IMG/VR virus record: IMGVR_UViG_3300021964_000012 | Span: 186,001-250,000 of that record | Strand: one strand, 5' to 3' | Length of the DNA: 64,000 nucleotides | Shown here: positions 1 through 64,000 of the stretch, piece by piece | Layout: each line of letters opens with the position of its first letter | How positions within the stretch are numbered: the first letter of the stretch is position 1 | Notes under the pieces: generated by a model | Seen by the model: the letters and a program-made list of their open reading frames with translations, nothing else | The model's database searches: none | Told to the model about the DNA's origin: nothing | Program-made: the position numbers and the translations under genes

Positions 1-905
1 CCGTGTATAACAATTGGTTTTCCATCTGCATGCTCTATTAAAAAATCTGCTAGGTTCTTTGCTTGTACTTCTCTGGCACCCATTATAGTATCAAACATGT
101 CGTAACCAATGTTGTATTCCTGTGCTAGCCAACGCAGAGCAATATTATCTCTTGGATGGCATGCTCCTGCATCTCCCATGCCGGCAGTCATATACTTTGG
201 CCCCATAATACGCATTGTACTTTGTGCTAGAGCATCAGTAACAACATCAACGTTGATATTACCTATCTTAAGTGCAAAGTCCTGTATCATATTTACAAGC
301 CCTACTTTAGCACTAATAAATGTGTTGTAGAATATTTTAATTGCTTCACATTCGTCCCAAGTTCCTGTAACATATCTTGGATCATTTTTCATCAATGGTT
401 TATATAGATTGATAAGATCTTCCATCTCACTTGGATTGCCTGTTTCTGTTCCTATCATTACCATTTCAGGATTTGCAAAATCCCATTTTACACTACCCAT
501 TGCAATTAAATATGGATTGTACAAAAATTGATGCTTGTTATCCAACAGGGTATAGAAGTGTCTACGTGTTGTACCAGGTAAGACTGTTGATATCAATACT
601 ATACGTTTTGGTTTGGTTGCATTTTCATTCACCATTTGAATTGCATCTTTAACTGCATCATGACCAAAGTCTCGTGGTTCCATATGTGAACTTGGCACAC
701 TGCCATCATAGCCTTCTGCATGGGGCGTTTGTACTGCAATAAATATCCAGTCACTGTTGTCTATCATTTCTTTTGGTGTGTTGCAAACTTTTACACTGTC
801 GCTGGTACGTGGGTAAATATCATAACCATGCACACTATATTTTTCAGCCATAACTTCAGCACAATCAAGACCAAGTTTTCCCAAGCCTATAAATCCAATT
901 TTCAT
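1..905 (-). CDS. ugd: UDP-glucose/GDP-mannose 6-dehydrogenase (3' end runs off the window; missing from the ORF track)
   Basis: My translation from the ATG at 905 gives MKIGFIGLGKLGLDCAEVMAEK (Rossmann GxGxxG). Further on are E-A-I-K-IFYNTFISAK and GMGDAGACHPRD, matching the catalytic Lys and Cys motifs of the family. Confidence 0.9.
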   Translation of the reverse strand, partial: MKIGFIGLGKLGLDCAEVMAEKYSVHGYDIYPRTSDSVKVCNTPKEMIDNSDWIFIAVQTPHAEGYDGSVPSSHMEPRDFGHDAVKDAIQMVNENATKPKRIVLISTVLPGTTRRHFYTLLDNKHQFLYNPYLIAMGSVKWDFANPEMVMIGTETGNPSEMEDLINLYKPLMKNDPRYVTGTWDECEAIKIFYNTFISAKVGLVNMIQDFALKIGNINVDVVTDALAQSTMRIMGPKYMTAGMGDAGACHPRDNIALRWLAQEYNIGYDMFDTIMGAREVQAKNLADFLIEHADGKPIVIH

Positions 906-926
906 TTTTTAATGGAACCTTTCTAA

Positions 927-2126
927 ATGTCTATTCCTACTAATAATTTATACAATTTTGTAGCCCAGGCCTTAGAAAACAGGTATCTGATAAAATACTT
1001 TTATCCCTGGGGACAAAAAGGATTTGCAAATATTACCTGTAATGATGAGGACAAACATCCTAATTACTTCAGTGACCTCTTATTGGATAAGCCTACTGTG
1101 ATGTGTCACGACCAGGAACCATTGGATTTTGACTTATACAACGATAATGCCCTTAGTGAACAAATACACAACATGAATCCACATATTTTACGAGAATACG
1201 AAGGTCACAAAACTGATAAAAGCAGACGTAACTCTTGGCACGATTTAAATCTTAGATGGCATCTACCTAACGATAGCAGTAACTTTTGGGTTCTATTACA
1301 TAGTGAACTGAATTCTCCTGAAATTGCAAAGTATGAAAACACAGGTTTGTTTAAATGTGCGTATTGGTGGGCACATGCACCTATTGCAATTGATTGGTTT
1401 AGATTTGCTCGTTATGATAACAGACTAAAACGACAAAGTCAAGACATAAAGGCAAACTTTTTACTCTATGCTCGAGAAACTACAGGAAAACGTGCATATA
1501 GGAAAAATTTTTTAACACAATTAAAAAATACAGATAGTGTGCAACTAGGTAGTTTTAACAAATATCCTATATCTAGCAATAGCAGTGCAATATACGACCC
1601 AGACGACTTTGCATACACAAACTGTAGTATTGTATTAGAAACTGTAAATGATAGAATACATCTTACAGAGAAAACACTTCGTCCACTTGCATGTGGACAT
1701 CCTTTCTTGTTGGTAAACGGTCACGGCGCCTTAGAAAAAATAAGGTCGTATGGATTCAAGACATTCCATCCATTCCTTGATGAAAATTACGATCTAGAAC
1801 CAGATCGAGACAAACGTATGGCAATGGTAATAGCAGAAATCGACAGAATAGACACCTCAAGTGAAAAGTATCAACAGTGGATATGGAACGGTTGCCAAGA
1901 AATTGCGGACTATAACAAACGTTTATTCTTTGATGATAAATTTATATGGCGTGTTAAGACTGAACTTCAGCGTACTGTTAGAGAACACGGTATGCCAACT
2001 CTTACACATAAAAGATTACGTAAAATATCTGCTATGATGTCACGAGAATATAGATTAAGTATGGATCAGACCAAAAGACGCAGACGTGCAGAACTATATC
2101 TAAAGTTAAAATCTTCTTCTGTATAG
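927..2126 (+). CDS. Hypothetical protein with a GT10/fucosyltransferase-like C-terminal motif
   Basis: SIVLET...LTEKTLRPLACGHPF...GFKTF resembles the SENx..YxTEK motif region of GT10-like proteins. It lies next to ugd and a sulfotransferase. Confidence 0.45.
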   Translation: MSIPTNNLYNFVAQALENRYLIKYFYPWGQKGFANITCNDEDKHPNYFSDLLLDKPTVMCHDQEPLDFDLYNDNALSEQIHNMNPHILREYEGHKTDKSRRNSWHDLNLRWHLPNDSSNFWVLLHSELNSPEIAKYENTGLFKCAYWWAHAPIAIDWFRFARYDNRLKRQSQDIKANFLLYARETTGKRAYRKNFLTQLKNTDSVQLGSFNKYPISSNSSAIYDPDDFAYTNCSIVLETVNDRIHLTEKTLRPLACGHPFLLVNGHGALEKIRSYGFKTFHPFLDENYDLEPDRDKRMAMVIAEIDRIDTSSEKYQQWIWNGCQEIADYNKRLFFDDKFIWRVKTELQRTVREHGMPTLTHKRLRKISAMMSREYRLSMDQTKRRRRAELYLKLKSSSV

Positions 2127-2729
2127 TTCATAATCTTCTTCAATATAATTTTCTATATAGGTTTTATTTTGTGCAAACCATTTGTTATACTCAATGGTAA
2201 ATTGTGTGGTATATCTACTGGTATTTTCCTGCATCCATTTAATGTCTATACCACTTAATGCACTTAGTATGTGTCTTAGTTGTCGCATATCGCCTGTACT
2301 GAACCAATTGTCAATGTTAATAGGTGCATTTTTAATAAAAACATGCTGAGGCACAAAATGCACCAGCAGGTCAACTTGATTAGGTGTGAATTCTTTTGGT
2401 AGTTGTTTACCAAGAAACCAATTGCCAATATCTTCAACTGTAAATTTGTACTGGTATTTTGCACTAGTTCCATAGGCAAATGCACTCTTAAGTCTTCCAT
2501 AAGGTTCACGTAGGATAGTGAATGTATAAGGAAAATCAATCTTACCATCCCGAGTTGCCATTTGTGCAGCCCATGCGGCAATGGTTTGTGTAGCACATTT
2601 TGGAATGTTCACAAACAAGAAATTGTCAACAGTTGGTTTGCTACAATGATATTTTGCTGTTGCAGTTTGAAATCTGTCAAAAAATCTAAATTGTAAGTTG
2701 TCACTTACCTTAGATAACAGATACTTCAC
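2106..2729 (-). CDS. Sulfotransferase family protein
   Basis: FVNIPKCATQTI (5'-PSB-like), FTILREPYGRLKSAF (3'-PB-like) and HFVPQ. Confidence 0.75.
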   Translation of the reverse strand: MKYLLSKVSDNLQFRFFDRFQTATAKYHCSKPTVDNFLFVNIPKCATQTIAAWAAQMATRDGKIDFPYTFTILREPYGRLKSAFAYGTSAKYQYKFTVEDIGNWFLGKQLPKEFTPNQVDLLVHFVPQHVFIKNAPINIDNWFSTGDMRQLRHILSALSGIDIKWMQENTSRYTTQFTIEYNKWFAQNKTYIENYIEEDYELYRRRF

Positions 2730-3058
2730 TATTTTTTAGCTTTGCCTACTGCTTGTGCACCAAAAAATGCTGCCACAATAGCCGCAACTGATACAAAGTA
2801 TACTGCTGCCATATCACCTAATATCTTAGCAGCTTGATCCATGCCAATTATATTTGCTATTAGTACTATTGCAGGATATAGTAACATACCAAACAGTGCA
2901 AACCATGCCATGCTACGTTGTGCATCACGCATAGCATCTGCATCTTCTAGTTCTTTGCGTTTGAACTCTAGATACATTGCCTGTTCTTCTTCAGTTACTT
3001 TTCCATCACCGTTTGTATCTGCAGGATGAAAACCTGCTTGTTTAATTTCTTCTGCCAT
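2729..3058 (-). CDS. EF-hand-loop membrane protein with 2 TM segments, possibly holin-like
   Basis: Canonical 12-residue EF loop DTNGDGKVTEEE followed by two hydrophobic helices. It has its own TAAATA promoter at 3084-3089. Confidence 0.5.
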   Translation of the reverse strand: MAEEIKQAGFHPADTNGDGKVTEEEQAMYLEFKRKELEDADAMRDAQRSMAWFALFGMLLYPAIVLIANIIGMDQAAKILGDMAAVYFVSVAAIVAAFFGAQAVGKAKK

Positions 3059-3086
3059 TCTAGCTCTCCAATGGTTAACTTTCTAT

Positions 3087-3620
3087 TTAGTTTGCTAATG
3101 GGTTGTCCAAAGCCCTTTGTATTTTACGCATAAGTCTATCTTCTAGTTCTTTAGTATCGCGATTTACTGTTTCTCTTAAACTATCTCGTTTAGTTTCAAA
3201 TCTACTTTCAGCATCGGTTATCATATTACGCACATCATCTACACTTTTACGAACCATGTCTTCAGTTCTATCTGCTTGTTGCTCAATACGCAGTATGTCA
3301 TCACGTAATCCGCCTTTAATATCACGTGTATATTCCACAGTGTCTTCCATTTTGGATTCCATGATTTGCATACGTTTGTCATATGCATTGATTTTTGCTT
3401 CATATTCTTCTTGTTGTTCAACAAACTCTATAGCTTGTTCAACCTTTTGATACATTAGAAAGCCACCATATAATGCACCAAGCACACTACCAATAACTGC
3501 AACAAGAGCAGACATTGACATAAAACTCACTTTAAAACCAAGGATACGAAACTCTTTATTTTTAAGGTTTTCTATACCCTCTTCGATATTTTCAAGTTCA
3601 TCTCCTAAATTTTTAGCCAT
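3087..3620 (-). CDS. Single-TM coiled-coil protein, last gene of the pilin-like operon
   Basis: Hydrophobic segment MSALVAVIGSVLGALYGGFLMY followed by a long charged heptad region. RBS GGAG. Confidence 0.6.
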   Translation of the reverse strand: MAKNLGDELENIEEGIENLKNKEFRILGFKVSFMSMSALVAVIGSVLGALYGGFLMYQKVEQAIEFVEQQEEYEAKINAYDKRMQIMESKMEDTVEYTRDIKGGLRDDILRIEQQADRTEDMVRKSVDDVRNMITDAESRFETKRDSLRETVNRDTKELEDRLMRKIQRALDNPLAN

Positions 3621-3632
3621 GTTCTCTCCAAA

Positions 3633-4082
3633 CTACTTTACAGTTTTTTCAATTTTAACATTATTCTTAAGTTTGTTTTTAAGTTGCAGTTCTCGTAACT
3701 TTTTTAGTTCTTGTTCCAGTTTCAAAACTTCTAGTCTTTTCTTTTTAAGCTCTAACTGGTATAGTGTATTACAGTTTATACGTTCTTTAGGACCGTCTAA
3801 TGGTACAGTTATTCTTGCATAAACACCTATATCTTTGGTACTGTTGCCTACGGTTGTATTGTCGTCAAAAGGACTTTGATAGTTATCAATGATGCCAGTC
3901 ACACCAAATTCCAAGTTGGTACTACCACCGATAGCATTTTGGCAATCTAAATCGCCTGCTTTGAATTTATCACTGGAAAAGTTGCTAGATGCGTTTGGTA
4001 ATTGAAGATTTAATGAACTACTGTTAGCGAATGCATAGTTGGATAAAATTGTTAAGATTAATAATAATAAAAAATTTTTCAT
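3633..4082 (-). CDS. Exported protein with a Cys-flanked amphipathic beta-hairpin and C-terminal coiled coil
   Basis: Sec signal ending AFA; C...TNLEFGVTGII...DIGVYARITVPL...C; then a Leu/Lys/Glu heptad tail. Confidence 0.55.
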   Translation of the reverse strand: MKNFLLLLILTILSNYAFANSSSLNLQLPNASSNFSSDKFKAGDLDCQNAIGGSTNLEFGVTGIIDNYQSPFDDNTTVGNSTKDIGVYARITVPLDGPKERINCNTLYQLELKKKRLEVLKLEQELKKLRELQLKNKLKNNVKIEKTVK

Positions 4083-4084
4083 GC

Positions 4085-4468
4085 CTATTCATGCTTGAAT
4101 CTAGAACATATTTTTGAAGAAATGGTTGAAGATCTTAAATCTTCAGTTCTTATCTTCGACCTACTACATATATATTCAGCCTTGTATTTGTCAATTTCTC
4201 TTATATAAACATCTACTTCAGTACGTTCTAAATATTTTATGTTCAATATTGTATATTGAGACACAAATGGTATAGGTCTCCAGTCCTTGTCAAACACTCC
4301 TATCTCATAATAGTCCACATCATTCCTTTTGTTGAAAATTTCCATACGAGTAACCAAGAGGTCATCCATATAAGCATATTTCCACTTAGGATAGGTTGGT
4401 GTCATCTCATGACCAAAACTGCCATGTGAAAACAATATCAACCATAATATTATGAAATATTTATACAT
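4085..4468 (-). CDS. Exported single-Ig-domain PapD-N-like pilus chaperone homologue
   Basis: Signal peptide, then MTPTYP..., MEIFN, YEIGVFDKDW, PF..TILNIKYLERTEVDVYI. This follows the PapD N-domain pattern (PtR, l.l.N, F..P.l..l...q.v.i). There is no second domain. Confidence 0.5.
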   Translation of the reverse strand: MYKYFIILWLILFSHGSFGHEMTPTYPKWKYAYMDDLLVTRMEIFNKRNDVDYYEIGVFDKDWRPIPFVSQYTILNIKYLERTEVDVYIREIDKYKAEYICSRSKIRTEDLRSSTISSKICSRFKHE

Positions 4469-4972
4469 CTATTGGGCTACACAAACTGCCTCAACATTTG
4501 CAGTATAGTTTCCACCTGGAAATGCTTTGTTACCGCCATATGTTGCAATCGAAGTTGATTTGAACCAAGTTGATCCAGTTGCAGTTAAATCATACTGTGT
4601 TGTCTGTCCAAATGTGGTTTTGTTTGTGTCATAGCTTGCCATACCAGTTGCATCACTTACTGAACTTACACTTGTTGATCCTGTCCATGTTACAGTGTCA
4701 CCAAGTGAAGGACTTGTACTAAATGATGTTGGTGTTGTAATCTGTGCATAATATGCATCAGCAAGTGTTACATCATATCTAACTATAGGTTCTACACCAC
4801 CATCTGATGCTGACGTTGTAAGTGTGTAAGCATTAGGGTTACCATATGTTCCTGGTGTGTCTGTTGTTATAACACACCGTGACTGTACAGTTCCACTGAT
4901 TGGTACATCAACTGCTTGTGCCGAAAATGCAAATAAACTCATAGCAATAAAAATTGTTGCTTTTTTGAGCAT
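4469..4972 (-). CDS. Fimbrial/Csu (spore-coat-U-like) pilin-like exported protein
   Basis: Signal ending AQA; N-terminal V.ISGTVQSRC strand; Thr/Ser/Gly-rich beta body; C-terminal PGGNYTANVEAVC (G.Y.a.v pilin-type last strand). Confidence 0.6.
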   Translation of the reverse strand: MLKKATIFIAMSLFAFSAQAVDVPISGTVQSRCVITTDTPGTYGNPNAYTLTTSASDGGVEPIVRYDVTLADAYYAQITTPTSFSTSPSLGDTVTWTGSTSVSSVSDATGMASYDTNKTTFGQTTQYDLTATGSTWFKSTSIATYGGNKAFPGGNYTANVEAVCVAQ

Positions 4973-4983
4973 GTTTCTTTCTC

Positions 4984-5874
4984 CTATTTGTACTGCTGAG
5001 AAACCATTTTCTCATGCAATATTTGTTGAGCTAGGCCATTCCTAAGACCTGCTTTGTTCTCTGGTAGTTTAGCATCTACCAATCTAGTTGTTTCTTTGTA
5101 CTGTCCGCCTGGAATAGTTGCAGTAAGATATTGATTACTAACTGCTACATCCATTGCTCTATTCATCTGTTCTATTCTTTGATTTTCAGCAAATAGAGCT
5201 GCGGCATCTGTAGCACTCATTAGTTTTTGCAATCTATACTTTCGTTTTGCTTCTTCTGCGGCTTCTTTCTCTTCTTCTTCTTTTTCGCTTAATCTTTCTT
5301 CGTTTTCTTCTATAGATACTTTTTCTTCACTGCTTAAATTTACGTATTCATCTTGTGTTGCATCATACAATTCTACTTTTACTTCTGGAATAACTGGAAC
5401 TGGCGTTTTGTATCCAGGACAGTTAGGACTAAACTGAGGATCATAACAAGGATCAACTTTGTAACTGTAGATCACAGTTGGTTCTTCAATAGTACCTGTA
5501 CCCTCTACTTCTATTGATCCATCGCCCCATGCTTCTCTTGGAATATCTCCTATTCCAATAACCTTACGTACTTCTATTCCTCCTGGTGCGCCTGACCAGT
5601 CTTCTGTATCTCTAAAAACGTATCCAGTTCCATTTGCATTTTTGTTCTGTACGTGAACTTTCATGTCGTCTTCTGTTTTCTTGTTAGGTGTGTATTTGTA
5701 AAACACACCATTGATGTCTAAACCTGGAGGAGCAGGCAATATGTTAGGCATACTCCAACTCAAACCGTTTTGTGCCGCGTTTGGAGTTGTACCATAATAT
5801 GGTGCAATGTTATCAGAGTAACAATAGTAGGGATAAAATCCCACCAATACTCCAAGTAGCAGCTTTTTTAACAT
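4984..5874 (-). CDS. Exported multidomain protein (beta domain, DPCxDPxxxPxCPGY motif, acidic linker, helical tail)
   Basis: Signal-like N-terminus; Cys pair in DPCYDPQFSPNCPGY; Glu-rich coiled coil. Overlaps the upstream gene by about 62 nt. Confidence 0.55.
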   Translation of the reverse strand: MLKKLLLGVLVGFYPYYCYSDNIAPYYGTTPNAAQNGLSWSMPNILPAPPGLDINGVFYKYTPNKKTEDDMKVHVQNKNANGTGYVFRDTEDWSGAPGGIEVRKVIGIGDIPREAWGDGSIEVEGTGTIEEPTVIYSYKVDPCYDPQFSPNCPGYKTPVPVIPEVKVELYDATQDEYVNLSSEEKVSIEENEERLSEKEEEEKEAAEEAKRKYRLQKLMSATDAAALFAENQRIEQMNRAMDVAVSNQYLTATIPGGQYKETTRLVDAKLPENKAGLRNGLAQQILHEKMVSQQYK

Positions 5875-6364
5875 CTACTTGTTCTTCCTTACCGTTCTTT
5901 TCGTGTTTCTGTTTATCTTCATGTGATTCCCAACCAATCTTGGCTGCTTCTCCAATTTTGCCTTCATATGGACAAGGAGTACCTGCCATCATCATTGCAT
6001 CAAACACTTTTGCATCTTGACACATAACGGAAACTGCGGCAACTTTCATGCCCATGTCATACAATGTCTTTGCATTTTTTAATCTTATACAGTTGTCTTC
6101 TGTAAATGTGGTACCTGCACTTATACCTAATATCTGTGTTTGTACTGCACCAGCAACACCTATTGTACATAAATCGCTATTGTTGCCTGTGTTAAACTGC
6201 GGCGATATAGCACTTGGTGGTGGCGATTTTACAGTTGTTTCCATATTTCCTTCAGTAATAATTTTACTGTTCGTTGTGCTTTCTGTTACTATTGTTTCTG
6301 CAAGTACATTGGTCATAGTCATAAAAAACACAATTATTGTGCAAATAAATAATTTTTTAATCAT
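5813..6364 (-). CDS. Exported Cys-rich protein with beta-hairpin and C-terminal TM, first gene of the operon
   Basis: Start moved to MIKKLF (AGGA upstream). Signal ending VLA; SPPPSAISP; C-TIGVAGAVQTQILGISAGTT-...-C; MCQD; AGTPCP; hydrophobic C-terminus. Confidence 0.6.
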   Translation of the reverse strand: MIKKLFICTIIVFFMTMTNVLAETIVTESTTNSKIITEGNMETTVKSPPPSAISPQFNTGNNSDLCTIGVAGAVQTQILGISAGTTFTEDNCIRLKNAKTLYDMGMKVAAVSVMCQDAKVFDAMMMAGTPCPYEGKIGEAAKIGWESHEDKQKHEKNGKEEQVDVKKAATWSIGGILSLLLLL

Positions 6365-6391
6365 TGATTCTTTTCCTAGATAATACACGAC

Positions 6392-6437
6392 TATTTATTT
6401 GCATAAAAACATTAGTTTCTTACTGCAAATATTTATA
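6392..6437 (-). promoter_or_regulatory. Tandem T4-like late promoters (TAAATA at 6392-6397, TATAAATA at 6430-6437) for the pilin-like operon
   Basis: Motif read on the minus strand just upstream of the 6364 start. The same motif precedes many late genes in the window. Confidence 0.65.
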
Positions 6438-6463
6438 GATCTCATGATTTGTTTTTCGTACGA

Positions 6464-6522
6464 ACAAAATTTTGACGGTCACAATAATTTGTACCAAAAT
6501 TAGGTACAAAATTTTGACGGTC
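6464..6522. repeat. Two perfect 17-bp direct repeats ACAAAATTTTGACGGTC (6464-6480, 6506-6522) flanking an 8-bp inverted repeat
   Basis: Read directly. Period is 42 bp; each copy contains the palindrome CAAAATTTTG; TTTGTACC (6488-6495) and GGTACAAA (6503-6510) are inverted. Confidence 0.9.
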
Positions 6523-6525
6523 TGT

Positions 6526-6747
6526 CTAATAGATTTTGGTTTTTTTTGGGTCAACTCGACGTGGTTCGCATACTGCGATATAATTTTGAGTTTTTACTTC
6601 ACCTTCGCCTGCACGTGAATTTGGCACACTGGGTTGGTTGTTGAGTCTTTCTGCAAAATACTTACAACTATCAATGCTGTGAAAGTACATATTTTGATTT
6701 ACTATATTTTTTCCAAGGTAGACTATTAGTAAAAACACATGAGTCAT
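6526..6747 (-). CDS. Small hydrophobic-N-terminus, 2-Cys hypothetical protein
   Basis: Hydrophobic start, F.SIDSC and AVC. Same layout as 7281-7481. Confidence 0.5.
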   Translation of the reverse strand: MTHVFLLIVYLGKNIVNQNMYFHSIDSCKYFAERLNNQPSVPNSRAGEGEVKTQNYIAVCEPRRVDPKKTKIY

Positions 6748-7217
6748 GAGTACATTATAGCACTAATAATACCACCAGCAATAACAATAAGTATACCGAA
6801 TCCCATTAATGCCATCTTTATATCTGACCAAAGTTCTTCATTTTCTTTTTTGGCTTTGATACGTGCTTGACGTTGTGCTTCTTTGTGTTCAGCAATACGT
6901 CTTGCACGTTCTTCGAGTATGCCTGCCCAAGTTCCTGGGCCAAATCGTAGATTGACAAGTGTGGCTATTTCTTGTAGTTTTTCAGCAGCTAGTTTTTGAT
7001 CAATTGTTTCTTGTGCAATGTGAGCAGTGTCAAATTGTTCTTTGACACCCATCTGGCGTTTGTTAACTTTTTTGTCTAACTCTTGTTTTCCACGTAATAG
7101 ATTGTCGATATGACCGCCTATCTCGCTTATGTCTTGACAGGTTTGAATATTTGATTTTATAAAGTCAACACTACTTTTTACCAGGGCAATCCCTGCTAAT
7201 ATTTCTGCAACTGGCAT
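6744..7217 (-). CDS. Helical protein with C-terminal TM anchor
   Basis: Coiled-coil body and C-terminal ALMGFGILIVIAGGIISAIMY. Has a structured leader and its own late promoter (7269-7274). Confidence 0.55.
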   Translation of the reverse strand: MPVAEILAGIALVKSSVDFIKSNIQTCQDISEIGGHIDNLLRGKQELDKKVNKRQMGVKEQFDTAHIAQETIDQKLAAEKLQEIATLVNLRFGPGTWAGILEERARRIAEHKEAQRQARIKAKKENEELWSDIKMALMGFGILIVIAGGIISAIMYS

Positions 7218-7280
7218 ATCATTCCTCTGTTCCTCCAGGTAGGAACCTATCTAGCTCCTGGACAGCTATATTTAGCGGTA

Positions 7281-7481
7281 CTAAGGAATTAAATTCTTAT
7301 CAGATAATATACACACGGCACTGGTATTTTTTGGAAACCGATTACTGACATCTTTGTATTTTTTTGTTGCAATGTTACACACTTCTTCAGTTTCAAACAC
7401 ACCAATAAACTCTACGTGTGCATCTACTGTCAGTAGGTGAACTATAACTAATATCCAAACCATAACATTATATTTACTCAA
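7281..7481 (-). CDS. Small 2-Cys hypothetical protein, probable paralogue of 6526-6747
   Basis: Hydrophobic N-terminus, FETEEVC and AVC. Confidence 0.45.
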   Translation of the reverse strand: MSKYNVMVWILVIVHLLTVDAHVEFIGVFETEEVCNIATKKYKDVSNRFPKNTSAVCILSDKNLIP

Positions 7482-7484
7482 AAA

Positions 7485-7509
7485 AATAGCACCCGAAGGT
7501 GCTACTTTT
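7485..7509 (-). terminator. Intrinsic terminator after the porin gene
   Basis: TAGCACC-CGAA-GGTGCTA hairpin followed by a U-tract on the minus strand. Confidence 0.8.
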
Positions 7510-7526
7510 ATAATGTTTATTGTGTA

Positions 7527-8513
7527 TTAGAAAGAAGCGGCAATTTTAAATTGTAAAACTGAACCATCATCATCTGTTGATGCTTCTCCACCGTTCTTGT
7601 ACTCATAGTCTGTGTAGTTTACATAACCAGTTAAACCTGGTGCAATAGCATGTTTAAGTTCAACCATGTTTTGCTTTAAGTTTTCTTTTTCAGAACCTGA
7701 TACATCTAATGCATCTTCTGATTCCATTGTTGAAACTGCAACAGTTGTAGTGTCATTAATTGCATAACTTGCACCACCGCCTACTGTTTCAATGTCCTCG
7801 TCTGCACCTTCTACAGTACTCATTGCACCAATAAGTGTTACTGCACCAAATGATACTTTAGCACCAATGCTTTGTGACTCATTGTCAATTGCACCTGATA
7901 CTTCTTGCATGCCTTTTGTGTAACCAATTTTGATGTTTTCATGAGTGTAACTTGCACCATATGCAGTTGAATCAGTTGCGCCTGTTGCGCCTGAATCCAT
8001 GTAACTTACACCAGCTTGTATTCCGCCGAAACTTGGAGAAATGTATGATACTTTGTCAAGATCTGCACCATATGTTTTTTCACCTGCATTTGATTGAATT
8101 GAAGCATTGGTGTATGTGCCAGTTACTTCTTCGTCCATGATGTCTTGCTCACCAATACCAAAGTTGTCTGTAACTGCATCGTTACCGCCTAGTATTAGTT
8201 TACCAGCAGCACCTGAAATATAAATTGATGATTCGTCAATGGTTGCATTTGTGTCTGCAACTGTTGCCATTTCAACAACCATACCATAGTTTAGGCCACT
8301 ATCAGTTTTGTTTGAGAAAGTAAATTTAATTTCATTATCTGTGTTGCCCATTGAATCACCTTTTTGTGAAGCAATTTGTGAATCAACATCTTTATAATAA
8401 AATTCGGAACTACCAGAAATAGTAAATTCTGGCTTATTAACTGTGGCTTCTTGTGCCAAAGCAGTTGTACTCAGCAGTGTAGCTATCACTGCCAACGGGG
8501 CTAGTTTTTTCAT
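7527..8513 (-). CDS. Gram-negative porin (alphaproteobacterial type)
   Basis: Signal ending ALA; alternating beta strands; N-terminal FTISGSSEFYY; GLNYG; YISPSFGGIQAGVSY; C-terminal Phe (IAASF). Confidence 0.85.
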   Translation of the reverse strand: MKKLAPLAVIATLLSTTALAQEATVNKPEFTISGSSEFYYKDVDSQIASQKGDSMGNTDNEIKFTFSNKTDSGLNYGMVVEMATVADTNATIDESSIYISGAAGKLILGGNDAVTDNFGIGEQDIMDEEVTGTYTNASIQSNAGEKTYGADLDKVSYISPSFGGIQAGVSYMDSGATGATDSTAYGASYTHENIKIGYTKGMQEVSGAIDNESQSIGAKVSFGAVTLIGAMSTVEGADEDIETVGGGASYAINDTTTVAVSTMESEDALDVSGSEKENLKQNMVELKHAIAPGLTGYVNYTDYEYKNGGEASTDDDGSVLQFKIAASF

Positions 8514-8546
8514 AGTCTTCTCTTATGTCCTTAAGGTTTAATTTTA

Positions 8547-8594
8547 AATGTAGGAAATATATAGAATATATATTTCGTTCCTACATTATATTTA
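8547..8594 (-). promoter_or_regulatory. Porin late promoter (TAAATA, 8589-8594) and long 5'-UTR hairpin
   Basis: AAUGUAGG/CCUACAUU and GAAAUAUAUA/UAUAUAUUUC can pair in the leader. Confidence 0.55.
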
Positions 8595-8602
8595 GTCAAC
8601 AG

Positions 8603-8881
8603 TTATCTACTCTCTAAATTTTTAATTCGTTTTTCTAGTAGATCAATCTTCTTTGTGATTTTTGGATAACGTTTACGCCACAAGTCTTCTGGCTCTTGTA
8701 ACCATGTCCATCCATACTTTTGTGCAATGTTCTCCATGAAGGTGTCAAACTTACTCACTGCCCATATTGCCATACGTGTATCTTTGAACCAAAACAAAAA
8801 TGCCGCACCTGCTAAACTTCCTACTATGCCAGTATATATCCAAAGTCTATCACTTGCCATACGTTCTATCATTTCCCACAT
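8603..8881 (-). CDS. Small single-TM hypothetical protein
   Basis: LWIYTGIVGSLAGAAFLFWF followed by a basic coiled-coil tail. Confidence 0.55.
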   Translation of the reverse strand: MWEMIERMASDRLWIYTGIVGSLAGAAFLFWFKDTRMAIWAVSKFDTFMENIAQKYGWTWLQEPEDLWRKRYPKITKKIDLLEKRIKNLESR

Positions 8882-8890
8882 ATCATTCTC

Positions 8891-9247
8891 CTATTTGTAA
8901 AGTATTGGATCCCAATCTTTATTATCTTGTTCTTTGTATTTACAGATTCTGTCAGACATTATTTGATAGTAACTATCAATCTCGCCTCCCCATTTACCAA
9001 CAAGATGTTCTAGTGCTTGTTCGCAAAAAGTAAAGTTACCTTTTTGATAATTTTCATAAAACTTAATGTGTAGGTTTGCATACTCATTGATTTTATTGAT
9101 TTCTGATACGGGAATTTTTTCAATTAGACAGTATGCAGTTGTAGCAGGAAGATCTGGATTGCTTTTAAACTTCATGTCTTCTAAAGGCAGTACTGTATAC
9201 TTTGACTTCATTGCTTCTGCATTGTCTTTGCCAATAATTATGTTCAT
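8891..9247 (-). CDS. Stand-alone helical domain resembling the C-terminal TPR-like tail of class III adenylate cyclases
   Basis: FYENYQKGNF..C...L......DSYYQIM.DRI..Y......WD pattern. RBS GAAGGAG 6 nt upstream. Confidence 0.45.
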   Translation of the reverse strand: MNIIIGKDNAEAMKSKYTVLPLEDMKFKSNPDLPATTAYCLIEKIPVSEINKINEYANLHIKFYENYQKGNFTFCEQALEHLVGKWGGEIDSYYQIMSDRICKYKEQDNKDWDPILYK

Positions 9248-9276
9248 CCATGTCTCCTTCGTTAAGTATAGTTATA

Positions 9277-10071
9277 ATGAAAATACACTTTGATTTAATT
9301 TCTGATCTACATGTAGATACTTGGGATGAAGAATTCACCTGGGAAGGAAAAGCCACCAGCCTGTATGCCGTTGTAGCCGGAGATATCAGCAGAGATAGAT
9401 CCAAGTTACGTCCAGTGCTTGAGGAGATCAGCAAGCACTATCTTATGACCATGTTTGTTGATGGAAACGATGAACATAGATGGACCATGGATAATTTAGC
9501 TGAAAGTTATAAAACACTAAAACAAGAATTAACTGGTATTCCTAATTTTATTTGGCTACAAGATGACTCTTTAGTGATAGATAATATAGGATTTATTGGG
9601 ACCAACGGTTGGACAAGTTTTGATTTTGCAGAGGACAATTCCTATCTTGAAAATAAAAAATGGATGGAACAGACATATAAAATAAGCATGTTTGCTGGAC
9701 AACAAATTGAAGCAATGGCAATGCAAGATGCAGGTTTCTTGGTCAAGACTGTTGAAAGGCTGCAAAGACATCCTGATGTAAAAAAGATTGTTGTGGTATC
9801 TCATTTTGTTCCTAATGTAAATCTAATCAACCATGACACACAATTAGTTAACCAACCAAGTAGACTTAACACAACTGGTAATAGTTTTTTACTGAGATGT
9901 CTTGAAGAAGATCATGAACATAAAATTGATACATGGTGTTTTGGACACTATCACAGTGACGTTGATAGAGTTTTAAACGGTGTAAGGTATGTGAATAATT
10001 GTCGTGGTCGAGGTGGGACTAACTGGTGCAAACCAGTTTATTATCCTAAACGTATTGAAATTGGTTTTTAA
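9277..10071 (+). CDS. Calcineurin-like metallophosphoesterase
   Basis: DLH (ISDLHVD), AGD, GNDEH, SH and FGHYH motifs. Start moved to MKIHF. Confidence 0.85.
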   Translation: MKIHFDLISDLHVDTWDEEFTWEGKATSLYAVVAGDISRDRSKLRPVLEEISKHYLMTMFVDGNDEHRWTMDNLAESYKTLKQELTGIPNFIWLQDDSLVIDNIGFIGTNGWTSFDFAEDNSYLENKKWMEQTYKISMFAGQQIEAMAMQDAGFLVKTVERLQRHPDVKKIVVVSHFVPNVNLINHDTQLVNQPSRLNTTGNSFLLRCLEEDHEHKIDTWCFGHYHSDVDRVLNGVRYVNNCRGRGGTNWCKPVYYPKRIEIGF

Positions 10072-10373
10072 AGATCAGGTTCTAGTTTAACCTGCAAAGG
10101 AAAACCTTTGCTTCTAGCACACACTGTCACTTCTACGCCTTTTTGTTCAGCCATTTCATAAGGAAGTACTGCAACCACTGCACTGCCTTTTTCATGAATG
10201 TCTACAGTAATTTTTTCAGCAGTTGTTGGTGTATAATGAAAAATGTCAACAAGTGTTTCGATAACAAATTCCATTGCAGTTTTATCGTCGTTGACATAGA
10301 TCAACTTGAATAAGTGTGGTTCAGCTAGGGTAGTGCTTATTTCGGTTTTAACACTGGAATCTGGACTTGTCAT
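10068..10373 (-). CDS. clpS: ATP-dependent Clp protease adaptor ClpS
   Basis: NDDKTAMEFVIETL, IHEKGSAVVAV, YEMAEQK and FPLQVKLEP. Confidence 0.92.
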   Translation of the reverse strand: MTSPDSSVKTEISTTLAEPHLFKLIYVNDDKTAMEFVIETLVDIFHYTPTTAEKITVDIHEKGSAVVAVLPYEMAEQKGVEVTVCARSKGFPLQVKLEPDL

Positions 10374-10391
10374 GTATTTTCCTATTGTTGC

Positions 10392-10417
10392 TTAGTAGAG
10401 GGGAGACCCTCTACTAA
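10392..10417 (-). terminator. Intrinsic terminator/hairpin after hsp20
   Basis: TTAGTAGAGGG-GAGA-CCCTCTACTAA, an 11-bp stem. Confidence 0.7.
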
Positions 10418-10430
10418 TACTTATCTTTGG

Positions 10431-10874
10431 TTATTTGATTTCAATAGTTTTTGGCTTGAGGGCATCTGGAATGATTTTTTCTAAATGGATACTTAATACT
10501 CCATTTTTCATTTCTGCACTTTTTACTTCCACATACTCTGCAAGATTAAAAGTTCTTGTAAAGTTACGTCCTGAAAGTCCTCTGTGTAGATATTCAATTC
10601 CGTTTGCTTCATCTTCACCGTCAATCTTCTTAGGTTGGTTACCTGTGATTGTCAGTGTGCCATTTTCCATTTCTATCGTCATGTCTGCTTTTTCAAAACC
10701 AGCGGCCGCAATTTCTATGGTATAATTGTAATCATTCTCTCTGATGATATTATATGGCGGATAGTTCTGTGAACTTGTCATTTCAAAATTTGATGTGATT
10801 CTATCAAATAAAGAATCAAATCCAACAGCGTTACGATAAAAAGGGGTTAAGTCGAGTGAGGTTATTCTTGTCAT
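10431..10874 (-). CDS. Small heat-shock protein (Hsp20/IbpA type)
   Basis: GFD, NYPPYNI, EIAAAGF, YLHRGLSGRNFTRTFNLAEYVEV and NGVLSI.LE. Confidence 0.95.
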   Translation of the reverse strand: MTRITSLDLTPFYRNAVGFDSLFDRITSNFEMTSSQNYPPYNIIRENDYNYTIEIAAAGFEKADMTIEMENGTLTITGNQPKKIDGEDEANGIEYLHRGLSGRNFTRTFNLAEYVEVKSAEMKNGVLSIHLEKIIPDALKPKTIEIK

Positions 10875-10932
10875 TTTTATTTCTCCTATTAAAGCAAGAT
10901 TAAAATGTAAGTCCTATTAAGCAACTTACAAT
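10875..10932 (-). ncRNA. ROSE-like RNA thermometer (two tandem UUGCU...AGGA hairpins)
   Basis: The SD hairpin is UCUUGCU-UUAAU-AGGAGA with a bulged G. The upstream hairpin UGUAAGU/ACUUACA encloses UGCUUAAUAGG. Confidence 0.75.
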
Positions 10933-10934
10933 AT

Positions 10935-10965
10935 TATTTATACACGGAATAAGGTATGCTGTCAA
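10935..10965 (-). promoter_or_regulatory. Composite sigma70 (TTGACA-17-TATAAA) and late (TATAAATA) promoter of hsp20
   Basis: -35 at 10960-10965 and -10 at 10937-10942, overlapping TATAAATA at 10935-10942. Confidence 0.75.
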
Positions 10966-10980
10966 TAAAAAAGGTAAAAA

Positions 10981-11019
10981 AAAGTTGCTAGGATAAAAAC
11001 AAAAATACCTAGCAACTTT
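10981..11019 (-). terminator. Intrinsic terminator after the FG-GAP gene
   Basis: 12-bp inverted repeat AAAGTTGCTAGG/CCTAGCAACTTT with a following U-tract on the minus strand. Confidence 0.75.
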
Positions 11020-11057
11020 ATAGTTAGAGGGATAGGAGTCCCTTTGTCAAATTTTGA

Positions 11058-13418
11058 TTAGAATGTCCAAGTATAATTGATACTTGCATTCTTATCACCG
11101 CTTTGACTTACGGCACCACCTACCTTAATCTTAGTATTAGTATCTAAGTTAAAGTTGTAGTTTGCTTTCAAGTAACCATTTATGTTTGTTGGTAACTTGA
11201 ATTTGTGTTCAGTGTAGTTAAGGTTGCCTGTTGAATCAACACTAGTAGGCACATTAGCAGTAACATCACCGTTTAGTAACACAGGATGTACACCAGCACC
11301 TAAGTCTAAGTTGCCTTGCTTGTATCCAAGCTCCCCCCATATACCAAATTGATCACTAACTTTTGTTATTAAACCTTTTTGGAAGTTTGTTTTAACATGC
11401 ATGGCACTTGCTCTTGCAGTAAAGCTACCTTTCTTGTATGTAACAACATTGTCAACAATGTTAGTGTTATCAACTTCACCCCATATGCCTGAGAAACCAA
11501 TCCATGGATTGCTATTCAACTTTGACAGATGCACACTGTAAGTTGTTCCATTGCCAGTTACTGCATTAGCATTGGTCCACATGTTTTGTCCTAGTGTGAA
11601 CTGTTGTGTTTTTGTATCGGCGCCAGCAATAACACCATTTTCAGTTGTAGTATTAAAACTAGAGATACTGTTGAACATTGTTGCACCATCAGAATCAATA
11701 TTTGTTTGTGCAAGGTTAACTGCATAGTTTCTTCCTATGCCGTCAAGTGCTTGACCAGTAACATCACCAATGTCAAATCCGTATACACTACCATTAAGTT
11801 TTAAACCGTTCATGGTAAGTGTGCCAATTGGTTGGAATGCTTTGTTGATATCAATTATTGTACCACCAGCAAATGATTGACCTGTATCAGTAAGTGCTTG
11901 AGCAGCTTGTGCATCACTTAGGTAACTCCAAGAATTTTGTATCATATTGATCGCAGTTCCTGCGGCTATTGTAGTTCCATCTAGCCTACTCATAAAAAAC
12001 GTAAGTTTATTATCATTACTGTCTCCGCCACCGGCACTGTTTGCCCATGTTACAAGATACTTGTAACCATCATCTGCTTGAAAAATGTTTACAGTACTAC
12101 CATTTATATCAGTCAAACCATTGGAAGTAGCAATTGATCTAACATCTGTCATAAAGTTAGTGAGTATGTTTTGATAAGCCGCAACGTATTTGTTATCAGA
12201 TGTTTTTAACAAAAACTGGTGACTGTTGTGTGGATTGTTCATAGTACTTGAATCACCACCACTGACCAATATGTCTGTTTTACCATCACCGTTAATATCA
12301 AAGAACCTTGGTTTATATGTACTTGAAGTATTGTTTTGATAACCAATTAGTGTAGAGCTTGTTGTATCAGTAAACACTCCACTACCGTTGTTTTGCATAA
12401 ACTGTATTTCGCTTAATTTGTCATCACCATTGTTTACTTTTTTGCTGAATACAATAACGTCTGCATATCCATCTTCATTAAAGTCGTGGTTGGCAATTTC
12501 AACACTATGATCTATACCGCTGGTACTAAATGCTGGAAGGTCTCTTTCATGTGTAAATTTAAGTACACCGCCTGTCCAGTCAACACTGTACATTTTAGTT
12601 GTGTTACTATCACTGCAAGTGCCGCTTACTACTGCACACTGAGCATCAGTAAGTATTACCTCATTGTTGTTACCGTTGTTCATAAAATTGCCTATTGCAA
12701 CTGCTGAACCACCGTATCTGAGATCACCTGTATTGCCTAATGCATCAACGTGTGTGGTAAATCCATTCACTTGGTTGTTGAGTGCAATAGTTGTATTTTT
12801 ATTTTTTAGATCCGGCATGATAATATCAATATAACCATCATTGTTCAAGTCACCAACATCACTACCATGTGACCAAACGTCTAAGGTTGGAATACTAACT
12901 TTGGTAAAGTTTGATCCATTATTAGTAAAGAAGGTAGCAGGACCAAAGTGTCTCATATCAGTACTGTGCGAAACAAACATATCTTTTCTGCCAGTTTTAA
13001 AGAAGTCAGCAAAATGAACATTAGGCTCTGTGCCCATTATTTCATTGTCGGTACCTGAAAACCACTGTGCAGTCTTATCAACCAATGAACCATTTTCAAA
13101 AGACAGCATGCTTAGTTTAGTGTTGCTCCATGTACCAGCTGTAGCAGGTTGTGTCTTCCTACCAGCAACTATAAAATCATCTGCATAACCATCACCATCA
13201 ATATCTTCTACAAATGTGTCACCAACGAACCATGCATTATCGTTACCACCTGCCATTGGATCAACTGTTACTTGTTGAACTGGCGGGGTATAATATAAGA
13301 CTGGACTTGGAGGATTTGGTGTGTAACCACCTCCGCCACCACCACCACCTCCGCCACAAGCGGAAAGAGCAGTTGCACCTAGTAGTGCGGCCACTATTCG
13401 AGTGTTTTGTTTTATCAT
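11058..13418 (-). CDS. Lipoprotein with FG-GAP/VCBS beta-propeller and C-terminal autotransporter-like beta-barrel
   Basis: Lipobox LSA-C, then Gly10. About six DxxxDGxxD repeats (DIDGDGYADD, DLNNDGYID, DFNEDGYAD, DINGDGKTD). Amphipathic C-terminal strands ending NYTWTF. Confidence 0.75.
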   Translation of the reverse strand: MIKQNTRIVAALLGATALSACGGGGGGGGGGYTPNPPSPVLYYTPPVQQVTVDPMAGGNDNAWFVGDTFVEDIDGDGYADDFIVAGRKTQPATAGTWSNTKLSMLSFENGSLVDKTAQWFSGTDNEIMGTEPNVHFADFFKTGRKDMFVSHSTDMRHFGPATFFTNNGSNFTKVSIPTLDVWSHGSDVGDLNNDGYIDIIMPDLKNKNTTIALNNQVNGFTTHVDALGNTGDLRYGGSAVAIGNFMNNGNNNEVILTDAQCAVVSGTCSDSNTTKMYSVDWTGGVLKFTHERDLPAFSTSGIDHSVEIANHDFNEDGYADVIVFSKKVNNGDDKLSEIQFMQNNGSGVFTDTTSSTLIGYQNNTSSTYKPRFFDINGDGKTDILVSGGDSSTMNNPHNSHQFLLKTSDNKYVAAYQNILTNFMTDVRSIATSNGLTDINGSTVNIFQADDGYKYLVTWANSAGGGDSNDNKLTFFMSRLDGTTIAAGTAINMIQNSWSYLSDAQAAQALTDTGQSFAGGTIIDINKAFQPIGTLTMNGLKLNGSVYGFDIGDVTGQALDGIGRNYAVNLAQTNIDSDGATMFNSISSFNTTTENGVIAGADTKTQQFTLGQNMWTNANAVTGNGTTYSVHLSKLNSNPWIGFSGIWGEVDNTNIVDNVVTYKKGSFTARASAMHVKTNFQKGLITKVSDQFGIWGELGYKQGNLDLGAGVHPVLLNGDVTANVPTSVDSTGNLNYTEHKFKLPTNINGYLKANYNFNLDTNTKIKVGGAVSQSGDKNASINYTWTF

Positions 13419-13450
13419 TGTAAAGTCTCCTATTCTCTAACAATATAAAC

Positions 13451-13478
13451 ACTATAGCATGCTATTTAGAACTGTCAA
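13451..13478 (-). promoter_or_regulatory. sigma70-type promoter (TTGACA-16-TATAGT, extended TG) with a 12-bp palindrome ATAGCATGCTAT in the spacer
   Basis: Read directly. The palindrome is at 13454-13465; a partial copy GCATGCTA at 13502-13509 overlaps the divergent late promoter. Confidence 0.65.
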
Positions 13479-13519
13479 CCTTTTTTATTATTGCATGGCA
13501 GGCATGCTAAATACATATA

Positions 13520-13563
13520 CGTTCACCCAAGAGGGCGGAAGTAGGCAATCGCTGAAGGAACGC
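13520..13563 (+). ncRNA. Glutamine riboswitch (glnA-motif class)
   Basis: CGUUC-A-[CCC AAGA GGG]-CGGAAGUA-[GGC AAUC GCU]-GAAG-GAACG-C. The P1/P2/P3 three-way junction has the conserved GGAAGUA and GAA E-loop strands. Confidence 0.85.
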
Positions 13564-13588
13564 ACTTAACCTTAAAAGGGAGAGTGTA

Positions 13589-13834
13589 ATGACAAACATA
13601 ATCGAAACTAAATTTGGTACCTTGGTTAATACAAAAAAGGTAGCCGCAGGAAGTGCATCTAGTATAAAAAAATCTGGTGCGTTTTATAGTTTTTCAATAA
13701 AAATAGCAAATGATGATATAAGAGAATACTCATTTACGGATCTTGCAAGAGCTCAGTATATGAGAACAATTATGATTGGTCATTTAGAAGAAAAAATTAA
13801 AAACGAAACTAAGAGTATTTCTAAAACTGCCTAG
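13589..13834 (+). CDS. Hypothetical 81-aa protein under glutamine-riboswitch control
   Basis: RBS GGGAGAG; directly follows the riboswitch; TAAATA promoter at 13508-13513. Confidence 0.7.
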   Translation: MTNIIETKFGTLVNTKKVAAGSASSIKKSGAFYSFSIKIANDDIREYSFTDLARAQYMRTIMIGHLEEKIKNETKSISKTA

Positions 13835-15045
13835 GCTGCTAATTTTAGTGGTTTCTTAACGAGGCCTGGAGTTATAACTACTTCGGTAATATCCTGTTTA
13901 GCATATTCTTTTAGGCTAAACATATGCGGCATCAATATACGTTCAAGCTCGGCTTGCAAACTTCTTGCTCCAGTTTTACGTGTTGCCGCATTTTTTGCGA
14001 TTTCAAGCAGTGCTTCATCGCTAAATTTTAATTTTACACCATCACATTCAAACAGATAGGTATATTGATCAATTAAACTGTTTTTAATTCCAGTAAGCAC
14101 ATATACCAACTGTTTTTCTGAAAGTTCTTTCAAACCTACCCATGTTGGAAAACGTCCTACAAATTCGGGAATCATACCAAACTTTACCAAATCATCTGGC
14201 TCCATATTATCAAGTTCACCTTCTGCATTTGTTTTAACATCAACACCAAAACCTATTCCAGAACCTTCAGCACGTCTTTTGATAACATCATTAATACCAA
14301 CAAAGGCGCCACCAGCAATAAAAAGTATATTTGTTGTATCAATATCTATCATTTCAGCCTGTGGATTTTTCCGACTAGCATTTTGTGCAGGAACTCTACA
14401 AACAGTTCCTTCTACCACTTTCAACAATGCTTGTTGAACGCCTTCTCCACTTACATCACGTGTAATGCTTGTGTTTTCACTTTTGCGAGCGATTTTATCA
14501 ATCTCGTCTAAAAATATTATACCTCTTTGGCATTTTTCAACATTACCACCAGCATTGCTTAATAATTTTCCAATCAGTGACTCAACATCATCACCTACAT
14601 AACCAGCTTCAGTAATACTTGTTGCATCAGTGACTGCAAACGGCACATCTAGATACCTTGCTACTGACTTTGCTAATAGTGTTTTACCACAACCAGTTGG
14701 ACCAAGGAGCAGAACGTTTGCTTTATCTAGTTCTAGATCTTTTGATTTGTTTTGTATTCTTTTGTAATGGTTTGCCACTGCAACACTTAGAACTGTTTTA
14801 GCGGATTCTTGTCCTATTACATATTTGTCTAAAAATGCTTTTAATTCGGTTGGATCAATGTCTTTGAATTTTACTGAATCAACTGTTTCTTTTGTAAGAG
14901 ATTTTAGTAAGTCGCCACATAGGTCTACACATTCGTTACAAATAGCAACTCTATCACCTACAATAAGTTTATTAACTTTATCTTTTTCTTTATTGCAAAA
15001 ATCACATCGATTGTATTGTTGTTTTTGTTCTTCGTCCATGGTCAT
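13831..15045 (-). CDS. clpX: ATP-dependent Clp protease ATPase subunit ClpX
   Basis: C4 zinc domain (CDFC...ICNECVDLC), Walker A GPTGCGKT, FLDEIDKI, RDVSGEGVQQALLK, IGF loop and GARSL. Confidence 0.95.
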   Translation of the reverse strand: MTMDEEQKQQYNRCDFCNKEKDKVNKLIVGDRVAICNECVDLCGDLLKSLTKETVDSVKFKDIDPTELKAFLDKYVIGQESAKTVLSVAVANHYKRIQNKSKDLELDKANVLLLGPTGCGKTLLAKSVARYLDVPFAVTDATSITEAGYVGDDVESLIGKLLSNAGGNVEKCQRGIIFLDEIDKIARKSENTSITRDVSGEGVQQALLKVVEGTVCRVPAQNASRKNPQAEMIDIDTTNILFIAGGAFVGINDVIKRRAEGSGIGFGVDVKTNAEGELDNMEPDDLVKFGMIPEFVGRFPTWVGLKELSEKQLVYVLTGIKNSLIDQYTYLFECDGVKLKFSDEALLEIAKNAATRKTGARSLQAELERILMPHMFSLKEYAKQDITEVVITPGLVKKPLKLAA

Positions 15046-17249
15046 TATAGATCCTGACTTTTTAGTTGACTTTCTATTTGTAATCTTTCTGCATCTGTAA
15101 GTAAATCAGGATCATATTCGCCTGACCCTAGTTTGTCTATAAGATATTGTACATAGTCTGGATTGTTGGCGAATGTATCAGAGTTATTCTTGTCAATTTG
15201 GATCCAGTTTGTACCATTCCATCTATACAGTTTGCTTGGCAAGTTATCAACTCTTACAAATGTGTCACCTTTGATTGGATCTGGAGGGAAGGTTGTTCCA
15301 AAATCTGATTTGGTATATTGATTTAATTCGTCTTCTGATGCTTCTATAAATTTTTGCCAAGGAACTTCGTCAATCAACCCTTGTGATTCCATTGCTTCTT
15401 GATTTTTCAATGTATCTTCTGGATTCAAACGTTTCCATATACGTTTTGCACGTTTTTCTGGATTATTAGGGTCGTTTATATCTTCTTCTATTGCTTGTGT
15501 TTCTTCTGTAATATGACTGTCTATGTCACGATTTATTTCTTCTTGGATTTGAGTATCTTCTTTGTTTTCAATTTCTTGCCAATTGTAAATATTTGCACCT
15601 TCATTGCTTATTTCAGGCTCACTAATTTTTTCTATCTCTTCTTCAATTTCTGGATTAGGAACATACTCATGATCATAGTCTATTTTTTCTTCTTTAATAG
15701 CAGGATCAGGTAAGACTATGTGTTCAACATGCAGTGTGCGGTTTAGGGTTTTATTATCTTGCTTAGGCTCTTCAGTATCGACTCCAGTTTCTCCTCCATC
15801 AGACTTATCCTCGCCTCCAGTCTTATCAGGCTCTTCATCTGCTGGTCCATCCTCAACTGTTGGTTCTGGTTCTGGTTCTTGTTCTTGTTCTTTTTGAACT
15901 TGTTCAGTCTCCTCAACCGGCAGTGGGCTCGGCACTTCTTCAGGAGTCTCAACGGCAGACACTTTTGTTTCTTGTTTAACAATATTATTGGCATATTTTT
16001 CCTCTCTACGCCATGCAAACGTTTCTGTTGCGGCTAGTAACATCATTATTGCAAGGGGATCAAATACTGCTACGATTAGTATTATGACCCAACGTACTGC
16101 CGCCTCGAGCAAATTCTGGTCAGGATTATCACCGTAGATTAACTGGGCTATGTATTTAACTGGGCCAACTTCTGCTTCAAACTGTCTATATTGTTTTTCA
16201 AAAACAAACTTTTCTTCACGTAGTCCATCTATTTCTGGTTGAATATTTTCTATGTTGAGTTCAAGTTCTTTAATTCTTGCATCAACATTTTTATTACTGC
16301 TTCCTGCTTCAATTGTATACTTGGCAATATTTGCATTAGCACTTTCTATAGTGTCGTTAATACTTGCACGTATCTTGGCTACATTTTGTTCAACACCTTT
16401 GATTTGTCCTGCCAAACGTTTGTTTATGTTTGTAATCTCACGTTGTACTCGACTTGCTACACCAATTTCGTTTTGTTTTGCTTGTTGTATTGTTCGAGCT
16501 AGTTCATCACGTTCAGGTTTTTGTTGAGCTCTAAGTTGGTTACCTTTTTTAACATTGTCTATATCAGCGGTAAAAACACCACCTTTGACTGTGCCCTGCG
16601 AAGTATAGGCGGCAACATCTTTATCAAGTTGCGCCAATCGTTTTTCTGCAAGGTTGATATCTGCTTGAGTACGTTTCTGTGCATCACTAAGTCTTTTGTT
16701 TTGTTGCTCTACTTCAACAGCGGCCTGTTCTCTAAAGCCTTTAATTTTTGCATTTTCTTGATCTATCTGTGGTTGTATACGTATATTTGCATTTTTGATA
16801 CGATCTTGTTCTCTTAAAATCAAACCATCTATACGTCCAGACGTTTCTCCTCTATTAAGTCTACCAATTTCATCATTCCAACGTTGTACTTTTGCTTGAG
16901 CTCTAACCAGTTTATCATCTATTACTTTTACTTGAGCAATTTGTTCTGTACCCAAAGCACTTTGTTCTATATGACTTTTACTTAAAAAGCCAAATATACC
17001 CATTGATGTAATAAACATCAGTATTCCGACTGCTGGCACAAGATATATCTTCATCACCATTCTAGCACGTTGCCAGTTTTGATGTAACCAAACTGTACAG
17101 GATAGTTTTGCAACTTCAAGTATTCCACCCATAACAATAATAGGCACTACGGCGGCGGCAAAAATTGCAGTCAATCCTATAATACTGTAATAGGCCGCAA
17201 TGCCACTTAAGGCTAGTGCGACAAATAAAATTAGTAATCCTAAAAACAT
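15045..17249 (-). CDS. Membrane-anchored long coiled-coil protein with acidic Pro-rich tail
   Basis: Three N-terminal TM helices, about 270 aa of heptads, a TM (WVIILIVAVFDPLAIMMLLAA), an acidic linker and an FPPDP..GD.FVRVD..P..LYRWNG..W motif. Confidence 0.65.
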   Translation of the reverse strand: MFLGLLILFVALALSGIAAYYSIIGLTAIFAAAVVPIIVMGGILEVAKLSCTVWLHQNWQRARMVMKIYLVPAVGILMFITSMGIFGFLSKSHIEQSALGTEQIAQVKVIDDKLVRAQAKVQRWNDEIGRLNRGETSGRIDGLILREQDRIKNANIRIQPQIDQENAKIKGFREQAAVEVEQQNKRLSDAQKRTQADINLAEKRLAQLDKDVAAYTSQGTVKGGVFTADIDNVKKGNQLRAQQKPERDELARTIQQAKQNEIGVASRVQREITNINKRLAGQIKGVEQNVAKIRASINDTIESANANIAKYTIEAGSSNKNVDARIKELELNIENIQPEIDGLREEKFVFEKQYRQFEAEVGPVKYIAQLIYGDNPDQNLLEAAVRWVIILIVAVFDPLAIMMLLAATETFAWRREEKYANNIVKQETKVSAVETPEEVPSPLPVEETEQVQKEQEQEPEPEPTVEDGPADEEPDKTGGEDKSDGGETGVDTEEPKQDNKTLNRTLHVEHIVLPDPAIKEEKIDYDHEYVPNPEIEEEIEKISEPEISNEGANIYNWQEIENKEDTQIQEEINRDIDSHITEETQAIEEDINDPNNPEKRAKRIWKRLNPEDTLKNQEAMESQGLIDEVPWQKFIEASEDELNQYTKSDFGTTFPPDPIKGDTFVRVDNLPSKLYRWNGTNWIQIDKNNSDTFANNPDYVQYLIDKLGSGEYDPDLLTDAERLQIESQLKSQDL

Positions 17250-17256
17250 GCTGTAT

Positions 17257-17484
17257 TTATCGTAAATTTGGGTTGTTTGACATTTTCAACTCTATAAACG
17301 TTTTGAATGCTAGGTCAGGTACGTAAAACCAAACTTTTCTTGGTTCATATAACCAACCTGGATGTTTGAATTTTTTACGTATTCCACGTTGACCTTTCCA
17401 GTCATTTCCAAACCAACGTTTGAGTTCTCGTATAATATCATACCATTCATCTATGGTTTGTAAAGAAATATAAATTTTATGCAT
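17257..17484 (-). CDS. Hypothetical protein
   Basis: 75-aa ORF translationally coupled to the ligase. Confidence 0.55.
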   Translation of the reverse strand: MHKIYISLQTIDEWYDIIRELKRWFGNDWKGQRGIRKKFKHPGWLYEPRKVWFYVPDLAFKTFIELKMSNNPNLR

Positions 17485-18869
17485 TAGATTTTCTCGCCTG
17501 CTTCAAATCCTCTAAATCTTTCAAATCTTGGAAATCTCAAACTGTATGTTCCGTCTTGATTCTGAGTAACTGCGTCTGCCTTTACTTCAACAACATAACC
17601 AACTAGACTATCTTTTCTAGTCCAAAAATCATCCCTATCACTATCAGACAAGCCGCTTCCAACGTTAACACGTATGGTGCGATTGTCGTCAACACCTTCG
17701 CATACAAGAGCTCCCAAACGTCCGGCATTTCTTCCTGTTCCTTCTTCAATGTCAATTACCTCCAAGTCTACTGTTATAACTGGCTTCCACTTCATCCAAA
17801 ATGTACTACGTCTACATTCGTATGGAGCATCAAGTTTCTTAATCATAATGCCTTCGTATCCTTCAGCAACACAGTCATTTGCATACTTTGCCATAAATTC
17901 GTGTGCTTCAGGTTCGTCTAGGTTAATTTGCTTACCTTTAACCATAACAACATTTTGCATTTGTACTCTATTTACTATACTTTCTAATGCAAGTAGTCTA
18001 TCAATTTGACTTGTGTTACTAAAGCCACGTTTGAAATCCTCTAGGTGCATAAAATCAAACACATTAAACACACTGTCAGTTGCAGTATGGTCTTTTTTAG
18101 TAGCACCTCTCATAAGTTCTTGAAAGCTCTTGCCAGTAATCTCACCATCAATTACAATATCATCAGTATCGTGTGATCTAAATGTGTCTGCTATCTTAGC
18201 AAGTTCTTGTGCAATGTGTGGGAAATTTTCAAACTCTTTACCGTTTCTACTGTACAAGTTTACAGTACCATTTGCATGGATGATTGCAATAGTTCTCACA
18301 CCATCTAACTTTGGCTCAATCATAACTTCACCAGCAAGTTTCTTAGGATGTCCTTTTGAGTCTGTTGCTAGTTGTACTTCAAACACAGGAATCTTCCATT
18401 CTGTTTTGCCAACGATTTTGTTAAGTGTTTTACTTGTGATACCACAACGTAAATCTTTTATAAGCACACGTCTAGCAAGTAGATTCCATTGATCACTGTC
18501 AAACTTTTCACTCATTAGTTCTACTGCTTCTCTGGCAGCATTACCTGTAATAGTTCTTGTACGTAAACTTTCACATAATCCCCAAAAAGATACCCATGGA
18601 TTTTCTCTGTGTTCATAGCCAGATGTTTCAGCAACTTGTTTTATGTTATACATGAAGTATGGATTATATGCTAGGTAGCAGTTGTACAAAAAGCACTCTG
18701 CACTATGACTACCAAGTCTAGCCGCCACAAGTGCTTTTTCAATTACACCTTCTTTGTGTAAGCGACTATTGCTTTCCTCGAGATCTTGTATCCAATCGCA
18801 AGCCACTTGTAATCCATTATAATTTTTTGAAGTATATTTTATTTTGTTTAGCACGAGTGATGTCTCCAT
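17484..18869 (-). CDS. ATP-dependent DNA ligase
   Basis: Motif I EPKLDGVR, IDGEI, EGIMIK, MKWKP and an OB domain (SLRFPRF). Confidence 0.95.
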   Translation of the reverse strand: METSLVLNKIKYTSKNYNGLQVACDWIQDLEESNSRLHKEGVIEKALVAARLGSHSAECFLYNCYLAYNPYFMYNIKQVAETSGYEHRENPWVSFWGLCESLRTRTITGNAAREAVELMSEKFDSDQWNLLARRVLIKDLRCGITSKTLNKIVGKTEWKIPVFEVQLATDSKGHPKKLAGEVMIEPKLDGVRTIAIIHANGTVNLYSRNGKEFENFPHIAQELAKIADTFRSHDTDDIVIDGEITGKSFQELMRGATKKDHTATDSVFNVFDFMHLEDFKRGFSNTSQIDRLLALESIVNRVQMQNVVMVKGKQINLDEPEAHEFMAKYANDCVAEGYEGIMIKKLDAPYECRRSTFWMKWKPVITVDLEVIDIEEGTGRNAGRLGALVCEGVDDNRTIRVNVGSGLSDSDRDDFWTRKDSLVGYVVEVKADAVTQNQDGTYSLRFPRFERFRGFEAGEKI

Positions 18870-18891
18870 TTCTGTTACATATCATACTATT

Positions 18892-18920
18892 AATATACAA
18901 CAAGAATGGAAGTTTGTCAA
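18892..18920 (-). promoter_or_regulatory. sigma70-type promoter of the ligase operon
   Basis: TTGACA-17-TATATT on the minus strand. Confidence 0.65.
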
Positions 18921-18921
18921 C

Positions 18922-21045
18922 CTAATTTCTAATTATAATTGCATCTGCTTCTGCAACTGTATATGTTCCACTTAACAACGAACCTGGATTACTTGGTGGT
19001 GTTGTTGGAATAGGACCATCTTGCACTATATTTGCTTCGGCTAACTTATCAATGTTTCTTGCTTCTCTCATTGCGGCTACACTTGCTTGGCCACCTGTGC
19101 TATCAAAATTCATAACACGTTCTAAAAGTTCACCAGTACCGCCAGCTGATGTATCAAGGCCATAATTTGGTAAATTTGCTGCCAATTGAACTGCGTTATT
19201 TGTATTTGTAGGCACAACATCAAGATCCAGATCAATTTTTGCACGAATTAATTTTTCTCTGGCCTGTTGTTCTTGTAATCTTTTAAAGTTTGCTTGTATT
19301 GTTTGTGCCTGCGGATGAGCATTATAAAAGTCTTGCATCAATTGTTGTGCGGCAGCTATTATACCATTCCAACAATCTTCTTGAGTTGCATAAGTTCCTT
19401 CACCATAAACGCCTGCTGGTATAACATATGGTGTGGTTGCTGGAGCAGTGGGATCATAAGCACCTGCTATAAAATAATCCATCACAATTAAAATGCCAGT
19501 ATTAGAACTAGATGAACCATTATCCGCATAGAACACATTCATTGCACCACTGTCAATTAGTTCCTGCATTAGTATCTGGTTCTGTTGTAGAGGAGCAAAA
19601 CTATTATATCCTGCAGCATATCCAATCACATCACTTACACTAAAAGTTCCATCTGGCCCTGTGGCTAATTGTATGTTACTTTCTGTTCCATAAGTGGTTT
19701 TCCAATAATTTACTACATCGTCTGAAACATATTGTGTTTGGTTTTGTACTAATGGCAAATCTTTGTTTACTTCAAGAGTATTAACTGCGGTTGTTAAATC
19801 ATCTGTATTGGTCTTTTCGATTCCTTTGATTTGACCAAAACTTCTTGCCAATGCTCCATTTGCAATAGCAAGATCTTCTGGCAAAGCACCTAATAAATTA
19901 TTACCTAAGCTGGCAAATTCTTCATTAACTGCACCGTTTGCAGTGTATATTGCTCTATTTCCAACACTCGAAGTCCTTAATGGTGCAGTCAGTGTCGATG
20001 AACTTGTTGGAAAAAGTTTTTGCGGATTCATAAAATCTGTACCATCGACAATGGTAGGTTGTGTATTTTTTAGTATGCCTTTTACTTCAGAAACTTCTGT
20101 GGTTGTTAAGTCCCCAAACGCATCGTAAATTTGTCCTTGAACATTATTTGGTAAAGAAGGGCCTATTTGTGCAATATCACTTGCACTTATGCCAAGATTA
20201 CCAACAGTGAGTCCACCTGTGTTATTTGCTATAGCATTTGTAACACTGCTTAGTGATCCACCAAGAGAACTTGCGACTCTTGGATCTACTTTAATATTTG
20301 CTACTTTTTCGTACATTGGTCCGAGATTACCAGCAACATCCATGTTCTTTAAAAGTTGCCCTGGTGATCCAAGATTGCTTATACTATCAAAATCAACTGT
20401 GCTTCCTAACTTACCAAGATCTGTTCCAAAATCTGGTAAAGCATTTGTAATACCGCTCAACCCACCTGAACTAATTGCGTCCATTCCTGGAAAGGTCCCA
20501 CCAGCAAAACTACCTGCGGCATTTGTTGCGGCGGCTATCATTTGATTCGAACTTCCTACAAATCCTTCAGCTGCACCGAGTACACTTCCAAATTTGCTTG
20601 CGTTACCAACAATATTTCCAGCACTTACACTACCGCCCATGACTTTAGCGGCATTATTAAGTCCAGTTGGAAGTACATTAGATATTCCACTGCTGGCACC
20701 CATAACTGACAGTGCATCTCCAGAAAATACATCAAAACCTGCACTAAACACATTATCGCCAAGTCCACTGGCCATGTTGCTAAAACTTTGTTGATAGCTT
20801 GCAGGTAGGCTACTGGTAATTCCTGATACAGTACTGGTCACAGCCGCCATGTTAGGCAAACTTTGCACTGCACTCTGTACATTGGTTAAACCAGCCATGG
20901 TTGGAGAACCAGCCAGTCCAGTTGTTGCATCTGTGATATTAAGTGGAGCTCCACTAATTGATTCTAAAGGATTGCCGCCAACGTTTCCTGCGAGTCCAGC
21001 ACCAGCGGTTAAAACTGTTGCGGTAATTGCACCACCACAAGCCAT
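18922..21045 (-). CDS. Gly/Ala/Ser-rich putative tail/baseplate protein
   Basis: Composition, and position immediately downstream of the PAAR gene. Confidence 0.45.
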   Translation of the reverse strand: MACGGAITATVLTAGAGLAGNVGGNPLESISGAPLNITDATTGLAGSPTMAGLTNVQSAVQSLPNMAAVTSTVSGITSSLPASYQQSFSNMASGLGDNVFSAGFDVFSGDALSVMGASSGISNVLPTGLNNAAKVMGGSVSAGNIVGNASKFGSVLGAAEGFVGSSNQMIAAATNAAGSFAGGTFPGMDAISSGGLSGITNALPDFGTDLGKLGSTVDFDSISNLGSPGQLLKNMDVAGNLGPMYEKVANIKVDPRVASSLGGSLSSVTNAIANNTGGLTVGNLGISASDIAQIGPSLPNNVQGQIYDAFGDLTTTEVSEVKGILKNTQPTIVDGTDFMNPQKLFPTSSSTLTAPLRTSSVGNRAIYTANGAVNEEFASLGNNLLGALPEDLAIANGALARSFGQIKGIEKTNTDDLTTAVNTLEVNKDLPLVQNQTQYVSDDVVNYWKTTYGTESNIQLATGPDGTFSVSDVIGYAAGYNSFAPLQQNQILMQELIDSGAMNVFYADNGSSSSNTGILIVMDYFIAGAYDPTAPATTPYVIPAGVYGEGTYATQEDCWNGIIAAAQQLMQDFYNAHPQAQTIQANFKRLQEQQAREKLIRAKIDLDLDVVPTNTNNAVQLAANLPNYGLDTSAGGTGELLERVMNFDSTGGQASVAAMREARNIDKLAEANIVQDGPIPTTPPSNPGSLLSGTYTVAEADAIIIRN

Positions 21046-21046
21046 A

Positions 21047-21340
21047 CTAACCTCTTGGGATTATAACGTCGGTACTGCCAGTTGCTCTTGTATGAGCACA
21101 AGTATCTGGAGAACCAACGTAGTTGATTGGTTTGTTTTCTGCAAGAACACTCATTGATCCAAGTGTTGTGCTTGCTGCACAATGTATAGAACATCCAGGA
21201 GCACCACAACAAGGATGCGGAGTTACGTTTGTTCCTGTCAGACAAGCAGGCCTTCCATTAATAATTACTGACAAGGCACCTGTACCAACTGCGGCCCCGC
21301 CTGCTGAGTTTACATCGCCAATTCTAACTGCTCCTGGCAT
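21047..21340 (-). CDS. PAAR-motif spike-tip protein
   Basis: AVRIGD, VIINGRPAC.TG, H-C/H metal ligands, VLAENKPI..VG and CAH.RATGS. Confidence 0.9.
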   Translation of the reverse strand: MPGAVRIGDVNSAGGAAVGTGALSVIINGRPACLTGTNVTPHPCCGAPGCSIHCAASTTLGSMSVLAENKPINYVGSPDTCAHTRATGSTDVIIPRG

Positions 21341-21342
21341 CT

Positions 21343-21639
21343 CTATCCTTTTAATATTCCTTTTGGTGCGGTTACAAGTCCAGTAACCGCTTGAATATAA
21401 CTTGAAACAACATCTTTATTTGTTTCAGTGTACATTGTAATGTTATTTGTATTTATGGTCACATTTTTTGTCTCGTCTGCACTCATCATTGCAGGCAAAA
21501 GTTGTACACCTTGTTGTGTGGGTATTAAAGTAAATGGATTAGCAATAATTGTTTCATTGCTATCTGAGCTAACAATCTTGCATATAATTTCACTACTATC
21601 ACAAAGACGCAATGAGTAAGTTTTATTTGGTTCTAACAT
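21343..21639 (-). CDS. Small beta-rich (Sm-like) phage protein
   Basis: LRL.DSSEIICKI, I.NP, and a C-terminal Y...VTGL..P pattern seen in T4-like phages. Confidence 0.45.
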   Translation of the reverse strand: MLEPNKTYSLRLCDSSEIICKIVSSDSNETIIANPFTLIPTQQGVQLLPAMMSADETKNVTINTNNITMYTETNKDVVSSYIQAVTGLVTAPKGILKG

Positions 21640-22848
21640 TTAAAATCCTTTGTCAGTTATTGCAGTTTTTCTCTCTGGAAAATAGTCCTTTTGTATGCCC
21701 TCACGGCTTAGGTCAAGTGTAATACAATGTAATCCACCGTCCCAAAAATATCTATGACGCCACGGCACGTACACAGGTTCCATTTTGTGTTTTCTTAAGA
21801 ATGCATTTACAATTTTATTATCTGGTTGACTTACACAAACATGATGTTCGTCAAGGACAAGTACATTTACATCAAATACTGATTCTTCTACATAACCCAC
21901 CCAATCTTGTAGCCATGTTTCTACAAAGTGCGTAAACTCTTCATTATCTTCTTCGCCCGGCACCCACCACTTTCCAGAATTTTTCGTTTTCAACTCTAAG
22001 AATTTATTAACTTTGCTCCAACTTTGATCTGGTAAGTAACATATATCCCATCCAGGAAACGTTTCACTATAAGTTTGTATTTCATATAAACTAAGTATTG
22101 CACCAGGTTTGATAGTATGAAAACAAGCGTCGTTATGTCCACCAATGCTTAGTAGATTTATTCTGAAATTTGGAAACATTTTTGCAAACTGTTTACAACA
22201 ATATTCAAGCAAAATAGGATAAGTTTCACTGTAGACATCAACGTATATATCTTGTCCAACCACAGTAATTGATGGAGCAGGCATAGCAAATCCAAAAGGT
22301 ATTTCTTCTCTAAGTCTATCTAAAAGTTCATTGTGTATATCAGGTTTATCACTGAATGGTTGGTTATTGACAAATCTTCGTACATATTCTACATATGTAG
22401 GCCAATCAGGGGCATCTTCTCCTTTGTGACCATTAAAGGATGCTTCATTAATTGGAGAACGTATATGTTTAAAATTTTTATTATAATCATCAAGTGATTG
22501 TTTTATTCCAAGATGATCATGACCAGTATAAAACAGGGTATCACCAATTACTAATTGACAATCTCTTGGTTGTAACGGACTACGTGGTATTGCTGACAAT
22601 TTTCCGTCATGATCAGTATAACTCATAATAGAATCATTTTTATTCATATTAGGTCGAATAACATCACATCCAAAGTCTTTTAAAACTTTTTCAAAGCCTT
22701 CAAGATCTTCTTGTGTTTGACTGGCAATGTGTTGCAATGCTGAACGTACTTTTGTAGATTTTATATCACGGAAAAATTCTGGTGAATAGCATTCGCCAAG
22801 CATTACTGTTTGGAGTTTATCCCACTTGTTCCAGATGTTGTAATTCAT
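21640..22848 (-). CDS. Amidinotransferase (Gly/inosamine-phosphate amidinotransferase superfamily)
   Basis: QPRD, HNDACF, FDVNVL and catalytic GGLHCIT. Start moved to MNYNIW. Confidence 0.85.
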   Translation of the reverse strand: MNYNIWNKWDKLQTVMLGECYSPEFFRDIKSTKVRSALQHIASQTQEDLEGFEKVLKDFGCDVIRPNMNKNDSIMSYTDHDGKLSAIPRSPLQPRDCQLVIGDTLFYTGHDHLGIKQSLDDYNKNFKHIRSPINEASFNGHKGEDAPDWPTYVEYVRRFVNNQPFSDKPDIHNELLDRLREEIPFGFAMPAPSITVVGQDIYVDVYSETYPILLEYCCKQFAKMFPNFRINLLSIGGHNDACFHTIKPGAILSLYEIQTYSETFPGWDICYLPDQSWSKVNKFLELKTKNSGKWWVPGEEDNEEFTHFVETWLQDWVGYVEESVFDVNVLVLDEHHVCVSQPDNKIVNAFLRKHKMEPVYVPWRHRYFWDGGLHCITLDLSREGIQKDYFPERKTAITDKGF

Positions 22849-22856
22849 GCAACTAC

Positions 22857-23105
22857 TTAGTAGCCAGAACCATTCCATCCTGTATTTTCAATATACTCAA
22901 CTAAGTCGTCGTAACCACCAACAACCTTGTTGTTGATTACAATTTGTGGTGCAGTACGTGCATGAGGAGCAATCTCAAGCAACTCTTCTCTGGTTATATC
23001 TGTTCCAATTTTTGCTTCGTTAAATTGAACCTTCATTTTTCTTAGGAGACTTTTTGCCGCATCACAGTAGCCACACAAGTCTTTTGTATATACAGTCACA
23101 CTCAT
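22857..23105 (-). CDS. Glutaredoxin
   Basis: CGYC, TAPQI and VGGYDDL. Confidence 0.93.
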   Translation of the reverse strand: MSVTVYTKDLCGYCDAAKSLLRKMKVQFNEAKIGTDITREELLEIAPHARTAPQIVINNKVVGGYDDLVEYIENTGWNGSGY

Positions 23106-24226
23106 AAACTAAATCCTTTAAATGTATTGTTATCTACGTCTTGTTTTGTTCCACCGTTAACATAACTTGTAATTTCTGTTTCCTGTGGAGCCACTTGTAC
23201 ATCGCCACCAGCGATCCATTTCTGTGTCCATGGAAGTGGGTTGCTTGCACCTTTGTAACTGCTAGGAACTCCAACGGCAGTCATACGTTTATTTGCAATC
23301 CACTGTACATATTCTTTTAGTAATTGTGCATTAAGCCCTATCATTGATCCATCTCTAAACAAATAGTCTGCCCATGCACATTCTTGATCAACTGCATCTT
23401 CAAACATTTTTATCACTGTTGGTTCACACTCTTTTGCAATTTTTACAAAATCAGGATCATCTTTTGGCAACAACTTCATTAACTGTTGTGTTGAACCTAG
23501 ATGAACATTTTCATCACGTGCAATAAACTTGATAATCTTAGCATTGCCTTCCATCTTCTTAAGTTCAGCGAATGCCCAACTACAAGCAAATGAGACATAA
23601 AAACGTACACCTTCCAGTATGTTTACACTTGCTATGCAGGTCCAAAGTTTCTTTTTAAGTTCATACAAATCCACTACTACCTTTTTACCATTCACAGTGT
23701 GAGTACCTTCCCCAAGCAAGTTATAATAACTACAACTTTCGATAAGGTCATCATAGAATGCAGTAATATCATCTCCACAATCAATGATCTCTTGTATGTC
23801 CATCATTTCATCAAACACTTTACTAGGATTTGAATAAACGTTTCTAATTATGTGTGTGTAACTTTTTGAATGTATGGTTTCTGAAAATGTCCAGGTTATA
23901 ATCCAATTTTCTAGCTCAGGCAAACTAACAATAGGACCAAATGCTTCAATTGGTGCTCTACCTTGTACACTGTCTAATAGTATTTGTCTTTTTAAATTGC
24001 TTGTAAAAATATGTTTTTCGTTTGCAGTAAGCTCTTTAAAATCTTTTGCATCACGCAGTACGTCTACTTCTTCCGGACGCCAGAAAAAACCCAACTGCTT
24101 GTCAGTTAATTTGTCAAACTGACGATACTTTAATGTATCATAACGTTGTATACCTACTCCGCCGGCAGGATCTAAAAATGCTAAACTGGTCGTATGGTCT
24201 CTATTAGCAGTATTTAATACACTCAT
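23102..24226 (-). CDS. nrdB: Ribonucleotide reductase class Ia beta subunit
   Basis: FFWRPEE, LDSVQGR, ETIHSKSY, LEGVRFY and RDENVH. Start moved to MSVLN. Confidence 0.96.
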   Translation of the reverse strand: MSVLNTANRDHTTSLAFLDPAGGVGIQRYDTLKYRQFDKLTDKQLGFFWRPEEVDVLRDAKDFKELTANEKHIFTSNLKRQILLDSVQGRAPIEAFGPIVSLPELENWIITWTFSETIHSKSYTHIIRNVYSNPSKVFDEMMDIQEIIDCGDDITAFYDDLIESCSYYNLLGEGTHTVNGKKVVVDLYELKKKLWTCIASVNILEGVRFYVSFACSWAFAELKKMEGNAKIIKFIARDENVHLGSTQQLMKLLPKDDPDFVKIAKECEPTVIKMFEDAVDQECAWADYLFRDGSMIGLNAQLLKEYVQWIANKRMTAVGVPSSYKGASNPLPWTQKWIAGGDVQVAPQETEITSYVNGGTKQDVDNNTFKGFSL

Positions 24227-24234
24227 TGTTGTTC

Positions 24235-26541
24235 CTATATGGTGCAACTATCGCAAGCTTCTTCGTACATTGGCTCTTCGATAGTTATATCTTGTTGTTG
24301 TGTTTCATTCATTTTGTCTATGTCTATTTCTCCTGCACCGTCAAATGTGTTGAAGTAATAGAGTTGTTTGTGTCCATATTTATAACATAGTAATAAATGT
24401 TGTAACATGGTACTCATTGGAATCTTTTCATCTTCAAAGTGTTGAGGATTGTAACTGGTGTTTACACTTATTCCTTGATCTATATACTTTTGTAGTACTG
24501 CCATAATCTTCAAGTAACCTTCTGGTGACTTTTGATCCCACAGTAGCTCATACTTGTTTTTGTAACGTGCATATCCTGGTACAACCTGCTTCAGTACTCC
24601 GTCCTTGCTTTGTTTGATACTAACAAATGCTCTTGGTGGTTCAATACCATTTGTACTATTACTGATTTGTGCAGATGTTTCTGCTGGCATCAGTGCCATT
24701 AATGTACTATTACGTATTCCTGTTTTACGTAACTGTGTTCTTAGTCCTGTCCAATCAACTGCATCTACATGAACTACTAGTTCGTCAACATCTTTTTTAT
24801 AGGTGTCTACTGGTAATATTCCATCTGCGTATTTTGTTTCATTGTTCAGCGGACAAGCACCAAATTCTTCTGCTAGATCAGCACTGGCTTTGATAAGATA
24901 ATAACTCCAGTGTTGTGCCCAAGTATCAACCAATTTCAGTGCATCTGGATCACTGTAACTGACATCATTTTTTGCAAGAAAGTATGCAAGATTTATAATA
25001 CCAACACCAAGCGGACGTCTGCCTTCAGTGGCTAACTGTGCAGCCAATATCGGATAGTTTTGATATGAAAGCAATGCATCAAGTCCACGCACTGCAAGTG
25101 TACATGCTTTTTCCATATCCTGTGGGTTTGAAAAATTACCCCAGTTTATTGCACTCAGTGTACACAATGCTATTTCACCATCAGGATCGTTTACATCATT
25201 TAAGGCTTTGGTTGGCAAATCAATTTCACAACACAAGTTGCTTTGCTTGATAGGAGCAACCTCTGTTTTGAAACTACTGTGTTCATTGGCATGGTCGACA
25301 TTCTGTAGATATATTCTGCCTGTATCTTTGCGTTCTTGCATAAACGAACTGAAAAGTTCTATAGCACTTATTTTCTTTTTTCGTATGCTTGTTTTACGTT
25401 CTGCCGATTCGTACAATTCTTTAAACTTGTCCTGATCTTGAAAGAAAGCATCATAAAGTCCAGGAACATCGTTAGGAGAGAACAATGTGATGTCTCCGCC
25501 TGACATTAAACGTTCGTACATCAGTTTGTTAAACTGCACACCATAATCCATGTGTCTGACTCTGTTGTCTTCTGTGCCTTTGTTGTTCTTAAGTACCAAA
25601 AGGTCTTCAACTTCTAAGTGCCAAATAGGATAGTAAAGTGTAGCGGCTCCGTTACGTACTCCACCTTGACTACAACTACGTGTGGCAGCCTGAAACATTT
25701 TGTAAAATGGAACAACACCTGTATGATAAGCATCACCATTGCGTATTGGCGAACCTAAGGCTCTGATACGTCCACCGTTAATACCAATGCCTGCTTTTTG
25801 CGAAACATACTTAACAATTGAACTTGATGTTGCATTAATACTGTCCAAACTGTCATCTGCTTCAATAAGCACACAACTTGAAAACTGTCTTTGTGGTGTA
25901 CGTACACCTGCCATTACAGGAGTTGGTAGACTTATTTGATGTGTTGATATAGCATCATAGTAATCTTTTACCCAACGTAATCTTGTTTTACGATCATAGT
26001 CTTGAAAAAGAGTAGCGGCTATAAGCATGTAACACATCTGTGGTGTTTCATAGAGTGTTTTTGTAACTCTGTTTTGCACAAGATACTTACCTCTAAACTG
26101 TTCCATGGCAGCATAGGTAAGTTGTTCATCTCTATCATGCTTTATCCATCCGTTGATAGTGTTCCATTCTTCTTCGGTGTATTCTGTGAGTAGTTCTGGA
26201 TCATAGAATCCTCTTTGTACATTTTCTTTGACCAATTTGTATACATGCCATGGTTTGAATTCGCCATAAACCATTTTGTTAATATGATAACTTATAAGTC
26301 TACCTGCTACAAATTGGTAGTTAGGAGTTTCTTCCGAGATTAAATCAGCAGCACTTTTGATTAGTGTTTCTTGTATATCTGTACTGGTAATACCATCATA
26401 AAATTGCACATTACTGCTTATCTCCACTTGACTAGCACTTACGCCTGTTATGTTTTCAGTTGCCCACCAAACAACTTTGTGTAATTTATCAATATCTAAT
26501 GCTTCTTTACTTCCGTCTCGTTTGGTAACTTGAATTGTCAT
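24235..26541 (-). CDS. nrdA: Ribonucleotide reductase class Ia alpha subunit
   Basis: ATP cone (VTKRDG), FSSCVL, QSNLCCEI, MPAETS and C-terminal CDSC. No intron or intein is apparent. Confidence 0.97.
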   Translation of the reverse strand: MTIQVTKRDGSKEALDIDKLHKVVWWATENITGVSASQVEISSNVQFYDGITSTDIQETLIKSAADLISEETPNYQFVAGRLISYHINKMVYGEFKPWHVYKLVKENVQRGFYDPELLTEYTEEEWNTINGWIKHDRDEQLTYAAMEQFRGKYLVQNRVTKTLYETPQMCYMLIAATLFQDYDRKTRLRWVKDYYDAISTHQISLPTPVMAGVRTPQRQFSSCVLIEADDSLDSINATSSSIVKYVSQKAGIGINGGRIRALGSPIRNGDAYHTGVVPFYKMFQAATRSCSQGGVRNGAATLYYPIWHLEVEDLLVLKNNKGTEDNRVRHMDYGVQFNKLMYERLMSGGDITLFSPNDVPGLYDAFFQDQDKFKELYESAERKTSIRKKKISAIELFSSFMQERKDTGRIYLQNVDHANEHSSFKTEVAPIKQSNLCCEIDLPTKALNDVNDPDGEIALCTLSAINWGNFSNPQDMEKACTLAVRGLDALLSYQNYPILAAQLATEGRRPLGVGIINLAYFLAKNDVSYSDPDALKLVDTWAQHWSYYLIKASADLAEEFGACPLNNETKYADGILPVDTYKKDVDELVVHVDAVDWTGLRTQLRKTGIRNSTLMALMPAETSAQISNSTNGIEPPRAFVSIKQSKDGVLKQVVPGYARYKNKYELLWDQKSPEGYLKIMAVLQKYIDQGISVNTSYNPQHFEDEKIPMSTMLQHLLLCYKYGHKQLYYFNTFDGAGEIDIDKMNETQQQDITIEEPMYEEACDSCTI

Positions 26542-26552
26542 TTGGGGCCTTT

Positions 26553-26987
26553 CTATCTAATCTTGTGTGCAAACACAGCAGAGTCTATGTTTTTAGTTAC
26601 TTTATGTTTTTCTAACAATGTGATATTTACTACTTCATTAACGTTCCAATTCAACATATATAATCCATTGTTTACTAGGACTATATAGTCATTATTGTCA
26701 ATCTCAGATATACAAAGAACAGATATGTCTTGTCTATCTAACATGCAAATAGTATAGCACATTCCCAAACACTTTGCAAGACTACAATATGTGTTTTCGG
26801 CAATTAATTCCCAAGGATCAGGCCATTCTTTTACTAAATCAGTATGTAAATATCTCAACACCATCGGTGCTTGTTGCCACCACTCGTGTATGTTAGTTAT
26901 CACTGATTCAAGATTAGGGTTGTCTTTACATTCGTTACGCAGGTTAGCCCATGCGATTAAACGCTGTTCAGGATGGCTTTGCCACAT
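26553..26987 (-). CDS. Hypothetical protein
   Basis: RBS GAAAGG follows it for nrdA; ORF intact with WPDPWELI motif; function not recognised. Confidence 0.55.
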   Translation of the reverse strand: MWQSHPEQRLIAWANLRNECKDNPNLESVITNIHEWWQQAPMVLRYLHTDLVKEWPDPWELIAENTYCSLAKCLGMCYTICMLDRQDISVLCISEIDNNDYIVLVNNGLYMLNWNVNEVVNITLLEKHKVTKNIDSAVFAHKIR

Positions 26988-26990
26988 AAT

Positions 26991-28586
26991 TTACACACTA
27001 AAGTGTTCTATGGAATATTGAAAAGTATTTGCAATTGTGCTGGTATATTGAATACTAATTGTTGAGCCACTTTGTATTGCACTTAATACAAAGTTGTTTG
27101 GATTGTCTTCACTATAGTCGTCAACGTAAGCAAGTGTTCCAGCACTATCATCTGTGTCTTGACCGACAACTCTTAGTGTGCCAAAACGTACTACATTGGT
27201 TGATGATTCTTTCATTTGGTAATTTACATTAAATGCAGTTGCATTACCAGTATTAACAGTAAAAATTGTAGTTGCACTACCTTCCACTGATAGGTCTGTA
27301 CTGACTCCAGCTAGTCTATGGTAGGTTCCGAACTCAATTTCGTTACCGCTTATAAGTGCATAACAGGCTTTGTTGTTAAGTTCTACTCTTGGTTGTGTAA
27401 GATTATCAGCGTCGCTTCGTTCAAACATATCGCCAATGCTTACATTATCATCTCCGTTGATTTCGATTACTGGAGATGATGCATTACCTGCTCCTAAGTA
27501 GTCATTGCCGACATCTAAGAATATATTATATGCACTCACATTGAATGCAACTGCACCTATGCTTATACCTTGCTTGCCAATATTATCAAATAAGTTTTGT
27601 ACAATACGTACACCTTCAGGCCCACCATTGTCTGGAGTGCCTGTGCCTAACATTACACCTTGATAAAGGTGTCTAAGATCACAATTTTGTATTGTAACAC
27701 CTTGTATGTTTTCATCAGTGATCAGTCCGTAAGTTAAATAACTAAATTTACAATTCTCAAATTCAATTGCTTTACATGTAAAACTTGGAGTACTATCAAA
27801 ACGTACTCCAGCAATGTCTGCACTTGCGTCTACAGGATTTGCACTTAGGTTACCTTTGAAGTTACAATTGCTTACATTCACACCATGAGCTCTATCAATA
27901 AGCATCATATCAACACCAGCTTCTAAGCTGGTAAAGCTCATTCCAGTAATAACAATATCTATAGGATGCTGGGCACTATTGTTCCCAATGTTCGCACCAG
28001 TTTGTTGTAAACTATCAGCAGTTTGTATTACATATGCACCAAAAGAACTGTCTGATCCTACATCCATTTCTAAGATTGAACTATCCGGCCCATCACCCCA
28101 AAGTTTAGCATAAGATGGTACTAAAATTGACTGGGTAATTCTATAAGTCCCTGCAGGGAAATAAAGACTGCGTCTTATAGTTGTATTTGTTTGTACACAA
28201 AACAATTGAAATAAGGCTCGATTTATAGCATCAGTATCATCAGTAACTCCATCACCAGTTGCACCAAAATCAAGGACACTTGCAAAGTTATCTAATTTTG
28301 CCTGTAATGTTTGTTCGATAGGATCATTTGTAGTTGGACCAGTTTGTGCAGTATACCCAGCATGTTCGCCTTTGTAAGTATAGGCGGTTGCAATATTTAG
28401 GATATCACTGTATTGTGTTAGGATTTCAGTATTGCCAACTGCCGGTGCACCTTCAGCAAGTGTTCCATTTCCAATGTATAATCTTCTTTCATCGATTACC
28501 CATCCAAATTCAGCTGCTGCTAACTGCGGTAAGTTATCAGCTAATCCTTTTCGGTTGGTAATCCGTGATACTTGTACTATTGCCAT
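26991..28586 (-). CDS. Virion fibre/appendage protein with pectate-lyase-like beta-helix
   Basis: N-terminal LPQLAAAEFGW..DERRLYIGNG (tail-fibre/Mtd-N-like). SVLDFGATGDGVTDDTDAIN and LYFPAGTYRI are the Pectate_lyase_3 signature. Late promoter at 28607-28612. Confidence 0.75.
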   Translation of the reverse strand: MAIVQVSRITNRKGLADNLPQLAAAEFGWVIDERRLYIGNGTLAEGAPAVGNTEILTQYSDILNIATAYTYKGEHAGYTAQTGPTTNDPIEQTLQAKLDNFASVLDFGATGDGVTDDTDAINRALFQLFCVQTNTTIRRSLYFPAGTYRITQSILVPSYAKLWGDGPDSSILEMDVGSDSSFGAYVIQTADSLQQTGANIGNNSAQHPIDIVITGMSFTSLEAGVDMMLIDRAHGVNVSNCNFKGNLSANPVDASADIAGVRFDSTPSFTCKAIEFENCKFSYLTYGLITDENIQGVTIQNCDLRHLYQGVMLGTGTPDNGGPEGVRIVQNLFDNIGKQGISIGAVAFNVSAYNIFLDVGNDYLGAGNASSPVIEINGDDNVSIGDMFERSDADNLTQPRVELNNKACYALISGNEIEFGTYHRLAGVSTDLSVEGSATTIFTVNTGNATAFNVNYQMKESSTNVVRFGTLRVVGQDTDDSAGTLAYVDDYSEDNPNNFVLSAIQSGSTISIQYTSTIANTFQYSIEHFSV

Positions 28587-28609
28587 TTATTAACTCCGAT
28601 TACGTGTAT

Positions 28610-29323
28610 TTAGCTTGAGATATAGTATTGCTCAACCCTCTTCCACCATTGTTGGCGCCAGTGCTCAAAATCATCTCCCTCAACAATAAATTCTTGGTAT
28701 AGTGGATCTTCTTTAAGATGTCCCATTTCATCAACTGCCGGCTTTACTGCCATTAATACTATCCCTTTACGTATTTTAGTTCCATAAACTTCATTGTGTG
28801 CTTCAGCATATGCACAAAGTTGTAGTTTATAGTCCTCAATCCATTCAACTTTTTTTGGTTTGTTTGACTGCTTAAAATCCATTATAGCATGTTCGCCTTT
28901 ATGCACACCAACACAATCTGTTGTTCCAGCATATATATTTGGAAAGTACATAGGTACTTCGACTCCCCATACTTCGTCTACATTACACATACCTTGTTTG
29001 ATCACTGCTTGTGCCATAGCATGTGATTGCCAACTAAATGGATTGTTGCCACGCTCTTTAATAGTTCCATCAATACAGTAGTTTTCTAAATAGGTATGCA
29101 TTCGTGTGCCTCTGTTGGCAGCTTCAGTAACTATCTTTTGTGCTTGATCAGTTCCTACACGTTTACGCCAACGTGCTAGTCCTTCTTGCTTTTCTTTTGA
29201 TTGTGTAGCACCAAGTATAGTAGTAACACTGGGCACGGCATTGCCATCGGGAGTAGAATACAGGCGCTTGCCGTCAACCTGTTTTCGTGAGAGATTTTTG
29301 TATTGAAATTTTTCTATAAGCAT
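28610..29323 (-). CDS. PD-(D/E)XK exonuclease
   Basis: PSVTTIL, RGTRMH, E, YAGTTDC, IMDFKQS and QLCAYA. Confidence 0.88.
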   Translation of the reverse strand: MLIEKFQYKNLSRKQVDGKRLYSTPDGNAVPSVTTILGATQSKEKQEGLARWRKRVGTDQAQKIVTEAANRGTRMHTYLENYCIDGTIKERGNNPFSWQSHAMAQAVIKQGMCNVDEVWGVEVPMYFPNIYAGTTDCVGVHKGEHAIMDFKQSNKPKKVEWIEDYKLQLCAYAEAHNEVYGTKIRKGIVLMAVKPAVDEMGHLKEDPLYQEFIVEGDDFEHWRQQWWKRVEQYYISS

Positions 29324-29335
29324 CTATCTATTATA

Positions 29336-30034
29336 CTATAGTTTGATCCATTCTGCAAGTTTTTTTGCAATAACAGCATGTCCATTATGATTAGGATGGG
29401 CAAAGTTTGGACGTATATATTCATTGTCTTGTACTCCTAACAGATGCTCGCCATTGTGATCAGTTGCTCCAAGCCAGTCAGCAGCAGTTTCAGCACCACC
29501 TTTGTAGATTTTGTTAATATCTACACCTGGTAACCATTCAGTTTGCCTGATCCATCCTGCAAAATAATAATCGTCAATATCAAGTGATTTACACATCTGT
29601 TGAAGTGTAAGTACTGCCATGTTAGCCCTAATTATATCTCGATTACCATTATGAAAGTGTAACTTTAGTTCTTTAACAAAATCTTTAGCATCACCAGGCC
29701 AGTGTTTTCTTTCATTGCTTAAAGCATTCCAACTCGTACTCAATGGCCAGTGCATACTTCGTGCTGGATTTGTTAGGAAAAAAATTGCAGTAACATTTTC
29801 TAACTTTGATTGTATTAGTTGCAGTACCATATCTTCAATACTTGCACCTGCTGACCCGTAGTTTATAAACTTATATCCATATTGTTCTGCAAGTTGACGT
29901 CCATAAGGATATTGACCTAAATCTTCTTTTAGTTCTCCGCCCTGTGGCCAACTGTCGCCAAAAGTAACTAGTGTTTTATGTAAGTGGGTTTGCTGCATCT
30001 GCCATGCCGGCAACAGTATCTTGTGCTTGGTCAA
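29336..30034 (-). CDS. SGNH/GDSL-hydrolase-like protein
   Basis: FGDSW, NYGSAGAS and C-terminal HPNHNGH..IA. Confidence 0.7.
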   Translation of the reverse strand: MTKHKILLPAWQMQQTHLHKTLVTFGDSWPQGGELKEDLGQYPYGRQLAEQYGYKFINYGSAGASIEDMVLQLIQSKLENVTAIFFLTNPARSMHWPLSTSWNALSNERKHWPGDAKDFVKELKLHFHNGNRDIIRANMAVLTLQQMCKSLDIDDYYFAGWIRQTEWLPGVDINKIYKGGAETAADWLGATDHNGEHLLGVQDNEYIRPNFAHPNHNGHAVIAKKLAEWIKL

Positions 30035-30326
30035 CTGTCATGGTGTCAGAACCTTCTTCACCAGTGATGCCAGCTCCAACAAGTACAATGTTATCTGCAT
30101 CTACATTTTGAATAATGTTCTTTAGAGGATCTTGCGTTGCTAAAGTACGTAGTTGTTGATCAGTGATGTTCACACCCATGTTGTGTGCCATGCTTAGAAA
30201 AACATCTATTGGTACTGTGTGTTGTGTATCTTCGTCATCAGCTCTGCCCAGCAGATATTCTGCGAGTGCAGTTAGTTGTTGTGCAGATGGTTTATCTGAT
30301 CTACTTGTGAACTCAAGTATACGCAT
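29976..30326 (-). CDS. Acidic hypothetical protein, putative internal head protein
   Basis: MRILEF N-terminus ([IL]xE motif); coupled to the upstream gene. Confidence 0.5.
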   Translation of the reverse strand: MRILEFTSRSDKPSAQQLTALAEYLLGRADDEDTQHTVPIDVFLSMAHNMGVNITDQQLRTLATQDPLKNIIQNVDADNIVLVGAGITGEEGSDTMTVDQAQDTVAGMADAANPLT

Positions 30327-31358
30327 TTATCTTCTTGCTCTACCAAGAGCTCCATCTTGTACATCAACATTTACATCAACTGCTTCACCGCCTGCTTCTG
30401 CATCAACGTTTACATCTGCAACTGCATCAATTGGATCTGCCGCTAGTGGATCTGCTACTGGCTCATCTATTGCTGGAGTGCCTGCAACTTCTTCTTGTCC
30501 TGGTACTACAGGAGCAACACCTGTTAGTGTTCCTTGTGCAGTTTCCATTTCAACTTTTGCAGCCTGTATTGAATCAACTAGGACTGCTAAACTTTGACCG
30601 GCAGCATCATTAAATGCTTGTGCTTCTGTAGTGCCTATGGTTGTTTGTATTGAACTACTCAATGCAGGTAAATCTTTAAACTGCATTGATGTTACATCTT
30701 CTAACATCTTCTGCATTCTGTCTACCATGTCCTGTGCAGCCAACACAACCTGTGCTTGTTGTACTTCACTTTCAGTTAGATAACGTCCTGACTTGGTTCT
30801 AAGTTTTGCGCCTTCACGCATTTTTGCAAGTATAGCACCAGCAACTCGATCACCGGCCGCTTTGCTTCCGTATCTTTTAGAGGCATCCTTGGCAATCTTT
30901 TTAAAGTTCTTTCCTGGTTTTCCTATGTCTTTACCAGCACGAGCTTTTTTTGCACTGTAATCTTCTTTGGCTTCGTCCATATCATCAAGATTTATTTTTC
31001 CAGACTCGACATCACTTTTAAATTGTGTTGCAGTAGCCATATCTGCAGTTCCGATGCTTTGTCCATTAGCACTAATTTTTGTTGCACCAGTTTGTGGTTC
31101 AAGTTTTACATCTGCTTCACGAACTCTTGCGGCCAATCCTCTTTCCATAACCAATAATTTTAGATAAGATGGATCTTTTTCACTGCCTGCAAGTGGGTTA
31201 GTAGAACGATGTTCGTAGATTAATCCACGTACTTTAGTGAGCATGTCACTGGCCTTTTTACTAGGCATTTTTGTAAAATCAACACGGTTACCAAAAAAAC
31301 TCTCAAGCACTTGCTGAGACTTTTTGGTCTGAGGTGAATCTAAGTCAAATAATTTCAT
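30327..31358 (-). CDS. Putative prohead core/scaffold-like protein
   Basis: Start moved to MKLFDL (AAGGA RBS, TAAATA at 31382-31387). Several xE sites (VREA, MDEA, MREG, LTES), a basic AGKDIGKPGKNF module and an acidic Pro/Ala tail. Confidence 0.5.
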   Translation of the reverse strand: MKLFDLDSPQTKKSQQVLESFFGNRVDFTKMPSKKASDMLTKVRGLIYEHRSTNPLAGSEKDPSYLKLLVMERGLAARVREADVKLEPQTGATKISANGQSIGTADMATATQFKSDVESGKINLDDMDEAKEDYSAKKARAGKDIGKPGKNFKKIAKDASKRYGSKAAGDRVAGAILAKMREGAKLRTKSGRYLTESEVQQAQVVLAAQDMVDRMQKMLEDVTSMQFKDLPALSSSIQTTIGTTEAQAFNDAAGQSLAVLVDSIQAAKVEMETAQGTLTGVAPVVPGQEEVAGTPAIDEPVADPLAADPIDAVADVNVDAEAGGEAVDVNVDVQDGALGRARR

Positions 31359-31839
31359 TGTCGAATCCTTTTTGCTGACAGTATTTAGCAACATTTATAC
31401 TTTTGGTCAATTGTTTTTGTATGATATTGTATTCATATTTTGCACTTGATAGTCTATGTAATACAACTTCTTTACGAAAATTGTCTGTGCGTGGACTAGT
31501 TATTACATGCCTGTAGTGCATCATTTCATTTTGTCTGTGCAGTAATTTGTCTTCAAGAGCAACTAAATGTTTTGCATCCATTTGCATTTTATTTTTATCT
31601 AAAATACAGTAACTAAGTGCAATTCTAATAGTACTACAACTTGTTACGTACAATTCGTTTTTGTAAATTTTATACTCGTTTGGAGTAACTTTTTCTATTT
31701 CATATTCAGCAAAAGCCATAATGCTATCGCCGTTGCGAAAAATTGCATTGGGATTTGAGTTCAGAAGTTCATCTGCAATTTTGTTTAATAATCTTGAGGC
31801 TTTTTCTGTTACCCGACTACGTAAGTGATCACTAACCAT
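31345..31839 (-). CDS. Hypothetical protein
   Basis: Intact ORF in the late-gene run. Confidence 0.5.
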   Translation of the reverse strand: MVSDHLRSRVTEKASRLLNKIADELLNSNPNAIFRNGDSIMAFAEYEIEKVTPNEYKIYKNELYVTSCSTIRIALSYCILDKNKMQMDAKHLVALEDKLLHRQNEMMHYRHVITSPRTDNFRKEVVLHRLSSAKYEYNIIQKQLTKSINVAKYCQQKGFDNEII

Positions 31840-32072
31840 CCAACTGTTCCTAAAAGAGCTGCAATAATTCCTGTTCCCCAGCCTATCAACTGGTCAGTCC
31901 TACGTTGAGTCATTTTCTCAACCATAGTATGGACTTCATTAATCATCATTTCCAAGCGATCTACTTTTTTATCTAAGCCTTCTATATTTGAGGCCATAGA
32001 TTTATATCGCTCTGCACATAAATCAACATGTGCTTCTAAACTCTTTTTTTCGATTGGTGTTGTGTCAGCCAT
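31809..32072 (-). CDS. Coiled-coil plus C-terminal TM protein (XhlA/holin-like architecture)
   Basis: Heptads followed by LIGWGTGIIAALLGTVGWLVITYVV. TATAAATA at 32099-32106. Confidence 0.5.
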   Translation of the reverse strand: MADTTPIEKKSLEAHVDLCAERYKSMASNIEGLDKKVDRLEMMINEVHTMVEKMTQRRTDQLIGWGTGIIAALLGTVGWLVITYVVG

Positions 32073-32121
32073 CGGTATCTCTAAATTCTTGTTGCAAGTA
32101 TTTATAAAATCTCATTGATTT

Positions 32122-32568
32122 TTACTGTTCAAAATTATCAATAATATCAAAGCTAATATTCTTTTTTTCGCCCTTTGCGATAAGATAAGGCATTAAAAAA
32201 CCTTCGGTATAGGTTTCTGATAAACCAACTATCATTGGTACACCATGAACTTCTTGTTTTAGCAAACCAAGTGGATCGTTTCCATCACTGAAAATATCAG
32301 TGTGTTCTATACCAAAACTAAAAGTCCACATGGTATGTGAATGTTTTTTTATAATTTGTGGATCAGATACATTCAGTGGTTGGGTTTGTAGACTAACGCA
32401 CTGTAGAATTGTTTCCCAATTGCGTTGTTGATTACGACTATAGTTCCATTCGTCGATGGTTTTTATTTGTTTGCCTGTGTTGTCGGCATAGCCATGTTGT
32501 AGTTTTCTGTAACTTTTAGTTCCAGTTGGAGTGCAGTCAAAGTATGTCATTACACTAATTGTTTGCAT
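32122..32568 (-). CDS. Hypothetical protein
   Basis: Start moved to MQTISV (GGAG RBS). Confidence 0.55.
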   Translation of the reverse strand: MQTISVMTYFDCTPTGTKSYRKLQHGYADNTGKQIKTIDEWNYSRNQQRNWETILQCVSLQTQPLNVSDPQIIKKHSHTMWTFSFGIEHTDIFSDGNDPLGLLKQEVHGVPMIVGLSETYTEGFLMPYLIAKGEKKNISFDIIDNFEQ

Positions 32569-32779
32569 TACGCAGGCTCCAGTATACCTGTAGTTTATCA
32601 AGCATTTCTTTGAGAGCAGGATCAAAAGGAGATTCAGCTACAATGTTATCTATTTGGTCTGCAATAGGATGGTCTTTTTCTTTTTTTAACACAAGTTCAC
32701 GTTTGGTGCTATTTGCACGCCTACGGTAAACTGTGTCGCCTCGATCCGGACTTTCATATATCCATTCAGTCTTTTGCAT
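32555..32779 (-). CDS. Hypothetical protein (WIYESPDxGxTVYRR motif), probably leaderless
   Basis: ATG lies 5 nt downstream of TAAATA (32785-32790). Confidence 0.55.
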   Translation of the reverse strand: MQKTEWIYESPDRGDTVYRRRANSTKRELVLKKEKDHPIADQIDNIVAESPFDPALKEMLDKLQVYWSLRNANN

Positions 32780-32795
32780 GCGAATATTTAGCCAC

Positions 32796-32828
32796 AAAAA
32801 AACCCTAGTTAATAAAAACTAGGGTTTA
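32796..32828 (-). terminator. Intrinsic terminator
   Basis: CCCTAGTT-AATAA-AACTAGGG stem with a U-tract on the minus strand. Confidence 0.8.
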
Positions 32829-32852
32829 GTATTTGGTTATAGCAAATTAAAA

Positions 32853-33266
32853 TTATGCTAACTTGAAACCACCTGTTGTTACAGTTGAACTTGAACAGTC
32901 TACGCTGTTTGAACCAGCGGCTGTTAATGTTCTAATTGATGTTTGTAATGTTGATGCTGTGTATGCACCTGTTGGGTAGATACCAACTGAAATCTGTCCA
33001 CTTGTGTCATCTTCAACTTGGTATACAGCCACTGTAGATGTCTGCTGGATGTTTTCTAAAATTGCTTCTACTGCTAATCCTGTTCCAACTTCTGCTTGTA
33101 AGTCTACGGCTGAACCATCATCAATTAAAAGTTTGAAGAAGTCTAGTTTTGGACCTTGTAGGTTAACTGGAGCTGATTCAGCTAAAGCACCTGAAAGTGC
33201 ACCGTTGTTTGTGTCAATATGGAATACCTGTTGTGCATTACCATGGGTTCTTGTAAATTCTGCCAT
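32853..33266 (-). CDS. Small Thr/Ser/Gly-rich putative structural protein
   Basis: Monocistronic: late promoter at 33315-33320, hairpin leader, AGGAG RBS and its own terminator. Confidence 0.55.
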   Translation of the reverse strand: MAEFTRTHGNAQQVFHIDTNNGALSGALAESAPVNLQGPKLDFFKLLIDDGSAVDLQAEVGTGLAVEAILENIQQTSTVAVYQVEDDTSGQISVGIYPTGAYTASTLQTSIRTLTAAGSNSVDCSSSTVTTGGFKLA

Positions 33267-33317
33267 TTTAATCTCCTATATCTAATGGTGGAATCCGTAA
33301 TCGGTTCCTACTTTTAT

Positions 33318-34964
33318 TTACCTTTTTACCCTCATTAATGACCTACGCATAAACTCATAGAATTCGTTCTGCAAACCGGTTTTACGCATCTGTAGCATAA
33401 GTCTTTGACGAATTGTGTTTTTGTCTCTTGGTGTTTGTCTTTCCCAGTTTGAGATTTGTCTACGCATTTGTATCAGTGGCGCAGGCAGAAAATCTTCCAT
33501 CTGGCGTTGTAACATCAACATCATGTAGCTGTAATCACTATTGTTGAATTCTCTTTTCATTATCTGTCGTAGATTACGTTTCAGTCTAAGTTCAGGTATT
33601 GTAATTTGTGCGTTTTGTACAACTCTGTCTTTGAACTTTTCTGGCTTCATCAGTATAGCAATTACATTGTAGAGATCTGGTTGAGAAGTTCTAAATCCAG
33701 GCCAGTTCTGTAAATTCATTATTTCTTCTGCTATTCGGGCAGCATACGCAGGATCACTGTTTACAAATATTTGCAATGCTAACAGTTGTTCAAACAGTTG
33801 CTCACCTAGTTGTTTCAATGTCAATCCATTTAGATGTCTTGGTGTTCTATATGCACGACTTTCTGTCAACCAATCAAAAGCAATTTTTTCTTTCTCTTTG
33901 CTTTCTGTCAGTCCTTTGACACGTGCAATAGCATTCCATCTTTGACTTACAGTGTCTACCCATTCCCATTTGTCGCCTGTAAATGCACTTACGCCTTTTA
34001 CAAATATATCCCATTCGCCTCTGTGTATATCGTTATCATCTAGGTGTCTTGATATTTTGTATTCTAATCCATTGTGCGTCATCAAATATGCACCTGGCTC
34101 TTTAGGATGCTTTTTAGTTGCTCCTTCGCTGACAGTAGTTTTCATAATTACTTCTGGCATTTTCATATGTGAAATATTACTACCAAATGGTACGATACTT
34201 TTTTCGTACCTACGTGCTAGATCTATTTTTTCTTCTTCATCATCAGTGCGATAAAACTGGTTAGCAATTGCCATGTCTGCAACTACTGTGCCCGCAGGAG
34301 GGTCAATAAATGTAGGGCGATATAGATTTACTTTTTTTAGATCTTTATTGGTTAAACTATAAAACGTGCTTTCCCATTTGTCTGGATGAAGTGCATAACG
34401 ACCATTGCGTTGTGGCACATAGTCTACTAATTCATCATCTCCATCATGGAACTTGCCTAGTTTTTGTAAATGCACAACTTTGCCTTCAGTTGGTTTTTTC
34501 AGATAGTACTCTAGTCTTCCTCTTTCTGTGCTTACATCAACTTCTTCTCTAACTGTGCTACGTGGCATTTCATAACGTGTGCCAATTCTGAATGGCGAGT
34601 CTTCAACTGTGAATACTCTGTTTGGTGTGTCAAAATTTTTCTTACGCATTACAGTTTTAGCAATTAAATCTAGTTCGTCATTGTCTTTGTCTAACACTAA
34701 TGCAAAAGGCACATTTATGTCTGTCTGTAAATCACGCATGACCGCTTCACTGTCAGGACCCATCTGTGCAATAGGTTTGCCATAACGTTTGCGTTCTTGT
34801 TTAAACAGTCTTGTAAGCTCTGCTGGCACTATTGGTTTTTCATTACGTTCACTGTTTACTCTATCCATAAAGTGTTTTGTAAACTCCACATCGATACCTA
34901 CATCAGCAAATATTCTATCTGCGAATGTTTCTAGTTGCTTCATATCGACTGCGGTTACTGGCAT
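33318..34964 (-). CDS. Modular putative internal head protein with an N-terminal HFxDR (RNase-toxin-like) module
   Basis: FTKHFMDRVNSERN...I...EL..LF and LIAKTVMRK. Modules are separated by VREE, VSEG, LTES and LTES. Confidence 0.45.
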   Translation of the reverse strand: MPVTAVDMKQLETFADRIFADVGIDVEFTKHFMDRVNSERNEKPIVPAELTRLFKQERKRYGKPIAQMGPDSEAVMRDLQTDINVPFALVLDKDNDELDLIAKTVMRKKNFDTPNRVFTVEDSPFRIGTRYEMPRSTVREEVDVSTERGRLEYYLKKPTEGKVVHLQKLGKFHDGDDELVDYVPQRNGRYALHPDKWESTFYSLTNKDLKKVNLYRPTFIDPPAGTVVADMAIANQFYRTDDEEEKIDLARRYEKSIVPFGSNISHMKMPEVIMKTTVSEGATKKHPKEPGAYLMTHNGLEYKISRHLDDNDIHRGEWDIFVKGVSAFTGDKWEWVDTVSQRWNAIARVKGLTESKEKEKIAFDWLTESRAYRTPRHLNGLTLKQLGEQLFEQLLALQIFVNSDPAYAARIAEEIMNLQNWPGFRTSQPDLYNVIAILMKPEKFKDRVVQNAQITIPELRLKRNLRQIMKREFNNSDYSYMMLMLQRQMEDFLPAPLIQMRRQISNWERQTPRDKNTIRQRLMLQMRKTGLQNEFYEFMRRSLMRVKR

Positions 34965-35104
34965 TATCTTTTGCCTTGTCCTCTATACATTTTGTAGGAT
35001 CGTCTTTTGTGTTTGTTCATTTTACATAAAGACGGCTTTCTTCCTATGCTGGTTTTTACAAATGTAGGTTCGTGTGTTGAACTTGTTGCATACATTTTTG
35101 CCAT
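34964..35104 (-). CDS. 46-aa basic peptide MAKMYATSSTHEPTFVKTSIGRKPSLCKMNKHKRRSYKMYRGQGKR (missing from the ORF track)
   Basis: My translation. TAATG overlaps with both neighbours; the YRGQG tail is typical of small marine T4-like phage proteins. Confidence 0.75.
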   Translation of the reverse strand: MAKMYATSSTHEPTFVKTSIGRKPSLCKMNKHKRRSYKMYRGQGKR

Positions 35105-36984
35105 TATGCTACTCCTGGGTTATTAGCCGCAAAGTTTACACGGCTGAATTTATCTCTATCAACAAGTTTTATGCCGTCTCCGACATAGCCCTCATGTCCG
35201 CTTACGCCTTTAATATCTGCTTTTACATCTTGATCTTGATCGTCAAGATCTTTAATCAATTTATCTTTTAGCAGTGCTATATTTACAAAAGAACTAAACA
35301 ACGCACTCACTGCACCTTGATTTTCGTTCATCCATTCAATTATTCTTGGTGCTTGTGTAGGCATTTTTTGTGTTACCCAAGGACCAAAATCTTTTACCAT
35401 GTTTGTAAAACCACCTTGACGTACCTTAAAATTTATGTATTGCTTCATCAACTTTGGAGTGCTGGTAATTTTCCTATTTCTTAGCTCTGATGGATTTAAA
35501 AATGCATCAATTGCAGGTGCATATTCGTTAAAGGTGTCTTGTATTTTAATTAACAGTCCTTTGTCTAATTCTATTGCACTTCCAGTATCTTTCATTGTAC
35601 TGTCTAATGCTAATACACCTGGAACCTTGTCGAGAACCCGAGTTGTTACTGGACGCACTGTTCCTTTAGGCTTGTCTATTTCTGTATGAACTGCAATACC
35701 TACGTTACTGTTTCCTATTTGTTTTCCAAGTGGCGTATCAGCACTTACTCTGTAGGTTACTTGGTTAGGTGTAAACACATATGAGTTGTCTTCTACAGGT
35801 GGTGTTGCACTGTACAACAGATCTGCTTGAACGAAACCTCTAAAATGCTGCGGCACAGCTCTGCTTAATAACGGAAATAACTTTTGATATACACCGATTA
35901 AATCTGTGTAATCACCCTTACGATTACTAAACACTCTTGCCATATCTTTTGCACTAGTAGCCAAACCATTATATCCTGTGGCTACAAATCCGCCTTTGTC
36001 TGTAAGAATAAACTGTCCATTGTTATCTCTGCCGAATACTATAGCAGGTTTGCCATCCCATTTGATAGTGTTAACTTTTGCTGGTTCTTCTGCACTGCGT
36101 CTTATTGCATCAATTGCTTGTTTAATTCCTTTGGATCCCATGTCAAAAACTAGATCTTCAGGATGTTCAATCCTAGCACCTTCAGCCAAATATGGTTTGT
36201 AATGAGCAGGGTTGTCTGAGACTACTTCCATGCCTTGATTGATGATTCTATCACGTAGTCTTGCCAACCAATCACTGCCGCCTTCTACAACTGATTCAAA
36301 GGTAAATCCTTCTCTTTCAGCATAACCACGGAAGTCTTCAAGTTTTTGATCACGTTGTGGATCATTTTGTAACGCACCTAGTATTGCTTCTACACTGAAC
36401 AAATCTTTTTCAGTAGCACCTTTGTTAAGTATTACTCTTGCAATGTCTGCTGGTAGATCTGTTACAAATTCGTTTGTTGATCTACTAACCAATCCTTGAT
36501 TTGGTGAAAGTTTATATCCGGCAGCTTTTGCAATTGAATTCATCAGTACATTACGTGTAACACCTTTGTAATCACTAGCTGGATCAGCACGCATTAGAAA
36601 CTTTGAAAAGTCTGGCTTCTGAACAAACATAAAGTCAGTCTGTATATAGCCTTGATCTTCTCTGCCTGTGATTGGTGCTTTGAAATGAACACTTATTCCA
36701 CTCTTACGCACCCATTCTCTAGGATCAAAGCCGTGAGATTCAGCCCACTGAGTTAGTTTGTTTTCAAGTTCTTGTTTGCTTATCGTTTTAGGGTCAACTG
36801 CTAGATCTAAATCACCTGATGTTGGTTTTTGTCCTGTGCTACCAAGCATGTTATCCATGAGAGACAATCCAGTGAGTTGCTCTAACCAAAGTACAGTAGG
36901 CTTTACATCTGTTTGATTAATACGCTTAGTTTGTATAGCACCATCAGCATCTTTGAAGACGTTGCCACCCTCTTTTAGTTTCAT
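35104..36984 (-). CDS. Fusion of a Pol-beta-family nucleotidyltransferase and an RNA-ligase-like adenylation domain
   Basis: N-domain LGS..QKPTSGDLDL with a third Asp in QTDF. C-domain KWDG (motif I), QADLLY (III), HEGYV (IV) and IKLV (V). No OB fold. Confidence 0.7.
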   Translation of the reverse strand: MKLKEGGNVFKDADGAIQTKRINQTDVKPTVLWLEQLTGLSLMDNMLGSTGQKPTSGDLDLAVDPKTISKQELENKLTQWAESHGFDPREWVRKSGISVHFKAPITGREDQGYIQTDFMFVQKPDFSKFLMRADPASDYKGVTRNVLMNSIAKAAGYKLSPNQGLVSRSTNEFVTDLPADIARVILNKGATEKDLFSVEAILGALQNDPQRDQKLEDFRGYAEREGFTFESVVEGGSDWLARLRDRIINQGMEVVSDNPAHYKPYLAEGARIEHPEDLVFDMGSKGIKQAIDAIRRSAEEPAKVNTIKWDGKPAIVFGRDNNGQFILTDKGGFVATGYNGLATSAKDMARVFSNRKGDYTDLIGVYQKLFPLLSRAVPQHFRGFVQADLLYSATPPVEDNSYVFTPNQVTYRVSADTPLGKQIGNSNVGIAVHTEIDKPKGTVRPVTTRVLDKVPGVLALDSTMKDTGSAIELDKGLLIKIQDTFNEYAPAIDAFLNPSELRNRKITSTPKLMKQYINFKVRQGGFTNMVKDFGPWVTQKMPTQAPRIIEWMNENQGAVSALFSSFVNIALLKDKLIKDLDDQDQDVKADIKGVSGHEGYVGDGIKLVDRDKFSRVNFAANNPGVA

Positions 36985-38873
36985 GTTGTAACCGCATCTA
37001 AATACTGTAGTATTTGTTTTTTAATTCCAGGATTGCTATTGATTTGTTGAGCCAGTGTTATTACAGGATCATCACTGGCAATTTTCTTTAGATCAGGCAT
37101 CTTTATACCAGCAGTTTGAAATGCTTGTTGCATCACTGCTCCGTCTATGCCTTGAGTTGTAAGCCATTGTGCAATTTGTACACTGTCAGTTGGTTTGCCG
37201 GCTTTTGTCCATGCTTTCATAAGTTTATCAGCAGTTACTTTAGTTGTGATATTTGTACCGACTTGACGAGCTTTTTGTCCAAGTTTGGTAACACCTTTAC
37301 CAATTTGTTGTTTTAAGTTTGAAAGCATACCGCCTGGTGCTTCCATAAGATCTTGCTTGTAGGCAACTGCAACAAAAAGTTTTGTAATTTGATCTTCTGT
37401 GAGTGCATTCGCAGTACTGTGTCCGCTCTGCAACAATGATCTTCGTTTTGCTAGTTGCTCTGGAGATAGGTTCTTAAGTCTTTCTGCTTGAGCAGCGGCT
37501 TTTGCATCTAAATTTTCAGCGGCACCGGGTACGTTATCTTTTAGCCATTGTGTAGCCTCTGGACTCATAGCCTGTGTTCCTGGAAATTGTGAGTTGAATT
37601 GATCTATTAGTTCTGGGTCTGTAATTGGTATATCACCACGTACGACAATACCTTCGCCTGTGCCGCCTGGTGCAACTAGATCAGCTTTTGCTTGTAGGTC
37701 CGCTCTGCCTTGTGCAACTTTATCCCCTACACTACCACTTTGAGCAGTTGCAGTTCTATCAGCACCTGTTCCACCACTTACTTCATCAGGGTCAACAACA
37801 TCACCACCAGTTGTACCGTCTAAATGACTTTGTAGTTGTTTATTGTATTGATCTATTATATCGTCAGGAATATTGTCTTGATTTGGAAGGTCAATCAACC
37901 CATCCATTTGTTCTGGTGTTAAAGGTTGTCCTGGTTGATATGATGCAAGATTCAGTCCATTTTCATCATACATAGGTCCTAGTTGTGCATTGTATTGATC
38001 AATTACATTCTGCGGTATACCGTCTTGATTTGGCAAATCCTGTATCATGTTCATTTCAGCAGTTGATAGTTTACCATCAAAGTCTGCAACAATATCATCT
38101 ATACTAGTAGCACCTGCTATATCTTGTATGCCGGCAGCTCGCATATCTGCGGCCGTTCCGGCGTCAACATCGGTGATTCCGTCGAGGCTATTTCCTCCAC
38201 CAGCAAATCCTCCTTGTGTTGATTGTGCAGTATCAGCAGTTGCTCCAACAGCATCTCCGCCACCACGCACTAGATCGCCAAGTGTACTTGCACCGGCCGC
38301 CAACGCACCAGTTTTACCTGCACTGTATAACGCACTTCTTATGTCTTTACCTTGTAACAGTTGATCTGTAAGTTTAAACAAACCTAATGCGGCAGCACCA
38401 CCTAAACCTGCACCACTTACACCAGCGGCTGCAATCAATGCGGCATAGATAAAACCTTGCATAATAGGATGTTTCTCTGCAAACTGACGATATTTTTTAA
38501 CAGCTTGCATTACACGACCTTCGTCGCCACCTGCACTTTGCTTCAGTTGTTCGGCGGCGGCATCATATTTTTGTGCAAAGCCTTGCATAGGTCCAGAATT
38601 GTAAACTTTTGCCTTTAGATCATTCCAAGGTTTAACAATTGCTTGATTAACTTTGTCTAATCCTTTACCAACTGCCGTACGGTTTGATCCAGCCTCAGTT
38701 GCAGTTTTTTCTATTTCTGCAAACAAACCTTGTATCTGTTGTGGTGAAAGTGCAGCTTCACGAAGTTGATATCCCACGTTTTCCCAAACAAGATAGGTAT
38801 CGAGATTGGTTCGGTTAAGACTTTCTAGTAATGCATGTCTTGATTCATGTTTTTTTAATTCGGTGATCCTCAT
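36981..38873 (-). CDS. Large Ala/Gly-rich putative internal/ejected virion protein
   Basis: MRITEL, LLES, LREA and LMEA sites; a hydrophobic Gly/Ala helix; an internal 22-aa duplication. Confidence 0.5.
   Translation of the reverse strand: MRITELKKHESRHALLESLNRTNLDTYLVWENVGYQLREAALSPQQIQGLFAEIEKTATEAGSNRTAVGKGLDKVNQAIVKPWNDLKAKVYNSGPMQGFAQKYDAAAEQLKQSAGGDEGRVMQAVKKYRQFAEKHPIMQGFIYAALIAAAGVSGAGLGGAAALGLFKLTDQLLQGKDIRSALYSAGKTGALAAGASTLGDLVRGGGDAVGATADTAQSTQGGFAGGGNSLDGITDVDAGTAADMRAAGIQDIAGATSIDDIVADFDGKLSTAEMNMIQDLPNQDGIPQNVIDQYNAQLGPMYDENGLNLASYQPGQPLTPEQMDGLIDLPNQDNIPDDIIDQYNKQLQSHLDGTTGGDVVDPDEVSGGTGADRTATAQSGSVGDKVAQGRADLQAKADLVAPGGTGEGIVVRGDIPITDPELIDQFNSQFPGTQAMSPEATQWLKDNVPGAAENLDAKAAAQAERLKNLSPEQLAKRRSLLQSGHSTANALTEDQITKLFVAVAYKQDLMEAPGGMLSNLKQQIGKGVTKLGQKARQVGTNITTKVTADKLMKAWTKAGKPTDSVQIAQWLTTQGIDGAVMQQAFQTAGIKMPDLKKIASDDPVITLAQQINSNPGIKKQILQYLDAVTT
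37833..38043 (-). repeat. Two copies of a 22-aa module (IQDLPNQDGIPQNVIDQYNAQL / LIDLPNQDNIPDDIIDQYNKQL)
   Basis: Read directly from the translation; boundaries are approximate. Confidence 0.8.
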
Positions 38874-39877
38874 GCTATTGCTTTCTTCAATTTCTGTTTG
38901 CTCGGAGCATCTAATTTATCTATTGCACCTATCGTACCGGGGGATGCTTTTTCGATAGCCGCACGTAGTCCTGCCATCTTTGGATCATTGAGATCAATTT
39001 TTTGTCCACCAATCTTAGCAGTAGGAACTTTTGTTTTTTGAGCAACGTCTTTTGCAGTGGTTGATACTATCTTACCTGTACTGTCTCTTTGCGGTGCGGT
39101 TGACTGTTTAGCTTGTTGACTTTTAGGAACATTGGTCATGTAACTTGGTTTGCGTTTTTTCCAATCATCATTGGCTTGATCCATGCCTTGCTTCACTGCA
39201 CTTGTTTTGCCCTTGTTCATTGCTTGCGAAATTGGATCAGTTCCTTGACCTTGCTTGTTTTGATTACGTGCAATGCTTTTCTGTATTGCTTTTTGATCCT
39301 GGTTAGCAGCAGAGGCTTGTGCACCTGTTGTTCCTAGTTTTTTTTCTAGTTCTGCTTTTCTTTGTGCTTCGGCATCGGTTTTTTGTAACTTTGCAGCCAA
39401 TCCAGCAGCCTTATTACGTTGTGTAATACTACCACTTTGAGCGTTTTTTCCAATACTTGCACCCCCAACACCGGTGTAGGTTTGTTGACTGCGATCAGGA
39501 AGACCACTTTGCCAATTATAACTGGTTACATCGTCAACTTTGTCCAGTGTTTTTTGTGCAAGTGCATCTGCTTTGCCAATTCCAGTTTGTACTGCACCAG
39601 CGGCTCTTTTTAGAAACCCTGGACCTTGTGCTTGTGCTTTTGCAGTAGGTGCTTTATAATCTTTTCCAGCAACTGCTTTTTGTGTTTGTTGTTTGCCTTG
39701 TTGGAATGACTTGCCTAATGCATCAGCACTACGCTTAGTAACACCTTTGATCTTTTGTCCTGCTCCTTGAACCGCACCAAGGCCTTGGCCAATTTTTTTA
39801 GTGATGGCTTTAGAGAAATCACCAATTTCGTCTAAGAGCTCTTCTTGTAGTTGTTGTTCTGTTAATCTATTTGTCAT
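38870..39877 (-). CDS. Basic Lys/Gln/Ala-rich putative internal head protein
   Basis: RLTE, LQEE and LLDE at the N-terminus, followed by a low-complexity basic body. Confidence 0.5.
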   Translation of the reverse strand: MTNRLTEQQLQEELLDEIGDFSKAITKKIGQGLGAVQGAGQKIKGVTKRSADALGKSFQQGKQQTQKAVAGKDYKAPTAKAQAQGPGFLKRAAGAVQTGIGKADALAQKTLDKVDDVTSYNWQSGLPDRSQQTYTGVGGASIGKNAQSGSITQRNKAAGLAAKLQKTDAEAQRKAELEKKLGTTGAQASAANQDQKAIQKSIARNQNKQGQGTDPISQAMNKGKTSAVKQGMDQANDDWKKRKPSYMTNVPKSQQAKQSTAPQRDSTGKIVSTTAKDVAQKTKVPTAKIGGQKIDLNDPKMAGLRAAIEKASPGTIGAIDKLDAPSKQKLKKAIA

Positions 39878-40127
39878 TGGCTCTTTTCACTGATCTTGCA
39901 AACTTACTCGGATCACGCAAACGAATAGCATTCAGTAGTTTGCGTTGTAGATTTTCACTTTGCTCTGCATCATATAACTCGTCGATCTGTTCCATTAAAC
40001 GGATAGCACTGGCAATCACATTGCTGGCACGACTTTCTACGATGTATCCACGCTCTTGACGTTTAGCATAGCGTTCTACGTAGATGCCGTCTAATTCTTC
40101 AAAGATGCTACGAGTCTTTTTTTGCAT
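39867..40127 (-). CDS. Hypothetical protein
   Basis: Start moved to MQKKTR (AAGGA RBS, TAAATA at 40145-40150). IFEE and IVES sites. Confidence 0.55.
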   Translation of the reverse strand: MQKKTRSIFEELDGIYVERYAKRQERGYIVESRASNVIASAIRLMEQIDELYDAEQSENLQRKLLNAIRLRDPSKFARSVKRANDK

Positions 40128-40210
40128 TTTTGTTCCTTTTGCAGTATTTAGCAGTTTTTGCTGATTCAAATATTTATAGTAGCATAGATTCTGTAGTAAA
40201 TATACCTATT

Positions 40211-40240
40211 AAGGCATCTTTAGGCAAACATAGGCAAACA
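40211..40240 (+). repeat. Perfect tandem 10-mer TAGGCAAACA x2 (a third AGGCA lies one period upstream) directly before the dnaE-like ATG
   Basis: 40221-40230 and 40231-40240 are identical. AGGCA starts at 40212, 40222 and 40232. Confidence 0.85.
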
Positions 40241-41940
40241 TGAAAACAGAAATAGAACAGATACAATTATTATTAGAACAATTTAGAAGACCAACTCCCG
40301 AAGGCGAAGAATATCAAAACAGACTAGCAGAAGAATTTGAAATTATACTTCAGCAACGTTTTACAGATTACTTTCTCAAAATAAGACTCATACTTGATCT
40401 CAACGAAGACATACCACACATGACCAGAGGCAGTGCTGGTAGCAGTTTGGTTTGCTATCTCATGGGCATAACTGATGTTGATCCAATTGAATGGAACATA
40501 CCACTAGCAAGATTTTTAAATCCATACAGAGATGACTTGCCTGATGTGGATATTGATATACCTCATCACAAACAAGAACTTGCAATGCAACGTGTGTTTG
40601 ACAAATGGCCAACACAGAGTGCTAGGATATCAAACTATGTGCTTTACAGAGAGAAGAGTGCAAAACGCGAAGCTGCCAAACGCCTTGGAGCAAAAGGCAG
40701 ACTGCCAAAAGATATAGACTACGCAAAACTAGGCGTTGACGAACAAGAAGCACGTCGTATTGAACGCAAACTCATGGGCAAAAAACGTTGTATCAGCAAA
40801 CACTGTGGTGGTGTGCTGGTTTTTGATCGTCCACTACCTAAAAGCCTGTTCCGTGATGACAATCTTATCTTGCTTGACAAAAACGAAGTAGAGGATTTGG
40901 AACATCTAAAAGTAGACATACTTGCAAACAGAGGATTATCACAGTTACTAGAAATAGATCCTCACACAAGACTGGATGCATATCCAAAACAGGATGAACG
41001 TGTTGCTGATTTGTTGTGTAGAGGTGATGTACTTGGTGTAACACAAGGTGAGTCGCCAACTATGAAGAGACTGTTTCGTGCATTGCAACCAACCGGAGTT
41101 GAGGACTGTGTGTTTGCCAGTGCATTAGTGCGTCCAGTTGCTATGGAAGGCAGACGCAAGGCCAGTTGGTTCCGTGACTGGAGTGAAAAAGGCATACAAA
41201 AGAATGCAATAGTATATGAAGATGATGCCATACATAAAATAATGAAATTGATTGGCATATCACCATACGAAGCAGATATGTATCGTCGTGCTTTTGCAAA
41301 AAAGAATGAAGAAAAGATGATGCAGTTTATGGCACGCTTAGGTGATCATCCAGACAAGCATGATATCTATGAACAAATGCAATCACTAAGTGGGTTTGGC
41401 TTGTGTAGAGCACACGCAGTTAATTTAGGCAGACTTATATGGGCATTAGCATATCACAAAGTATACAATCCAAAAGAGTTTTGGCGTGCTTGTTTAAAAC
41501 ACTGCCAAGGATCATATGCACGTTGGGTATATCGTAACGAAGCAAAACGTGCTGGTTGGGATCTGCGTGAACTAGGTTTTGACAACTGGATTACAGAAGA
41601 TCCAGTTGAGAGTTTCAAACAACATGGTGCATGGAATAGTCCTGGCTTTTTGCCAAACATGGGATTGCAAAATTTATTCTTAGACAAGTTTCAGTTTGCA
41701 GGTATAATTGCCGCCAGCAGAGTGTTTAAAAGTGATATAAAAAGTTATATACACTTCATCACACTAGGTGTTGGTGAAGGTCGCTATGTGGATCTTGTTG
41801 TTGACAAACCAGTGAAATACGGTAAAGGAACTGTAGTCTTAGGAGAAGGAGAACTACACAGCAGAGACAACAGCGAGTATCTCAAAGTAAAACGCAAATC
41901 AGTAAAAGTGATGTCAATTGACGACTATGTTCAGAGCTAA
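40240..41940 (+). CDS. dnaE: PHP-less, compact DNA polymerase III alpha (DnaE-like)
   Basis: RGSAGSSLV, RFLNP.RDDLPDVDID, KHCGGV, KVDIL, GVTQGES and GFGLCRAHA. All three catalytic Asp are present. No PHP domain; 566 aa. Confidence 0.85.
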   Translation: MKTEIEQIQLLLEQFRRPTPEGEEYQNRLAEEFEIILQQRFTDYFLKIRLILDLNEDIPHMTRGSAGSSLVCYLMGITDVDPIEWNIPLARFLNPYRDDLPDVDIDIPHHKQELAMQRVFDKWPTQSARISNYVLYREKSAKREAAKRLGAKGRLPKDIDYAKLGVDEQEARRIERKLMGKKRCISKHCGGVLVFDRPLPKSLFRDDNLILLDKNEVEDLEHLKVDILANRGLSQLLEIDPHTRLDAYPKQDERVADLLCRGDVLGVTQGESPTMKRLFRALQPTGVEDCVFASALVRPVAMEGRRKASWFRDWSEKGIQKNAIVYEDDAIHKIMKLIGISPYEADMYRRAFAKKNEEKMMQFMARLGDHPDKHDIYEQMQSLSGFGLCRAHAVNLGRLIWALAYHKVYNPKEFWRACLKHCQGSYARWVYRNEAKRAGWDLRELGFDNWITEDPVESFKQHGAWNSPGFLPNMGLQNLFLDKFQFAGIIAASRVFKSDIKSYIHFITLGVGEGRYVDLVVDKPVKYGKGTVVLGEGELHSRDNSEYLKVKRKSVKVMSIDDYVQS

Positions 41941-42944
41941 CAGGTACCACAGTTATCATCGCAAATGACTAACCGTCCATTTTCATAATCTTTAAGTATC
42001 CAACTTTGTTCCACTTTGCCAAACCATTCAATACATTGTTCCAAAGTGTAAACTAATGCATTATTTTTTTCAATCATTGGAATTAATTGACTGTTGGCAG
42101 CTTGATGATACTGCCCTTTCCCGTATGTCTTAGGGTAAAACCCAGTGTAACAACAAGGATACACATCTCCATTGGCAGAGATATAAATGCTTTTAAGTTT
42201 TTTTGTTTCACAGATTACACTGGCGCAAGGTTTTCTTCCTGGAATAATATCTTCTAATAAAATATCATCAGTTTTTTTACTGTCAAGAAGTTTTTCAAAA
42301 TTGGTTTCTCCTGAGTATGATCCTAATGTATGAGCCAGGTTACCTTTCTTGTCAAATACAGGAGCAGTGTTTCTTCCTTCGTCAACTATTTTAAATTTTG
42401 AAAATTCCAGTTGAATGCTCAGTTGTTTACATTCTTCGATTTGATGACGATTATGATCAAATTCTATAAACTGCCAAATTGCATTTCCTCCGTTTGAAAT
42501 AAAAGTTTTAGCATTTTTAATCACAGTTTTCCAAGAAGTATCTTGACGATATAAACTGTGGGTGTCTTCTAATCCATCAATTGCAAAATTAACCGTGGCA
42601 CTACTGCTGGCAAGGCTTTTCCAAAAATCTTCTTTTCTAGCTCCGCCGTTGGTGTTAATCGAAATATTCATTTTTGGATTATTATCTCTAAAGTATTTTA
42701 TAATATCTTGACCTTCGGGATTCATCACAATATCGCCAAAATTTCCATTAACACGAATTGATTTCAATTGTAGCAGAAATTTTTTTGAAAATATTTTTTT
42801 TGTTTGCTCTAATGTCAAATACGTTTCAGGATAACCTCCATTATAAGGATACCCCCAGAAGTTTCGAGGACACCAAGGACATCTCGCATTACACAAAGAT
42901 GCAATTTCTAAATGAACATCACGAATTTCATTGTAAGATATCAT
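41937..42944 (-). CDS. Radical SAM protein with SPASM/twitch-like C-terminus
   Basis: CNARCPWC, GNFGD, NTNGG, DVYPCC and terminal C..NC. Confidence 0.9.
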   Translation of the reverse strand: MISYNEIRDVHLEIASLCNARCPWCPRNFWGYPYNGGYPETYLTLEQTKKIFSKKFLLQLKSIRVNGNFGDIVMNPEGQDIIKYFRDNNPKMNISINTNGGARKEDFWKSLASSSATVNFAIDGLEDTHSLYRQDTSWKTVIKNAKTFISNGGNAIWQFIEFDHNRHQIEECKQLSIQLEFSKFKIVDEGRNTAPVFDKKGNLAHTLGSYSGETNFEKLLDSKKTDDILLEDIIPGRKPCASVICETKKLKSIYISANGDVYPCCYTGFYPKTYGKGQYHQAANSQLIPMIEKNNALVYTLEQCIEWFGKVEQSWILKDYENGRLVICDDNCGTC

Positions 42945-44344
42945 TTTTGTTTGATACCTGCTAACATCTGTTTAAGTTTTGTGCTTTGTACATCAGCAAC
43001 AATCTTACCTGGTTCGTCTGCCACAGTTGCATCGTTTACAGTGTCAGTTGTGAGTGTCTTGGCTTTTATTTGATCATAGATACTTGAACTCTGTTTCTTA
43101 AACTGTTGATATTCTTCATCATCTCCTAAGTCACGTATACGCAAACTTTCTATGTCAAACTCCAAGTCTACTTTCTGTCCAACACCTGAACTACTTCTAG
43201 TCTTCATAGCCTGTATCTGATATCTGCCACGTTCTCTCATTGCACGGCTTGTAAAGATACCAAACACATTGTCAGCAGTATTGATCTTACTGATACCACC
43301 TGATATATGCGAATGATCAAACTCTATTTCTTCAACTGCACTTCTATTCAACTGTGAAGCAGTTACAAACAATATGTTAAGTTCCCTTGCAAGGTTACGC
43401 AGTTCTTCAGATACATACTTGTCCTTAACAAACAGATCATTTGGCGATACTTTTGCACTTACTGGCATAAGCAAATCCAAATAGTCAACACACATAAAGT
43501 CTATTTCTTTTCCTTGTTTGATGCTTAGTTCTTTTACAAATGCTCTTATGTCGTTAACTGTGCTCTGTGCAGGCATGTATTTTATTTGAAGTTTTCCTGA
43601 CTTCTTGCCCATCATTTTAACTTTCATTTCAACAGTTTCAATGTCTTTGAACAACTGTTTACTAGGAGTGTTTGTTAACATACTGTCAATACGCATAGCT
43701 GTCAACCCTTCACTCAATTCGAGTGTAATGTATACTCCGCTGAGTCCTGCTTCCATCCAGTTCACTGCCAAGTTTTGCATGAACAAACTTTTACCTGATC
43801 CTGACCCGCCTGCAAATATCTGTAGTTCTCCTCTGTTAAACCCACCATACAATAATTTGTCTAAGTTTGCCCAACCTGTTGAATTCTGTCCGTTGTTGTC
43901 TTTCAGTGCCGCAAGTCTTGCACGAGGATCTTCAAAGTAATCTGTACCCAGATCCTTTGTTAAACTTATCTGTACTGCATCCTTGATTAGTTTCTCAACT
44001 GGTGAATACTCTCCCTTTTCTAACAGGTCTGCACTTTTAAGTATGGCACGTTCTAGTTCAGTACGTCTGGTAAATGCTTCAAATTCGTTCAAAAACCAAT
44101 CTGTATGTCCACTATTGAGATCTGGAATCTCCAATAGTTCAACGTTTGTCACTGCTTTTATCTGTGCTCTGTCAGGAAGTGTTTTATGTTCGTTTGCATG
44201 GTCATAGATAAACTTTGCAGTTTCACGCAAGTCTCTGTCAAAATTTTCTGTATTGAATATATTTTGTACTCTCAAAAAACTTTGTGCATCATGCATCATC
44301 ATTTCTAAAAATAACTTTTGTACATCATAGTTATAATCTGTCAT
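42941..44344 (-). CDS. DnaB/gp41-like replicative helicase
   Basis: GGSGSGKS, YITLELSE, VDYLDL, TASQLNRS and KTRSS. Confidence 0.92.
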   Translation of the reverse strand: MTDYNYDVQKLFLEMMMHDAQSFLRVQNIFNTENFDRDLRETAKFIYDHANEHKTLPDRAQIKAVTNVELLEIPDLNSGHTDWFLNEFEAFTRRTELERAILKSADLLEKGEYSPVEKLIKDAVQISLTKDLGTDYFEDPRARLAALKDNNGQNSTGWANLDKLLYGGFNRGELQIFAGGSGSGKSLFMQNLAVNWMEAGLSGVYITLELSEGLTAMRIDSMLTNTPSKQLFKDIETVEMKVKMMGKKSGKLQIKYMPAQSTVNDIRAFVKELSIKQGKEIDFMCVDYLDLLMPVSAKVSPNDLFVKDKYVSEELRNLARELNILFVTASQLNRSAVEEIEFDHSHISGGISKINTADNVFGIFTSRAMRERGRYQIQAMKTRSSSGVGQKVDLEFDIESLRIRDLGDDEEYQQFKKQSSSIYDQIKAKTLTTDTVNDATVADEPGKIVADVQSTKLKQMLAGIKQK

Positions 44345-45312
44345 ACTATCCTCGCTAGGCGTTTACGTGCCATTTCAATTTTTATCTTACTACGTTCTGC
44401 ATGTTGATGAATTTGATGTAGTGTTTCGGCTACACCAAAACGCACCACTGCATCATTTACATCTTTTACATCTTTGGGCCATTCGGGTATACTAACTTCA
44501 AACTTGTGTTCTACTGCGGCATCAATTATACTTAATCCTGCACGGTCCTGATCTGGTACTACTATAATTCTACGTTGTAACTGCTTCAACAACTGTGCTT
44601 GATCTTTGCTAATGGTCTCATGCATACATGCTAATCCGGATATACTTAGTGCATCAAATATACCCTCAACAACTATTGCACTAGTCCAGTCAGACTTTTG
44701 TAAATCGTAACCAAACACATACCCAGGTTGTTGATTGTTTATAAACTTTGGTGTACGATTATCCAAGTAACGTGATGTATATCCTACTATCCTGTTTTTG
44801 TAAGTGTATGGTATAACAATCCTGTCTCTTGGTCCACGTTTTTTATCTACTAAAAATGGATAACCAAACACTATACCACGATTACGCAGGTATTCAACAT
44901 AATGAAAGTGACCACGATTGTTCTCATCTATTCGTTCAACACCTGTGGGTATTTCTTGTTCTTCAAAGTCTATTTGTTTTTGTTTAATGGTATTGCGTTC
45001 AGCAGTTAAATCTAATAAATTTTTACGTTTCAAACTTTCTAAGTTGAGCCTTTCAATATCAGTTGGATCAACACCTAGCCATTCTAATAGTTTACGTGTT
45101 TTGTAACCAACGTTGCGTCCAGCAACAAAACTTGCTGTAAAACCACAGTTAAAGCAATGATAACTCCAATCGTCATCCTGTTGTTTGATTCCACCACGAA
45201 GACGCTTGTCTTTTGATTCACCTTGATGAACACAACAAGGTGCATTGAAACTTACCCATCCAGAACTGGTATGTTTTCGCTTTTGCGGAATGTAACTCAA
45301 TAGATCGATCAT
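44341..45312 (-). CDS. gp61-like DNA primase (Zn finger plus TOPRIM)
   Basis: NAPCC..YHCFNCG, VVEGIFDA, PDQDRAG and KDVND. Confidence 0.9.
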   Translation of the reverse strand: MIDLLSYIPQKRKHTSSGWVSFNAPCCVHQGESKDKRLRGGIKQQDDDWSYHCFNCGFTASFVAGRNVGYKTRKLLEWLGVDPTDIERLNLESLKRKNLLDLTAERNTIKQKQIDFEEQEIPTGVERIDENNRGHFHYVEYLRNRGIVFGYPFLVDKKRGPRDRIVIPYTYKNRIVGYTSRYLDNRTPKFINNQQPGYVFGYDLQKSDWTSAIVVEGIFDALSISGLACMHETISKDQAQLLKQLQRRIIVVPDQDRAGLSIIDAAVEHKFEVSIPEWPKDVKDVNDAVVRFGVAETLHQIHQHAERSKIKIEMARKRLARIV

Positions 45313-45318
45313 TATGTA

Positions 45319-45347
45319 ATAGTAACATAACCTAGTGCTTTATGCAA
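45319..45347 (-). promoter_or_regulatory. sigma70-type promoter of the primase-helicase operon
   Basis: TTGCAT-17-TACTAT. Confidence 0.55.
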
Positions 45348-45356
45348 GTGTTTTGA

Positions 45357-46349
45357 TTATCGATAGGTGATTTGGCTAATAGTACCGTTATTAATTTCCA
45401 CAGTAGGAGTTGCTTCATAGCCTTGCCCACCATTAGTAACAGAAATTTCTGTAACTACATTTCCGCTTATGGTTGCAGTTGCAGTGGCTCCGGTGCCTAG
45501 TCCTGTGATTTCAACATTTGGTGTACCAGGACCATAGTACTCACTACCACCCGTTGCACTAATCTCAGTTATTACGCCGTTCTGTACAGTGGCACTGCCA
45601 GTAGCAGCCACACCATATTGATTGATTTCAAAACGTACCCAGTTGTGTCTTCCCTCAACATTCACAAATGCTCTTTTAGTTTGATTGGTATAGACTGTTT
45701 GACTCCCTATATCATACCAATCTGGACCTATCTGTGTGTCACTGCCTTGTGCTTTTACATTACCTGAGAAGTTGTCAAAGTCAAATTGAAATGTTGTGAG
45801 TGTATTATTCGCAGTATATGCTATGCTAGTATATCTTCTATCACCAGATTCAGTTTTTATTCCATATTCATCTGGTTTAGGAATTTCAAGTAACCTGCTT
45901 TCAACAAAATTAGGATATACACTGTCTACTATTTCAACTTGTCCACGTCCTGAACTATATGCATCTGTAAAGACTGCTTCATAGAGATTGCCACTAGCAC
46001 GTTCTAAACTCCAGCTTGCAGTTTGCTCTTCAATAAGATCCAGTTCTTCACTAGTAAGTGTAACCTTTGCTCTTCCAAATGTTGCACTCAATGTTTCTAA
46101 ATCTTTGGCTATTAACTGTTCTTCTCCGTCTGTAGACATCATTCTATAGGTAATAGTGCTACCACTAATATTCACTGGTTTTTGATCTTGATTTATAAAT
46201 TCAAATAATATGACATTGTCAACACCGCGGTTGACTTTTAATTTCTTAGCATACACTGGTTGCCATCTCCTTTGAAAGTATGCGCCACTCGTATCAGGTA
46301 ATAACACCTGCTGCTTCTGCTGATATAAATATACGGGTGTAGAATACAT
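45357..46349 (-). CDS. Putative virion protein (BppU-N-like domain plus Gly-rich beta repeats)
   Basis: KVNRGVDNVILFEFINQDQKPVNISG, and C-terminal ATATI.G..I.VTNGG.GY...PTV repeats. Late promoter at 46372-46377. Confidence 0.5.
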   Translation of the reverse strand: MYSTPVYLYQQKQQVLLPDTSGAYFQRRWQPVYAKKLKVNRGVDNVILFEFINQDQKPVNISGSTITYRMMSTDGEEQLIAKDLETLSATFGRAKVTLTSEELDLIEEQTASWSLERASGNLYEAVFTDAYSSGRGQVEIVDSVYPNFVESRLLEIPKPDEYGIKTESGDRRYTSIAYTANNTLTTFQFDFDNFSGNVKAQGSDTQIGPDWYDIGSQTVYTNQTKRAFVNVEGRHNWVRFEINQYGVAATGSATVQNGVITEISATGGSEYYGPGTPNVEITGLGTGATATATISGNVVTEISVTNGGQGYEATPTVEINNGTISQITYR

Positions 46350-46375
46350 AAATTAACTCCAATTATAAGGTATTT

Positions 46376-46753
46376 ATGGGCGTAGAGCTGTTCGAAAAGA
46401 TTGCAGGACGATATCCGTTTATCACTTTCTGTACCTATGCAGGTAATGAATATGTTGGTGTAATCCAAAACCGCGATGATCAAATCACTACTATCTATGA
46501 CTTTGGAAGTATCGTCGAAGATGATATCAAACGTGATTTTCTAGAACTAGCCAATCAATGGTGGTGGGAATCTAATCGCAGTATACCAATTAACATTTTT
46601 TTAAAACAAGATTGGGAAAAGTTTAAACCTTATTTAAAAACTTTCATAAACAAAGATCTACAAATTTTACTAGGGCCAAGCACAAGCCTAGCAGAACTTA
46701 GTCGTAAAAAAATAAAACGAAGAAGTATTACACTGGTTCGCAAAGTAGATTAA
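46376..46753 (+). CDS. Hypothetical protein
   Basis: Intact ORF with TATAAATA at 46324-46331. Confidence 0.6.
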   Translation: MGVELFEKIAGRYPFITFCTYAGNEYVGVIQNRDDQITTIYDFGSIVEDDIKRDFLELANQWWWESNRSIPINIFLKQDWEKFKPYLKTFINKDLQILLGPSTSLAELSRKKIKRRSITLVRKVD

Positions 46754-47288
46754 TGTGTAGTGCAACAAGACGTGCATAACTGATTGCATGTGATTTTTTA
46801 AATACAAAACCAGCACTATTATCTCCATCCCACACAGTAGCAAATACATCAGTCCAACTCTTACGTTGTAGGTGAGATTTACCTGGACGTATTATACTGA
46901 TAAATGCTGCCATGCGTTGTATGTTGTCTGGTTGCATTGCAACTATTAGGTCATGATAGTTCCCAATATGCACTATCTGTTCGCAAAAATCTTTGTCTTG
47001 TAAACGTGTCCAGTCTGTTTCTTTTGCCAACATAGCATCATAGTGTGCTTGGTCACGTATCAGTGTGTACACACTTTGATTAAGTAAGTCTAATTTAAAA
47101 TACCCACGTTGTTCTGCATACTCATAGTCTATGCTTGCACAACTGTTTATTGCATCAAATGGTACAGGAGTAACATAAACACCACTATTGTGCTTTTTTC
47201 CTTCTGCGTTCATTCTTGCCGGTGTACATTGAATCAAATCAATTATCTGTTGCCTATCAGCAAAATCTATGTCAACATCAGCACTCAT
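46728..47288 (-). CDS. Miniature DnaE palm-like protein (186 aa)
   Basis: ADVDIDF at the very N-terminus, KHNSGVY, GYFKLDLL and FKKSHAISYA: four DnaE motifs in the correct order. Confidence 0.75.
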   Translation of the reverse strand: MSADVDIDFADRQQIIDLIQCTPARMNAEGKKHNSGVYVTPVPFDAINSCASIDYEYAEQRGYFKLDLLNQSVYTLIRDQAHYDAMLAKETDWTRLQDKDFCEQIVHIGNYHDLIVAMQPDNIQRMAAFISIIRPGKSHLQRKSWTDVFATVWDGDNSAGFVFKKSHAISYARLVALHINLLCEPV

Positions 47289-47536
47289 TTACTAATGTAG
47301 TGTCCTATGTTAGCAAATTCAGCAATCGCAAATACTATTGCAGCCATAACTAAATCACCAGTTAACAATGCATAGCATCCGCCAATTCTTATCGCACTTT
47401 TTATCAGCAACATATAGAATTGTGGATCTTTGGATTTGTTTACTTTTTCCATTTGTTGGATTTTTGGTCTAGTCAATCCCATTTTCTTCTCCTCTGCAGG
47501 TAATGTAAAACTTATTTTTTCTGTGTAAAACGGCAT
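47285..47536 (-). CDS. Small membrane protein
   Basis: Start moved to MPFYTE; two hydrophobic C-terminal segments. Confidence 0.45.
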   Translation of the reverse strand: MPFYTEKISFTLPAEEKKMGLTRPKIQQMEKVNKSKDPQFYMLLIKSAIRIGGCYALLTGDLVMAAIVFAIAEFANIGHYISK

Positions 47537-47537
47537 G

Positions 47538-48239
47538 CTACCATCCTGCCTGTTTAAGTATTTCTTCACAATATGCCTGATCTGCTGGATAGTCACGAAA
47601 CTTCTTTTGCCAAAAGTCTGGATCAATCCAAGGCCATACAATTTTTGTTTGATCAGGATTCATATCTGCTAGATATCGTTGTCCTGACTCACAGTTAAAC
47701 ACCAACCAAGGTGATATGCGTCCAGTACTTATTGCAAACGCAACTGCATTATCATTTCCATAACGCAAAAAGTCCTGTGCAGGATGTCCAGTACGTTCAC
47801 TCCACTTTATACTATATTCAATGCCACGTTCAAGTGCATCTGTTAGTGCTTCCCGTCTAATATATTCATGAAGGTATTCATCATATACTGCTTCTTTGCA
47901 CCAGTGATCTAGTTTTTTGTTTTGTTTGATCACCCATTCAACAAACTTGGGTACATTGATAGCATTTATACCAACACAATGTCTACCAAATTTTACAAAT
48001 GCTTTGTAGTATGGTGATGTTGCAAAATCTGCATAGCTTTTTAGTTTTGCACTGCCCTGTGTCATGGTGTAAAACTTCAAATAACTTTGCAAACCAATTT
48101 GCACACCAACTTCTTTTTCTTCTTGGAATCTGCGTTTTTGTTCACAGAGATGTACTGCTAGTGTGCTTTCTTTTCTAAACTCACGTTCGCAGTACTTGCA
48201 TCGATAGGTTTCACTTTTTGTCTGCGACTCCGCTGTCAC
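47538..48239 (-). CDS. Protein with an N-terminal C2H2/C2HC-type zinc finger
   Basis: YRCKYCEREFRKESTLAVHLC fits Y-x-C-x2-C-x3-F-x5-L-x2-H. Confidence 0.7.
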   Translation of the reverse strand: MTAESQTKSETYRCKYCEREFRKESTLAVHLCEQKRRFQEEKEVGVQIGLQSYLKFYTMTQGSAKLKSYADFATSPYYKAFVKFGRHCVGINAINVPKFVEWVIKQNKKLDHWCKEAVYDEYLHEYIRREALTDALERGIEYSIKWSERTGHPAQDFLRYGNDNAVAFAISTGRISPWLVFNCESGQRYLADMNPDQTKIVWPWIDPDFWQKKFRDYPADQAYCEEILKQAGW

Positions 48240-48660
48240 GCATGTGTTCCTTCAGTTCTTTATTTGTTACAAGTTTACTGAGCATATCTATTTCATCTGC
48301 TTTCATTGCAGGATACAACTCCATCAACATCTTCTTTGCTTCATTATTGCCTTTTTCTTTCTTCTTTGGTGGTATCCACTGATGTCTGTGATTGCCCATA
48401 CCAGGTGAAATAGCAGTAGCACATAACCATTGTAGTTTAGGATGCTTGTTTATGTCAAAGAAATGTTTATTCAAACGTTCATTACAGGCTATCAAATAGT
48501 ATTCTTGAAGTTCATTAGGACCTTGCACACTTGATCCCCAACGTATCATGAGAAAGTTGGAAAACTTTTTGCGTTCTTCATCTGTCAGACTATCGTAAAA
48601 GTCTCTGCTTTTACTGTCAAGACAACGCATCTCATTTGCTATGTTTAGTTTTTCGCTCAT
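48211..48660 (-). CDS. Possible clamp-loader small-subunit (gp62-like) protein
   Basis: Start moved to MSEKLN. N....N..F..I..HP.LQW, WI.PKKK and Y pattern recalls gp62; replication context. Confidence 0.45.
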   Translation of the reverse strand: MSEKLNIANEMRCLDSKSRDFYDSLTDEERKKFSNFLMIRWGSSVQGPNELQEYYLIACNERLNKHFFDINKHPKLQWLCATAISPGMGNHRHQWIPPKKKEKGNNEAKKMLMELYPAMKADEIDMLSKLVTNKELKEHMRDSGVADKK

Positions 48661-48880
48661 TGTGTTTTTTCCATATCTTGTGCAGTATGTAAAACCAAAA
48701 TCCGTTGATACAAGGTTCAACTAATGCAACTGCGCCTGCTTCCCATAAACTTGAACCAGTCATCCAGTAAACAACATTCATTGCTATTATAACATGACCA
48801 ACAGTATAAATCAATGCCAATGCAATACTATCATCTACTTTTTCTTTTACAACAGTAAATATTCCTCTAGTAAATTCCAT
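48632..48880 (-). CDS. DUF2061-like small membrane protein
   Basis: YTVGH..IA...Y..TG.....A..ALVEP......YILH.IW. Confidence 0.7.
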   Translation of the reverse strand: MEFTRGIFTVVKEKVDDSIALALIYTVGHVIIAMNVVYWMTGSSLWEAGAVALVEPCINGFWFYILHKIWKKHNERKTKHSK

Positions 48881-48884
48881 ACGA

Positions 48885-49385
48885 TCACCATGCTTTGTTA
48901 TAGTCTACAATTTCGCAGTTACGACTGATATCTTTTACAAAATAAACACATCTTGGATCATTTTTGTTTTCAACCGGTACTGCCAACATCTGTCCATTTT
49001 TAAGTTTAGGAACATACCAAGTTACGTCTTGATAAACATCAATTATTTCTATATCCAGATAGGTTGGTGTAAAACTTGTGTGTGGATTGAATTGGAAAGT
49101 TTTAAAACCTCTATCATTGATACTAGTTAAAGGTAACATCTCAAGATCACCAACTTCTGGTTCACCAATCAGTACCTGCCAATCAATTGGCATTTTCATC
49201 TGTGTTTCACCAATACGCAATACCAATGCTGGCGAGTTAAATGTTTCTAAAAATATTAATGGAATATAGATGTGATCTGGATTGGTTGGATCACTGTTGT
49301 CAAAAATAGCAAAACGTAAGTCATCTATCTCTTCAGGCAATGTATCTAATTCAAACACAGTATTTTCTAGTGTTAGTATTCTCAT
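48885..49385 (-). CDS. Beta-rich hypothetical protein
   Basis: Intact ORF in the replication operon; family not recognised. Confidence 0.6.
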   Translation of the reverse strand: MRILTLENTVFELDTLPEEIDDLRFAIFDNSDPTNPDHIYIPLIFLETFNSPALVLRIGETQMKMPIDWQVLIGEPEVGDLEMLPLTSINDRGFKTFQFNPHTSFTPTYLDIEIIDVYQDVTWYVPKLKNGQMLAVPVENKNDPRCVYFVKDISRNCEIVDYNKAW

Positions 49386-50110
49386 AATGTCTCCATCAAG
49401 TATTTTGCAAATAGTTCATGAGCTCGTGCTCCAGGGTGTCCGTGTATTCCATACAAATGTTCGTCCTTTGGTTGCAATCCTTGTTCTCGTGCAAAGGTTC
49501 CAAAACTAAATTTCCAAGGGTCTATAACTCCTTCATCCTTTAGTATTGTGTCTTGTAGACTACTAATAAAAGGACTATTGTATCCAACGTATTCGCTACC
49601 TTCAAGTTTATCAACATTTGAAAATATCTTATACTTAATACCTTTACTACGTAACCAACCTATTAGCATAACTAAATCAGTACATAGTTCGGTCATTTGT
49701 GATTCTCGATTATAATGCATTAACCATTCCTTATAGTATTCACTAACTACTGGATCAACTTTTTCATGTATATTTGGTACTATTGAATCCATTAGTCCAT
49801 TAGTCCAAGATACGTTTTGCGTTGGCTTAATTTGATAAAAATGCCCATCGTTGTCGACTGCTGGCAAGTCTGGTCTCCATATTTCGCTGCGACTTATAAA
49901 AGTCAATCCTATAAGAACTAATACATCATCTGCAATTTCATTTACATCACGTAACGTGGTTCTGATTATACGTCTATTGCAAGAACCAGGTATAGCTTTA
50001 TTAATTAGTTGTGCTTTAAGAGTTTTTGCAATGATTTCAGAATATACTGGATGACTCTTAGTAGGTACACCAAAACTACAACTATTTGAATAAAGTATCA
50101 TTTGTTCCAA
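49382..50110 (-). CDS. SGNH-like protein
   Basis: NSCSFG, NKAIPGSCN.RI.R and terminal HPGARAH..FA. Confidence 0.6.
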   Translation of the reverse strand: MEQMILYSNSCSFGVPTKSHPVYSEIIAKTLKAQLINKAIPGSCNRRIIRTTLRDVNEIADDVLVLIGLTFISRSEIWRPDLPAVDNDGHFYQIKPTQNVSWTNGLMDSIVPNIHEKVDPVVSEYYKEWLMHYNRESQMTELCTDLVMLIGWLRSKGIKYKIFSNVDKLEGSEYVGYNSPFISSLQDTILKDEGVIDPWKFSFGTFAREQGLQPKDEHLYGIHGHPGARAHELFAKYLMETL

Positions 50111-50150
50111 TCCAGTTTTTCTAGTGTCAGTATTCTCATAATTTCTCCAA

Positions 50151-50753
50151 TTATTTTATCTTGTGTCTTTTCATTATTACGCCGTATTCAAAAAAGTCTT
50201 GTCGGACTATTTCAAACCCTTGTGCTAAAAGCCAAATAACATTTGCTCCACATTTTCCTACCCAACAGTCATTCAAGGTATGAGTATCATCAAACACGAC
50301 TACTGCATCGTCAGTAAGATAAGGAAATATAGCAATCATTTGTTTCATGTGTTCTACCTGGCAGGTTTGATTTGCCAATGGTATGCCTAGTTCTTCTCTA
50401 TAGAAACGTCTTTGTTTTATATCACTATCATCTAATATAAGGTCGATATCCCATATATAATCAAAATTGTCTAGATATAGACAACTAATTTTTTTATCTA
50501 ATTTTGGCAATTGATTCACGCACCAATCACTGCCCCATCCAATATGCCATGTTGCTGGTAGATCTGGAAGACGTCTTTTTGGTTCATCAATAATATCTAC
50601 AGTGTGCATTTCAGCACCATGCTTTTGTGCTAATCGTGAAAAGTATTCTGTACTGCCTTCGTGTCTATCACTGCCTATTTCTAAAAACATTGTGTTATTT
50701 GTTTCACCTAAGTACTGTTCCGTATGTTTAAATGCGTCGCCCATTAGTTCCAC
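50151..50753 (-). CDS. Class I SAM-dependent methyltransferase-like protein
   Basis: FLEIGS, TVD, LYLD and VVFDDT. Confidence 0.6.
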   Translation of the reverse strand: MELMGDAFKHTEQYLGETNNTMFLEIGSDRHEGSTEYFSRLAQKHGAEMHTVDIIDEPKRRLPDLPATWHIGWGSDWCVNQLPKLDKKISCLYLDNFDYIWDIDLILDDSDIKQRRFYREELGIPLANQTCQVEHMKQMIAIFPYLTDDAVVVFDDTHTLNDCWVGKCGANVIWLLAQGFEIVRQDFFEYGVIMKRHKIK

Positions 50754-52204
50754 TCCAGTTTTTCTACACTGTACGGATAGTTCGCTTCTCTATAGAATGC
50801 TTTACGTTTGGTTAGATGTCTTTTTGCAAATCTGCAAGTAGATGTTATGTCCCAGATTTGGACGTGGTCTTTGTCTTCCGCTTTACGAATACCCCTGCCA
50901 ATACTTTGTATAACCCGTACAAAACTTTTACCAGGCTCAAGAAGGACAAGATTGAAGATACGTGGCAGATTAATGCCCACGGCCGCGACACCATATGTAG
51001 CAATAATAATTTTACCTGTCGCAGTAGCCACTTCATCGTACTCATCCTGTCTTGCTTTTGCTTTGGTTGCACCACTTACAAATACTGCATCATCGCCCAT
51101 TCTGTTTAGTAACTCTGTGCCAGCACTTATTCTATCAACCAATACCAATGTGTTACCAGTTTTATTTACTTCAATAACCAAGCCTGCAATGGTATCAAGT
51201 CTGCCTTTTTCTTCAAATAGATACTTTAATTCACTCTGATAGTTTGTAAATTCAGCATGATCAATTAACTGTACAACATTTACGTGACAGTTTGCAAGTA
51301 CACCTTTTTCCTGTAGCTCACTTGCAGCAAGTTGATTTATCACTGGCCCTAAACTACAATGCAATGCTTGAAACTCATATGGCTCTTTTGGCACTGTTCC
51401 TGTTAGTCCCCAACGCAATGGTACACGTGCCATTACTCCAGTGAGCAATGTTTTAAGTGCATCTGCTTTAGCCATATGTACTTCATCAACTATCACTGCA
51501 ACTACGTCTTCTAAAAACTCATGTATTGTAATATCAACTGTTTGGTTCTTTGTGTTCTTTAGCAACACATTTAGACTTTGCCATGTGCATATTGTATGCT
51601 TATGCCCAAACTCTTTTCTATCACCATAGAATACGCCAACATCAAGTTGCATGTTTGAATAGTCTGCTTCTGTTTGTGTAACCAAACTTTTATTAGGAAC
51701 TATTACAATACTACGTCCATAGTTTTCTACACGTTCACTTAGACTTGCAGTCATAATTGTTTTACCAGCACCAGTTGCTACTTCTTGTATGCACTGTGGA
51801 TTTTTTAAGAAACTGTTTATGATCTCTACTTGATAATCACGCATCTTAATAGGAGTGCCAGAGGCAGGATGATTCTTCGGCCACATAATGTCACTGTAAG
51901 TATCTTCTGCCACTGGATCAAACTTGAATACTGTTTGGTATTCTCTGTTGTCTTGTATGTCAACATCGTAGTTGAAGTCTTCTAATATAGGAAGTATATC
52001 TGGTAACAAGTTTAAGTATGTGCTACCGCCCATTTGAAAGTATGCAACCTTACCATCCCAACGTCCTAGTCGTACTGCTGGCAAGTATCTTGCATGCGGT
52101 ACATCATACTTGAAAGTGTTCACGAGTTTCTTACGAACATCAAGCTCTAGTCCTGATATCTTAAGATTTACTTCATCATTTATTATTAGTGTTGCCGTTC
52201 TCAT
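50744..52204 (-). CDS. UvsW-like superfamily 2 helicase
   Basis: RDYQ, ATGAGKT, VDEVH, GLTGT, GINLP and QSIGRGIR. Confidence 0.92.
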   Translation of the reverse strand: MRTATLIINDEVNLKISGLELDVRKKLVNTFKYDVPHARYLPAVRLGRWDGKVAYFQMGGSTYLNLLPDILPILEDFNYDVDIQDNREYQTVFKFDPVAEDTYSDIMWPKNHPASGTPIKMRDYQVEIINSFLKNPQCIQEVATGAGKTIMTASLSERVENYGRSIVIVPNKSLVTQTEADYSNMQLDVGVFYGDRKEFGHKHTICTWQSLNVLLKNTKNQTVDITIHEFLEDVVAVIVDEVHMAKADALKTLLTGVMARVPLRWGLTGTVPKEPYEFQALHCSLGPVINQLAASELQEKGVLANCHVNVVQLIDHAEFTNYQSELKYLFEEKGRLDTIAGLVIEVNKTGNTLVLVDRISAGTELLNRMGDDAVFVSGATKAKARQDEYDEVATATGKIIIATYGVAAVGINLPRIFNLVLLEPGKSFVRVIQSIGRGIRKAEDKDHVQIWDITSTCRFAKRHLTKRKAFYREANYPYSVEKLEWN

Positions 52205-52210
52205 AATATT

Positions 52211-52238
52211 ATTATATACACTTTTTGTAATTAGTCAA
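52211..52238 (-). promoter_or_regulatory. sigma70-type promoter of the helicase
   Basis: TTGACT-16-TATAAT. Confidence 0.6.
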
Positions 52239-52272
52239 GGAAAGTGGGCAACATTTTTACAACATTGCCCAC
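52236..52272 (-). terminator. Intrinsic terminator after the AAA ATPase gene
   Basis: GTGGGCAA/TTGCCCAC stem (extendable with G-U pairs) followed by UUUCCUU. Confidence 0.7.
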
Positions 52273-52276
52273 CTGT

Positions 52277-52309
52277 GGTTGTCCAGGAGCTAGATCTGAT
52301 ATGACAACC
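52277..52309 (-). ncRNA. 3'-UTR hairpin with apical loop AUCUAGCUC (candidate antisense sRNA seed)
   Basis: GGUUGUC-AUAU-CAG-[AUCUAGCUC]-CUG-GACAACC. 16 nt are exactly complementary to the leader at 7249-7264. Confidence 0.5.
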
Positions 52310-52313
52310 TATT

Positions 52314-53126
52314 CTATCTGCGTTTCATCACAGTGTTTTCTGCTAACTGTTTCCAGTTAGGACTTACCTTTGTAAGATCTGCTATCTTCAACGCCATTCT
52401 CAAACTGACTTCTCTTAATTTATCCTTAACAGTATCCATGAAAGCAATTACTTCGCCTTCCATTTCTTTACTAAGATCATAATCCTTAAACAGTTCGCCT
52501 GTAGCAACAATCTGTTTAATACGTAAGAACTTGTCTCTCATAGTATCAAGTGTAAGATCCAAGTAATGACATCTTGATTGTAATGCATCTAAATGATCTT
52601 GTAGTTTTTTACTTCTAACGTTCTCAAATTTTACATTAGTAATAAAAATTACACCGCCTTTGAATTCAAACTTGTCTGGAATACCTTCTGATCTAAGTTT
52701 GTTACTATCTGCATTCCAATGTAGCACACGTTTCTTACCTGAATCAAGTGCAGCCTTAAGTATATTAAGACTAAGTTCGTCCATAAGCACACTGTCACAG
52801 TCATCAAATACTAACACATGGTTAGCATCTGCATGTCTGTATAATGTAGCATATAGTCCTAGTGCAGTCATTGCACCTTTTACGACTTCATACTTGATTG
52901 GTCTACCAGCAATGCTATCCATCATTGATGCTTTGTCTAATTCTTTTTCAACTCCATAACTCTTTCCGACTCCTGGAGGTCCAGTAACAATCATAGCTCT
53001 AACATCACCAGCAATAACTGCTTTGGTCATATCATGTAGTATATCAAAACGTGTAGCAATACGGTCCATAACCTGCTGATCAGTTTCAAAATTAATAGTT
53101 TTGGAATCTTGTTTTTTCATTTGCAT
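52314..53126 (-). CDS. AAA+/P-loop ATPase
   Basis: GPPGVGKS, VFDDCD, FITN and ALQSR. Start moved to MQMKK (AGGAGAG RBS). Confidence 0.88.
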   Translation of the reverse strand: MQMKKQDSKTINFETDQQVMDRIATRFDILHDMTKAVIAGDVRAMIVTGPPGVGKSYGVEKELDKASMMDSIAGRPIKYEVVKGAMTALGLYATLYRHADANHVLVFDDCDSVLMDELSLNILKAALDSGKKRVLHWNADSNKLRSEGIPDKFEFKGGVIFITNVKFENVRSKKLQDHLDALQSRCHYLDLTLDTMRDKFLRIKQIVATGELFKDYDLSKEMEGEVIAFMDTVKDKLREVSLRMALKIADLTKVSPNWKQLAENTVMKRR

Positions 53127-53167
53127 TCTAGCTCTCCTATGCAATGTTGTTTTCTAACTGTATAAAC

Positions 53168-53195
53168 AGCTTAACACATTATACGTATATGTCAA
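53168..53195 (-). promoter_or_regulatory. sigma70-type promoter (TTGACA-16-TAAGCT) with a TATACGTATA palindrome in the spacer
   Basis: Read directly; the palindrome is at 53180-53189. Confidence 0.5.
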
Positions 53196-53196
53196 C

Positions 53197-53319
53197 CTAT
53201 TTCTTAAGTTTTTTTGATGGTTTATAGTCTTTGCCAGCAACTTTTTTTTGCATTTCGTCTCTGCCTTCAACGTATGTATCAACTATTTCTTGCCACTGTT
53301 GTTTAATCCATTTTAACAT
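53197..53319 (-). CDS. 40-aa peptide MLKWIKQQWQEIVDTYVEGRDEMQKKVAGKDYKPSKKLKK (missing from the ORF track)
   Basis: My translation; follows the stop of 53326-53487 by a few nt. Confidence 0.6.
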   Translation of the reverse strand: MLKWIKQQWQEIVDTYVEGRDEMQKKVAGKDYKPSKKLKK

Positions 53320-53325
53320 TGATAC

Positions 53326-53487
53326 CTAACCTGTTTTCTTTTGAATCTCTGACATTTTTCCTGATCTAGTTTGCAGACCCATTTTGATATACTCATTACG
53401 AACAGCAATACACTCAGACGCAGTAAGACATTCCCAAATTTCAAAGTCACCTGTTTCGGCACTTTCACCTAGTACATAATACTTCAT
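53326..53487 (-). CDS. 53-aa peptide MKYYVLGESAETGDFEIWECLTASECIAVRNEYIKMGLQTRSGKMSEIQKKTG (missing from the ORF track)
   Basis: My translation; TAATG coupling to 53487-53678. Confidence 0.65.
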   Translation of the reverse strand: MKYYVLGESAETGDFEIWECLTASECIAVRNEYIKMGLQTRSGKMSEIQKKTG

Positions 53488-53678
53488 TATTTGTCTTCCT
53501 TTTTCTTCTTACTACGTTGCCAAGGATTTGTTAATGCGCCTTCTGTTCTTGCATTAGCAACACAGACTGTAACCTTTCCACCTTTTGCAAAGTACTCGTC
53601 ATAAGCCTGTTGCAATTCTGGGTCTTTACTTGTTCTTGGTGTAAAGTCTATTTCTTTAATTGTAGATTCGTCTGACAT
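53487..53678 (-). CDS. Small early hypothetical protein (F.AKGGKVT.C motif)
   Basis: AGGAG RBS; intact ORF. Confidence 0.7.
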   Translation of the reverse strand: MSDESTIKEIDFTPRTSKDPELQQAYDEYFAKGGKVTVCVANARTEGALTNPWQRSKKKKEDK

Positions 53679-53689
53679 ATTTGCTCCTG

Positions 53690-53880
53690 TTATAAAACTT
53701 GATCTTTTTACAATCAGTACAGATGATCAATCTGTACCGGGTAGTTTTTAGTTGTAGTGTTATGGTTCCTTGAGTCCTACCTGACTTGTAAACCTCTGTA
53801 GTTGTCGAGCACCGCTCTCCCTTAATCAACTACTTACACTTTACTGCTGGCTATGTCATATTGTTTCCTTTTCCTTACTA
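53690..53880 (-). ncRNA. Structured early leader/sRNA containing the minigene AUG-ACA-UAG
   Basis: Strong SD (AAGGAAAAGGAA) then Met-Thr-stop (53859-53851). Helices GUAGUUG/CAACUAC, GAGC/GCUC, AGUC/GACU and GUACAGAU/AUCUGUAC. Confidence 0.45.
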
Positions 53881-53887
53881 TGCTGTT

Positions 53888-53915
53888 ATAATAACACAGT
53901 TTAAGGTTAAGTCAA
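53888..53915 (-). promoter_or_regulatory. sigma70-type promoter (TTGACT-16-TG-extended TATTAT)
   Basis: Read directly, upstream of the minigene leader. Confidence 0.55.
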
Positions 53916-53936
53916 CCTTTTTATTTGTTTTGGCCA

Positions 53937-54035
53937 TAAAAAAATCGCCCAACTAGTGGACGATCTGATTAAAACCGCTTAGTAACTAAGCGAACATGTT
54001 GGCGCCTTCTCCCAACTTGCGAATTCTTTTTGTTA
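53937..54035 (-). ncRNA. Candidate ~100-nt late sRNA (three hairpins) with minigene AUG-UUC-GCU-UAG
   Basis: TATAAATA at 54040-54047; hairpins GUUGG/CCAAC and CGCUUAG/CUAAGCG; terminator AUCGUCCA/UGGGCGAU plus U-tract. No ORF longer than 3 codons from this AUG. Confidence 0.6.
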
Positions 54036-54070
54036 CTTTTATTTATACTAATAAAAAGACGACTATGTTT

Positions 54071-54655
54071 TTATGGTGCTACATATGCGGCTATGTTAGC
54101 TGGTATGCGTTGAATCCAGGATATTGTCTGTTCATTATCTAAGACAAACTGCCAACTAGAAAACGTTGGACTATCTACACCACCAGAGGGAATTCCGCCA
54201 GCATCTGCAGATGTAGCCGTTAATACCGGAGCAGATCCATCAATGAGTATAGTCTTCTTTTCTGGAATAGCACTTTCACTACCGTCACCATATGCTAGAT
54301 CGGCATTGGTTCCCGGATAGTAGTAGGTACCGTCATGTAGAAAAGGACGCTCGCTTTCTGGATATGAAGCAGAATTAGTATCGCCTGAACTTACAAGTAC
54401 TGTACCAATTGAAGCTTTTCCTGCAGTGATTTCTATACTGCATGCAACTTCTTGTTCTGCAGTATCGTCTGAATTAGTATAATCCCAAGACAAAATGTAG
54501 TGGGTGTCATCTGCTGGTGCATTTACACCATCATATGTATTAACAACGGCAGTAGATATTGCTCCGCTGAACACTTGAACGCCGCCCATTGTTACGGTTG
54601 CAGTTGTTCCGGCGTCGTGATTCCAACCTTCGACTAAAAATTTTCTTGTTGCCAT
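54071..54655 (-). CDS. Acidic Thr/Gly-rich beta protein, putative structural
   Basis: Composition; late promoter at 54710-54715. Confidence 0.5.
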   Translation of the reverse strand: MATRKFLVEGWNHDAGTTATVTMGGVQVFSGAISTAVVNTYDGVNAPADDTHYILSWDYTNSDDTAEQEVACSIEITAGKASIGTVLVSSGDTNSASYPESERPFLHDGTYYYPGTNADLAYGDGSESAIPEKKTILIDGSAPVLTATSADAGGIPSGGVDSPTFSSWQFVLDNEQTISWIQRIPANIAAYVAP

Positions 54656-54712
54656 TTCTTCATATTCCTTTTATAAAAATATGTATATAGATATACATAC
54701 GTATAACTCTAT

Positions 54713-55468
54713 TTACCTCCAATGTCCCAAAATTAAACTATCATTTACTTCATGAGGTTTTGGATTTCCATGAAAAATTACAATACTTGTTTTGGGATTA
54801 AAAGTACTTGTACCGCCAGGATTCAATGGTTTTCTATATCTAAAATCCATTCCACCTTCTTTGACTTGCCAACGATAACTTACTATTTGATCAGTGCTAT
54901 AGTAACCTACGTCGTCTTTTATCTTGCTGAAAATATAATCTTGATCTCCATGCCATGGACATCTTGGATTGTTTATAATCTGTTTTAAATCAAAGTCTGT
55001 GTATACATAATTGTATTTGAATGGATCAAACCACATTACACTGCTGTTTATTTTCCACCTACTGCTTTTCATTAGATATTGAAAGTCTCTAGCGGCCCAA
55101 AATTTATCTCTACTTACATTCCATAACCAATCCAGATTGCCTGTAATCACAGAATCTAAATCAAAATACAACATCTGTGACCAGTCTGTATTCCAATGTT
55201 TACTGTTGAACAGTTGTATCTTATACCACCAACTACGTTTAGGGCCTCTAACACCTTCCCATTCTTCTAGATCATGACGTATATAGTTTGCTGGCACAAA
55301 CCTGTTGCTTTCAGTAAACACATGCATTCTCACTGTTGGCGTGAGGTTCCGTTCTAAACCACGATAAAGTTTATCAACGTAACTCCAATCATAAAGAGTA
55401 TCATGTATAAGACAAGCACAATCAATTGTGTCGGTTACACTAGTGAGTCTTTTAATCTTTTTAGCCAT
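54713..55468 (-). CDS. GT-A (GT8-like) glycosyltransferase
   Basis: WWYKIQLF, YFDLD, NSSVM, GDQD and IFHGNPKP. Confidence 0.8.
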   Translation of the reverse strand: MAKKIKRLTSVTDTIDCACLIHDTLYDWSYVDKLYRGLERNLTPTVRMHVFTESNRFVPANYIRHDLEEWEGVRGPKRSWWYKIQLFNSKHWNTDWSQMLYFDLDSVITGNLDWLWNVSRDKFWAARDFQYLMKSSRWKINSSVMWFDPFKYNYVYTDFDLKQIINNPRCPWHGDQDYIFSKIKDDVGYYSTDQIVSYRWQVKEGGMDFRYRKPLNPGGTSTFNPKTSIVIFHGNPKPHEVNDSLILGHWR

Positions 55469-56310
55469 AAACCTTCTGCTATTTCATCTACTGTGTATTC
55501 AGTATGACTTATTTCTACTAACCATTGTTTTCTGTCTTTGGTTGGAGGATTTTCTATTTGTTCTAACGCAATACTCATTGGGTAAGCTAGACTTTTCGTG
55601 TCTACCACTACATTAGAACCAGCAATTACTGCATTGATACCAGGACCACTGCAATGATTTATTACACAATGATAGTTGTAATCAATGTTGAATGCATCGT
55701 ATGTGCTTTCTATTTGCATTGGTGTTTCTAGTGTACAATTCTCTATAACTTTGTTCATCAACAACATTTTAAAACGTTGCGTTGGAATAAAAAATGGACA
55801 ACGTGGATGGTATCTTACAACAATATGTCTATCACTGTGTTTTCTTATTCTGTGTATTAGATCAACAGTCCAATCTTCTAAACTGGGCATGCCTTCCCAT
55901 TGCAAACTTTTATTGTGTTGGGCCGCAATGAGTATTTTATCATTGAGTTGATTGTTATGTAAACTAACGCCAAGTTTACGAGGACGGTCAAGATCTAAGT
56001 TTTCAGTATGACCGTAATATCCTTCTGTAGTAATATTGTTGACTGCAATTTTCCAAGTAACTTCACGTTCTAATGCACCTGCATCAATTACCACAACTGG
56101 CTTTCCGAGCGAACGATAGTGTTCATATATCCTTTTGTTCTTGCTCATTCTGCCATTCCATAGTACACTCCATATAACAACAGCATCACAGTCGAGGGAG
56201 TCTTCAACAGGTGTTATACCAGCACCTCGACAGCTGTTTAGAAATGCTTCCATGATTGGTTTGCTATTCAGAGCACACTGAGCAGGATAATATGCTATGT
56301 TATTGATCAA
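55435..56310 (-). CDS. GT-B / capsule-biosynthesis-like protein
   Basis: Similar to the 58114 and 59063 C-terminal domains: LIAAQ, VRYHP, NHCSG..INAVIAG and QW..DE...G. Confidence 0.55.
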   Translation of the reverse strand: MINNIAYYPAQCALNSKPIMEAFLNSCRGAGITPVEDSLDCDAVVIWSVLWNGRMSKNKRIYEHYRSLGKPVVVIDAGALEREVTWKIAVNNITTEGYYGHTENLDLDRPRKLGVSLHNNQLNDKILIAAQHNKSLQWEGMPSLEDWTVDLIHRIRKHSDRHIVVRYHPRCPFFIPTQRFKMLLMNKVIENCTLETPMQIESTYDAFNIDYNYHCVINHCSGPGINAVIAGSNVVVDTKSLAYPMSIALEQIENPPTKDRKQWLVEISHTEYTVDEIAEGLWLKRLKDSLV

Positions 56311-56325
56311 AGGTTAAATACCCAT

Positions 56326-57156
56326 ATGAAACGTTACACAGTAATTACCACTTTTAATGAACAAGGCCGCAAATTATACGGACAAAAAATGGTCAACAGT
56401 TTTCAAAACTTTTGGCCGCGAGAAGTTGATTTAGTTGTCTACACTGAGGGCACAACAGTTCCTACACAAAGCTCAAATGTAAGACTTGTTGATTTGTATG
56501 CCAACAGTAAAGTATACAAGCAGTTTTTAAAAAGACATAAAAACAATCCACAGGCTCAAGGTGGTAAAGGTCCCAACAATGAAGCAAAATATGACGCAAG
56601 GAAAGCATTTAAATGGCAAGGCATAAGATTTTGTCATAAAGTTTTTGCCGTTCATCATGCAGTAAACACAATTGACAGTGACTGGATCATATGGTTAGAC
56701 GGTGATACACTAACTCATACACCAATGGCAATGCAATTCCTTGACAGCGTCAGTCCAGACGAATATCTAGCAACACACCTTGGACGAGGAGAAAGATACC
56801 ACAGTGAATGTGGTTGGGTAGGCTACAATAGAAAACATACGCAAGGCATTGATTTTGTAAACGACTTTGCTGGATTGTATATAAATGATACAATGTTTAA
56901 CTATCCTGAATGGCACGATAGTTTTTTGTTTGATGTAATGCGTAGGGAATATCAAAACAAAGGTGCAAAGTTCTTCAATCTCAATCCTCATCCAGATACC
57001 AAAGGACTTGCTGGACATCCGTTTATAAACAGTGAGCTCGGCAGATATATTGATCACATGAAAGGAAAACGAAAAATAGTTGGATACAGTAAGGCAAACG
57101 AGTACCAAATGCACAACAATATTGACTATGTGAAAAGTATACCACGTGTTAGATAG
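56326..57156 (+). CDS. GT-A glycosyltransferase-like protein
   Basis: VITTF, RFCHKVFA, WLDGD, HDSFLFD and DHMKG. Probably leaderless (TAAATA 5 nt upstream). Confidence 0.65.
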   Translation: MKRYTVITTFNEQGRKLYGQKMVNSFQNFWPREVDLVVYTEGTTVPTQSSNVRLVDLYANSKVYKQFLKRHKNNPQAQGGKGPNNEAKYDARKAFKWQGIRFCHKVFAVHHAVNTIDSDWIIWLDGDTLTHTPMAMQFLDSVSPDEYLATHLGRGERYHSECGWVGYNRKHTQGIDFVNDFAGLYINDTMFNYPEWHDSFLFDVMRREYQNKGAKFFNLNPHPDTKGLAGHPFINSELGRYIDHMKGKRKIVGYSKANEYQMHNNIDYVKSIPRVR

Positions 57157-57475
57157 TTTGATTCTTAGTTTTGCTATCAGTATGCATTTTGGACTATCAA
57201 ACGAAAGTTTCAATAATCTACATCCACATGTACAGTATCAATTGCCAAACAATTATGTTACAGGAATATATCATAACAGTGACCGTAGAGAAAGTATATA
57301 CATTGGTAAAGAAGCCACATACAAAGGCTTAGATATCACATATGGCTTAGTACATGGATATCGACGCATAGATATTGCTCCAATGATAAAAATCAACTAT
57401 GGTAACTGGTTTATTGCACCAGCCGCCACTGAAGATGATATTGGATTAGTATCAGGAATAGAGGTAAAATTCTAA
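57146..57475 (+). CDS. Small outer-membrane beta-barrel-like protein
   Basis: S.H, NNLHP, G.YHNSD.RES.Y.G, GLVHGY and a C-terminal GIEVKF beta-signal. Confidence 0.5.
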   Translation: MLDSLILSFAISMHFGLSNESFNNLHPHVQYQLPNNYVTGIYHNSDRRESIYIGKEATYKGLDITYGLVHGYRRIDIAPMIKINYGNWFIAPAATEDDIGLVSGIEVKF

Positions 57476-58125
57476 TGTATCAAGCTCATGGATGGTGGTT
57501 TGCAGACCAAGACACTCATTTTTCTCATATGATTCAAAAAAATATTAAAAAAGGTGGTCCTGCAGAATACCAAGAACCTGTTAGACAGAAAAGTTTGCAA
57601 TTTGTTAAGGATTTTGGTGTCGCAGTAGATATAGGTGCAAATGTAGGACTTTGGAGTAGAGACCTAGCCGCACGTTTTGCTAGAGTAGTTGCAATTGAAC
57701 CGGTGGTTGAGTTTCAAGAATGTTTGCGTAAGAATGTACCTATGGAAAATATCGAGATATGGCCTATTGCACTAGGTACCGAAGACACAACTATAGATAT
57801 GGTGATAACTGAAGGAAATACTGGACATTCGCATATAAACAAAGACACTATTGGTATGGGAAAGGTAGACATGAAATGCCTAGACAGTCTATGGTTCGAT
57901 CGAATTGATTATATGAAAATCGACTGCGAAGGTTACGAAATGCAAATACTCAAAGGTGGAGAACAAACTCTACGTACACATCAACCAATTGTTGTAGTCG
58001 AACAAAAACTACACAAAGACACCGGAATAACCAAAGACACACAATATGGAGCAGTAAACCTCTTGCTTAGTTGGGGAGCCAAGAAACTAGGGCAGGTACG
58101 TAACGATTGTATACTAGGTTGGTAG
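57475..58125 (+). CDS. FkbM-family methyltransferase
   Basis: VDIGANVG, IEP, ALG and KIDCEGYE...LKG. Confidence 0.92.
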   Translation: MYQAHGWWFADQDTHFSHMIQKNIKKGGPAEYQEPVRQKSLQFVKDFGVAVDIGANVGLWSRDLAARFARVVAIEPVVEFQECLRKNVPMENIEIWPIALGTEDTTIDMVITEGNTGHSHINKDTIGMGKVDMKCLDSLWFDRIDYMKIDCEGYEMQILKGGEQTLRTHQPIVVVEQKLHKDTGITKDTQYGAVNLLLSWGAKKLGQVRNDCILGW

Positions 58126-59157
58126 ATATTTCTCAAAATGTTTGTAAACAAGTCCCATGCGACTTTGATCAATAGTCCAATGTGCTTGTCCTAAATCTTG
58201 TAACCATTGGCTTCTATCTGGCTTTTGTGGGTTCATAATATATTTTAGATCATGATTAGCAACTGCCCACGTAACTGCACTTTCTTCGCTTACGAAAGTT
58301 GGTATTCCTTTTATAACACTTAGCACACTGCTTGAACTATTGTAAAAAACAGCACATCTTGCAGTTTTCATGCTTTGGTGTAATGTAACATTGATACTAT
58401 CAATTAGTTCAACACCTTCTATGGAATTTACCCAACTCCAGTTGTGTTTTGTTTTGGTTCTATCTCTGTTGAGATCTCCTGGATGAGCTCTTACTTTGAT
58501 TAATTCGTTCGTATACTCGCGTATTGTCTTTATTGATTTTTTAAGCCATAATTCTTGATCAAAACCTTTTGCATTCCATCCGTTGTCTCGTTGTAAACAA
58601 ATCAGTATATAATCGCCATTATTACTCCATGGAATTGCCTCTAAACCCAAACTAGACTTAACCATATTCCAGTGTTGATCTGAGCTATTTTTGTTTGCAT
58701 AATTACCTGTGTTCCAAAAAACACTATCTAAGCTATATCTTAACCACATGTTCTCGTGTTGATGGTGGAACTTAAAACAACTGCCGTCGATGCTCATAAC
58801 TTTTGCACCATTGTCACGTTGTTTGTTTATTACAGATTCTCTAAAATATATATGAGGACCACTATAACTCATACCTACCCATCCAAGAATTACTGCTAGT
58901 CGTGTATGATAGAGTTTACGATCTGGCATAGTTTCAGTTACCAAACAACGAGCACCATGTTTGCTTGCACCTTCAGCAAATGCTCTCATTATTTGCACTT
59001 TTATATTGTGATTTTTAATCTTTGGTAGTGTATTTAGATACACTACAACATCATAATCCCATTTAGTCATTTGTTTTGTAGTTACTCTGTAGGATAAGCC
59101 ATGCAGTACCGTTTGCCATTTCATCAGGAGTAAATTGGTTGTATGCAAGGTTGGCAC
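58114..59157 (-). CDS. GT-B / capsule-biosynthesis-like protein
   Basis: ILICLQR, KVRAHPGD, FYNSSSSVLSVIKGIP and PDRSQWL. Confidence 0.55.
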   Translation of the reverse strand: MPTLHTTNLLLMKWQTVLHGLSYRVTTKQMTKWDYDVVVYLNTLPKIKNHNIKVQIMRAFAEGASKHGARCLVTETMPDRKLYHTRLAVILGWVGMSYSGPHIYFRESVINKQRDNGAKVMSIDGSCFKFHHQHENMWLRYSLDSVFWNTGNYANKNSSDQHWNMVKSSLGLEAIPWSNNGDYILICLQRDNGWNAKGFDQELWLKKSIKTIREYTNELIKVRAHPGDLNRDRTKTKHNWSWVNSIEGVELIDSINVTLHQSMKTARCAVFYNSSSSVLSVIKGIPTFVSEESAVTWAVANHDLKYIMNPQKPDRSQWLQDLGQAHWTIDQSRMGLVYKHFEKYLPT

Positions 59158-60745
59158 ATAATCTTTTTACCATTGCAGTTGTTGGCATGAAAGGTTTTTC
59201 AATTTTTGAAAGATCAGTATTTGCCAATGGCGCAGCGGCATTAGGACCCATGGTAAAAACAGGTTTGCCATAAATTAAACTTTCAACTGCGGCAATACTG
59301 TTATAGGTTACCATGCAATGAACATCTCTCGACAAAGCCATTTCCATGGTGTCATCATTGGTACGTATATGCCTACTTTGTTTTTCACGTATAACAATAG
59401 GTCGGTCTGTGTATGTTTTAATTTTTTCAGTGGTTTGCACTATCCATGTTTCAAGATTTATATTCCAGTAGTTGAGAGCTTTTTGACTTGGAGGACAAAG
59501 TAAAATATTAGTTCCAGGAGTGTGTGGCCAAATTTGTATTCCAGTTTTTTTCAATCTGTCAGTAGGGCAATCACGGCGAATAACACTATTATATTGTAAA
59601 TTGTTTTTTGTAATCCGATGATATAATTTGCCTTTACCGTGCCCAAAGTAACCAGTGTCTATATAGTAAAAATCTCTGCCATCTTCGATAGCTTTGTGTA
59701 TAACTTTTCTTTTTGCTATTCCTCTTACCACAATTGGAGTTGTGATAGGAATATCTGGTAACTGCTTGCTTCCAGCAAATACTCCAATTGAACCTTGTAA
59801 AAAACACTCTAGTATACCATCTACTTTTTTAACTTTTGTATCTACCATAACTTCATCCTCAACTAATCCAGCATCAATAATACCAACAACATTAGGCTTC
59901 TCAAACTGACGTGCTAACATTTTCAGTGATTGTGTATAATCTTTATTATAAATTTTGTATGGATCACATAGTGATGTACACAATTCGCTGAATGTTAATT
60001 TGTGTTGTTCTGTTAATTGTAACTGGCTTACTGATCCAGTTTTTTTTGTTGATTCAAGGTATTCGTCTTTATAGGTATTCCATATGTCGGCATATTCGCA
60101 GTTACAATATTGTTCGAACCACGGTCCTCCTTCGGTATAGTGTATGATACTGGGTTTATTTGTTTTGCTTTCTTTGTACCATCCTACTAACCAATTCCAT
60201 TTAGGACTAACACTTCCAATATCTTTATCCAGGAGCCAACTAAATCTGTGCAGATATTTTCCAGTTGTTAGCGGATTGTTTACAAGTTCTTTAGTAACAT
60301 GCTTATTGGCTTTATGACCACAGTTCCATACTACCATAGAACTCCAATTTTTACGTGGATAAGCAGTTTGAACTTGTCCATCCATCTTTATACCTTCTTC
60401 AGGAGTATAATCATGATGTACACAGGTAACTGCTTTAGATTTTTTTACCTGTCGTAAAAGCGTTGCAATATCATCTAGCACCAGCATATCACAATCCATA
60501 AAAATTGCAGTGCCTTTAAATTGATTTAGCTCAGGAATAAGAAATCTTGTAAATGTAAATTCAGTACTAGCTAATTTATCAACGTCGCGGCTATACCAAC
60601 CTCGCATTTTTAGTTCATCTTGTTTGAGAAATACAACGTCAACAGGTATGGTTGCATGCTTCAATATACTATATTTGCAAACTTCTGCCGCTATGGATTC
60701 ACGACTATCCCAACCAATATAAACTGTGACTGAATCTAATTCCAT
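59063..60745 (-). CDS. Fusion of a GT8-like GT-A domain and a capsule-biosynthesis-like GT-B domain
   Basis: YIGWDSRE, STEFTFTRF, FMDCD, YPRKNWSS and HYTEGGPWF; C-domain TYNSIAAVES..GKPV. Confidence 0.8.
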   Translation of the reverse strand: MELDSVTVYIGWDSRESIAAEVCKYSILKHATIPVDVVFLKQDELKMRGWYSRDVDKLASTEFTFTRFLIPELNQFKGTAIFMDCDMLVLDDIATLLRQVKKSKAVTCVHHDYTPEEGIKMDGQVQTAYPRKNWSSMVVWNCGHKANKHVTKELVNNPLTTGKYLHRFSWLLDKDIGSVSPKWNWLVGWYKESKTNKPSIIHYTEGGPWFEQYCNCEYADIWNTYKDEYLESTKKTGSVSQLQLTEQHKLTFSELCTSLCDPYKIYNKDYTQSLKMLARQFEKPNVVGIIDAGLVEDEVMVDTKVKKVDGILECFLQGSIGVFAGSKQLPDIPITTPIVVRGIAKRKVIHKAIEDGRDFYYIDTGYFGHGKGKLYHRITKNNLQYNSVIRRDCPTDRLKKTGIQIWPHTPGTNILLCPPSQKALNYWNINLETWIVQTTEKIKTYTDRPIVIREKQSRHIRTNDDTMEMALSRDVHCMVTYNSIAAVESLIYGKPVFTMGPNAAAPLANTDLSKIEKPFMPTTAMVKRLCANLAYNQFTPDEMANGTAWLILQSNYKTND

Positions 60746-61530
60746 CTTTCAATATCTTCTTCGCTAAGATATACGCCTTTCCATACTTCAATAATATGAG
60801 CAGGATCATTGCTATTGTTTACACCTTTATGCCAAACATTTGAAGGGATGTCAACTGGATTAGGTGGTGAAAGATCTTGGCGTTTTGGATCATCTGGTTC
60901 AGCTCTATTGCTTGTTAGCAAGTGTGCTTCACCGCTTACAAGATTCCATGTTTCACTTCGGTTTTTGTGACGTTGCATACTTAGACTGCTATGAGGGTTA
61001 ATCACAAGTTCTTTTACTGCAAATCCTTCACCCTTGTAAAGTTCTCTATAGTGTCCCCAATCTCTTTCTACTATCGGAGCTTCCCAATCTTTGAGTATCC
61101 AACTGCTTGAATTCTTTTTATCTGTACCACCAACACCAAAAGCAAAACCAACCTTTTTGATACCTGCTTTCTCTTCTAGTGTGGTACCGGGTTTCCTATC
61201 ACCGCCATTTGCAAAAATAATTTCAGCTTCAGGATTGTATTCACGTATGTCTTGTATAAATTTAAGGCAACTATCGTCTGCATCGTAGTCATCATCAAAG
61301 CCTACAACTTTGTCAACCATTAAGAGTTCACTTATAATTGCACCACGTTCTTCGAGTGGCATAAAAAATCTACCTTTTTTACGTTTTAACCAAGCATCAC
61401 TGTTAATACCAACAACCAGTGTGTCGCCGAGAGCTTTAGCGGCTTTAAAATATTCAATGTGACCACTATGTATAGGATCAAATCCTCCAGTAACTAGTAC
61501 TATAGTCTTTTGAGATTCTTCTTCAGCCAT
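60736..61530 (-). CDS. Cytidylyl/adenylyltransferase (HxGH type) fused to a cupin (MPI type II-like)
   Basis: TGGFDPIHSGH, FANGGDR, GVGG.DKKNSSS; RDWGHY, LSMQRH..RSETW and WH. Confidence 0.85.
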   Translation of the reverse strand: MAEEESQKTIVLVTGGFDPIHSGHIEYFKAAKALGDTLVVGINSDAWLKRKKGRFFMPLEERGAIISELLMVDKVVGFDDDYDADDSCLKFIQDIREYNPEAEIIFANGGDRKPGTTLEEKAGIKKVGFAFGVGGTDKKNSSSWILKDWEAPIVERDWGHYRELYKGEGFAVKELVINPHSSLSMQRHKNRSETWNLVSGEAHLLTSNRAEPDDPKRQDLSPPNPVDIPSNVWHKGVNNSNDPAHIIEVWKGVYLSEEDIERWN

Positions 61531-61705
61531 TTTCTACCTCTTTCTTTAGTTCATCTCTACGCATTGTCATCCAACTTATAGCAGTGTGTATATGACCTGT
61601 TGCACTTGGACGGAGATGACTTTGTGCAAACTTAATCTCATCTTCCAGTATAAAAATACGTTCAAGTTTCTGTGTTTTTGTTCTTGTCATTTCAGTGTCT
61701 ATCAT
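61523..61705 (-). CDS. Small hypothetical protein
   Basis: Probable start MIDTEM; GHIHTAISW helix. Confidence 0.5.
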   Translation of the reverse strand: MIDTEMTRTKTQKLERIFILEDEIKFAQSHLRPSATGHIHTAISWMTMRRDELKKEVENG

Positions 61706-61716
61706 TATATACCTAC

Positions 61717-62121
61717 TTAATTGTAACCCTTGTTTCTTTTTACATTCCAAGCAATAGCAGTTTGTAGTCCACCTGGCTTGTTATCGTTTACAACAATACG
61801 TTCACCGTGATGTACTCCAAATATAGCACGGTCATAACGTAGTCCATGACTGTTGATAAACTCTAAAGTTTTTTGTTTAACATCCTCATGTCTGGCAGTC
61901 ATTATTATAATCATATCATCTGCAGGAATCTGTGCCCACATCTCTTTCACTCCAGGCAAAAGTGTATCATTTTCATATGGATGCTGATTAACTTCTGCAA
62001 TGGTACCGTCAATATCAAAAATCCAAGTATGTCCTAGGTTTTTGCTTAGTTCAAACGGAAACACCTCTGCTACCTTACTAGTAGGATAGTTTGCTCTGTC
62101 GTAATCAAAATCTTCTATCAT
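61717..62121 (-). CDS. HAD-superfamily phosphatase
   Basis: FDIDGT, MTAR and NDNKP. Confidence 0.8.
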   Translation of the reverse strand: MIEDFDYDRANYPTSKVAEVFPFELSKNLGHTWIFDIDGTIAEVNQHPYENDTLLPGVKEMWAQIPADDMIIIMTARHEDVKQKTLEFINSHGLRYDRAIFGVHHGERIVVNDNKPGGLQTAIAWNVKRNKGYN

Positions 62122-63638
62122 AATATTTTTTTTATTCCTCTATTAAGCCAAAAAAGTCCATTATAAAAACTGCCAATAATACTGTCAATATCATCTTTGG
62201 CATATCCACTTAGTGAAAGCCATATCAGTCCATGTAGTAAATCTATACTAGGCATATCAGACATCAATTCTTCAAATACGTCTTGAGCAATTCTAGCAGT
62301 ATCTGGTTCACCCATGAGTATTTCGCAAGTGTCATTGTCAATATGCAATTTGAATTTTCGCTGATTGAATGTATCATAGCCACCAACTGCACTGTAGTAT
62401 ACTTTTGCAAAATCGTATAGTGGATCACCGTATATTCCAGGTTTATAAAAACTTCCGCGAGGATCAATAAACCATGCTTTGAGATTCTTATCAATTATGG
62501 TATTGCTAAATGTAGGGTCACCATGTATAGGTGTGAATGTATCTGTTTGAAGAGCTGCATCAATTTTATCCCACCATGTATTGTAGCGAGGATGAAATAA
62601 GTTGTAACATTTTACACCGTTGACTGTGAAACTTTCTCGGTCAAAATTTGGAATAATCTGTTGAACACTCTTTACTCTGTTTTGTGTTTTTGATATATAC
62701 ACGTTTGTAATTGCTTGCTCATTTGCAACTCGCTCACTTCTACTGTGTAAATCATCTAGAGTATAAATGATATCACTTAAAATACTGCGTTGTTCTCTCG
62801 GTGTCAGGTCGTCCAGTTCCCAAATGTGTTTGCCATTGATACGTTGCATGGTAAAAGGATCTGTGCTAACTACGTCGGGTATGCGAATAAATCCAAGGTC
62901 CTGTGCATCTTTGTACCAAATAATTTCATGTTCAATTAAATGTTTATAGTTTGGATCAATTGCTTGTTTCACTACTGTTTTGTCGAGTATATCAACTTGA
63001 TTGAAAAATCTGCTAAGTCCAATTCGACTGTTGTTTTCTTCTATACTGGCGAAATCACCAAGTTCTTCAAGTTCAGTTGCAACCACTGTGTCGTATTCAA
63101 GAATATTCTTACTAAACCATTTCACAAATTCACCACTTGCTGGAGGAATGGTAAACTGTCTGCGTTGAAAAAAGTAGAATATTCCTGGAACTCCAGTTAC
63201 TTCACTAGTGATTTCTTGTAAACCAGTTTCTTGGTAACTCCACCTACAGGTAAAAGCATCTGTAAGATACACAAGAGGTCGATCCGCATGGTCTGGAAAC
63301 GCAGGAAGTTCTTTGATAATAAGATCACTCCACGTAAGAAGTACAGGATCATCTTCAGGTACAAGTTTAAGTGCAATATCAATGCCACTACAAGTTCCTT
63401 TTTGATCTGTTTTAATCAGTTTATACTCGACTTGTGGAGTGTCAACTTGCAAGTAGTTTTCCAATTGGTCATATAGGTAGTCACCAATAATAATAAACCT
63501 TGCAGACGGAAATTTATCAAACAGATGATATAACAACGGTTTACCATGCACACTGACCAAGCACTTGGGTTTGTTCCATGTATGATGTCTTAATCGGCTG
63601 CCTCTGCCGCCAGCTTGTACTATTACTGTTAGTGTCAT
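62118..63638 (-). CDS. NTP-transferase fused to an APH/choline-kinase-like domain
   Basis: QAGGRGSRL..T..KPK (NTP_transferase); HGDPTFSN, IDPRG and YDFAK (kinase). Confidence 0.85.
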   Translation of the reverse strand: MTLTVIVQAGGRGSRLRHHTWNKPKCLVSVHGKPLLYHLFDKFPSARFIIIGDYLYDQLENYLQVDTPQVEYKLIKTDQKGTCSGIDIALKLVPEDDPVLLTWSDLIIKELPAFPDHADRPLVYLTDAFTCRWSYQETGLQEITSEVTGVPGIFYFFQRRQFTIPPASGEFVKWFSKNILEYDTVVATELEELGDFASIEENNSRIGLSRFFNQVDILDKTVVKQAIDPNYKHLIEHEIIWYKDAQDLGFIRIPDVVSTDPFTMQRINGKHIWELDDLTPREQRSILSDIIYTLDDLHSRSERVANEQAITNVYISKTQNRVKSVQQIIPNFDRESFTVNGVKCYNLFHPRYNTWWDKIDAALQTDTFTPIHGDPTFSNTIIDKNLKAWFIDPRGSFYKPGIYGDPLYDFAKVYYSAVGGYDTFNQRKFKLHIDNDTCEILMGEPDTARIAQDVFEELMSDMPSIDLLHGLIWLSLSGYAKDDIDSIIGSFYNGLFWLNRGIKKIL

Positions 63639-64000
63639 AGTTGAACAATTCTATCTGGTAATGGTATATCCCATAGCTTTCTTTTACGCCAGTAGTATAA
63701 GCCATTTGGCATAGCAGGATAATTGTTATACACGTGTTGAAAACTAAGATCACTAAACACAAAACTCTCCAGTTTCCATTTGCGTCTTGCTCTCATACAG
63801 TGAAACACACTGTCAATATTACGTGCAAAAAGATATTGTTCCATTTCATCTGATGTAACTTCTACAAGTTCACGCCAGTTAAGATTGGCTCTAAATAATG
63901 CTACTCCAAAGGTCCATGCATCACATGGTTTGCTATCACCTTTACGTACTTGAGTGCTATAAAAATCTAAACTAAAACCATCTAGATTGTTCTCAACCAA
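63635..64000 (-). CDS. Partial hypothetical protein (5' end outside the window)
   Basis: Open frame to the window edge; coupled to the 62118-63638 start. Confidence 0.5.
   Translation of the reverse strand: MVENNLDGFSLDFYSTQVRKGDSKPCDAWTFGVALFRANLNWRELVEVTSDEMEQYLFARNIDSVFHCMRARRKWKLESFVFSDLSFQHVYNNYPAMPNGLYYWRKRKLWDIPLPDRIVQL

What the first reader, a model, noticed from the sequence alone, without database searches (positions are those of the whole stretch)
33318..36984. Adjacent RNase-like, nucleotidyltransferase and RNA-ligase-like modules: injected RNA repair or editing kit
Seen: 35104-36984 fuses a Pol-beta NTase (GS, DLD, third D) to a ligase adenylation domain with motifs I, III, IV and V and no OB fold. 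The two domains are separated by candidate cleavage sites (VVEG, LAEG). The next large gene begins with an HFxDR..R / KTV module reminiscent of DUF4258/BECR RNases, which is a weaker call. Known: Rnl2-type ligases repair RNA cut by defence nucleases, and kinetoplastid editing uses endonuclease plus TUTase plus ligase. Inference: a pre-packaged tRNA/rRNA repair or tailing system acts before phage transcription.
Basis: partly seen in the sequence, partly recalled or inferred. Interest (0 to 1): 0.7.

Follow-up and report, generated by a model that had tools for sequence, protein, structure and literature searches.

The report
Phage-carried polymerase X–ligase repair pair
A gene of an abundant marine T4-like jumbo phage fuses a miniature family-X-type polymerase to an RNA-ligase-type sealing enzyme, and several lines of indirect evidence suggest that the pieces are cut apart by the head protease and carried inside the virus particle, so that a "fill and seal" repair kit may enter the cell together with the DNA.

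Summary
The sequence observation holds. On the minus strand, 35104-36984 encodes 626 aa: a nucleotidyltransferase domain (aa 6-230), a disordered linker (231-269) and Pfam DUF6267 (270-626).

The interpretation needs three corrections.
- The RNase call for the next gene is unsupported.

"Pre-packaged" gains real support:
- The phage has a T4-type capsid protein and prohead protease.
- Every module starts after a conserved (L/I/V)-x-E|G site.
- Stand-alone relatives carry leaders like those of T4 internal proteins.
- A late promoter-like motif and a terminator bracket a six-gene unit.
- The PolX-like homologue of phage PA5oct is annotated as found in virions by mass spectrometry.

Whether the substrate is DNA or RNA is open. 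I favour nicks and gaps in duplex DNA.

The parts
35104..36984 (-). Gene P0001, 626 aa: PolX-like module + linker + DUF6267 ligase-like module
   Evidence: ORF and translation. Pfam DUF6267 at aa 272-620, E 2.7e-44. AlphaFold model pLDDT 90. 626-aa homologues with the same start are abundant in marine metagenomes.
36295..36969 (-). PolX-like module, aa 6-230 (catalytic D58, D60, D117; GS...SGDLD; thumb with conserved R144, S150, G156, G164)
36178..36294 (-). Disordered linker, aa 231-269, with VVE|G (E234) and LAE|G (E267) flanking a conserved helix WLARLRDRI
   Evidence: pLDDT under 50. Alignment of the linker across homologues. The helix peptide also ends some stand-alone PolX-like proteins and starts some stand-alone DUF6267 proteins.
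35107..36177 (-). DUF6267 = ligase-type adenylyltransferase module, aa 270-626 (H274-x-E-D, K308 motif I, D388 III, E598-G-Y-V IV, K606..R610 V; helical insert about 475-581; no OB domain)
33318..34964 (-). Gene P0002, 548 aa, three modules: A (aa 1-137, nt 34554-34964), B (138-276, nt 34137-34553), C (277-548, nt 33321-34136). Module C starts after TVSE|G.
   Evidence: Relatives lack B, or carry an NT5C 5'-nucleotidase module between B and C. Module A occurs alone as an abundant 125-136 aa protein and is fused to many different enzymes. Fold unresolved.
36981..38873 (-). P0003, 630 aa, acidic low-complexity protein with a G/A-rich hydrophobic stretch; overlaps P0001 by 4 nt
   Evidence: No Pfam, PHROG or NCBIfam family.
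38870..39877 (-). orf335, A/K/Q/G-rich, pI 10, low-complexity protein (resembles an internal head protein)
   Evidence: No family hit.
39867..40127 (-). orf86, first gene of the unit; homologue of PA5oct EST35_0225
40171..40178 (-). TATAAATA, T4/cyanophage-type late promoter-like motif, 43 nt upstream of orf86
   Evidence: Only 13 TATAAATA sites in the genome against about 49 expected, and 7 of them lie just upstream of genes. NATAAATA: 54 sites against 146 expected, 40 upstream of genes including portal and sheath.
32853..33266 (-). orf137, last gene of the unit
32800..32827 (-). Intrinsic terminator-like hairpin (11-bp stem followed by a T run) closing the six-gene unit

Best explanation
P0001 is a two-enzyme "fill and seal" protein.

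**The two enzymes**
- A minimal family-X-like polymerase (palm plus thumb, as in ASFV Pol X) adds nucleotides to a 3'-OH in a gap, using the D58/D60/D117 metal site.
- The DUF6267 domain is an ATP-type ligase adenylyltransferase related to Rnl2-type nick-sealing RNA ligases. It would become AMP-charged on K308 and seal the remaining nick.

**Expression and delivery**
- The gene sits in a six-gene late transcription unit of a T4-like marine jumbo phage.
- I infer that the T4-type prohead protease cuts the protein after E5, E234 and E267 inside the prohead.
- The separated enzymes would then travel in the head and be ejected with the genome.
- The most economical substrate is then nicked or gapped duplex DNA of the incoming genome (single-strand-break repair). 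RNA or RNA-DNA hybrid nicks are not excluded.

**Shown**: the folds and motifs, their conservation, the modular architecture, the conserved junction motif, the presence of the protease, the promoter-like motif and terminator, the synteny, and the virion annotation of the PA5oct homologue.

**Inferred**: catalysis, cleavage, packaging of this particular protein, and the substrate.
For: **Enzyme identity**
- Ligase motifs are invariant. EGYV equals T4 Rnl2 motif IV. All C-domain fold hits are ligases.

**Functional coupling of the two modules in independent genomes**
- Fused here and in hundreds of metagenomic relatives, in both orders.
- Two genes apart in PA5oct: EST35_0228 has EKIDG and VEGYV..VKIVDK.
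- Adjacent in Atu_ph07: gp065 is PolX-like (hhalign 99.4%), and gp066 gives a full-length but sub-threshold PF09414 RNA_ligase match.
- A functional Pol beta-ligase fusion is known in Phaeocystis globosa virus (PMC5537341).

**Packaging**
- Peptidase_S77 (E 5e-30) and Gp23 capsid protein (E 4.5e-100) are in the genome.
- 34 of 34 internal PolX-like modules start with (L/I/V)-x-E-GG.
- 130 of 136 DUF6267 starts have h-x-E 1-11 residues before RIxHxED, with G/A/S following in 107.
- 37 of 39 stand-alone DUF6267 proteins carry short leaders such as MKIIELLTE|A. T4 ipII and ipIII both begin MKTYQEFIAE.
- A late promoter-like motif and a terminator bracket the unit.
- The block is colinear with PA5oct EST35_0224-0240. 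There, 11 of the 14 genes between the orf86 homologue and the exonuclease are annotated 'structural protein, ESI-MS/MS'. These include EST35_0231, the PolX-like homologue (hhalign 98.7%, E 1.8e-16; PMC7318152).
- In cyanophage S-SM1, the cytidylyltransferase-like partner of DUF6267 (T4-GC190) was detected in virions (PMC3037559).
Against: - There are no proteomic data for this phage.
- The ligase-like partner is not flagged by mass spectrometry in PA5oct, and T4-GC71 (= DUF6267) carries no proteomic flag in the three cyanophage virion proteomes.
- The PA5oct virion list includes 7 'virion-unrelated enzymes', so carry-over from the lysate is possible (PMC7318152).
- The genes lie among replication genes: DNA polymerase, helicase, primase, exonuclease and RNR.
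- Sequence profiles do not connect either domain to PolX or ligase families. There were no PDB hits with profile HMMs and no Pfam PolX or RNA_ligase hit.
- N-terminal h-x-E-(G/A/S) is not enriched genome-wide (30 of 372 proteins, about chance).
- The closest ligase relatives are RNA ligases, not DNA ligases. The phage already has a canonical ATP-dependent DNA ligase.
Confidence: 0.5

Rival explanations
1. RNA repair kit. The NTase restores one or two nucleotides at damaged RNA 3' ends, as RlaP does. The Rnl2-like ligase then reseals tRNA or other RNA cut by host defence ribonucleases. The kit could be packaged or not.
For: - The nearest structural relatives of the C-domain are RNA ligases (NgrRnl, REL1, Trl1, Rnl2, Rnl3, Rnl1), with motif IV identical to Rnl2 and no OB fold.
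- The Atu_ph07 neighbour of the PolX-like gene gives a weak PF09414 RNA_ligase match.
- RlaP, a Pol beta-superfamily NTase linked to RNA ligases, adds 1-2 NMP to damaged RNA (bioRxiv 10.64898/2025.12.29.696909; PMC7824862).
- On other marine contigs, stand-alone module A lies near a CCA-adding-type NTase and an AAA_33/Zeta-type kinase.
Against: - The N-domain matches family X DNA polymerases over palm and thumb. RNA-specific NTases match only the palm.
- There is no PF10127 (RlaP) or PF09414 match in the genome.
- The phage carries only 3 tRNA genes, and no polynucleotide kinase-phosphatase was seen in the unit.
- Co-packaging with dsDNA does not by itself point to RNA.
Confidence: 0.2
2. A cytoplasmic replication or repair enzyme that is not packaged. 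It would fill gaps and join nicks during lagging-strand maturation or base excision repair. Stand-alone DUF6267 would then be the long-missing ligase of T4-like cyanophages.
For: - The gene lies next to DNA polymerase, helicase, primase, exonuclease and RNR.
- In cyanomyoviruses, DUF6267 (T4-GC71) follows gp43-UvsX-gp41.
- Those phages lack gp30 DNA ligase and mostly RNase H, and distant homologues were explicitly left open (PMC2984593, PMC1079782).
- PgV PolX-ligase performs base excision repair in vitro (PMC5537341).
Against: - The conserved h-x-E|G junctions and T4-CTS-like leaders have no role in this model.
- The unit has a late promoter-like motif, not an early or middle context.
- The PA5oct homologue is annotated as a virion protein within a block of virion proteins.
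- This phage already has an ATP-dependent DNA ligase.
Confidence: 0.2
3. The ligase-like and NTase-like folds are used for something other than joining polynucleotides. Possibilities are nucleotidylylation of a protein or small molecule, or a morphogenetic role like the tail-fibre attachment activity of T4 RNA ligase 1 (gp63; own knowledge).
For: - The modules shuffle with cytidylyltransferase-like, NT5C, PAP2, HAD-like and NTP_transf_2 domains, which act on nucleotides or small molecules.
- The unit appears to be expressed late among virion proteins.
- The second Lys of ligase motif V is replaced (K-L-V-D-R).
Against: - The full catalytic sets of both superfamilies are invariant.
- A PolX-type thumb is a device for reading a template.
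- The pairing of polymerase-like and ligase-like modules recurs in three phage lineages.
Confidence: 0.1

Closest known systems
African swine fever virus DNA polymerase X (PDB 5hr9), with the ASFV ligase in viral base excision repair
   Different: No detectable sequence similarity. Here the polymerase is fused to the ligase-type domain, is encoded by a bacteriophage and carries putative protease sites. Activity is untested.
[quoted passage not shown]
   Same: A viral single polypeptide that joins a family X polymerase core to a ligase. It has been shown to repair BER intermediates by concerted gap filling and ligation.
   Different: The PgV ligase part is LigA-like and NAD+-dependent, and its polymerase keeps dRP lyase activity. 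Here the ligase part is an ATP-type, Rnl2-like domain without an OB fold. The 8-kDa lyase domain is absent, and the two parts are probably separated by proteolysis.
T4 RNA ligase 2 / T. brucei REL1 / Naegleria NgrRnl (nick-sealing RNA ligases)
   Same: An adenylyltransferase domain with motifs I, III, IIIa, IV and V and no OB fold. Motif IV EGYV is identical to T4 Rnl2. These are the best fold matches of the C-domain.
   Different: No profile-level sequence match. There is a 100-residue helical insert between motifs IIIa and IV, an extra invariant H-x-E-D motif before motif I, and the second motif V lysine is replaced.
RlaP (PF10127) NTase with RNA ligases in RNA repair operons (PMC7824862; bioRxiv 10.64898/2025.12.29.696909)
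   Same: A Pol beta-superfamily nucleotidyltransferase genetically coupled to a ligase of the covalent NTase superfamily. This gives the same logic of restoring missing nucleotides and then sealing.
   Different: PF10127 does not match. The fold is closest to templated family X polymerases, thumb included, not to RNA tailing enzymes.
T4 internal proteins IPII/IPIII and Alt (capsid-targeting leader, cut by gp21, ejected with the DNA)
   Same: A T4-type protease and capsid are present. Stand-alone relatives have 9-12 residue leaders ending in L-x-E, resembling MKTYQEFIAE of ipII and ipIII. The cargo is enzymatic, as with Alt (own knowledge).
   Different: Here several enzymes are strung together as a polyprotein with internal sites. 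Neither cleavage nor packaging has been shown for this protein.
Polyvalent proteins of phages and conjugative elements (PMC5512222)
   Same: Variable multi-domain proteins that travel with the invading DNA and are processed into units. The Atu_ph07 neighbour gp067 has a weak LPD3 match.
   Different: That survey reports pol-beta NTase domains only in conjugative-element proteins and did not see RNA ligases associating with the polyvalent-protein 2H domains. No MuF, portal or peptidase domain is fused here. Processing would be done by the prohead protease.

Membership tests
Family X DNA polymerases | Palm with hG(G/S)...D-x-D and a third carboxylate | tested here: met
   G48-S49, S56-G57-D58-L-D60 and D117. 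Conserved in 34-36 of 35-36 homologues.
Family X DNA polymerases | Palm followed by the PolX thumb (C-terminal subdomain) | tested here: met
Family X DNA polymerases | Match to sequence models of the family | tested here: not met
   No Pfam family on aa 1-270 at E up to 1. A profile of 27 N-domains finds no PDB chain at E up to 10.
Family X DNA polymerases | 8-kDa dRP-lyase and fingers (HhH) subdomains | tested here: not met
   The module has only about 225 residues and aligns from Pol beta residue 142 onward. These subdomains are absent, as in ASFV Pol X.
Family X DNA polymerases | Template-directed DNA synthesis in gaps | not testable with these tools
   Needs a primer-extension assay.
Covalent nucleotidyltransferases (polynucleotide ligases, Rnl2-like) | Motif I KxDG with the AMP-accepting lysine | tested here: met
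   K308-W-D310-G311, invariant in 50 of 50 homologues.
Covalent nucleotidyltransferases (polynucleotide ligases, Rnl2-like) | Motifs III, IIIa, IV and V in order | tested here: met
   D388, F404/Y411, E598-G-Y-V and K606..R610 are all invariant or nearly so. Motif IV is identical to T4 Rnl2. The second Lys of motif V is replaced.
Covalent nucleotidyltransferases (polynucleotide ligases, Rnl2-like) | Ligase adenylyltransferase fold | tested here: inconclusive
Covalent nucleotidyltransferases (polynucleotide ligases, Rnl2-like) | Match to Pfam RNA_ligase (PF09414) or other ligase sequence models | tested here: not met
   No hit. hhalign against single sequences of T4 Rnl2 and the phage's own DNA ligase was uninformative.
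Covalent nucleotidyltransferases (polynucleotide ligases, Rnl2-like) | Self-adenylylation and nick sealing | not testable with these tools
   Needs biochemistry.
Pfam DUF6267 (PF19782) | Score above the gathering threshold | tested here: met
   152.5 bits against a cut-off of 27; aa 272-620 cover profile positions 4-374 of 376.
RlaP (PF10127) RNA-ligase-associated NTase | Match to the family model | tested here: not met
   No match in P0001 or anywhere in the genome at E up to 1.
DUF4258 / BECR-fold RNases (for module A of P0002) | Match to the family model or the BECR fold | tested here: not met
   No such Pfam hit in 22 family members at E up to 10. The fold is unresolved (pLDDT 41), so the fold criterion itself is inconclusive.
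T4-type capsid-targeted, protease-processed internal proteins | T4-type prohead protease and gp23-type capsid in the same genome | tested here: met
   PF03420 E 5.1e-30 and PF07068 E 4.5e-100.
T4-type capsid-targeted, protease-processed internal proteins | Leader or junction ending in (L/I)-x-E | tested here: met
   Sites at E5, E234 and E267 in P0001. 34 of 34 internal PolX-like starts, 130 of 136 DUF6267 starts and 37 of 39 stand-alone leaders carry the motif. T4 ipII and ipIII leaders for comparison. That gp21 cuts after this Glu is own knowledge.
T4-type capsid-targeted, protease-processed internal proteins | Presence of the processed protein in virions | tested here: inconclusive
   Known only for a homologue: PA5oct EST35_0231 is annotated 'structural protein, ESI-MS/MS' (PMC7318152). 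There are no data for this phage, and the ligase-like homologues are not flagged.

The most novel reading that the evidence does not exclude
Abundant marine T4-like phages (this jumbo phage, its many metagenomic relatives and the cyanomyoviruses) may share a pool of enzyme modules: PolX-like polymerase, DUF6267 ligase, cytidylyltransferase-like, HAD/NT5C and PAP2 phosphatases, and the small module A. These modules would carry T4-type capsid-targeting leaders or h-x-E|G junctions and would be loaded into the head as polyproteins. After cutting by the prohead protease they would be ejected with the genome as a ready-made heal, fill and seal system for strand breaks. That system would restore sunlight- or nuclease-damaged phage DNA before any phage gene is expressed. 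DUF6267 would also be the unrecognised ligase of cyanomyoviruses.
Probability: 0.25. Interest if true: 0.8.

Novelty: new variant of a known kind. Interest (0 to 1): 0.62.

Why it matters
- DUF6267 is a core gene of T4-like cyanophages and of very abundant uncultured marine phages, yet no paper in the searched library mentions it. Assigning it to the ligase superfamily gives a concrete candidate for the DNA ligase that cyanomyoviruses were reported to lack (PMC2984593).
- The review of phage DNA polymerases that I read lists ASFV Pol X as the only viral family X example and names no bacteriophage one (PMC8775771). A minimal PolX in phages would be a new enzyme source and a new repair route.
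- If the enzymes really ride in the capsid, this would extend the set of known ejected phage proteins (anti-restriction factors, ADP-ribosyltransferases, RNA polymerases) to a nucleic-acid repair machine.
- That would bear on how phage particles survive DNA damage in sunlit water and on how they meet host nucleases at entry.
- The conserved h-x-E|G junctions also offer a simple sequence rule for finding head-packaged cargo in T4-like phage metagenomes.

Tried and rejected
- **Sequence searches of PDB.** A single-sequence search and profile searches for each domain gave no meaningful hit. The annexin and other matches at E above 0.01 are noise.
- **hhalign of the DUF6267 profile** against the phage's own DNA ligase and against T4 Rnl2 as single sequences had no power.
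- **Nearby DNA.** megablast of the region against the phage collection found nothing.
- **AlphaFold of P0002** with 30 sequences failed (pLDDT 41). I ran no fold search on it, so no statement on its fold is possible.
- **Family searches for module A.** Pfam on 22 module A proteins and NCBIfam on all six proteins of the unit gave nothing, so the DUF4258/BECR idea is rejected as unsupported, not disproved.
- **Module A in the cyanophage cytidylyltransferase.** hhalign of module A against S-WAM1 proteins was negative.
- **Genome-wide count of N-terminal h-x-E-(G/A/S).** 30 of 372 proteins, about chance. The motif is informative only through its conservation at module borders.
- **Paralogues.** None of either P0001 module in the genome.
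- **Repair partners in the genome.** No DenV (PF03013), Rnl2-type ligase (PF09414) or RlaP (PF10127).
- **Expression timing in the literature.** A search for the cyanophage gene's timing found nothing usable.
- **Contigs with stand-alone module A.** Their neighbours are not homologous to the P0001 modules or to P0002 modules B and C.
- **Correction.** The correct count is 11 of 14.
- **Not used.** Complex prediction and read mapping, because no claim here depended on them.

Full report
**Setting**

The window is bases 186001-250000 of a single 328,292-bp virus contig with direct terminal repeats, rated complete. The contig encodes a T4-type major capsid protein (Pfam Gp23, E 4.5e-100) and a T4-type prohead protease (Peptidase_S77, E 5.1e-30). 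By capsid protein, its nearest cultured relatives are the Pseudomonas jumbo phage PA5oct group and a Vibrio jumbo phage, at about 65% identity. Relatives of the genes studied here are very common in marine metagenomes, Tara samples included.

**Check of the observation**

Both genes of the finding are on the minus strand. The ORF at 35104-36984 gives 626 aa (P0001), and the ORF at 33318-34964 gives 548 aa (P0002).

- GS and S-G-D58-L-D60, with the third Asp at D117.
- K308-W-D-G, GFVQAD388LLY, HE598GYV and K606LVDR.
- VVEG at 232-235 and LAEG at 265-268.
- In P0002, H31-F-x-D-R..R-N and K103-T-V.

These residues are nearly invariant in an alignment of 60 homologues that go down to 31% identity, so they are not chance strings. 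The protein stops 16 residues after motif V, so no OB domain follows.

**What P0001 is**

Pfam sees only DUF6267 on aa 272-620 (E 2.7e-44) and nothing on the N-terminal 270 residues. PHROGs gives a family of unknown function. An AlphaFold model built from the 60-sequence alignment is confident (mean pLDDT 90). It shows two globular parts joined by the only disordered stretch, aa 231-269.

*N-domain.* An exhaustive structural comparison with 48,161 PDB chains puts ten family X DNA polymerases on top. They are:
- Pol beta (three entries), Leishmania Pol beta and TdT;
- Thermus PolX, Pol lambda and ASFV Pol X;
- Pol mu and Deinococcus PolX.

Sequence models do not reach this far. The RlaP family of RNA-ligase-associated NTases does not match either.

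*C-domain.* All ten matches in the top 50 are polynucleotide ligases of the covalent nucleotidyltransferase superfamily:
- NgrRnl and REL1;
- two Trl1 entries and two T4 Rnl2 entries;
- two archaeal Rnl3-type enzymes;
- T4 Rnl1 and an Aquifex ligase.

**The two modules belong together**

Among 1,519 cluster representatives, the two modules occur in three ways:
- alone (about 250 aa and about 370 aa);
- fused in either order;
- fused to cytidylyltransferase-like, NT5C, DUF5661 and HAD-like domains.

In PA5oct they are separate genes two positions apart. EST35_0231 is PolX-like (hhalign 98.7%, E 1.8e-16). EST35_0228 has EKIDG and VEGYV..VKIVDK. In Agrobacterium phage Atu_ph07 the PolX-like gp065 (hhalign 99.4%) directly follows gp066. 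That protein gives a full-length but sub-threshold match to Pfam RNA_ligase and shares the KxDG..GRD string.

The recurring linkage argues for one pathway: add nucleotides, then seal. A functional viral precedent for a Pol beta-ligase fusion exists in Phaeocystis globosa virus, where the ligase part is NAD+-dependent (PMC5537341).

**Evidence bearing on "pre-packaged"**

1. P0001 has exactly three (L/I/V)-x-E-(G/A/S) sites, at E5, E234 and E267. Each sits at a module border in unstructured sequence.
2. The motif is conserved where the rest of the linker is not.
   - All 34 internal PolX-like modules in other proteins begin (L/I/V)-x-E-GG.
   - 130 of 136 distinct DUF6267 starts have h-x-E within 1-11 residues of the RIxHxED motif, followed by G, A or S in 107.
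3. 37 of 39 stand-alone DUF6267 proteins carry short leaders, with modal lengths of 9 and 12 residues, such as MKIIELLTE|A or MRLFEFTQPLME|A.
   - The T4 internal proteins ipII and ipIII both begin MKTYQEFIAE.
   - That this leader targets proteins to the prohead core and is removed by gp21 after the Glu of (L/I)-x-E is established T4 knowledge, which I cite from memory.
4. The phage's own capsid protein, protease and scaffold carry similar sites near their N-termini, for example ALLE|GLQG in the capsid protein.
5. NATAAATA, the late-promoter core of T4-like phages, is strongly depleted in the genome (54 sites against about 146 expected). 40 of the 54 sites lie within 70 nt upstream of a gene on the same strand, including the portal and sheath genes.
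   - A full TATAAATA lies 43 nt upstream of orf86.
   - From there, six genes follow with 4- or 11-nt overlaps or short gaps: orf86, orf335, P0003, P0001, P0002 and orf137.
   - They run to a strong terminator-like hairpin at 32800-32827.
   - Two of the partners are low-complexity proteins without any family, one basic (pI 10) and one acidic.
6. The block is colinear with PA5oct: helicase, orf86 homologue, PolX-like gene, orf355 homologue, exonuclease.
   - In PA5oct, 11 of the 14 genes between the orf86 homologue and the exonuclease are annotated 'structural protein, ESI-MS/MS', the PolX-like one among them.
   - The annotation rests on mass spectrometry of purified particles (PMC7318152).
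7. In cyanomyoviruses, DUF6267 is the core gene T4-GC71, directly upstream of the 'cytitidyltransferase' T4-GC190. In re-annotated S-PM2 the DUF6267 gene product (591 aa) also carries a cytidyltransferase-like domain. T4-GC190 was detected in S-SM1 virions (PMC3037559).

Points against packaging:
- There are no data for this phage.
- The ligase-like proteins themselves are not flagged in any of these proteomes.
- The PA5oct list contains some probable contaminants.
- The genes lie among replication genes.
- An N-terminal h-x-E-(G/A/S) is no more frequent in this genome than chance.

I put packaging at about 0.7.

**P0002 and the RNase call**

P0002 is a mosaic of three modules. Relatives lack module B, or have an NT5C nucleotidase inserted before module C, which again starts after V-(S/K/T)-E|G. 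Module A (aa 1-137) is a very common stand-alone protein of 125-136 aa.

The ESM Atlas holds a confident model of one such stand-alone protein. Its fold recurs at TM 0.87-0.93 as a domain of viral proteins that also carry PAP2, DUF6267, cytidylyltransferase-like or NTP_transf_2 domains, and at TM 0.65 with a GH19 domain.

Its invariant polar residues (H31, D34, R35, N37, R40, N41, K103, R107, K108) are compatible with catalysis or nucleic-acid binding. No family model matches, and my own model failed. The RNase reading is therefore unsupported. A shared adaptor or nucleic-acid-binding role is equally possible.

**Mechanism and its rivals**

The best-supported reading is a fill-and-seal pair. 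The PolX-like enzyme extends a 3'-OH across a gap, and the ligase-like enzyme, charged with AMP on K308, closes the nick.

The polymerase fold includes the template-reading thumb, Rnl2-type ligases act on nicks in duplexes, and the proteins probably travel with double-stranded DNA. I therefore favour nicked or gapped phage DNA as the substrate. This parallels ASFV Pol X plus ligase, PgV PolX-ligase and the mammalian PNKP-Pol beta-Lig3 pathway. The shuffling HAD/NT5C and PAP2 phosphatase modules could supply end healing, but that is inference only.

The rivals are:
- an unpackaged replication or repair enzyme, attractive because cyanomyoviruses lack gp30 ligase (PMC2984593, PMC1079782);
- a use other than joining polynucleotides.

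**Novelty**

PolX-ligase fusions, RNA-ligase-linked NTases and protease-processed ejected proteins are each known. The following are not described, as far as the searched literature shows:
- the assignment of DUF6267 to the ligase superfamily;
- a minimal PolX-like enzyme in bacteriophages;
- their combination as modules with T4-type processing signals.

I rate this a new variant of known kinds, of moderate to high interest. All functional steps remain to be tested.

Noticed in passing
whole genome G000; in the window e.g. 40171-40178(-), 32099-32106(-), 17254(-), 46371(-): NATAAATA is strongly depleted (54 sites against about 146 expected). 40 of the 54 sites lie within 70 nt upstream of a same-strand gene start, including the portal and tail sheath genes. 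This looks like a T4/cyanophage-type late promoter set that could be used to map late genes of this phage.
   Followed up: partly
window 36981-38873 (-): P0003 is a 630-aa acidic (pI 4.9) low-complexity protein. It has a G/A-rich hydrophobic stretch (about aa 137-170) and two copies of a DLPNQD(G/N)IP..(V/I)IDQYN.QL unit. No family matches. Its stop overlaps the P0001 start by 4 nt.
   Followed up: no
window 38870-39877 (-): orf335 is an A/K/Q/G-rich, basic (pI 10), probably disordered protein without any family. It resembles DNA-binding internal head proteins.
   Followed up: no
window 40240-41940 (+): The DNA polymerase gene is only 566 aa and matches positions 357-844 of a 1190-position PHROG profile. 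The polymerase may be split or truncated. It lies on the opposite strand, inserted between the helicase and the late unit when compared with PA5oct.
   Followed up: no
window 41937-42944 (-): A radical SAM / SPASM-domain protein is encoded between the DNA polymerase and the DnaB-type helicase.
   Followed up: no
window 17484-18869 (-): A canonical ATP-dependent DNA ligase (phrog_114, E 1.4e-96) is present, so the DUF6267 domain is not the only ligase-type enzyme of this phage.
   Followed up: partly
L004:6001-12310, L005 and L006 (marine metagenome contigs): Stand-alone module A follows tail genes. After it come proteins whose N-termini (MKTFKEYISE|A, MKTFKQLHEE|E, MRHFKTHLNE|G) closely resemble the T4 ipII/ipIII leader MKTYQEFIAE. 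Next come a PolyA_pol/CCA-type NTase, an NT5C-like protein and a Zeta-toxin/AAA_33-type kinase. This may be another set of head-packaged enzymes.
   Followed up: partly
L010:4237-4956 (Agrobacterium phage Atu_ph07 gp067): There is a weak match (E 0.004) to LPD3, a domain of large polyvalent proteins, in the gene just upstream of the ligase-like/PolX-like pair.
   Followed up: no
L002:5978-5984 (Synechococcus phage S-PM2): ATAAATA lies 19 nt upstream of the start of d138 (the DUF6267 gene, whose product also carries a cytidyltransferase-like domain). A second copy lies 38 nt upstream of the annotated virion structural protein d145.
   Followed up: partly
G000:C1:52502-52813 (-), outside the window: A 103-aa protein is a weak paralogue of part of module A of P0002 (phmmer E 5e-4).
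   Followed up: no

What the first reader, a model, noticed from the sequence alone, without database searches (positions are those of the whole stretch)
46728..47288. 186-aa miniature or split DnaE retaining the full catalytic triad
Seen: DVDID, KH.SGV, KLDLL and F.KSHA.SY in order within 186 aa, while DnaE is normally over 1000 aa. The protein starts right at DxD, so the upstream RGS segment is missing. It lies in the replication block near primase and helicase, and a second, larger DnaE-like gene is 5 kb away. Inference: half of a split, intein-free minimal C-family polymerase whose RGS half is encoded elsewhere, or a primer-handling NTase. If active it would be among the smallest C-family cores.
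Basis: partly seen in the sequence, partly recalled or inferred. Interest (0 to 1): 0.7.

Follow-up and report, generated by a model that had tools for sequence, protein, structure and literature searches.

The report
C-terminal half of split mini-DnaE
This 186-residue gene of an uncultured 328-kb marine jumbo phage is the metal-binding half of a two-piece, intein-free, thumb-less miniature DnaE-type DNA polymerase whose other half lies 91 kb away, a gene pair already described by comparative genomics in 2021 but never tested at the bench.

Summary
The ORF at window 46728-47288 (-) encodes 186 aa that start three residues before DVDID and carry KHNSGV, KLDLL and FKKSHAISY in DnaE order.

It is a conserved gene, not a fragment or a pseudogene:
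- The family holds about 7,600 90%-identity clusters, almost all 180-215 aa.
- D4, D6, D8, K65, D67, R134, P135 and H167 are 98-100% conserved.
- dN/dS is about 0.10.
- Only C-family polymerases match its profile, and its model aligns to E. coli DnaE 399-779 (Z up to 9.5).

The predicted RGS partner exists. It is a 157-aa ORF ending ...GVGRGSS...EFLR*, 91 kb away in the same genome. Four results tie the two halves together:
- They co-occur.
- The break point is conserved.
- One natural 375-aa fusion exists.
- The complex prediction passes (ipSAE 0.91, best control 0.01).

The 566-aa DnaE 5 kb away is a separate, complete, one-piece enzyme and not the partner.

Iyer et al. 2021 described this split minimal Pol III alpha in group 2.2 jumbo phages, so this is a new member of a known kind. 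Polymerase activity is still untested.

The parts
46728..47288 (-). C unit of the split minimal DnaE-type polymerase (186 aa). It carries the DxDxD strand (D4, D6, D8), KHNSGV, K65-x-D67, R134-P135 and the KSH motif (K165-H167). The thumb is replaced by a 5-residue turn.
   Evidence: PHROG 11778, E 1e-52; conservation; only DnaE chains hit in the PDB; model pLDDT 95.8; top folds are all C-family polymerases; Z 9.5-6.1; aligned to E. coli 399-779; dN/dS about 0.10.
47285..47482 (-). Small upstream ORF (65 aa, hydrophobic C-terminal half). Its stop overlaps the C-unit start codon (ATGA). It is lineage-specific context and is not shown to be part of the enzyme.
   Evidence: Sequence. A 64-65-aa ORF of the same kind is conserved in most close IMG/VR relatives and is absent in PA5oct-like phages.
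47538..48239 (-). C2H2-zinc-finger-like protein (233 aa, PHROG 11058). It is the conserved upstream neighbour of the C unit across this phage group. Its function is unknown.
44341..45312 (-). DnaG-type primase (Toprim domain), in the same replication block.
   Evidence: The same order is seen in phage Paride.
42941..44344 (-). DnaB-like replicative helicase, in the same replication block.
40240..41940 (+). Separate one-piece 566-aa DnaE without a PHP domain. It has its own RGS, DVDID, KHCGGV, KVDIL and RAHA motifs. It is not the partner of the C unit.
   Evidence: (PF07733 E 3e-41, PF17657 E 1e-16).

Best explanation
The ORF encodes the C-terminal subunit of a two-polypeptide, intein-free, minimal C-family (DnaE-like) nucleotidyltransferase, of the kind typical of the PA5oct / RaK2 / Atu_ph07-type 'group 2.2' jumbo phages.

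This C unit supplies the Mg2+-binding carboxylates (D4 and D6 equal E. coli D401 and D403; D67 equals D555), the K-x-D strand, the RP motif and the KSH motif of the proximal fingers.

The N unit is 157 aa and lies outside the window, at genome 141683-142156 (-), 91 kb away. It supplies the first part of the Pol-beta-like palm, including the GRGS triphosphate-binding loop (R126-G127-S128 equal E. coli R362-G363-S364).

The two chains are inferred to assemble non-covalently. The strand before GRGS (W122-G123) pairs with the DxD strand (I7-F9) and rebuilds one palm sheet. The result is a core of about 343 aa that lacks the PHP, thumb, beta-clamp-binding and OB domains.

Its most likely activity is DNA-templated nucleotide addition, auxiliary to the phage's 907-aa family B replicase. 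This could be short-patch, primer-extension or repair synthesis.

What is shown: homology, fold, conservation, the separate partner gene, co-occurrence, a natural fusion, and a passing complex prediction. What is inferred: physical association, catalysis and the biological role.
For: Identity and fold:
- PHROG 11778 matches at E 1e-52.
- The profile hits only DnaE chains in the PDB.
- The AF2 model has pLDDT 95.8.
- The top 16 Foldseek hits are all C-family polymerases.
- VIA-align gives Z 9.5-6.1 to 14 PolC/DnaE entries over model residues 1-186, equal to E. coli 399-779. The next unrelated fold scores Z 3.4.

Selection:
- The family has 7,624 90%-identity clusters and 344 50%-identity clusters, almost all 180-215 aa.
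- D4, D6, D8, H33, G36, K65, D67, R134, P135 and H167 are 98-100% conserved in 82 representatives.
- Median pairwise dN/dS is 0.10 against 39 relatives. The Asp codons switch between GAT and GAC while the residue stays Asp.

Partner:
- PF07733 finds a 157-aa ORF ending ...GVGRGSS...EFLR* in the same genome. It matches PHROG 11127 at E 1e-39, and its profile aligns to E. coli DnaE 322-392.
- Each half is found in 96 phage records with nearly the same host breakdown.
- In 5 of 5 large IMG/VR relatives that carry the N unit, the C unit is present as a separate ORF 40-102 kb away.
- The N unit stops right after EFL[RK] in 38 of 40 relatives, and within two residues in the other two.
- A natural 375-aa fusion of N and C units exists, P0291.
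- Complex prediction: ipSAE 0.91 against 0.01 for the best of 3 controls. That mark was reached by 58 of 80 solved complexes and 2 of 110 mismatched pairs. The runs agree in at least 96% of contacts, and the partner's pLDDT is at least 91.

Genome context:
- The genome has a family B polymerase in a 907-aa ORF.
- The gene sits in a primase-helicase block whose order is shared with PA5oct-like phages.

Prior description: Iyer et al. 2021.
Against: - No biochemical or genetic data exist for any member, as far as the literature searches show.
- The enzyme lacks a thumb and about 100 residues of fingers, so stable primer-template binding is uncertain.
- The complex score may partly reflect the model's memory of the single-chain DnaE fold, and my own alignments were used, so the calibration holds only roughly.
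- Pfam does not recognise the C unit.
- Foldseek TM-scores are low, 0.34-0.51.
- The fusion was seen in only one 2.4-kb metagenome contig.
- Near-identical contigs in marine metatranscriptome libraries could come from DNA carry-over, so they do not prove transcription.
Confidence: 0.8

Rival explanations
1. The split enzyme is a real heterodimeric nucleotidyltransferase but not a templated DNA polymerase. It could be a terminal or primer-handling transferase, or a maker of a nucleotide signal used in phage-host conflict.
For: The thumb is absent and the fingers are heavily trimmed. The phage already has a PolB, and here it also has a full one-piece DnaE, so a third replicase looks redundant. 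From general knowledge, Pol-beta-fold NTases include many enzymes that are not polymerases.
Against: The retained and nearly invariant elements are the ones DnaE uses on DNA and dNTP: the K-x-D strand, RP, the KSH motif and the GRGS loop. The gene sits in a primase-helicase block. The only structural relatives are C-family polymerases.
Confidence: 0.12
2. The 186-aa protein works with, or regulates, the neighbouring one-piece 566-aa DnaE rather than the distant 157-aa N unit. It might act as an exchangeable or dominant-negative palm module.
For: The two genes are 4.8 kb apart in the same replication region. Both carry the same motif set.
Against: The one-piece DnaE is complete in itself, with RGS, DxDxD and KVD. 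It is missing from 5 of the 8 genomes checked that carry the split pair, including Paride. The N unit tracks the C unit. The natural fusion joins the N unit to the C unit, not to the one-piece enzyme. The complex prediction passes with the N unit. The two lineages are only distantly alike (hhalign probability 27%).
Confidence: 0.04
3. The ORF is a decaying remnant or chance fragment of a DnaE gene with no function of its own.
For: It is one sixth the length of DnaE and lacks the RGS segment. Pfam gives no hit.
Against: There are thousands of homologues of the same length. The catalytic residues are invariant. dN/dS is about 0.10, with synonymous switching at the Asp codons. The model is confident and compact. 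Synteny is conserved from marine phages to PA5oct.
Confidence: 0.01

Closest known systems
Split minimal DNA polymerase III alpha of group 2.2 jumbo phages (Iyer, Anantharaman, Krishnan, Burroughs, Aravind 2021, Viruses 13:63, PMC7824862); PHROG 11778 (C unit) and PHROG 11127 (N unit)
   Same: There are two standalone proteins encoded by distant genes: an N-terminal NTP-binding unit and a C-terminal Mg2+- and template-binding unit. The host genome is a jumbo phage that also encodes a family B polymerase. No PHP or other Pol III domains are present. The relatives include Atu_ph07, PA5oct and RaK2-like phages.
   Different: This copy is from an uncultured marine phage and is only 36-43% identical to cultured members. 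Its genome additionally carries a one-piece 566-aa DnaE. I did not find the following points in the passages of that paper that I read: the exactly conserved break point, a natural fused form, the dN/dS value, and a controlled complex prediction.
Bacterial DnaE / PolC catalytic subunit (Pfam PF07733 plus PF17657; PDB 2hnh, 2hpi, 3f2b)
   Same: It has the Pol-beta-like palm with the same three carboxylates, GRGS loop, K-x-D, RP and KSH motifs in the same order. The structural alignment spans E. coli 322-392 (N unit) and 399-779 (C unit).
   Different: The palm is cut into two polypeptides at E. coli residues 393-398. There is no PHP domain, thumb, beta-clamp-binding, HhH, OB or tau-binding region. 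The fingers are reduced by about 100 residues. The total is 343 aa against 1160.
Cyanobacterial split DnaE joined by a split intein (DnaE-n / DnaE-c)
   Same: A C-family polymerase is encoded by two distant genes.
   Different: From general knowledge, the cyanobacterial halves carry intein halves and are spliced into one full-length chain, and they are split within the fingers. Here no intein sequence can be present, since the N unit ends at EFLR and the C unit starts 3 residues before DxD. The break lies inside the palm, and association would have to be non-covalent.
PhiKZ split family B polymerase DNAP-N + DNAP-C (Basu et al. 2026 preprint, PMC13648687)
   Same: It is a jumbo-phage DNA polymerase made of two separately encoded subunits that form a stable 1:1 complex. 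This is a precedent for the principle.
   Different: The fold is unrelated (family B, RRM palm), and the phage group (chimalliviruses) is different. That system has been demonstrated experimentally, whereas the split DnaE has not.

Membership tests
Split minimal Pol III alpha of group 2.2 jumbo phages (Iyer et al. 2021) | A standalone C-terminal unit of about 190 aa carrying the Mg2+-binding and template-binding subdomain | tested here: met
   186 aa. PHROG 11778 matches at E 1e-52 over profile positions 7-193 of 197. D4, D6, D67, K65 and KSH are conserved.
Split minimal Pol III alpha of group 2.2 jumbo phages (Iyer et al. 2021) | A separate N-terminal NTP-binding unit encoded by a distant gene in the same genome | tested here: met
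   A 157-aa ORF at genome 141683-142156 (-), 91 kb away. PF07733 scores 32.2 bits, above the cut-off, and PHROG 11127 matches at E 1e-39.
Split minimal Pol III alpha of group 2.2 jumbo phages (Iyer et al. 2021) | The host genome is a jumbo phage (over 200 kb) that also encodes a family B DNA polymerase | tested here: met
   The record is 328,292 bp with direct terminal repeats. PF00136 matches a 907-aa ORF.
Split minimal Pol III alpha of group 2.2 jumbo phages (Iyer et al. 2021) | The two units reconstitute one catalytic enzyme | tested here: inconclusive
   The prediction passes: ipSAE 0.91 against a best control of 0.01, with the mark reached by 58 of 80 solved complexes and 2 of 110 mismatched pairs. 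A natural fusion exists. Association and activity need biochemistry.
C-family DNA polymerase catalytic subunit (DnaE/PolC) | A Pol-beta-like palm with three catalytic carboxylates equivalent to E. coli D401, D403 and D555 | tested here: met
   The profile alignment and the structural alignment (Z up to 9.5) place D4, D6 and D67 on these positions.
C-family DNA polymerase catalytic subunit (DnaE/PolC) | The GS (RGS) triphosphate-binding loop lies in the same polypeptide as the carboxylates | tested here: not met
   The C unit starts 3 residues before DxD. The RGS loop lies on the separate 157-aa protein.
C-family DNA polymerase catalytic subunit (DnaE/PolC) | The Pfam PF07733 / PF17657 models match above the gathering score | tested here: not met
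   The 186-aa protein has no Pfam family at E up to 0.01. The N unit does pass PF07733.
C-family DNA polymerase catalytic subunit (DnaE/PolC) | PHP, thumb, beta-clamp-binding and OB domains are present | tested here: not met
   The N and C units together total 343 aa. The model aligns 179-185 of its 186 residues across a 381-residue stretch of E. coli DnaE (399-779). The thumb segment between the DxD strand and KHxxGV is reduced to about 5 residues.
C-family DNA polymerase catalytic subunit (DnaE/PolC) | Template-directed DNA synthesis | not testable with these tools
   This needs a primer-extension assay.
Split-intein DnaE (cyanobacterial type) | Intein N and C halves flank the break point | tested here: not met
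   The N unit ends 0-2 residues after EFL[RK] in 40 of 40 relatives. The C unit has 3 residues before DxD.

The most novel reading that the evidence does not exclude
The 157-aa and 186-aa pair is a truly active, thumb-less, two-chain C-family DNA polymerase of about 343 aa, the smallest known core of this family. It would work next to the DnaG primase and DnaB helicase as a short-patch or primer-extension enzyme that hands over to the family B replicase. In this marine subclade it would have divided labour with an additional one-piece 566-aa DnaE, giving three polymerases in one phage. That would provide an experimental model for the minimal, possibly ancestral, Pol III catalytic module.
Probability: 0.35. 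Interest if true: 0.65.

Novelty: new member of a known kind. Interest (0 to 1): 0.42.

Why it matters
C-family polymerases replicate nearly all bacterial chromosomes and are drug targets. Every member studied so far is a large multidomain chain of about 900-1400 aa.

A natural core of 343 aa in two chains, with no thumb, PHP or clamp-binding parts, would define the minimum that this fold needs for catalysis. It is under strong purifying selection in thousands of marine and enterobacterial jumbo-phage lineages. It would also test the proposal of Iyer et al. that such forms resemble the ancestral enzyme.

Three findings here make that experiment straightforward to design: the exact break point, the natural fused form, and the strongly predicted interface. 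The coexistence of a PolB, a split mini-DnaE and a one-piece DnaE without a PHP domain in one phage raises the question of how three polymerases share the work.

Tried and rejected
- megablast of the region against GenBank phages found no near relative.
- Single-sequence phmmer of the 186-aa protein against the PDB found nothing. Only the profile found DnaE.
- Pfam gave no hit for the C unit.
- hhalign of the C-unit family against the one-piece DnaE was weak (probability 27%, E 7e-4). It shows distant kinship, not recent paralogy.
- An attempt to build one alignment headed by the fused protein P0291, with N and C units as partial rows, failed. MAFFT did not place the N units on the fusion.
- Literature searches found no experimental work on the split DnaE. 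The PA5oct omics paper does not mention a DNA polymerase. The 2026 jumbo-phage review has no passage on it. The 'split polymerase' preprint concerns PhiKZ PolB.
- Marine metatranscriptome contigs cover the gene at 99-100% identity. They cannot distinguish RNA from DNA carry-over, so they are not counted as proof of expression.
- The upstream C2H2 protein gave no functional lead in the ESM Atlas.
- Readings rejected: pseudogene, intein-mediated splicing, and pairing with the 566-aa DnaE.

Full report
**The object.**
The window is bases 186001-250000 of a 328,292-bp IMG/VR virus record with direct terminal repeats, that is, a complete jumbo-phage genome. The ORF at window 46728-47288 on the minus strand gives 186 aa. 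It sits in a minus-strand replication block. Upstream lie a superfamily helicase (50744-52204), several conserved unknowns and a C2H2-like protein (47538-48239). Downstream lie a DnaG-type primase (44341-45312) and a DnaB helicase (42941-44344). The same order (C2H2 protein, 'DNA polymerase', convergent small gene, unknown, primase, DnaB) is annotated in Pseudomonas phage Paride, a PA5oct-like Wroclawvirus.

**It is a real, selected gene.**
- Pfam does not see it, but PHROG 11778 'DNA polymerase' matches end to end at E 1e-52.
- tblastn finds it in 96 GenBank phage records, all jumbo phages. They include PA5oct-like (43% identity), Atu_ph07, Phosso, and RaK2/121Q/GAP32/CBB-like phages.
- The metagenomic protein collection holds 7,624 90%-identity clusters. 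An exhaustive search of 50%-identity representatives finds 344 clusters, almost all 180-215 aa.
- In 82 full-length representatives, D4, D6, D8, H33, G36, K65, D67, R134, P135 and H167 are 98-100% conserved.
- Against 39 close relatives from IMG/VR, the median pairwise dN/dS is 0.10. The four Asp codons flip between GAT and GAC while the residue never changes.
- Near-identical contigs (99-100%) covering 46947-47430 occur in marine metatranscriptome libraries. This is compatible with expression but does not prove it.

**It is a piece of a DnaE palm.**
- A profile of 76 homologues hits only Pol III alpha chains in the PDB (E. coli 5fku at E 6e-6, plus Thermus and Mycobacterium). The matches are colinear to E. 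coli 399-418, 539-641 and 739-769.
- Counting along that alignment, D4/D6/D8 equal D401/D403/D405, K65/D67 equal K553/D555, R134-P135 equal R639-P640, and K165-S166-H167 equal K758-S759-H760.
- The AlphaFold2 model is confident (pLDDT 95.8, pTM 0.89).
- The 16 best Foldseek hits are all C-family polymerases, though with low TM-scores because the targets are six times longer.
- VIA-align gives Z 9.5-6.1 to 14 PolC/DnaE entries, with 174-185 of the 186 residues aligned to E. coli 399-779. The best unrelated fold scores Z 3.4.
- In E. coli the thumb lies between the DxD strand and KHAGGV (domain limits are from general knowledge of Lamers et al. 2006). Here it is reduced to the turn NAEGK, and about 100 residues of fingers between RPG and KSH are also gone.

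**The missing RGS half exists.**
- Searching the whole genome with PF07733 gives two hits. One is the 566-aa gene in the window. The other is a 157-aa ORF at genome 141683-142156 (-), 91 kb from the C unit and outside the window.
- That ORF ends ...WGVGRGSSVASYVLYLLGVHKIDSMYYDLDPGEFLR*.
- It matches PHROG 11127 'DNA polymerase' at E 1e-39. Its profile aligns to E. coli DnaE 322-392, so R126-G127-S128 equal R362-G363-S364.
- The two proteins therefore abut in DnaE coordinates, and the break falls at E. coli residues 393-398, in the loop before the DxD strand.

**The two halves belong together.**
- (a) The N unit is found in 96 GenBank phage records with nearly the same host breakdown as the 96 records with the C unit. 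In every record I could compare, the two genes are 34-182 kb apart.
- (b) In 5 of 5 large IMG/VR relatives found through the N unit, the C unit is present as its own ORF 40-102 kb away.
- (c) In 40 diverse relatives, the N-unit ORF stops right after EFL[RK] in 38 and within two residues in the other two. The break point is therefore old and fixed, and there is no room for intein halves on either side.
- (d) One 50%-identity cluster representative, P0291 (375 aa), is a natural fusion on a single ORF of a metagenome contig. Its residues 79-180 align to the N unit (E 2e-20) and residues 190-372 to the C unit.
- (e) The complex prediction with my own alignments scores ipSAE 0.91, against 0.01 for the best of three controls. 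That mark was reached by 58 of 80 solved complexes and 2 of 110 mismatched pairs. The runs agree in at least 96% of contacts, and the partner's pLDDT is at least 91. The tightest contacts join W122-G123 of the N unit to I7-F9 of the C unit, which is the palm sheet being completed across chains. As the tool warns, this may partly be memory of the single-chain DnaE fold, so it shows the likeness and does not prove binding.

**The nearby 566-aa DnaE is something else.**
- The gene at window 40240-41940 (+) matches PF07733 (E 3e-41) and the finger domain PF17657. It has its own RGS, DVDID, KHCGGV, KVDIL and RAHA motifs. It is a complete one-piece enzyme that lacks only the PHP end.
- Its only close relative among GenBank phages is an uncultured 484-kb phage (38% identity).
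- Among 8 genomes carrying the split pair, it is present in 3 (this genome, G002, G006). It is absent from 5, including Paride.
- It is only distantly similar to the C-unit family (hhalign probability 27%).
- This phage therefore has three polymerase systems: a 907-aa PolB ORF, the split mini-DnaE, and the one-piece DnaE.

**Prior knowledge.**
Iyer et al. [quoted passage not shown] They suggest it may cooperate with the PolB in synthesis of one strand or in repair. I found no experimental study of it. A conceptual precedent is the PhiKZ split PolB, shown in 2026 to be a stable 1:1 complex.

**Verdict.**
The feature is a new, divergent marine member of a family already described in silico. The following may add to the published description, as far as the passages I read show: the exact conserved break point, the natural fusion, the quantified purifying selection, a controlled interface prediction, and the coexistence with a one-piece DnaE lacking the PHP domain. 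Whether the pair binds, polymerises DNA, and what it does in infection remain untested.

Noticed in passing
window 40240-41940 (+): A one-piece 566-aa DnaE lacks the PHP domain but has all catalytic motifs intact. It is found only in a marine subclade (3 of the 8 genomes checked that carry the split pair). Its closest GenBank relative is an uncultured 484-kb phage at 38% identity. With it, this phage has three polymerase systems: PolB, the split mini-DnaE and the one-piece DnaE.
   Followed up: partly
window 47285-47482 (-): A 65-aa ORF has a hydrophobic C-terminal half (…KSAIRIGGCYALLTGDLVMAAIVFAIAEF…). Its stop overlaps the C-unit start codon (ATGA). It is conserved at 64-65 aa in most close IMG/VR relatives and absent in PA5oct-like phages. 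In some relatives a 325-400-aa ORF occupies this position instead.
   Followed up: partly
window 47538-48239 (-): A 233-aa protein with an N-terminal C2H2-like zinc finger (PHROG 11058) is the conserved upstream neighbour of the C unit, from marine phages to PA5oct. It belongs to a virus-only family of unknown function and could be an accessory factor of the polymerase.
   Followed up: partly
window 41937-42944 (-): A radical SAM / SPASM-domain protein (335 aa) is wedged between the DnaB helicase and the one-piece DnaE. This is unusual company for a replication block.
   Followed up: no
window 45357-46349 (-): A 330-aa ORF lies between the primase and the C unit. Its C-terminal 80 residues hit domains shared by virion, baseplate and head-closure PHROGs, although it sits in a replication block.
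   Followed up: no
window 46376-46753 (+): A convergent 125-aa gene (PHROG 11637) overlaps the 3' end of the C unit by 26 nt. The same convergent overlap (17 nt) is annotated in phage Paride.
   Followed up: no
L007:1066-2193 (+): A natural single-ORF fusion of the N and C units (P0291, 375 aa) lies on a 2.4-kb ENA metagenome contig. It is the only fused form among the 150 best of 344 family representatives.
   Followed up: partly
P0368 (protein of 1735 aa): A 1735-aa protein has nine short stretches matching the C unit (best stretch: query residues 11-49). It may be a repetitive or misassembled sequence. I did not examine it.
   Followed up: no

What the first reader, a model, noticed from the sequence alone, without database searches (positions are those of the whole stretch)
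52236..52312. 3'-UTR hairpin whose loop is antisense to several phage translation-initiation regions
Seen: the AAA ATPase 3'-UTR folds with AUCUAGCUC in the apical loop, followed by a terminator. Its 16 nt at 52280-52295 are exactly complementary to the late leader at 7249-7264. The seed target GAGCUAGA also lies between SD and AUG in an identical 14-mer GGAGAGCTAGAATG at 3056-3069 and at 53124-53137, the ATPase's own RBS. Two coding hits also exist (23910, 42636). A 16-mer match anywhere in 64 kb is not rare by chance, but one joining two short intergenic regions with the seed displayed in a loop is much less likely (my rough estimate, not a computed value). Inference: an early-transcript-derived sRNA represses late membrane/lysis-type genes and autoregulates its own gene.
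Basis: partly seen in the sequence, partly recalled or inferred. Interest (0 to 1): 0.7.

Follow-up and report, generated by a model that had tools for sequence, protein, structure and literature searches.

The report
Phage mRNA tail pairs own start
The untranslated tail of an early ATPase gene in a marine giant phage has a hairpin loop that matches the gene's own ribosome-binding site; match and site change together across relatives, so this is probably self-regulation, possibly also of one late gene.

Summary
The window is part of a 328-kb T4-related marine jumbo phage. After the stop codon of an early NrdC.10-like AAA ATPase gene (53126->52314, minus strand) lie a 7-bp hairpin with a 19-nt loop (52277-52309) and a terminator hairpin (52242-52274).

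The hairpin is conserved in relatives. Eight of its 9 stem pairs show compensatory changes, and the loop core UAGCUCCU never varies.

The loop is complementary to the ATPase's own Shine-Dalgarno sequence and spacer. This pairing co-varies: at least five lineages have unrelated RBS sequences, each matched over 8-12 nt by its own 3'UTR. Lineages without a 3'UTR element show only background matches of 4-5 nt. The best reading is an icaR-like 5'/3'-UTR fold-back that closes the RBS.

It recurs as a 17-mer at the orthologous place in a relative with 84% ATPase identity. It starts at the predicted first base of a T4-type late transcript. In two other contigs that segment is the RBS of a 9-codon leader ORF. 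Action in trans on this late mRNA is therefore plausible but less well supported.

The match at the 3056-3069 RBS is not kept in the closest relatives. Nothing has been tested by experiment.

The parts
52277..52309 (-). 3'UTR hairpin: 7-bp stem (52303-52309 with 52277-52283) and 19-nt loop (52284-52302) that carries the anti-RBS sequence AUCUAGCUCCUG
   Evidence: Fold. In 12 relatives 8 of 9 stem pairs have compensatory changes and 96% of cells are paired, while the loop core TAGCTCCT is invariant.
52235..52274 (-). Terminator-like 14-bp hairpin (52242-52274) plus a short U-tract
   Evidence: Fold. The stem sequence varies with compensation in relatives and is followed by better U-runs there. 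Two metatranscriptome contigs end exactly at 52237, while others read through. The simple scan did not call it.
52314..53126 (-). Early gene for an AAA ATPase of unknown function, homologous to T4-type NrdC.10
   Evidence: AAA_16 and phrog_1250, E 6.6e-83. tblastn finds PA5oct at 45% identity and Straboviridae genes annotated nrdC.10.
53127..53138 (-). The ATPase's own Shine-Dalgarno sequence plus spacer, AGGAGAGCUAGA, the cis partner of the loop. Pairing is 8 contiguous bp, or 5 + 6 bp around a bulged A
   Evidence: The orthologous RBS in relatives matches its own 3'UTR over 8-12 nt.
53141..53150 (-). 5'UTR segment ACAACAUUGC, complementary to the 5' arm of the terminator hairpin (GCAAUGUUGU)
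   Evidence: It is not kept in close relatives that have other terminator stems, so its role is uncertain.
53168..53197 (-). Sigma-70-type early promoter (GGTTGACA, N11, TGTGT, TAAGCT), part of a promoter and 5'UTR cassette repeated at least 6 times in the genome
7249..7264 (-). Candidate trans target: 16 nt complementary to the loop plus 5 nt of the 3' stem, at the predicted 5' end of a late mRNA
   Evidence: A 17-nt version lies at the orthologous site in G006, and the same 15-mer occurs in L232 and L233.
7269..7274 (-). Late-promoter-like TAAATA, 5 nt upstream of GUCCAGG. It reads TATAAATA in L233
   Evidence: In the genome 10 of 13 TATAAATA copies touch the 8% of sequence that is non-coding.
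6744..7217 (-). Late gene downstream of the candidate trans target: 157 aa, widely conserved, function unknown
   Evidence: Synteny porin, small ORF, promoter and 15-mer, then this gene is kept in G006.
3056..3069 (-). RBS and start codon GGAGAGCTAGAATG of gene 3058->2729, a doubtful trans target
   Evidence: The identical 14-mer occurs in the G006 orthologue but not in orthologues with 98% and 95% protein identity.

Best explanation
The hairpin is an anti-RBS element built into the 3'UTR of the early ATPase mRNA. The gene is transcribed from a host-type early promoter. When the 3'UTR has been made, its exposed loop (UCUAGCUCCU) can pair with the Shine-Dalgarno sequence and spacer of the same mRNA, either by folding back or between two copies. 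Pairing at -12 to -1 would hide the site from 30S subunits. The inferred effect is that translation of the ATPase is limited or shut off after the transcript is complete, perhaps with cleavage of the duplex. This is how the icaR mRNA of Staphylococcus aureus behaves.

Shown here: the structure, its conservation, and the co-variation of RBS and 3'UTR.

Inferred: that the pairing happens in vivo, that it represses, and whether it acts in cis or in trans.

In this lineage the same loop plus five stem bases also matches the 5'-terminal RBS-like segment of one late mRNA. The stable 3' end may therefore act in trans as well.
For: (1) The hairpin is a selected structure. Eight of 9 stem pairs change on both sides and 96% of cells stay paired, against 26-45% when the partner is slid. 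The loop core is invariant.

(2) The RBS and 3'UTR are complementary in five unrelated sequence forms:
- A: AGGAG(A)GCUAGA with a UCUAGCUCCU loop.
- B: UAGGAGUUCA with a UGAACUCCUA loop.
- C: GGAGAGAGA or AGAGAGAGAG with CU-repeat loops.
- D: UAACGGAGUAUC with GAUACUCCGUUA directly after the stop codon.
- E: GGAGAUGAGU with ACUCAUCUCC.

(3) The matrix of longest complements (RBS window against 3'UTR, 26 representatives) is block-diagonal. Values are 7-12 within a type, mostly 8-12, and mostly 4-6 between types. Six lineages with no complementary 3' element give 4-5.

(4) Dinucleotide shuffles of the 3'UTR reach the observed match in 1, 0, 11, 10, 1 and 1 of 2000 trials for L029, L035, L046, L067, L066 and L086. 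The window's own type gives 47 of 2000.

(5) Among 172 genes of this genome with a 3' non-coding tail, the ATPase ranks second for cognate RBS-3'UTR duplex energy. Only 1 of 342 non-cognate comparisons is as good.

(6) The pairing covers the SD up to -1.

(7) The mechanism has an experimental precedent (PMC3868564).
Against: - There is no experiment, and no read-level RNA ends. The metatranscriptome data are assembled contigs from related strains, and some span the terminator.
- In the window's own clade the cis pairing is the weakest of type A, and weaker than representatives of types B, D and E (8 bp, or 5 + 6 bp with a bulge; -14.7 kcal/mol; shuffle p about 0.02).
- Every anti-SD-like loop will match GGAG to some extent. 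Type C is low-complexity and barely significant by itself (L045: 411 of 2000; L060: 114 of 2000).
- Within a type the evidence is conservation, not co-variation. The independent events number about five.
- Cultured T4-like phages have no 3'UTR after this gene, so the feature is not general to the gene family.
- Repression is inferred only from the position of the pairing.
Confidence: 0.65

Rival explanations
1. [quoted passage not shown] The hairpin and terminator accumulate as a stable ~75-nt species from early transcripts. Its loop is the seed. It blocks the RBS of a late mRNA (gene 7217) and perhaps other RBSs, and the ATPase's own RBS is only one target among several.
For: - A perfect 16-nt match to 7249-7264, against a maximum of 14 nt in 100 simulated genomes. 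It is the only site in 328 kb that matches the 12-nt loop core.
- A 17-nt match at the orthologous place in G006, with diverged flanks.
- The same 15-mer follows TAAATA-N5 in L232 and L233. There it is the SD and spacer of a 9-codon leader ORF that ends 1 nt before the main ATG.
- The match extends 5 nt into the stem, beyond what the ATPase RBS shares.
- The predicted duplex is -30.9 kcal/mol, against about -15 for the own RBS.
- One contig ends at 7261, 2 nt from the predicted start.
Against: - L232 and L233 were retrieved by the exact 15-mer, so its invariance there is by construction.
- Their ATPase loci are not on the contigs.
- G001, a type-A relative, lacks the target gene altogether.
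- Other lineages have unrelated purine-rich leaders. In the one contig holding both loci (L047/L321, type C) the match is only 6-7 nt of low complexity.
- In the two records checked for another loop type (type-B fragments), no extra target above control was found.
- The RBS at 3056-3069 is not conserved in the closest orthologues.
- In the window itself the target lies 32-47 nt upstream of the ATG, which has its own SD.
- The co-variation across lineages is with the ATPase's own RBS.
Confidence: 0.3
2. The hairpin is only a structural 3' stabiliser or part of a two-hairpin terminator. The complementarities arise by chance from an SD-like or anti-SD-like composition.
For: It sits directly upstream of a terminator. 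CU-rich loops match any GGAG. The whole-genome count of GAGCTAGA is 10, near the roughly 8 that I estimate from base composition. Cognate RBS-3'UTR energies across the genome show no general excess.
Against: A stabiliser needs no invariant loop. Five different extended matches of 10-12 nt reach well past GGAG into lineage-specific spacers. Lineages without the element drop to background.
Confidence: 0.05
3. The two complementary segments are DNA-level inverted repeats that flank the ATPase gene. They would be the ends of a mobile or invertible cassette, recognised by a recombinase.
For: Inverted repeats of 8-12 bp bracket an 0.8-kb gene and co-vary between lineages, as the ends of mobile elements do. 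The region downstream is a hot spot for gene insertions.
Against: The left repeat always coincides with the SD and spacer. The right one is displayed in a hairpin loop whose stem co-varies, or lies just after the stop codon, always upstream of a terminator. In every locus where a helicase hit was found, it lies downstream of the ATPase on the same strand. No recombinase is adjacent. The insertions start after the terminator, not at the repeats.
Confidence: 0.04
4. The conserved loop is the binding site of an RNA-binding protein, from the phage or the host, for example a translational repressor or a nuclease cofactor. It would not be a pairing partner.
For: The loop sequence is invariant while the stem varies, which is typical of protein-recognised hairpins. 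T4 regulates early mRNAs with the proteins RegA and RegB (established knowledge).
Against: A protein site would recur as the same sequence, not as its complement, at the RBS. The loop sequence differs completely between lineages while always tracking the cognate RBS. No RegA or RegB homologue was detected, although that search had no positive control.
Confidence: 0.04

Closest known systems
icaR mRNA 5'/3'-UTR interaction in Staphylococcus aureus (PMC3868564)
   Same: A pyrimidine-rich anti-SD motif in the 3'UTR pairs with the Shine-Dalgarno region of the same mRNA. In icaR this blocks the initiation complex and creates an RNase III substrate.
   Different: Here the mRNA belongs to a phage of a presumably Gram-negative host. 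The 3'UTR is short (about 75-110 nt, against more than 100 nt reported as long for icaR). The anti-RBS sequence is lineage-specific and extends through the spacer, so it is not a generic UCCCC. Support comes from co-variation across lineages, not from experiments. There is also a possible trans target.
3'UTR-derived trans-acting sRNAs of bacteria (for example the prtV-derived CisR acting on CTX-phi cep, PMC13250501; CpxQ and SroC from my own knowledge)
   Same: A conserved seed lies just upstream of the parental mRNA's terminator hairpin, and the complementary site overlaps an RBS in another transcript.
   Different: No separate small RNA has been shown. The best-supported partner is the parental mRNA itself. 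The U-tail is short, and dependence on Hfq is unknown.
B. subtilis hbs 5'/3'-UTR interaction (PMC5737220) and the hok mRNA fold-back (fbi/tac, from my own knowledge)
   Same: Long-range pairing between the two ends of one bacterial mRNA controls its fate.
   Different: The title and abstract of the hbs paper tie that interaction to ribonuclease action and mRNA stability. The hok fold-back belongs to a toxin-antitoxin system with 3' processing and an antisense RNA. Neither context is evident here.
C/U-rich loop motifs of Gram-positive sRNAs (RsaE, RNAIII; from my own knowledge)
   Same: Hairpin loops display CU-rich anti-SD sequences. The type C loops of relatives are runs of CU repeats.
   Different: Those are independent sRNA genes with many targets. 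Here the loop sits in an mRNA tail and tracks one cognate RBS.

Membership tests
icaR-type 5'/3'-UTR autoregulatory pairing | The 3'UTR holds a motif complementary to the SD region of the same mRNA | tested here: met
   In the window: 8 contiguous bp, or 5 + 6 bp. In relatives: 10-12 nt.
icaR-type 5'/3'-UTR autoregulatory pairing | The complementarity is maintained by selection (conserved or co-varying) | tested here: met
   Five sequence types, a block-diagonal matrix, and shuffle p of 0.0005-0.006 per type.
icaR-type 5'/3'-UTR autoregulatory pairing | The pairing blocks translation initiation and lowers protein output | not testable with these tools
   Inferred only from the paired positions, -12 to -1.
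icaR-type 5'/3'-UTR autoregulatory pairing | The duplex is cleaved by RNase III | not testable with these tools
   No data.
3'UTR-derived trans-acting sRNA | A discrete short RNA shares the mRNA's terminator | tested here: inconclusive
   Contigs from two RNA runs end at 52237, but they are assembled contigs with no 5' end information, and others read through.
3'UTR-derived trans-acting sRNA | A conserved seed with conserved complementary sites in other mRNAs | tested here: inconclusive
   The seed is conserved. The late-leader site is conserved in G006 and found in two contigs retrieved by pattern. It is absent or untestable elsewhere.
Intrinsic terminator | A GC-rich hairpin followed by a U-run | tested here: inconclusive
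   The 14-bp hairpin is strong. The U-run is UUUCCUU, and the consensus scan found no terminator. Relatives have longer U-runs.
Any curated RNA family (Rfam 15) | A match at or near the gathering score | tested here: not met
   Only chance-level snoRNA and lncRNA matches, E 0.7-2.
hok/sok-type fold-back inhibition | A toxin mRNA locked by pairing of its 3' end to its 5' end, with an antisense RNA and 3' processing | tested here: inconclusive
   Pfam and PHROGs searches gave only an AAA ATPase domain match and an unknown-function family, with no toxin annotation. I did not look for an antisense RNA gene. The pairing here is directly to the SD.

The most novel reading that the evidence does not exclude
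The ATPase 3'UTR is a dual-purpose riboregulator and a temporal switch. In cis it closes its own RBS as soon as the transcript is finished, so each early mRNA is translated only while it is being made. The nuclease-resistant hairpin-terminator remnant then persists into late infection. There it pairs with the first 15-16 nt of a late mRNA and blocks the leader-ORF RBS on which translation of a conserved late protein (hydrophobic C-terminus) depends. If so, many uncultivated marine jumbo phages would carry RNA-only, co-evolving early-to-late control. Such control would stand where T4 uses the proteins RegA and RegB.
Probability: 0.25. Interest if true: 0.8.

Novelty: new member of a known kind. 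Interest (0 to 1): 0.62.

Why it matters
Regulation of a bacterial-type mRNA by pairing of its own 3'UTR to its own ribosome-binding site is known from very few cases. The authors of the icaR study called theirs a singular example. My literature searches found no described case in a DNA phage.

Here the pairing is backed by co-variation across a large clade of abundant, uncultivated marine jumbo phages. That is stronger comparative evidence than usually exists for such contacts.

It gives a concrete, testable example of RNA-based control of early gene dosage in phages. It also offers a candidate RNA link between early and late expression. The approach could be reused: scanning genomes for complementarity between each gene's RBS and its own 3'UTR picked out this gene and one more in this genome.

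Tried and rejected
- Nucleotide search of the phage collection found nothing close.
- Rfam gave no family.
- Enrichment of GAGCTAGA: significant in the window but not genome-wide, and the coding hits are Glu-Leu codons. I dropped it as evidence.
- The first search for relatives of the late target gene returned only proteins of 64% identity or less, with unrelated leaders. A pattern search and a coding-anchored search were needed.
- G001 lacks the late gene. The L232 and L233 records lack the ATPase. Co-variation of the trans target therefore could not be tested.
- Type-B records show no extra targets above control.
- The RBS at 3056-3069 as a conserved target: rejected as unsupported.
- A general rule that genes of this phage pair RBS with 3'UTR: rejected, because cognate and non-cognate energies have the same mean. 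The one stronger case, G000:58605-60473, is not conserved at 55-59% identity.
- The 10-nt match between the 5'UTR and the terminator arm is not kept when the terminator differs.
- The leader folds with and without the first 15 nt blocked were ambiguous about the direction of regulation.
- RegA and RegB family searches were empty but had no positive control.
- Cultured T4-likes (Acj9, Ci1) have no 3'UTR after this gene. PA5oct shows only an 8-nt match, which I estimate at p about 0.04.

Full report
**Setting**

The window is bases 186001-250000 of a 328,292-bp viral record with direct terminal repeats. G+C content is about 37% and most genes are on the minus strand. The gene at the centre of the finding, 53126->52314, encodes a 270-aa AAA ATPase (AAA_16; phrog_1250, E 6.6e-83). 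Its cultured relatives are the PA5oct jumbo phages (45% identity) and the Straboviridae gene called nrdC.10. A DNA helicase gene follows at 52204->50744.

The ATPase is driven by a host-type promoter: GGTTGACA, 11 nt, TGTGT, then TAAGCT. This promoter belongs to a promoter-plus-leader cassette found at least six times in the genome. I therefore treat the ATPase as an early gene.

**The observation**

The minus-strand RNA after the stop codon folds into a 7-bp stem with a 19-nt loop. An inner 3-bp closure leaves AUCUAGCUC at the apex. A 14-bp hairpin follows (z = -3.8).

The 16-mer is an exact reverse complement of 7249-7264, and both sites are transcribed from the same strand. The 8-mer GAGCTAGA is over-represented in the window (6 against 0.8 expected). 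It occurs only 10 times in the whole genome, against about 8 that I estimate from base composition. Its coding copies are Glu-Leu codons. I give that count no weight.

**The hairpin is a selected structure**

A search of viral contigs with the ATPase protein gave 257 relatives, of which 80 were kept. In all relatives down to about 75% protein identity, the stop codon is followed by the same arrangement of hairpin then terminator.

In an alignment of 12 distinct versions, 8 of 9 stem pairs show changes on both sides. Of all cells, 96% stay paired, against 26-45% when the 3' partner is slid by 1-3 columns. No shuffle out of 500 reaches the observed values. The loop core TAGCTCCT is invariant.

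The terminator stem and the genes downstream vary freely. In many relatives 0.8-2.3 kb of other genes sit between this terminator and the helicase. The hairpin therefore belongs to the ATPase transcript.

**The main result: the loop matches the ATPase's own RBS, and the two co-vary**

In four relatives of the window's loop type, an exact 10-mer AGGAGCTAGA occurs twice per record. One copy is the complement of the loop. The other lies about 845 nt away, directly upstream of the ATPase start. In these fragmentary records the other 1-mismatch hits are few and look like chance. In the 300-kb record G001 they match the control count (8 against 10).

I then read the leader and the 3' region of every locus with both ends. 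At least five unrelated forms appeared:

- A: AGGAG(A)GCUAGA with loop UCUAGCUCCU (the window and L029-L040).
- B: UAGGAGUUCA with loop UGAACUCCUA (L046, L048).
- C: GGAGAGAGA or AGAGAGAGAG with loops made of CU repeats (L045, L054, L060, L067, L075).
- D: UAACGGAGUAUC with GAUACUCCGUUA starting inside the stop codon (L066, L077, L080, L082).
- E: GGAGAUGAGU with ACUCAUCUCC (L086).

I computed the longest Watson-Crick complement between each RBS window (-22 to +8) and each 3'UTR (65 nt) for 26 representatives. The matrix is block-diagonal. Values are 7-12 within a type, mostly 8-12, and mostly 4-6 between types. Six lineages give 4-5: in some the next gene follows at once or only a plain terminator is present, and L052 has a hairpin whose loop does not match.

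Dinucleotide-preserving shuffles of the 3'UTR reach the observed length in 1, 0, 11, 10, 1 and 1 of 2000 trials for representatives of types A, A, B, C, D and E. The window's own version is weaker, with 8 contiguous pairs and 47 of 2000.

Within this genome I compared 172 genes that have a non-coding tail. Cognate and non-cognate RBS-3'UTR duplex energies have the same mean, so this is not a general habit of the phage. The ATPase nevertheless ranks second, with only 1 of 342 background comparisons as good.

**How it most likely works**

The paired segment runs from the SD to position -1, so pairing should keep 30S subunits off. In types A to C the 3' partner is held open in a hairpin loop. In types D and E it lies single-stranded next to the stop codon. 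All of these are accessible contexts.

The simplest model is a fold-back within one mRNA, or pairing between copies, that limits translation once the 3' end has been made. It may also create a double-stranded nuclease site. Base pairing between the icaR 3'UTR motif UCCCCUG and its own SD was shown to do exactly this (PMC3868564). A 5'/3'-UTR contact also controls hbs mRNA in B. subtilis (PMC5737220).

What is shown here is structure, conservation and co-variation. Pairing in vivo, the direction of the effect, and cis versus trans action are inferences.

**The late-leader match**

For the 33-nt hairpin as query, 100 simulated genomes gave longest matches of 10-14 nt. The real genome has 16 on the strand that makes the RNAs complementary and 11 on the other strand.

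The relative G006 (316 kb, ATPase 84% identical, same loop type) has a 17-nt complement to its own loop and stem. It lies at the orthologous position: after a porin gene and a small ORF, and about 34 nt before the orthologue of gene 7217.

Two further contigs carry the same 15-mer. In all four sequences it begins 5 nt after a TAAATA motif, which reads TATAAATA in L233. The flanks differ between the four. TATAAATA is the T4 late-promoter consensus (established knowledge). In this genome 10 of its 13 copies touch the 8% of sequence that is non-coding. The complementary segment is therefore probably the very 5' end of a late mRNA. One metatranscriptome contig ends 2 nt from that point.

In L232 and L233 the AGGAG inside the segment is placed 5-6 nt before an ATG or TTG. 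That codon opens a 9-codon reading frame ending 1 nt before the main ATG, which itself lacks a good SD. In the window this start is lost and the main ATG has its own SD. In those relatives, pairing would cover a functional-looking RBS from the SD to -1.

Several limits apply:

- The two extra contigs were found by the exact pattern.
- Their ATPase loci are unknown.
- The relative G001 lacks the gene.
- Other lineages have different short purine-rich leaders.
- The only contig holding both loci for another loop type shows just a 6-7-nt low-complexity match.

The other proposed target, the RBS at 3056-3069, is identical in G006 but different in orthologues of 98% and 95% protein identity. I regard it as unsupported.

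**RNA evidence**

Marine metatranscriptomes contain contigs of related strains across the ATPase gene. Contigs from two runs end exactly at 52237, the end of the short U-tract, while others bridge it. These are assembled contigs without strand or read ends. They show presence in RNA libraries and little more.

**Comparison and novelty**

No Rfam family matches. Literature searches found the icaR and hbs cases and several phage-related sRNAs. They found no description of a 5'/3'-UTR contact in a DNA phage, and nothing on nrdC.10 regulation.

I file the element as a new member of the known kind "3'UTR pairs with its own RBS". It has a phage setting and unusually good comparative support. A possible second role in trans would make it more novel. 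There is no experimental evidence, and the cis pairing in the window's own clade is among the weaker versions.

Noticed in passing
window 7527-8513 (-): The phage carries a Gram-negative porin gene (Porin_4, E 1.9e-32). A porin-like gene sits at the same place in relative G006.
   Followed up: partly
window 7471-7510 (-): A strong terminator with a UUCG tetraloop follows the porin gene. Near-copies occur at two other genome places. The stretch is very deep, and joined to many different flanks, in marine metatranscriptome contigs.
   Followed up: partly
window 52203-52238 (-): The helicase gene has TTGACT, 16 nt, TATAAT, and then its ATG only 6 nt later, which would give a leaderless mRNA. The same TATAAT-N6-ATG spacing appears before whichever gene follows the ATPase terminator in many relatives.
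   Followed up: partly
window 53151-53206 (-) and five other genome sites (L002-L006): An early promoter and 5'UTR cassette of about 55 bp is repeated at least six times in the genome. It has a conserved transcribed part ACAGTTAGAAA followed by AGGAG.
   Followed up: partly
L012-L023 and other loci, between ATPase terminator and helicase: Relatives carry 0.8-2.3 kb of different extra genes just after the ATPase terminator, so this is an insertion hot spot.
   Followed up: no
G000:C1:58605-60473 (-) = L331: A second gene (622 aa, no family) has a leader and RBS with an imperfect complement of about 27 nt. The complement lies inside a 35-nt loop of a hairpin in its own 3'UTR. It is the top outlier of the genome-wide scan (z = -7.1). 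The match is not seen in relatives at 55-59% identity.
   Followed up: partly
window 53141-53150 (-) with 52258-52267: The 5'UTR segment ACAACAUUGC is complementary to the 5' arm of the terminator hairpin. In lineage B a similar 5'UTR motif, CAACAUAGCA, matches the 5' half of the 3'UTR loop in a crossed order. I have no explanation.
   Followed up: partly
L232 and L233, leader of the orthologue of window gene 7217->6744: A 9-codon leader ORF starts 5-6 nt after the 5'-terminal AGGAG and stops 1 nt before the main ATG, which suggests translational coupling. The window has lost this start.
   Followed up: yes
L238-L246, L253, L257, L287, L290, L307, leaders of the same gene in more distant relatives: An 8-nt inverted repeat, for example ATCTATCT with AGGTAGAT, would fold the SD of the late gene into a local hairpin downstream of a TATAAATA promoter.
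   Followed up: no
L328 (Pseudomonas phage PA5oct, MK797984.1 248674-250241): The homologous gene's RBS spacer AGTAGCAT is complementary to the 3' arm of the hairpin just after its stop codon. The match is 8 nt, which I estimate at p about 0.04.
   Followed up: no
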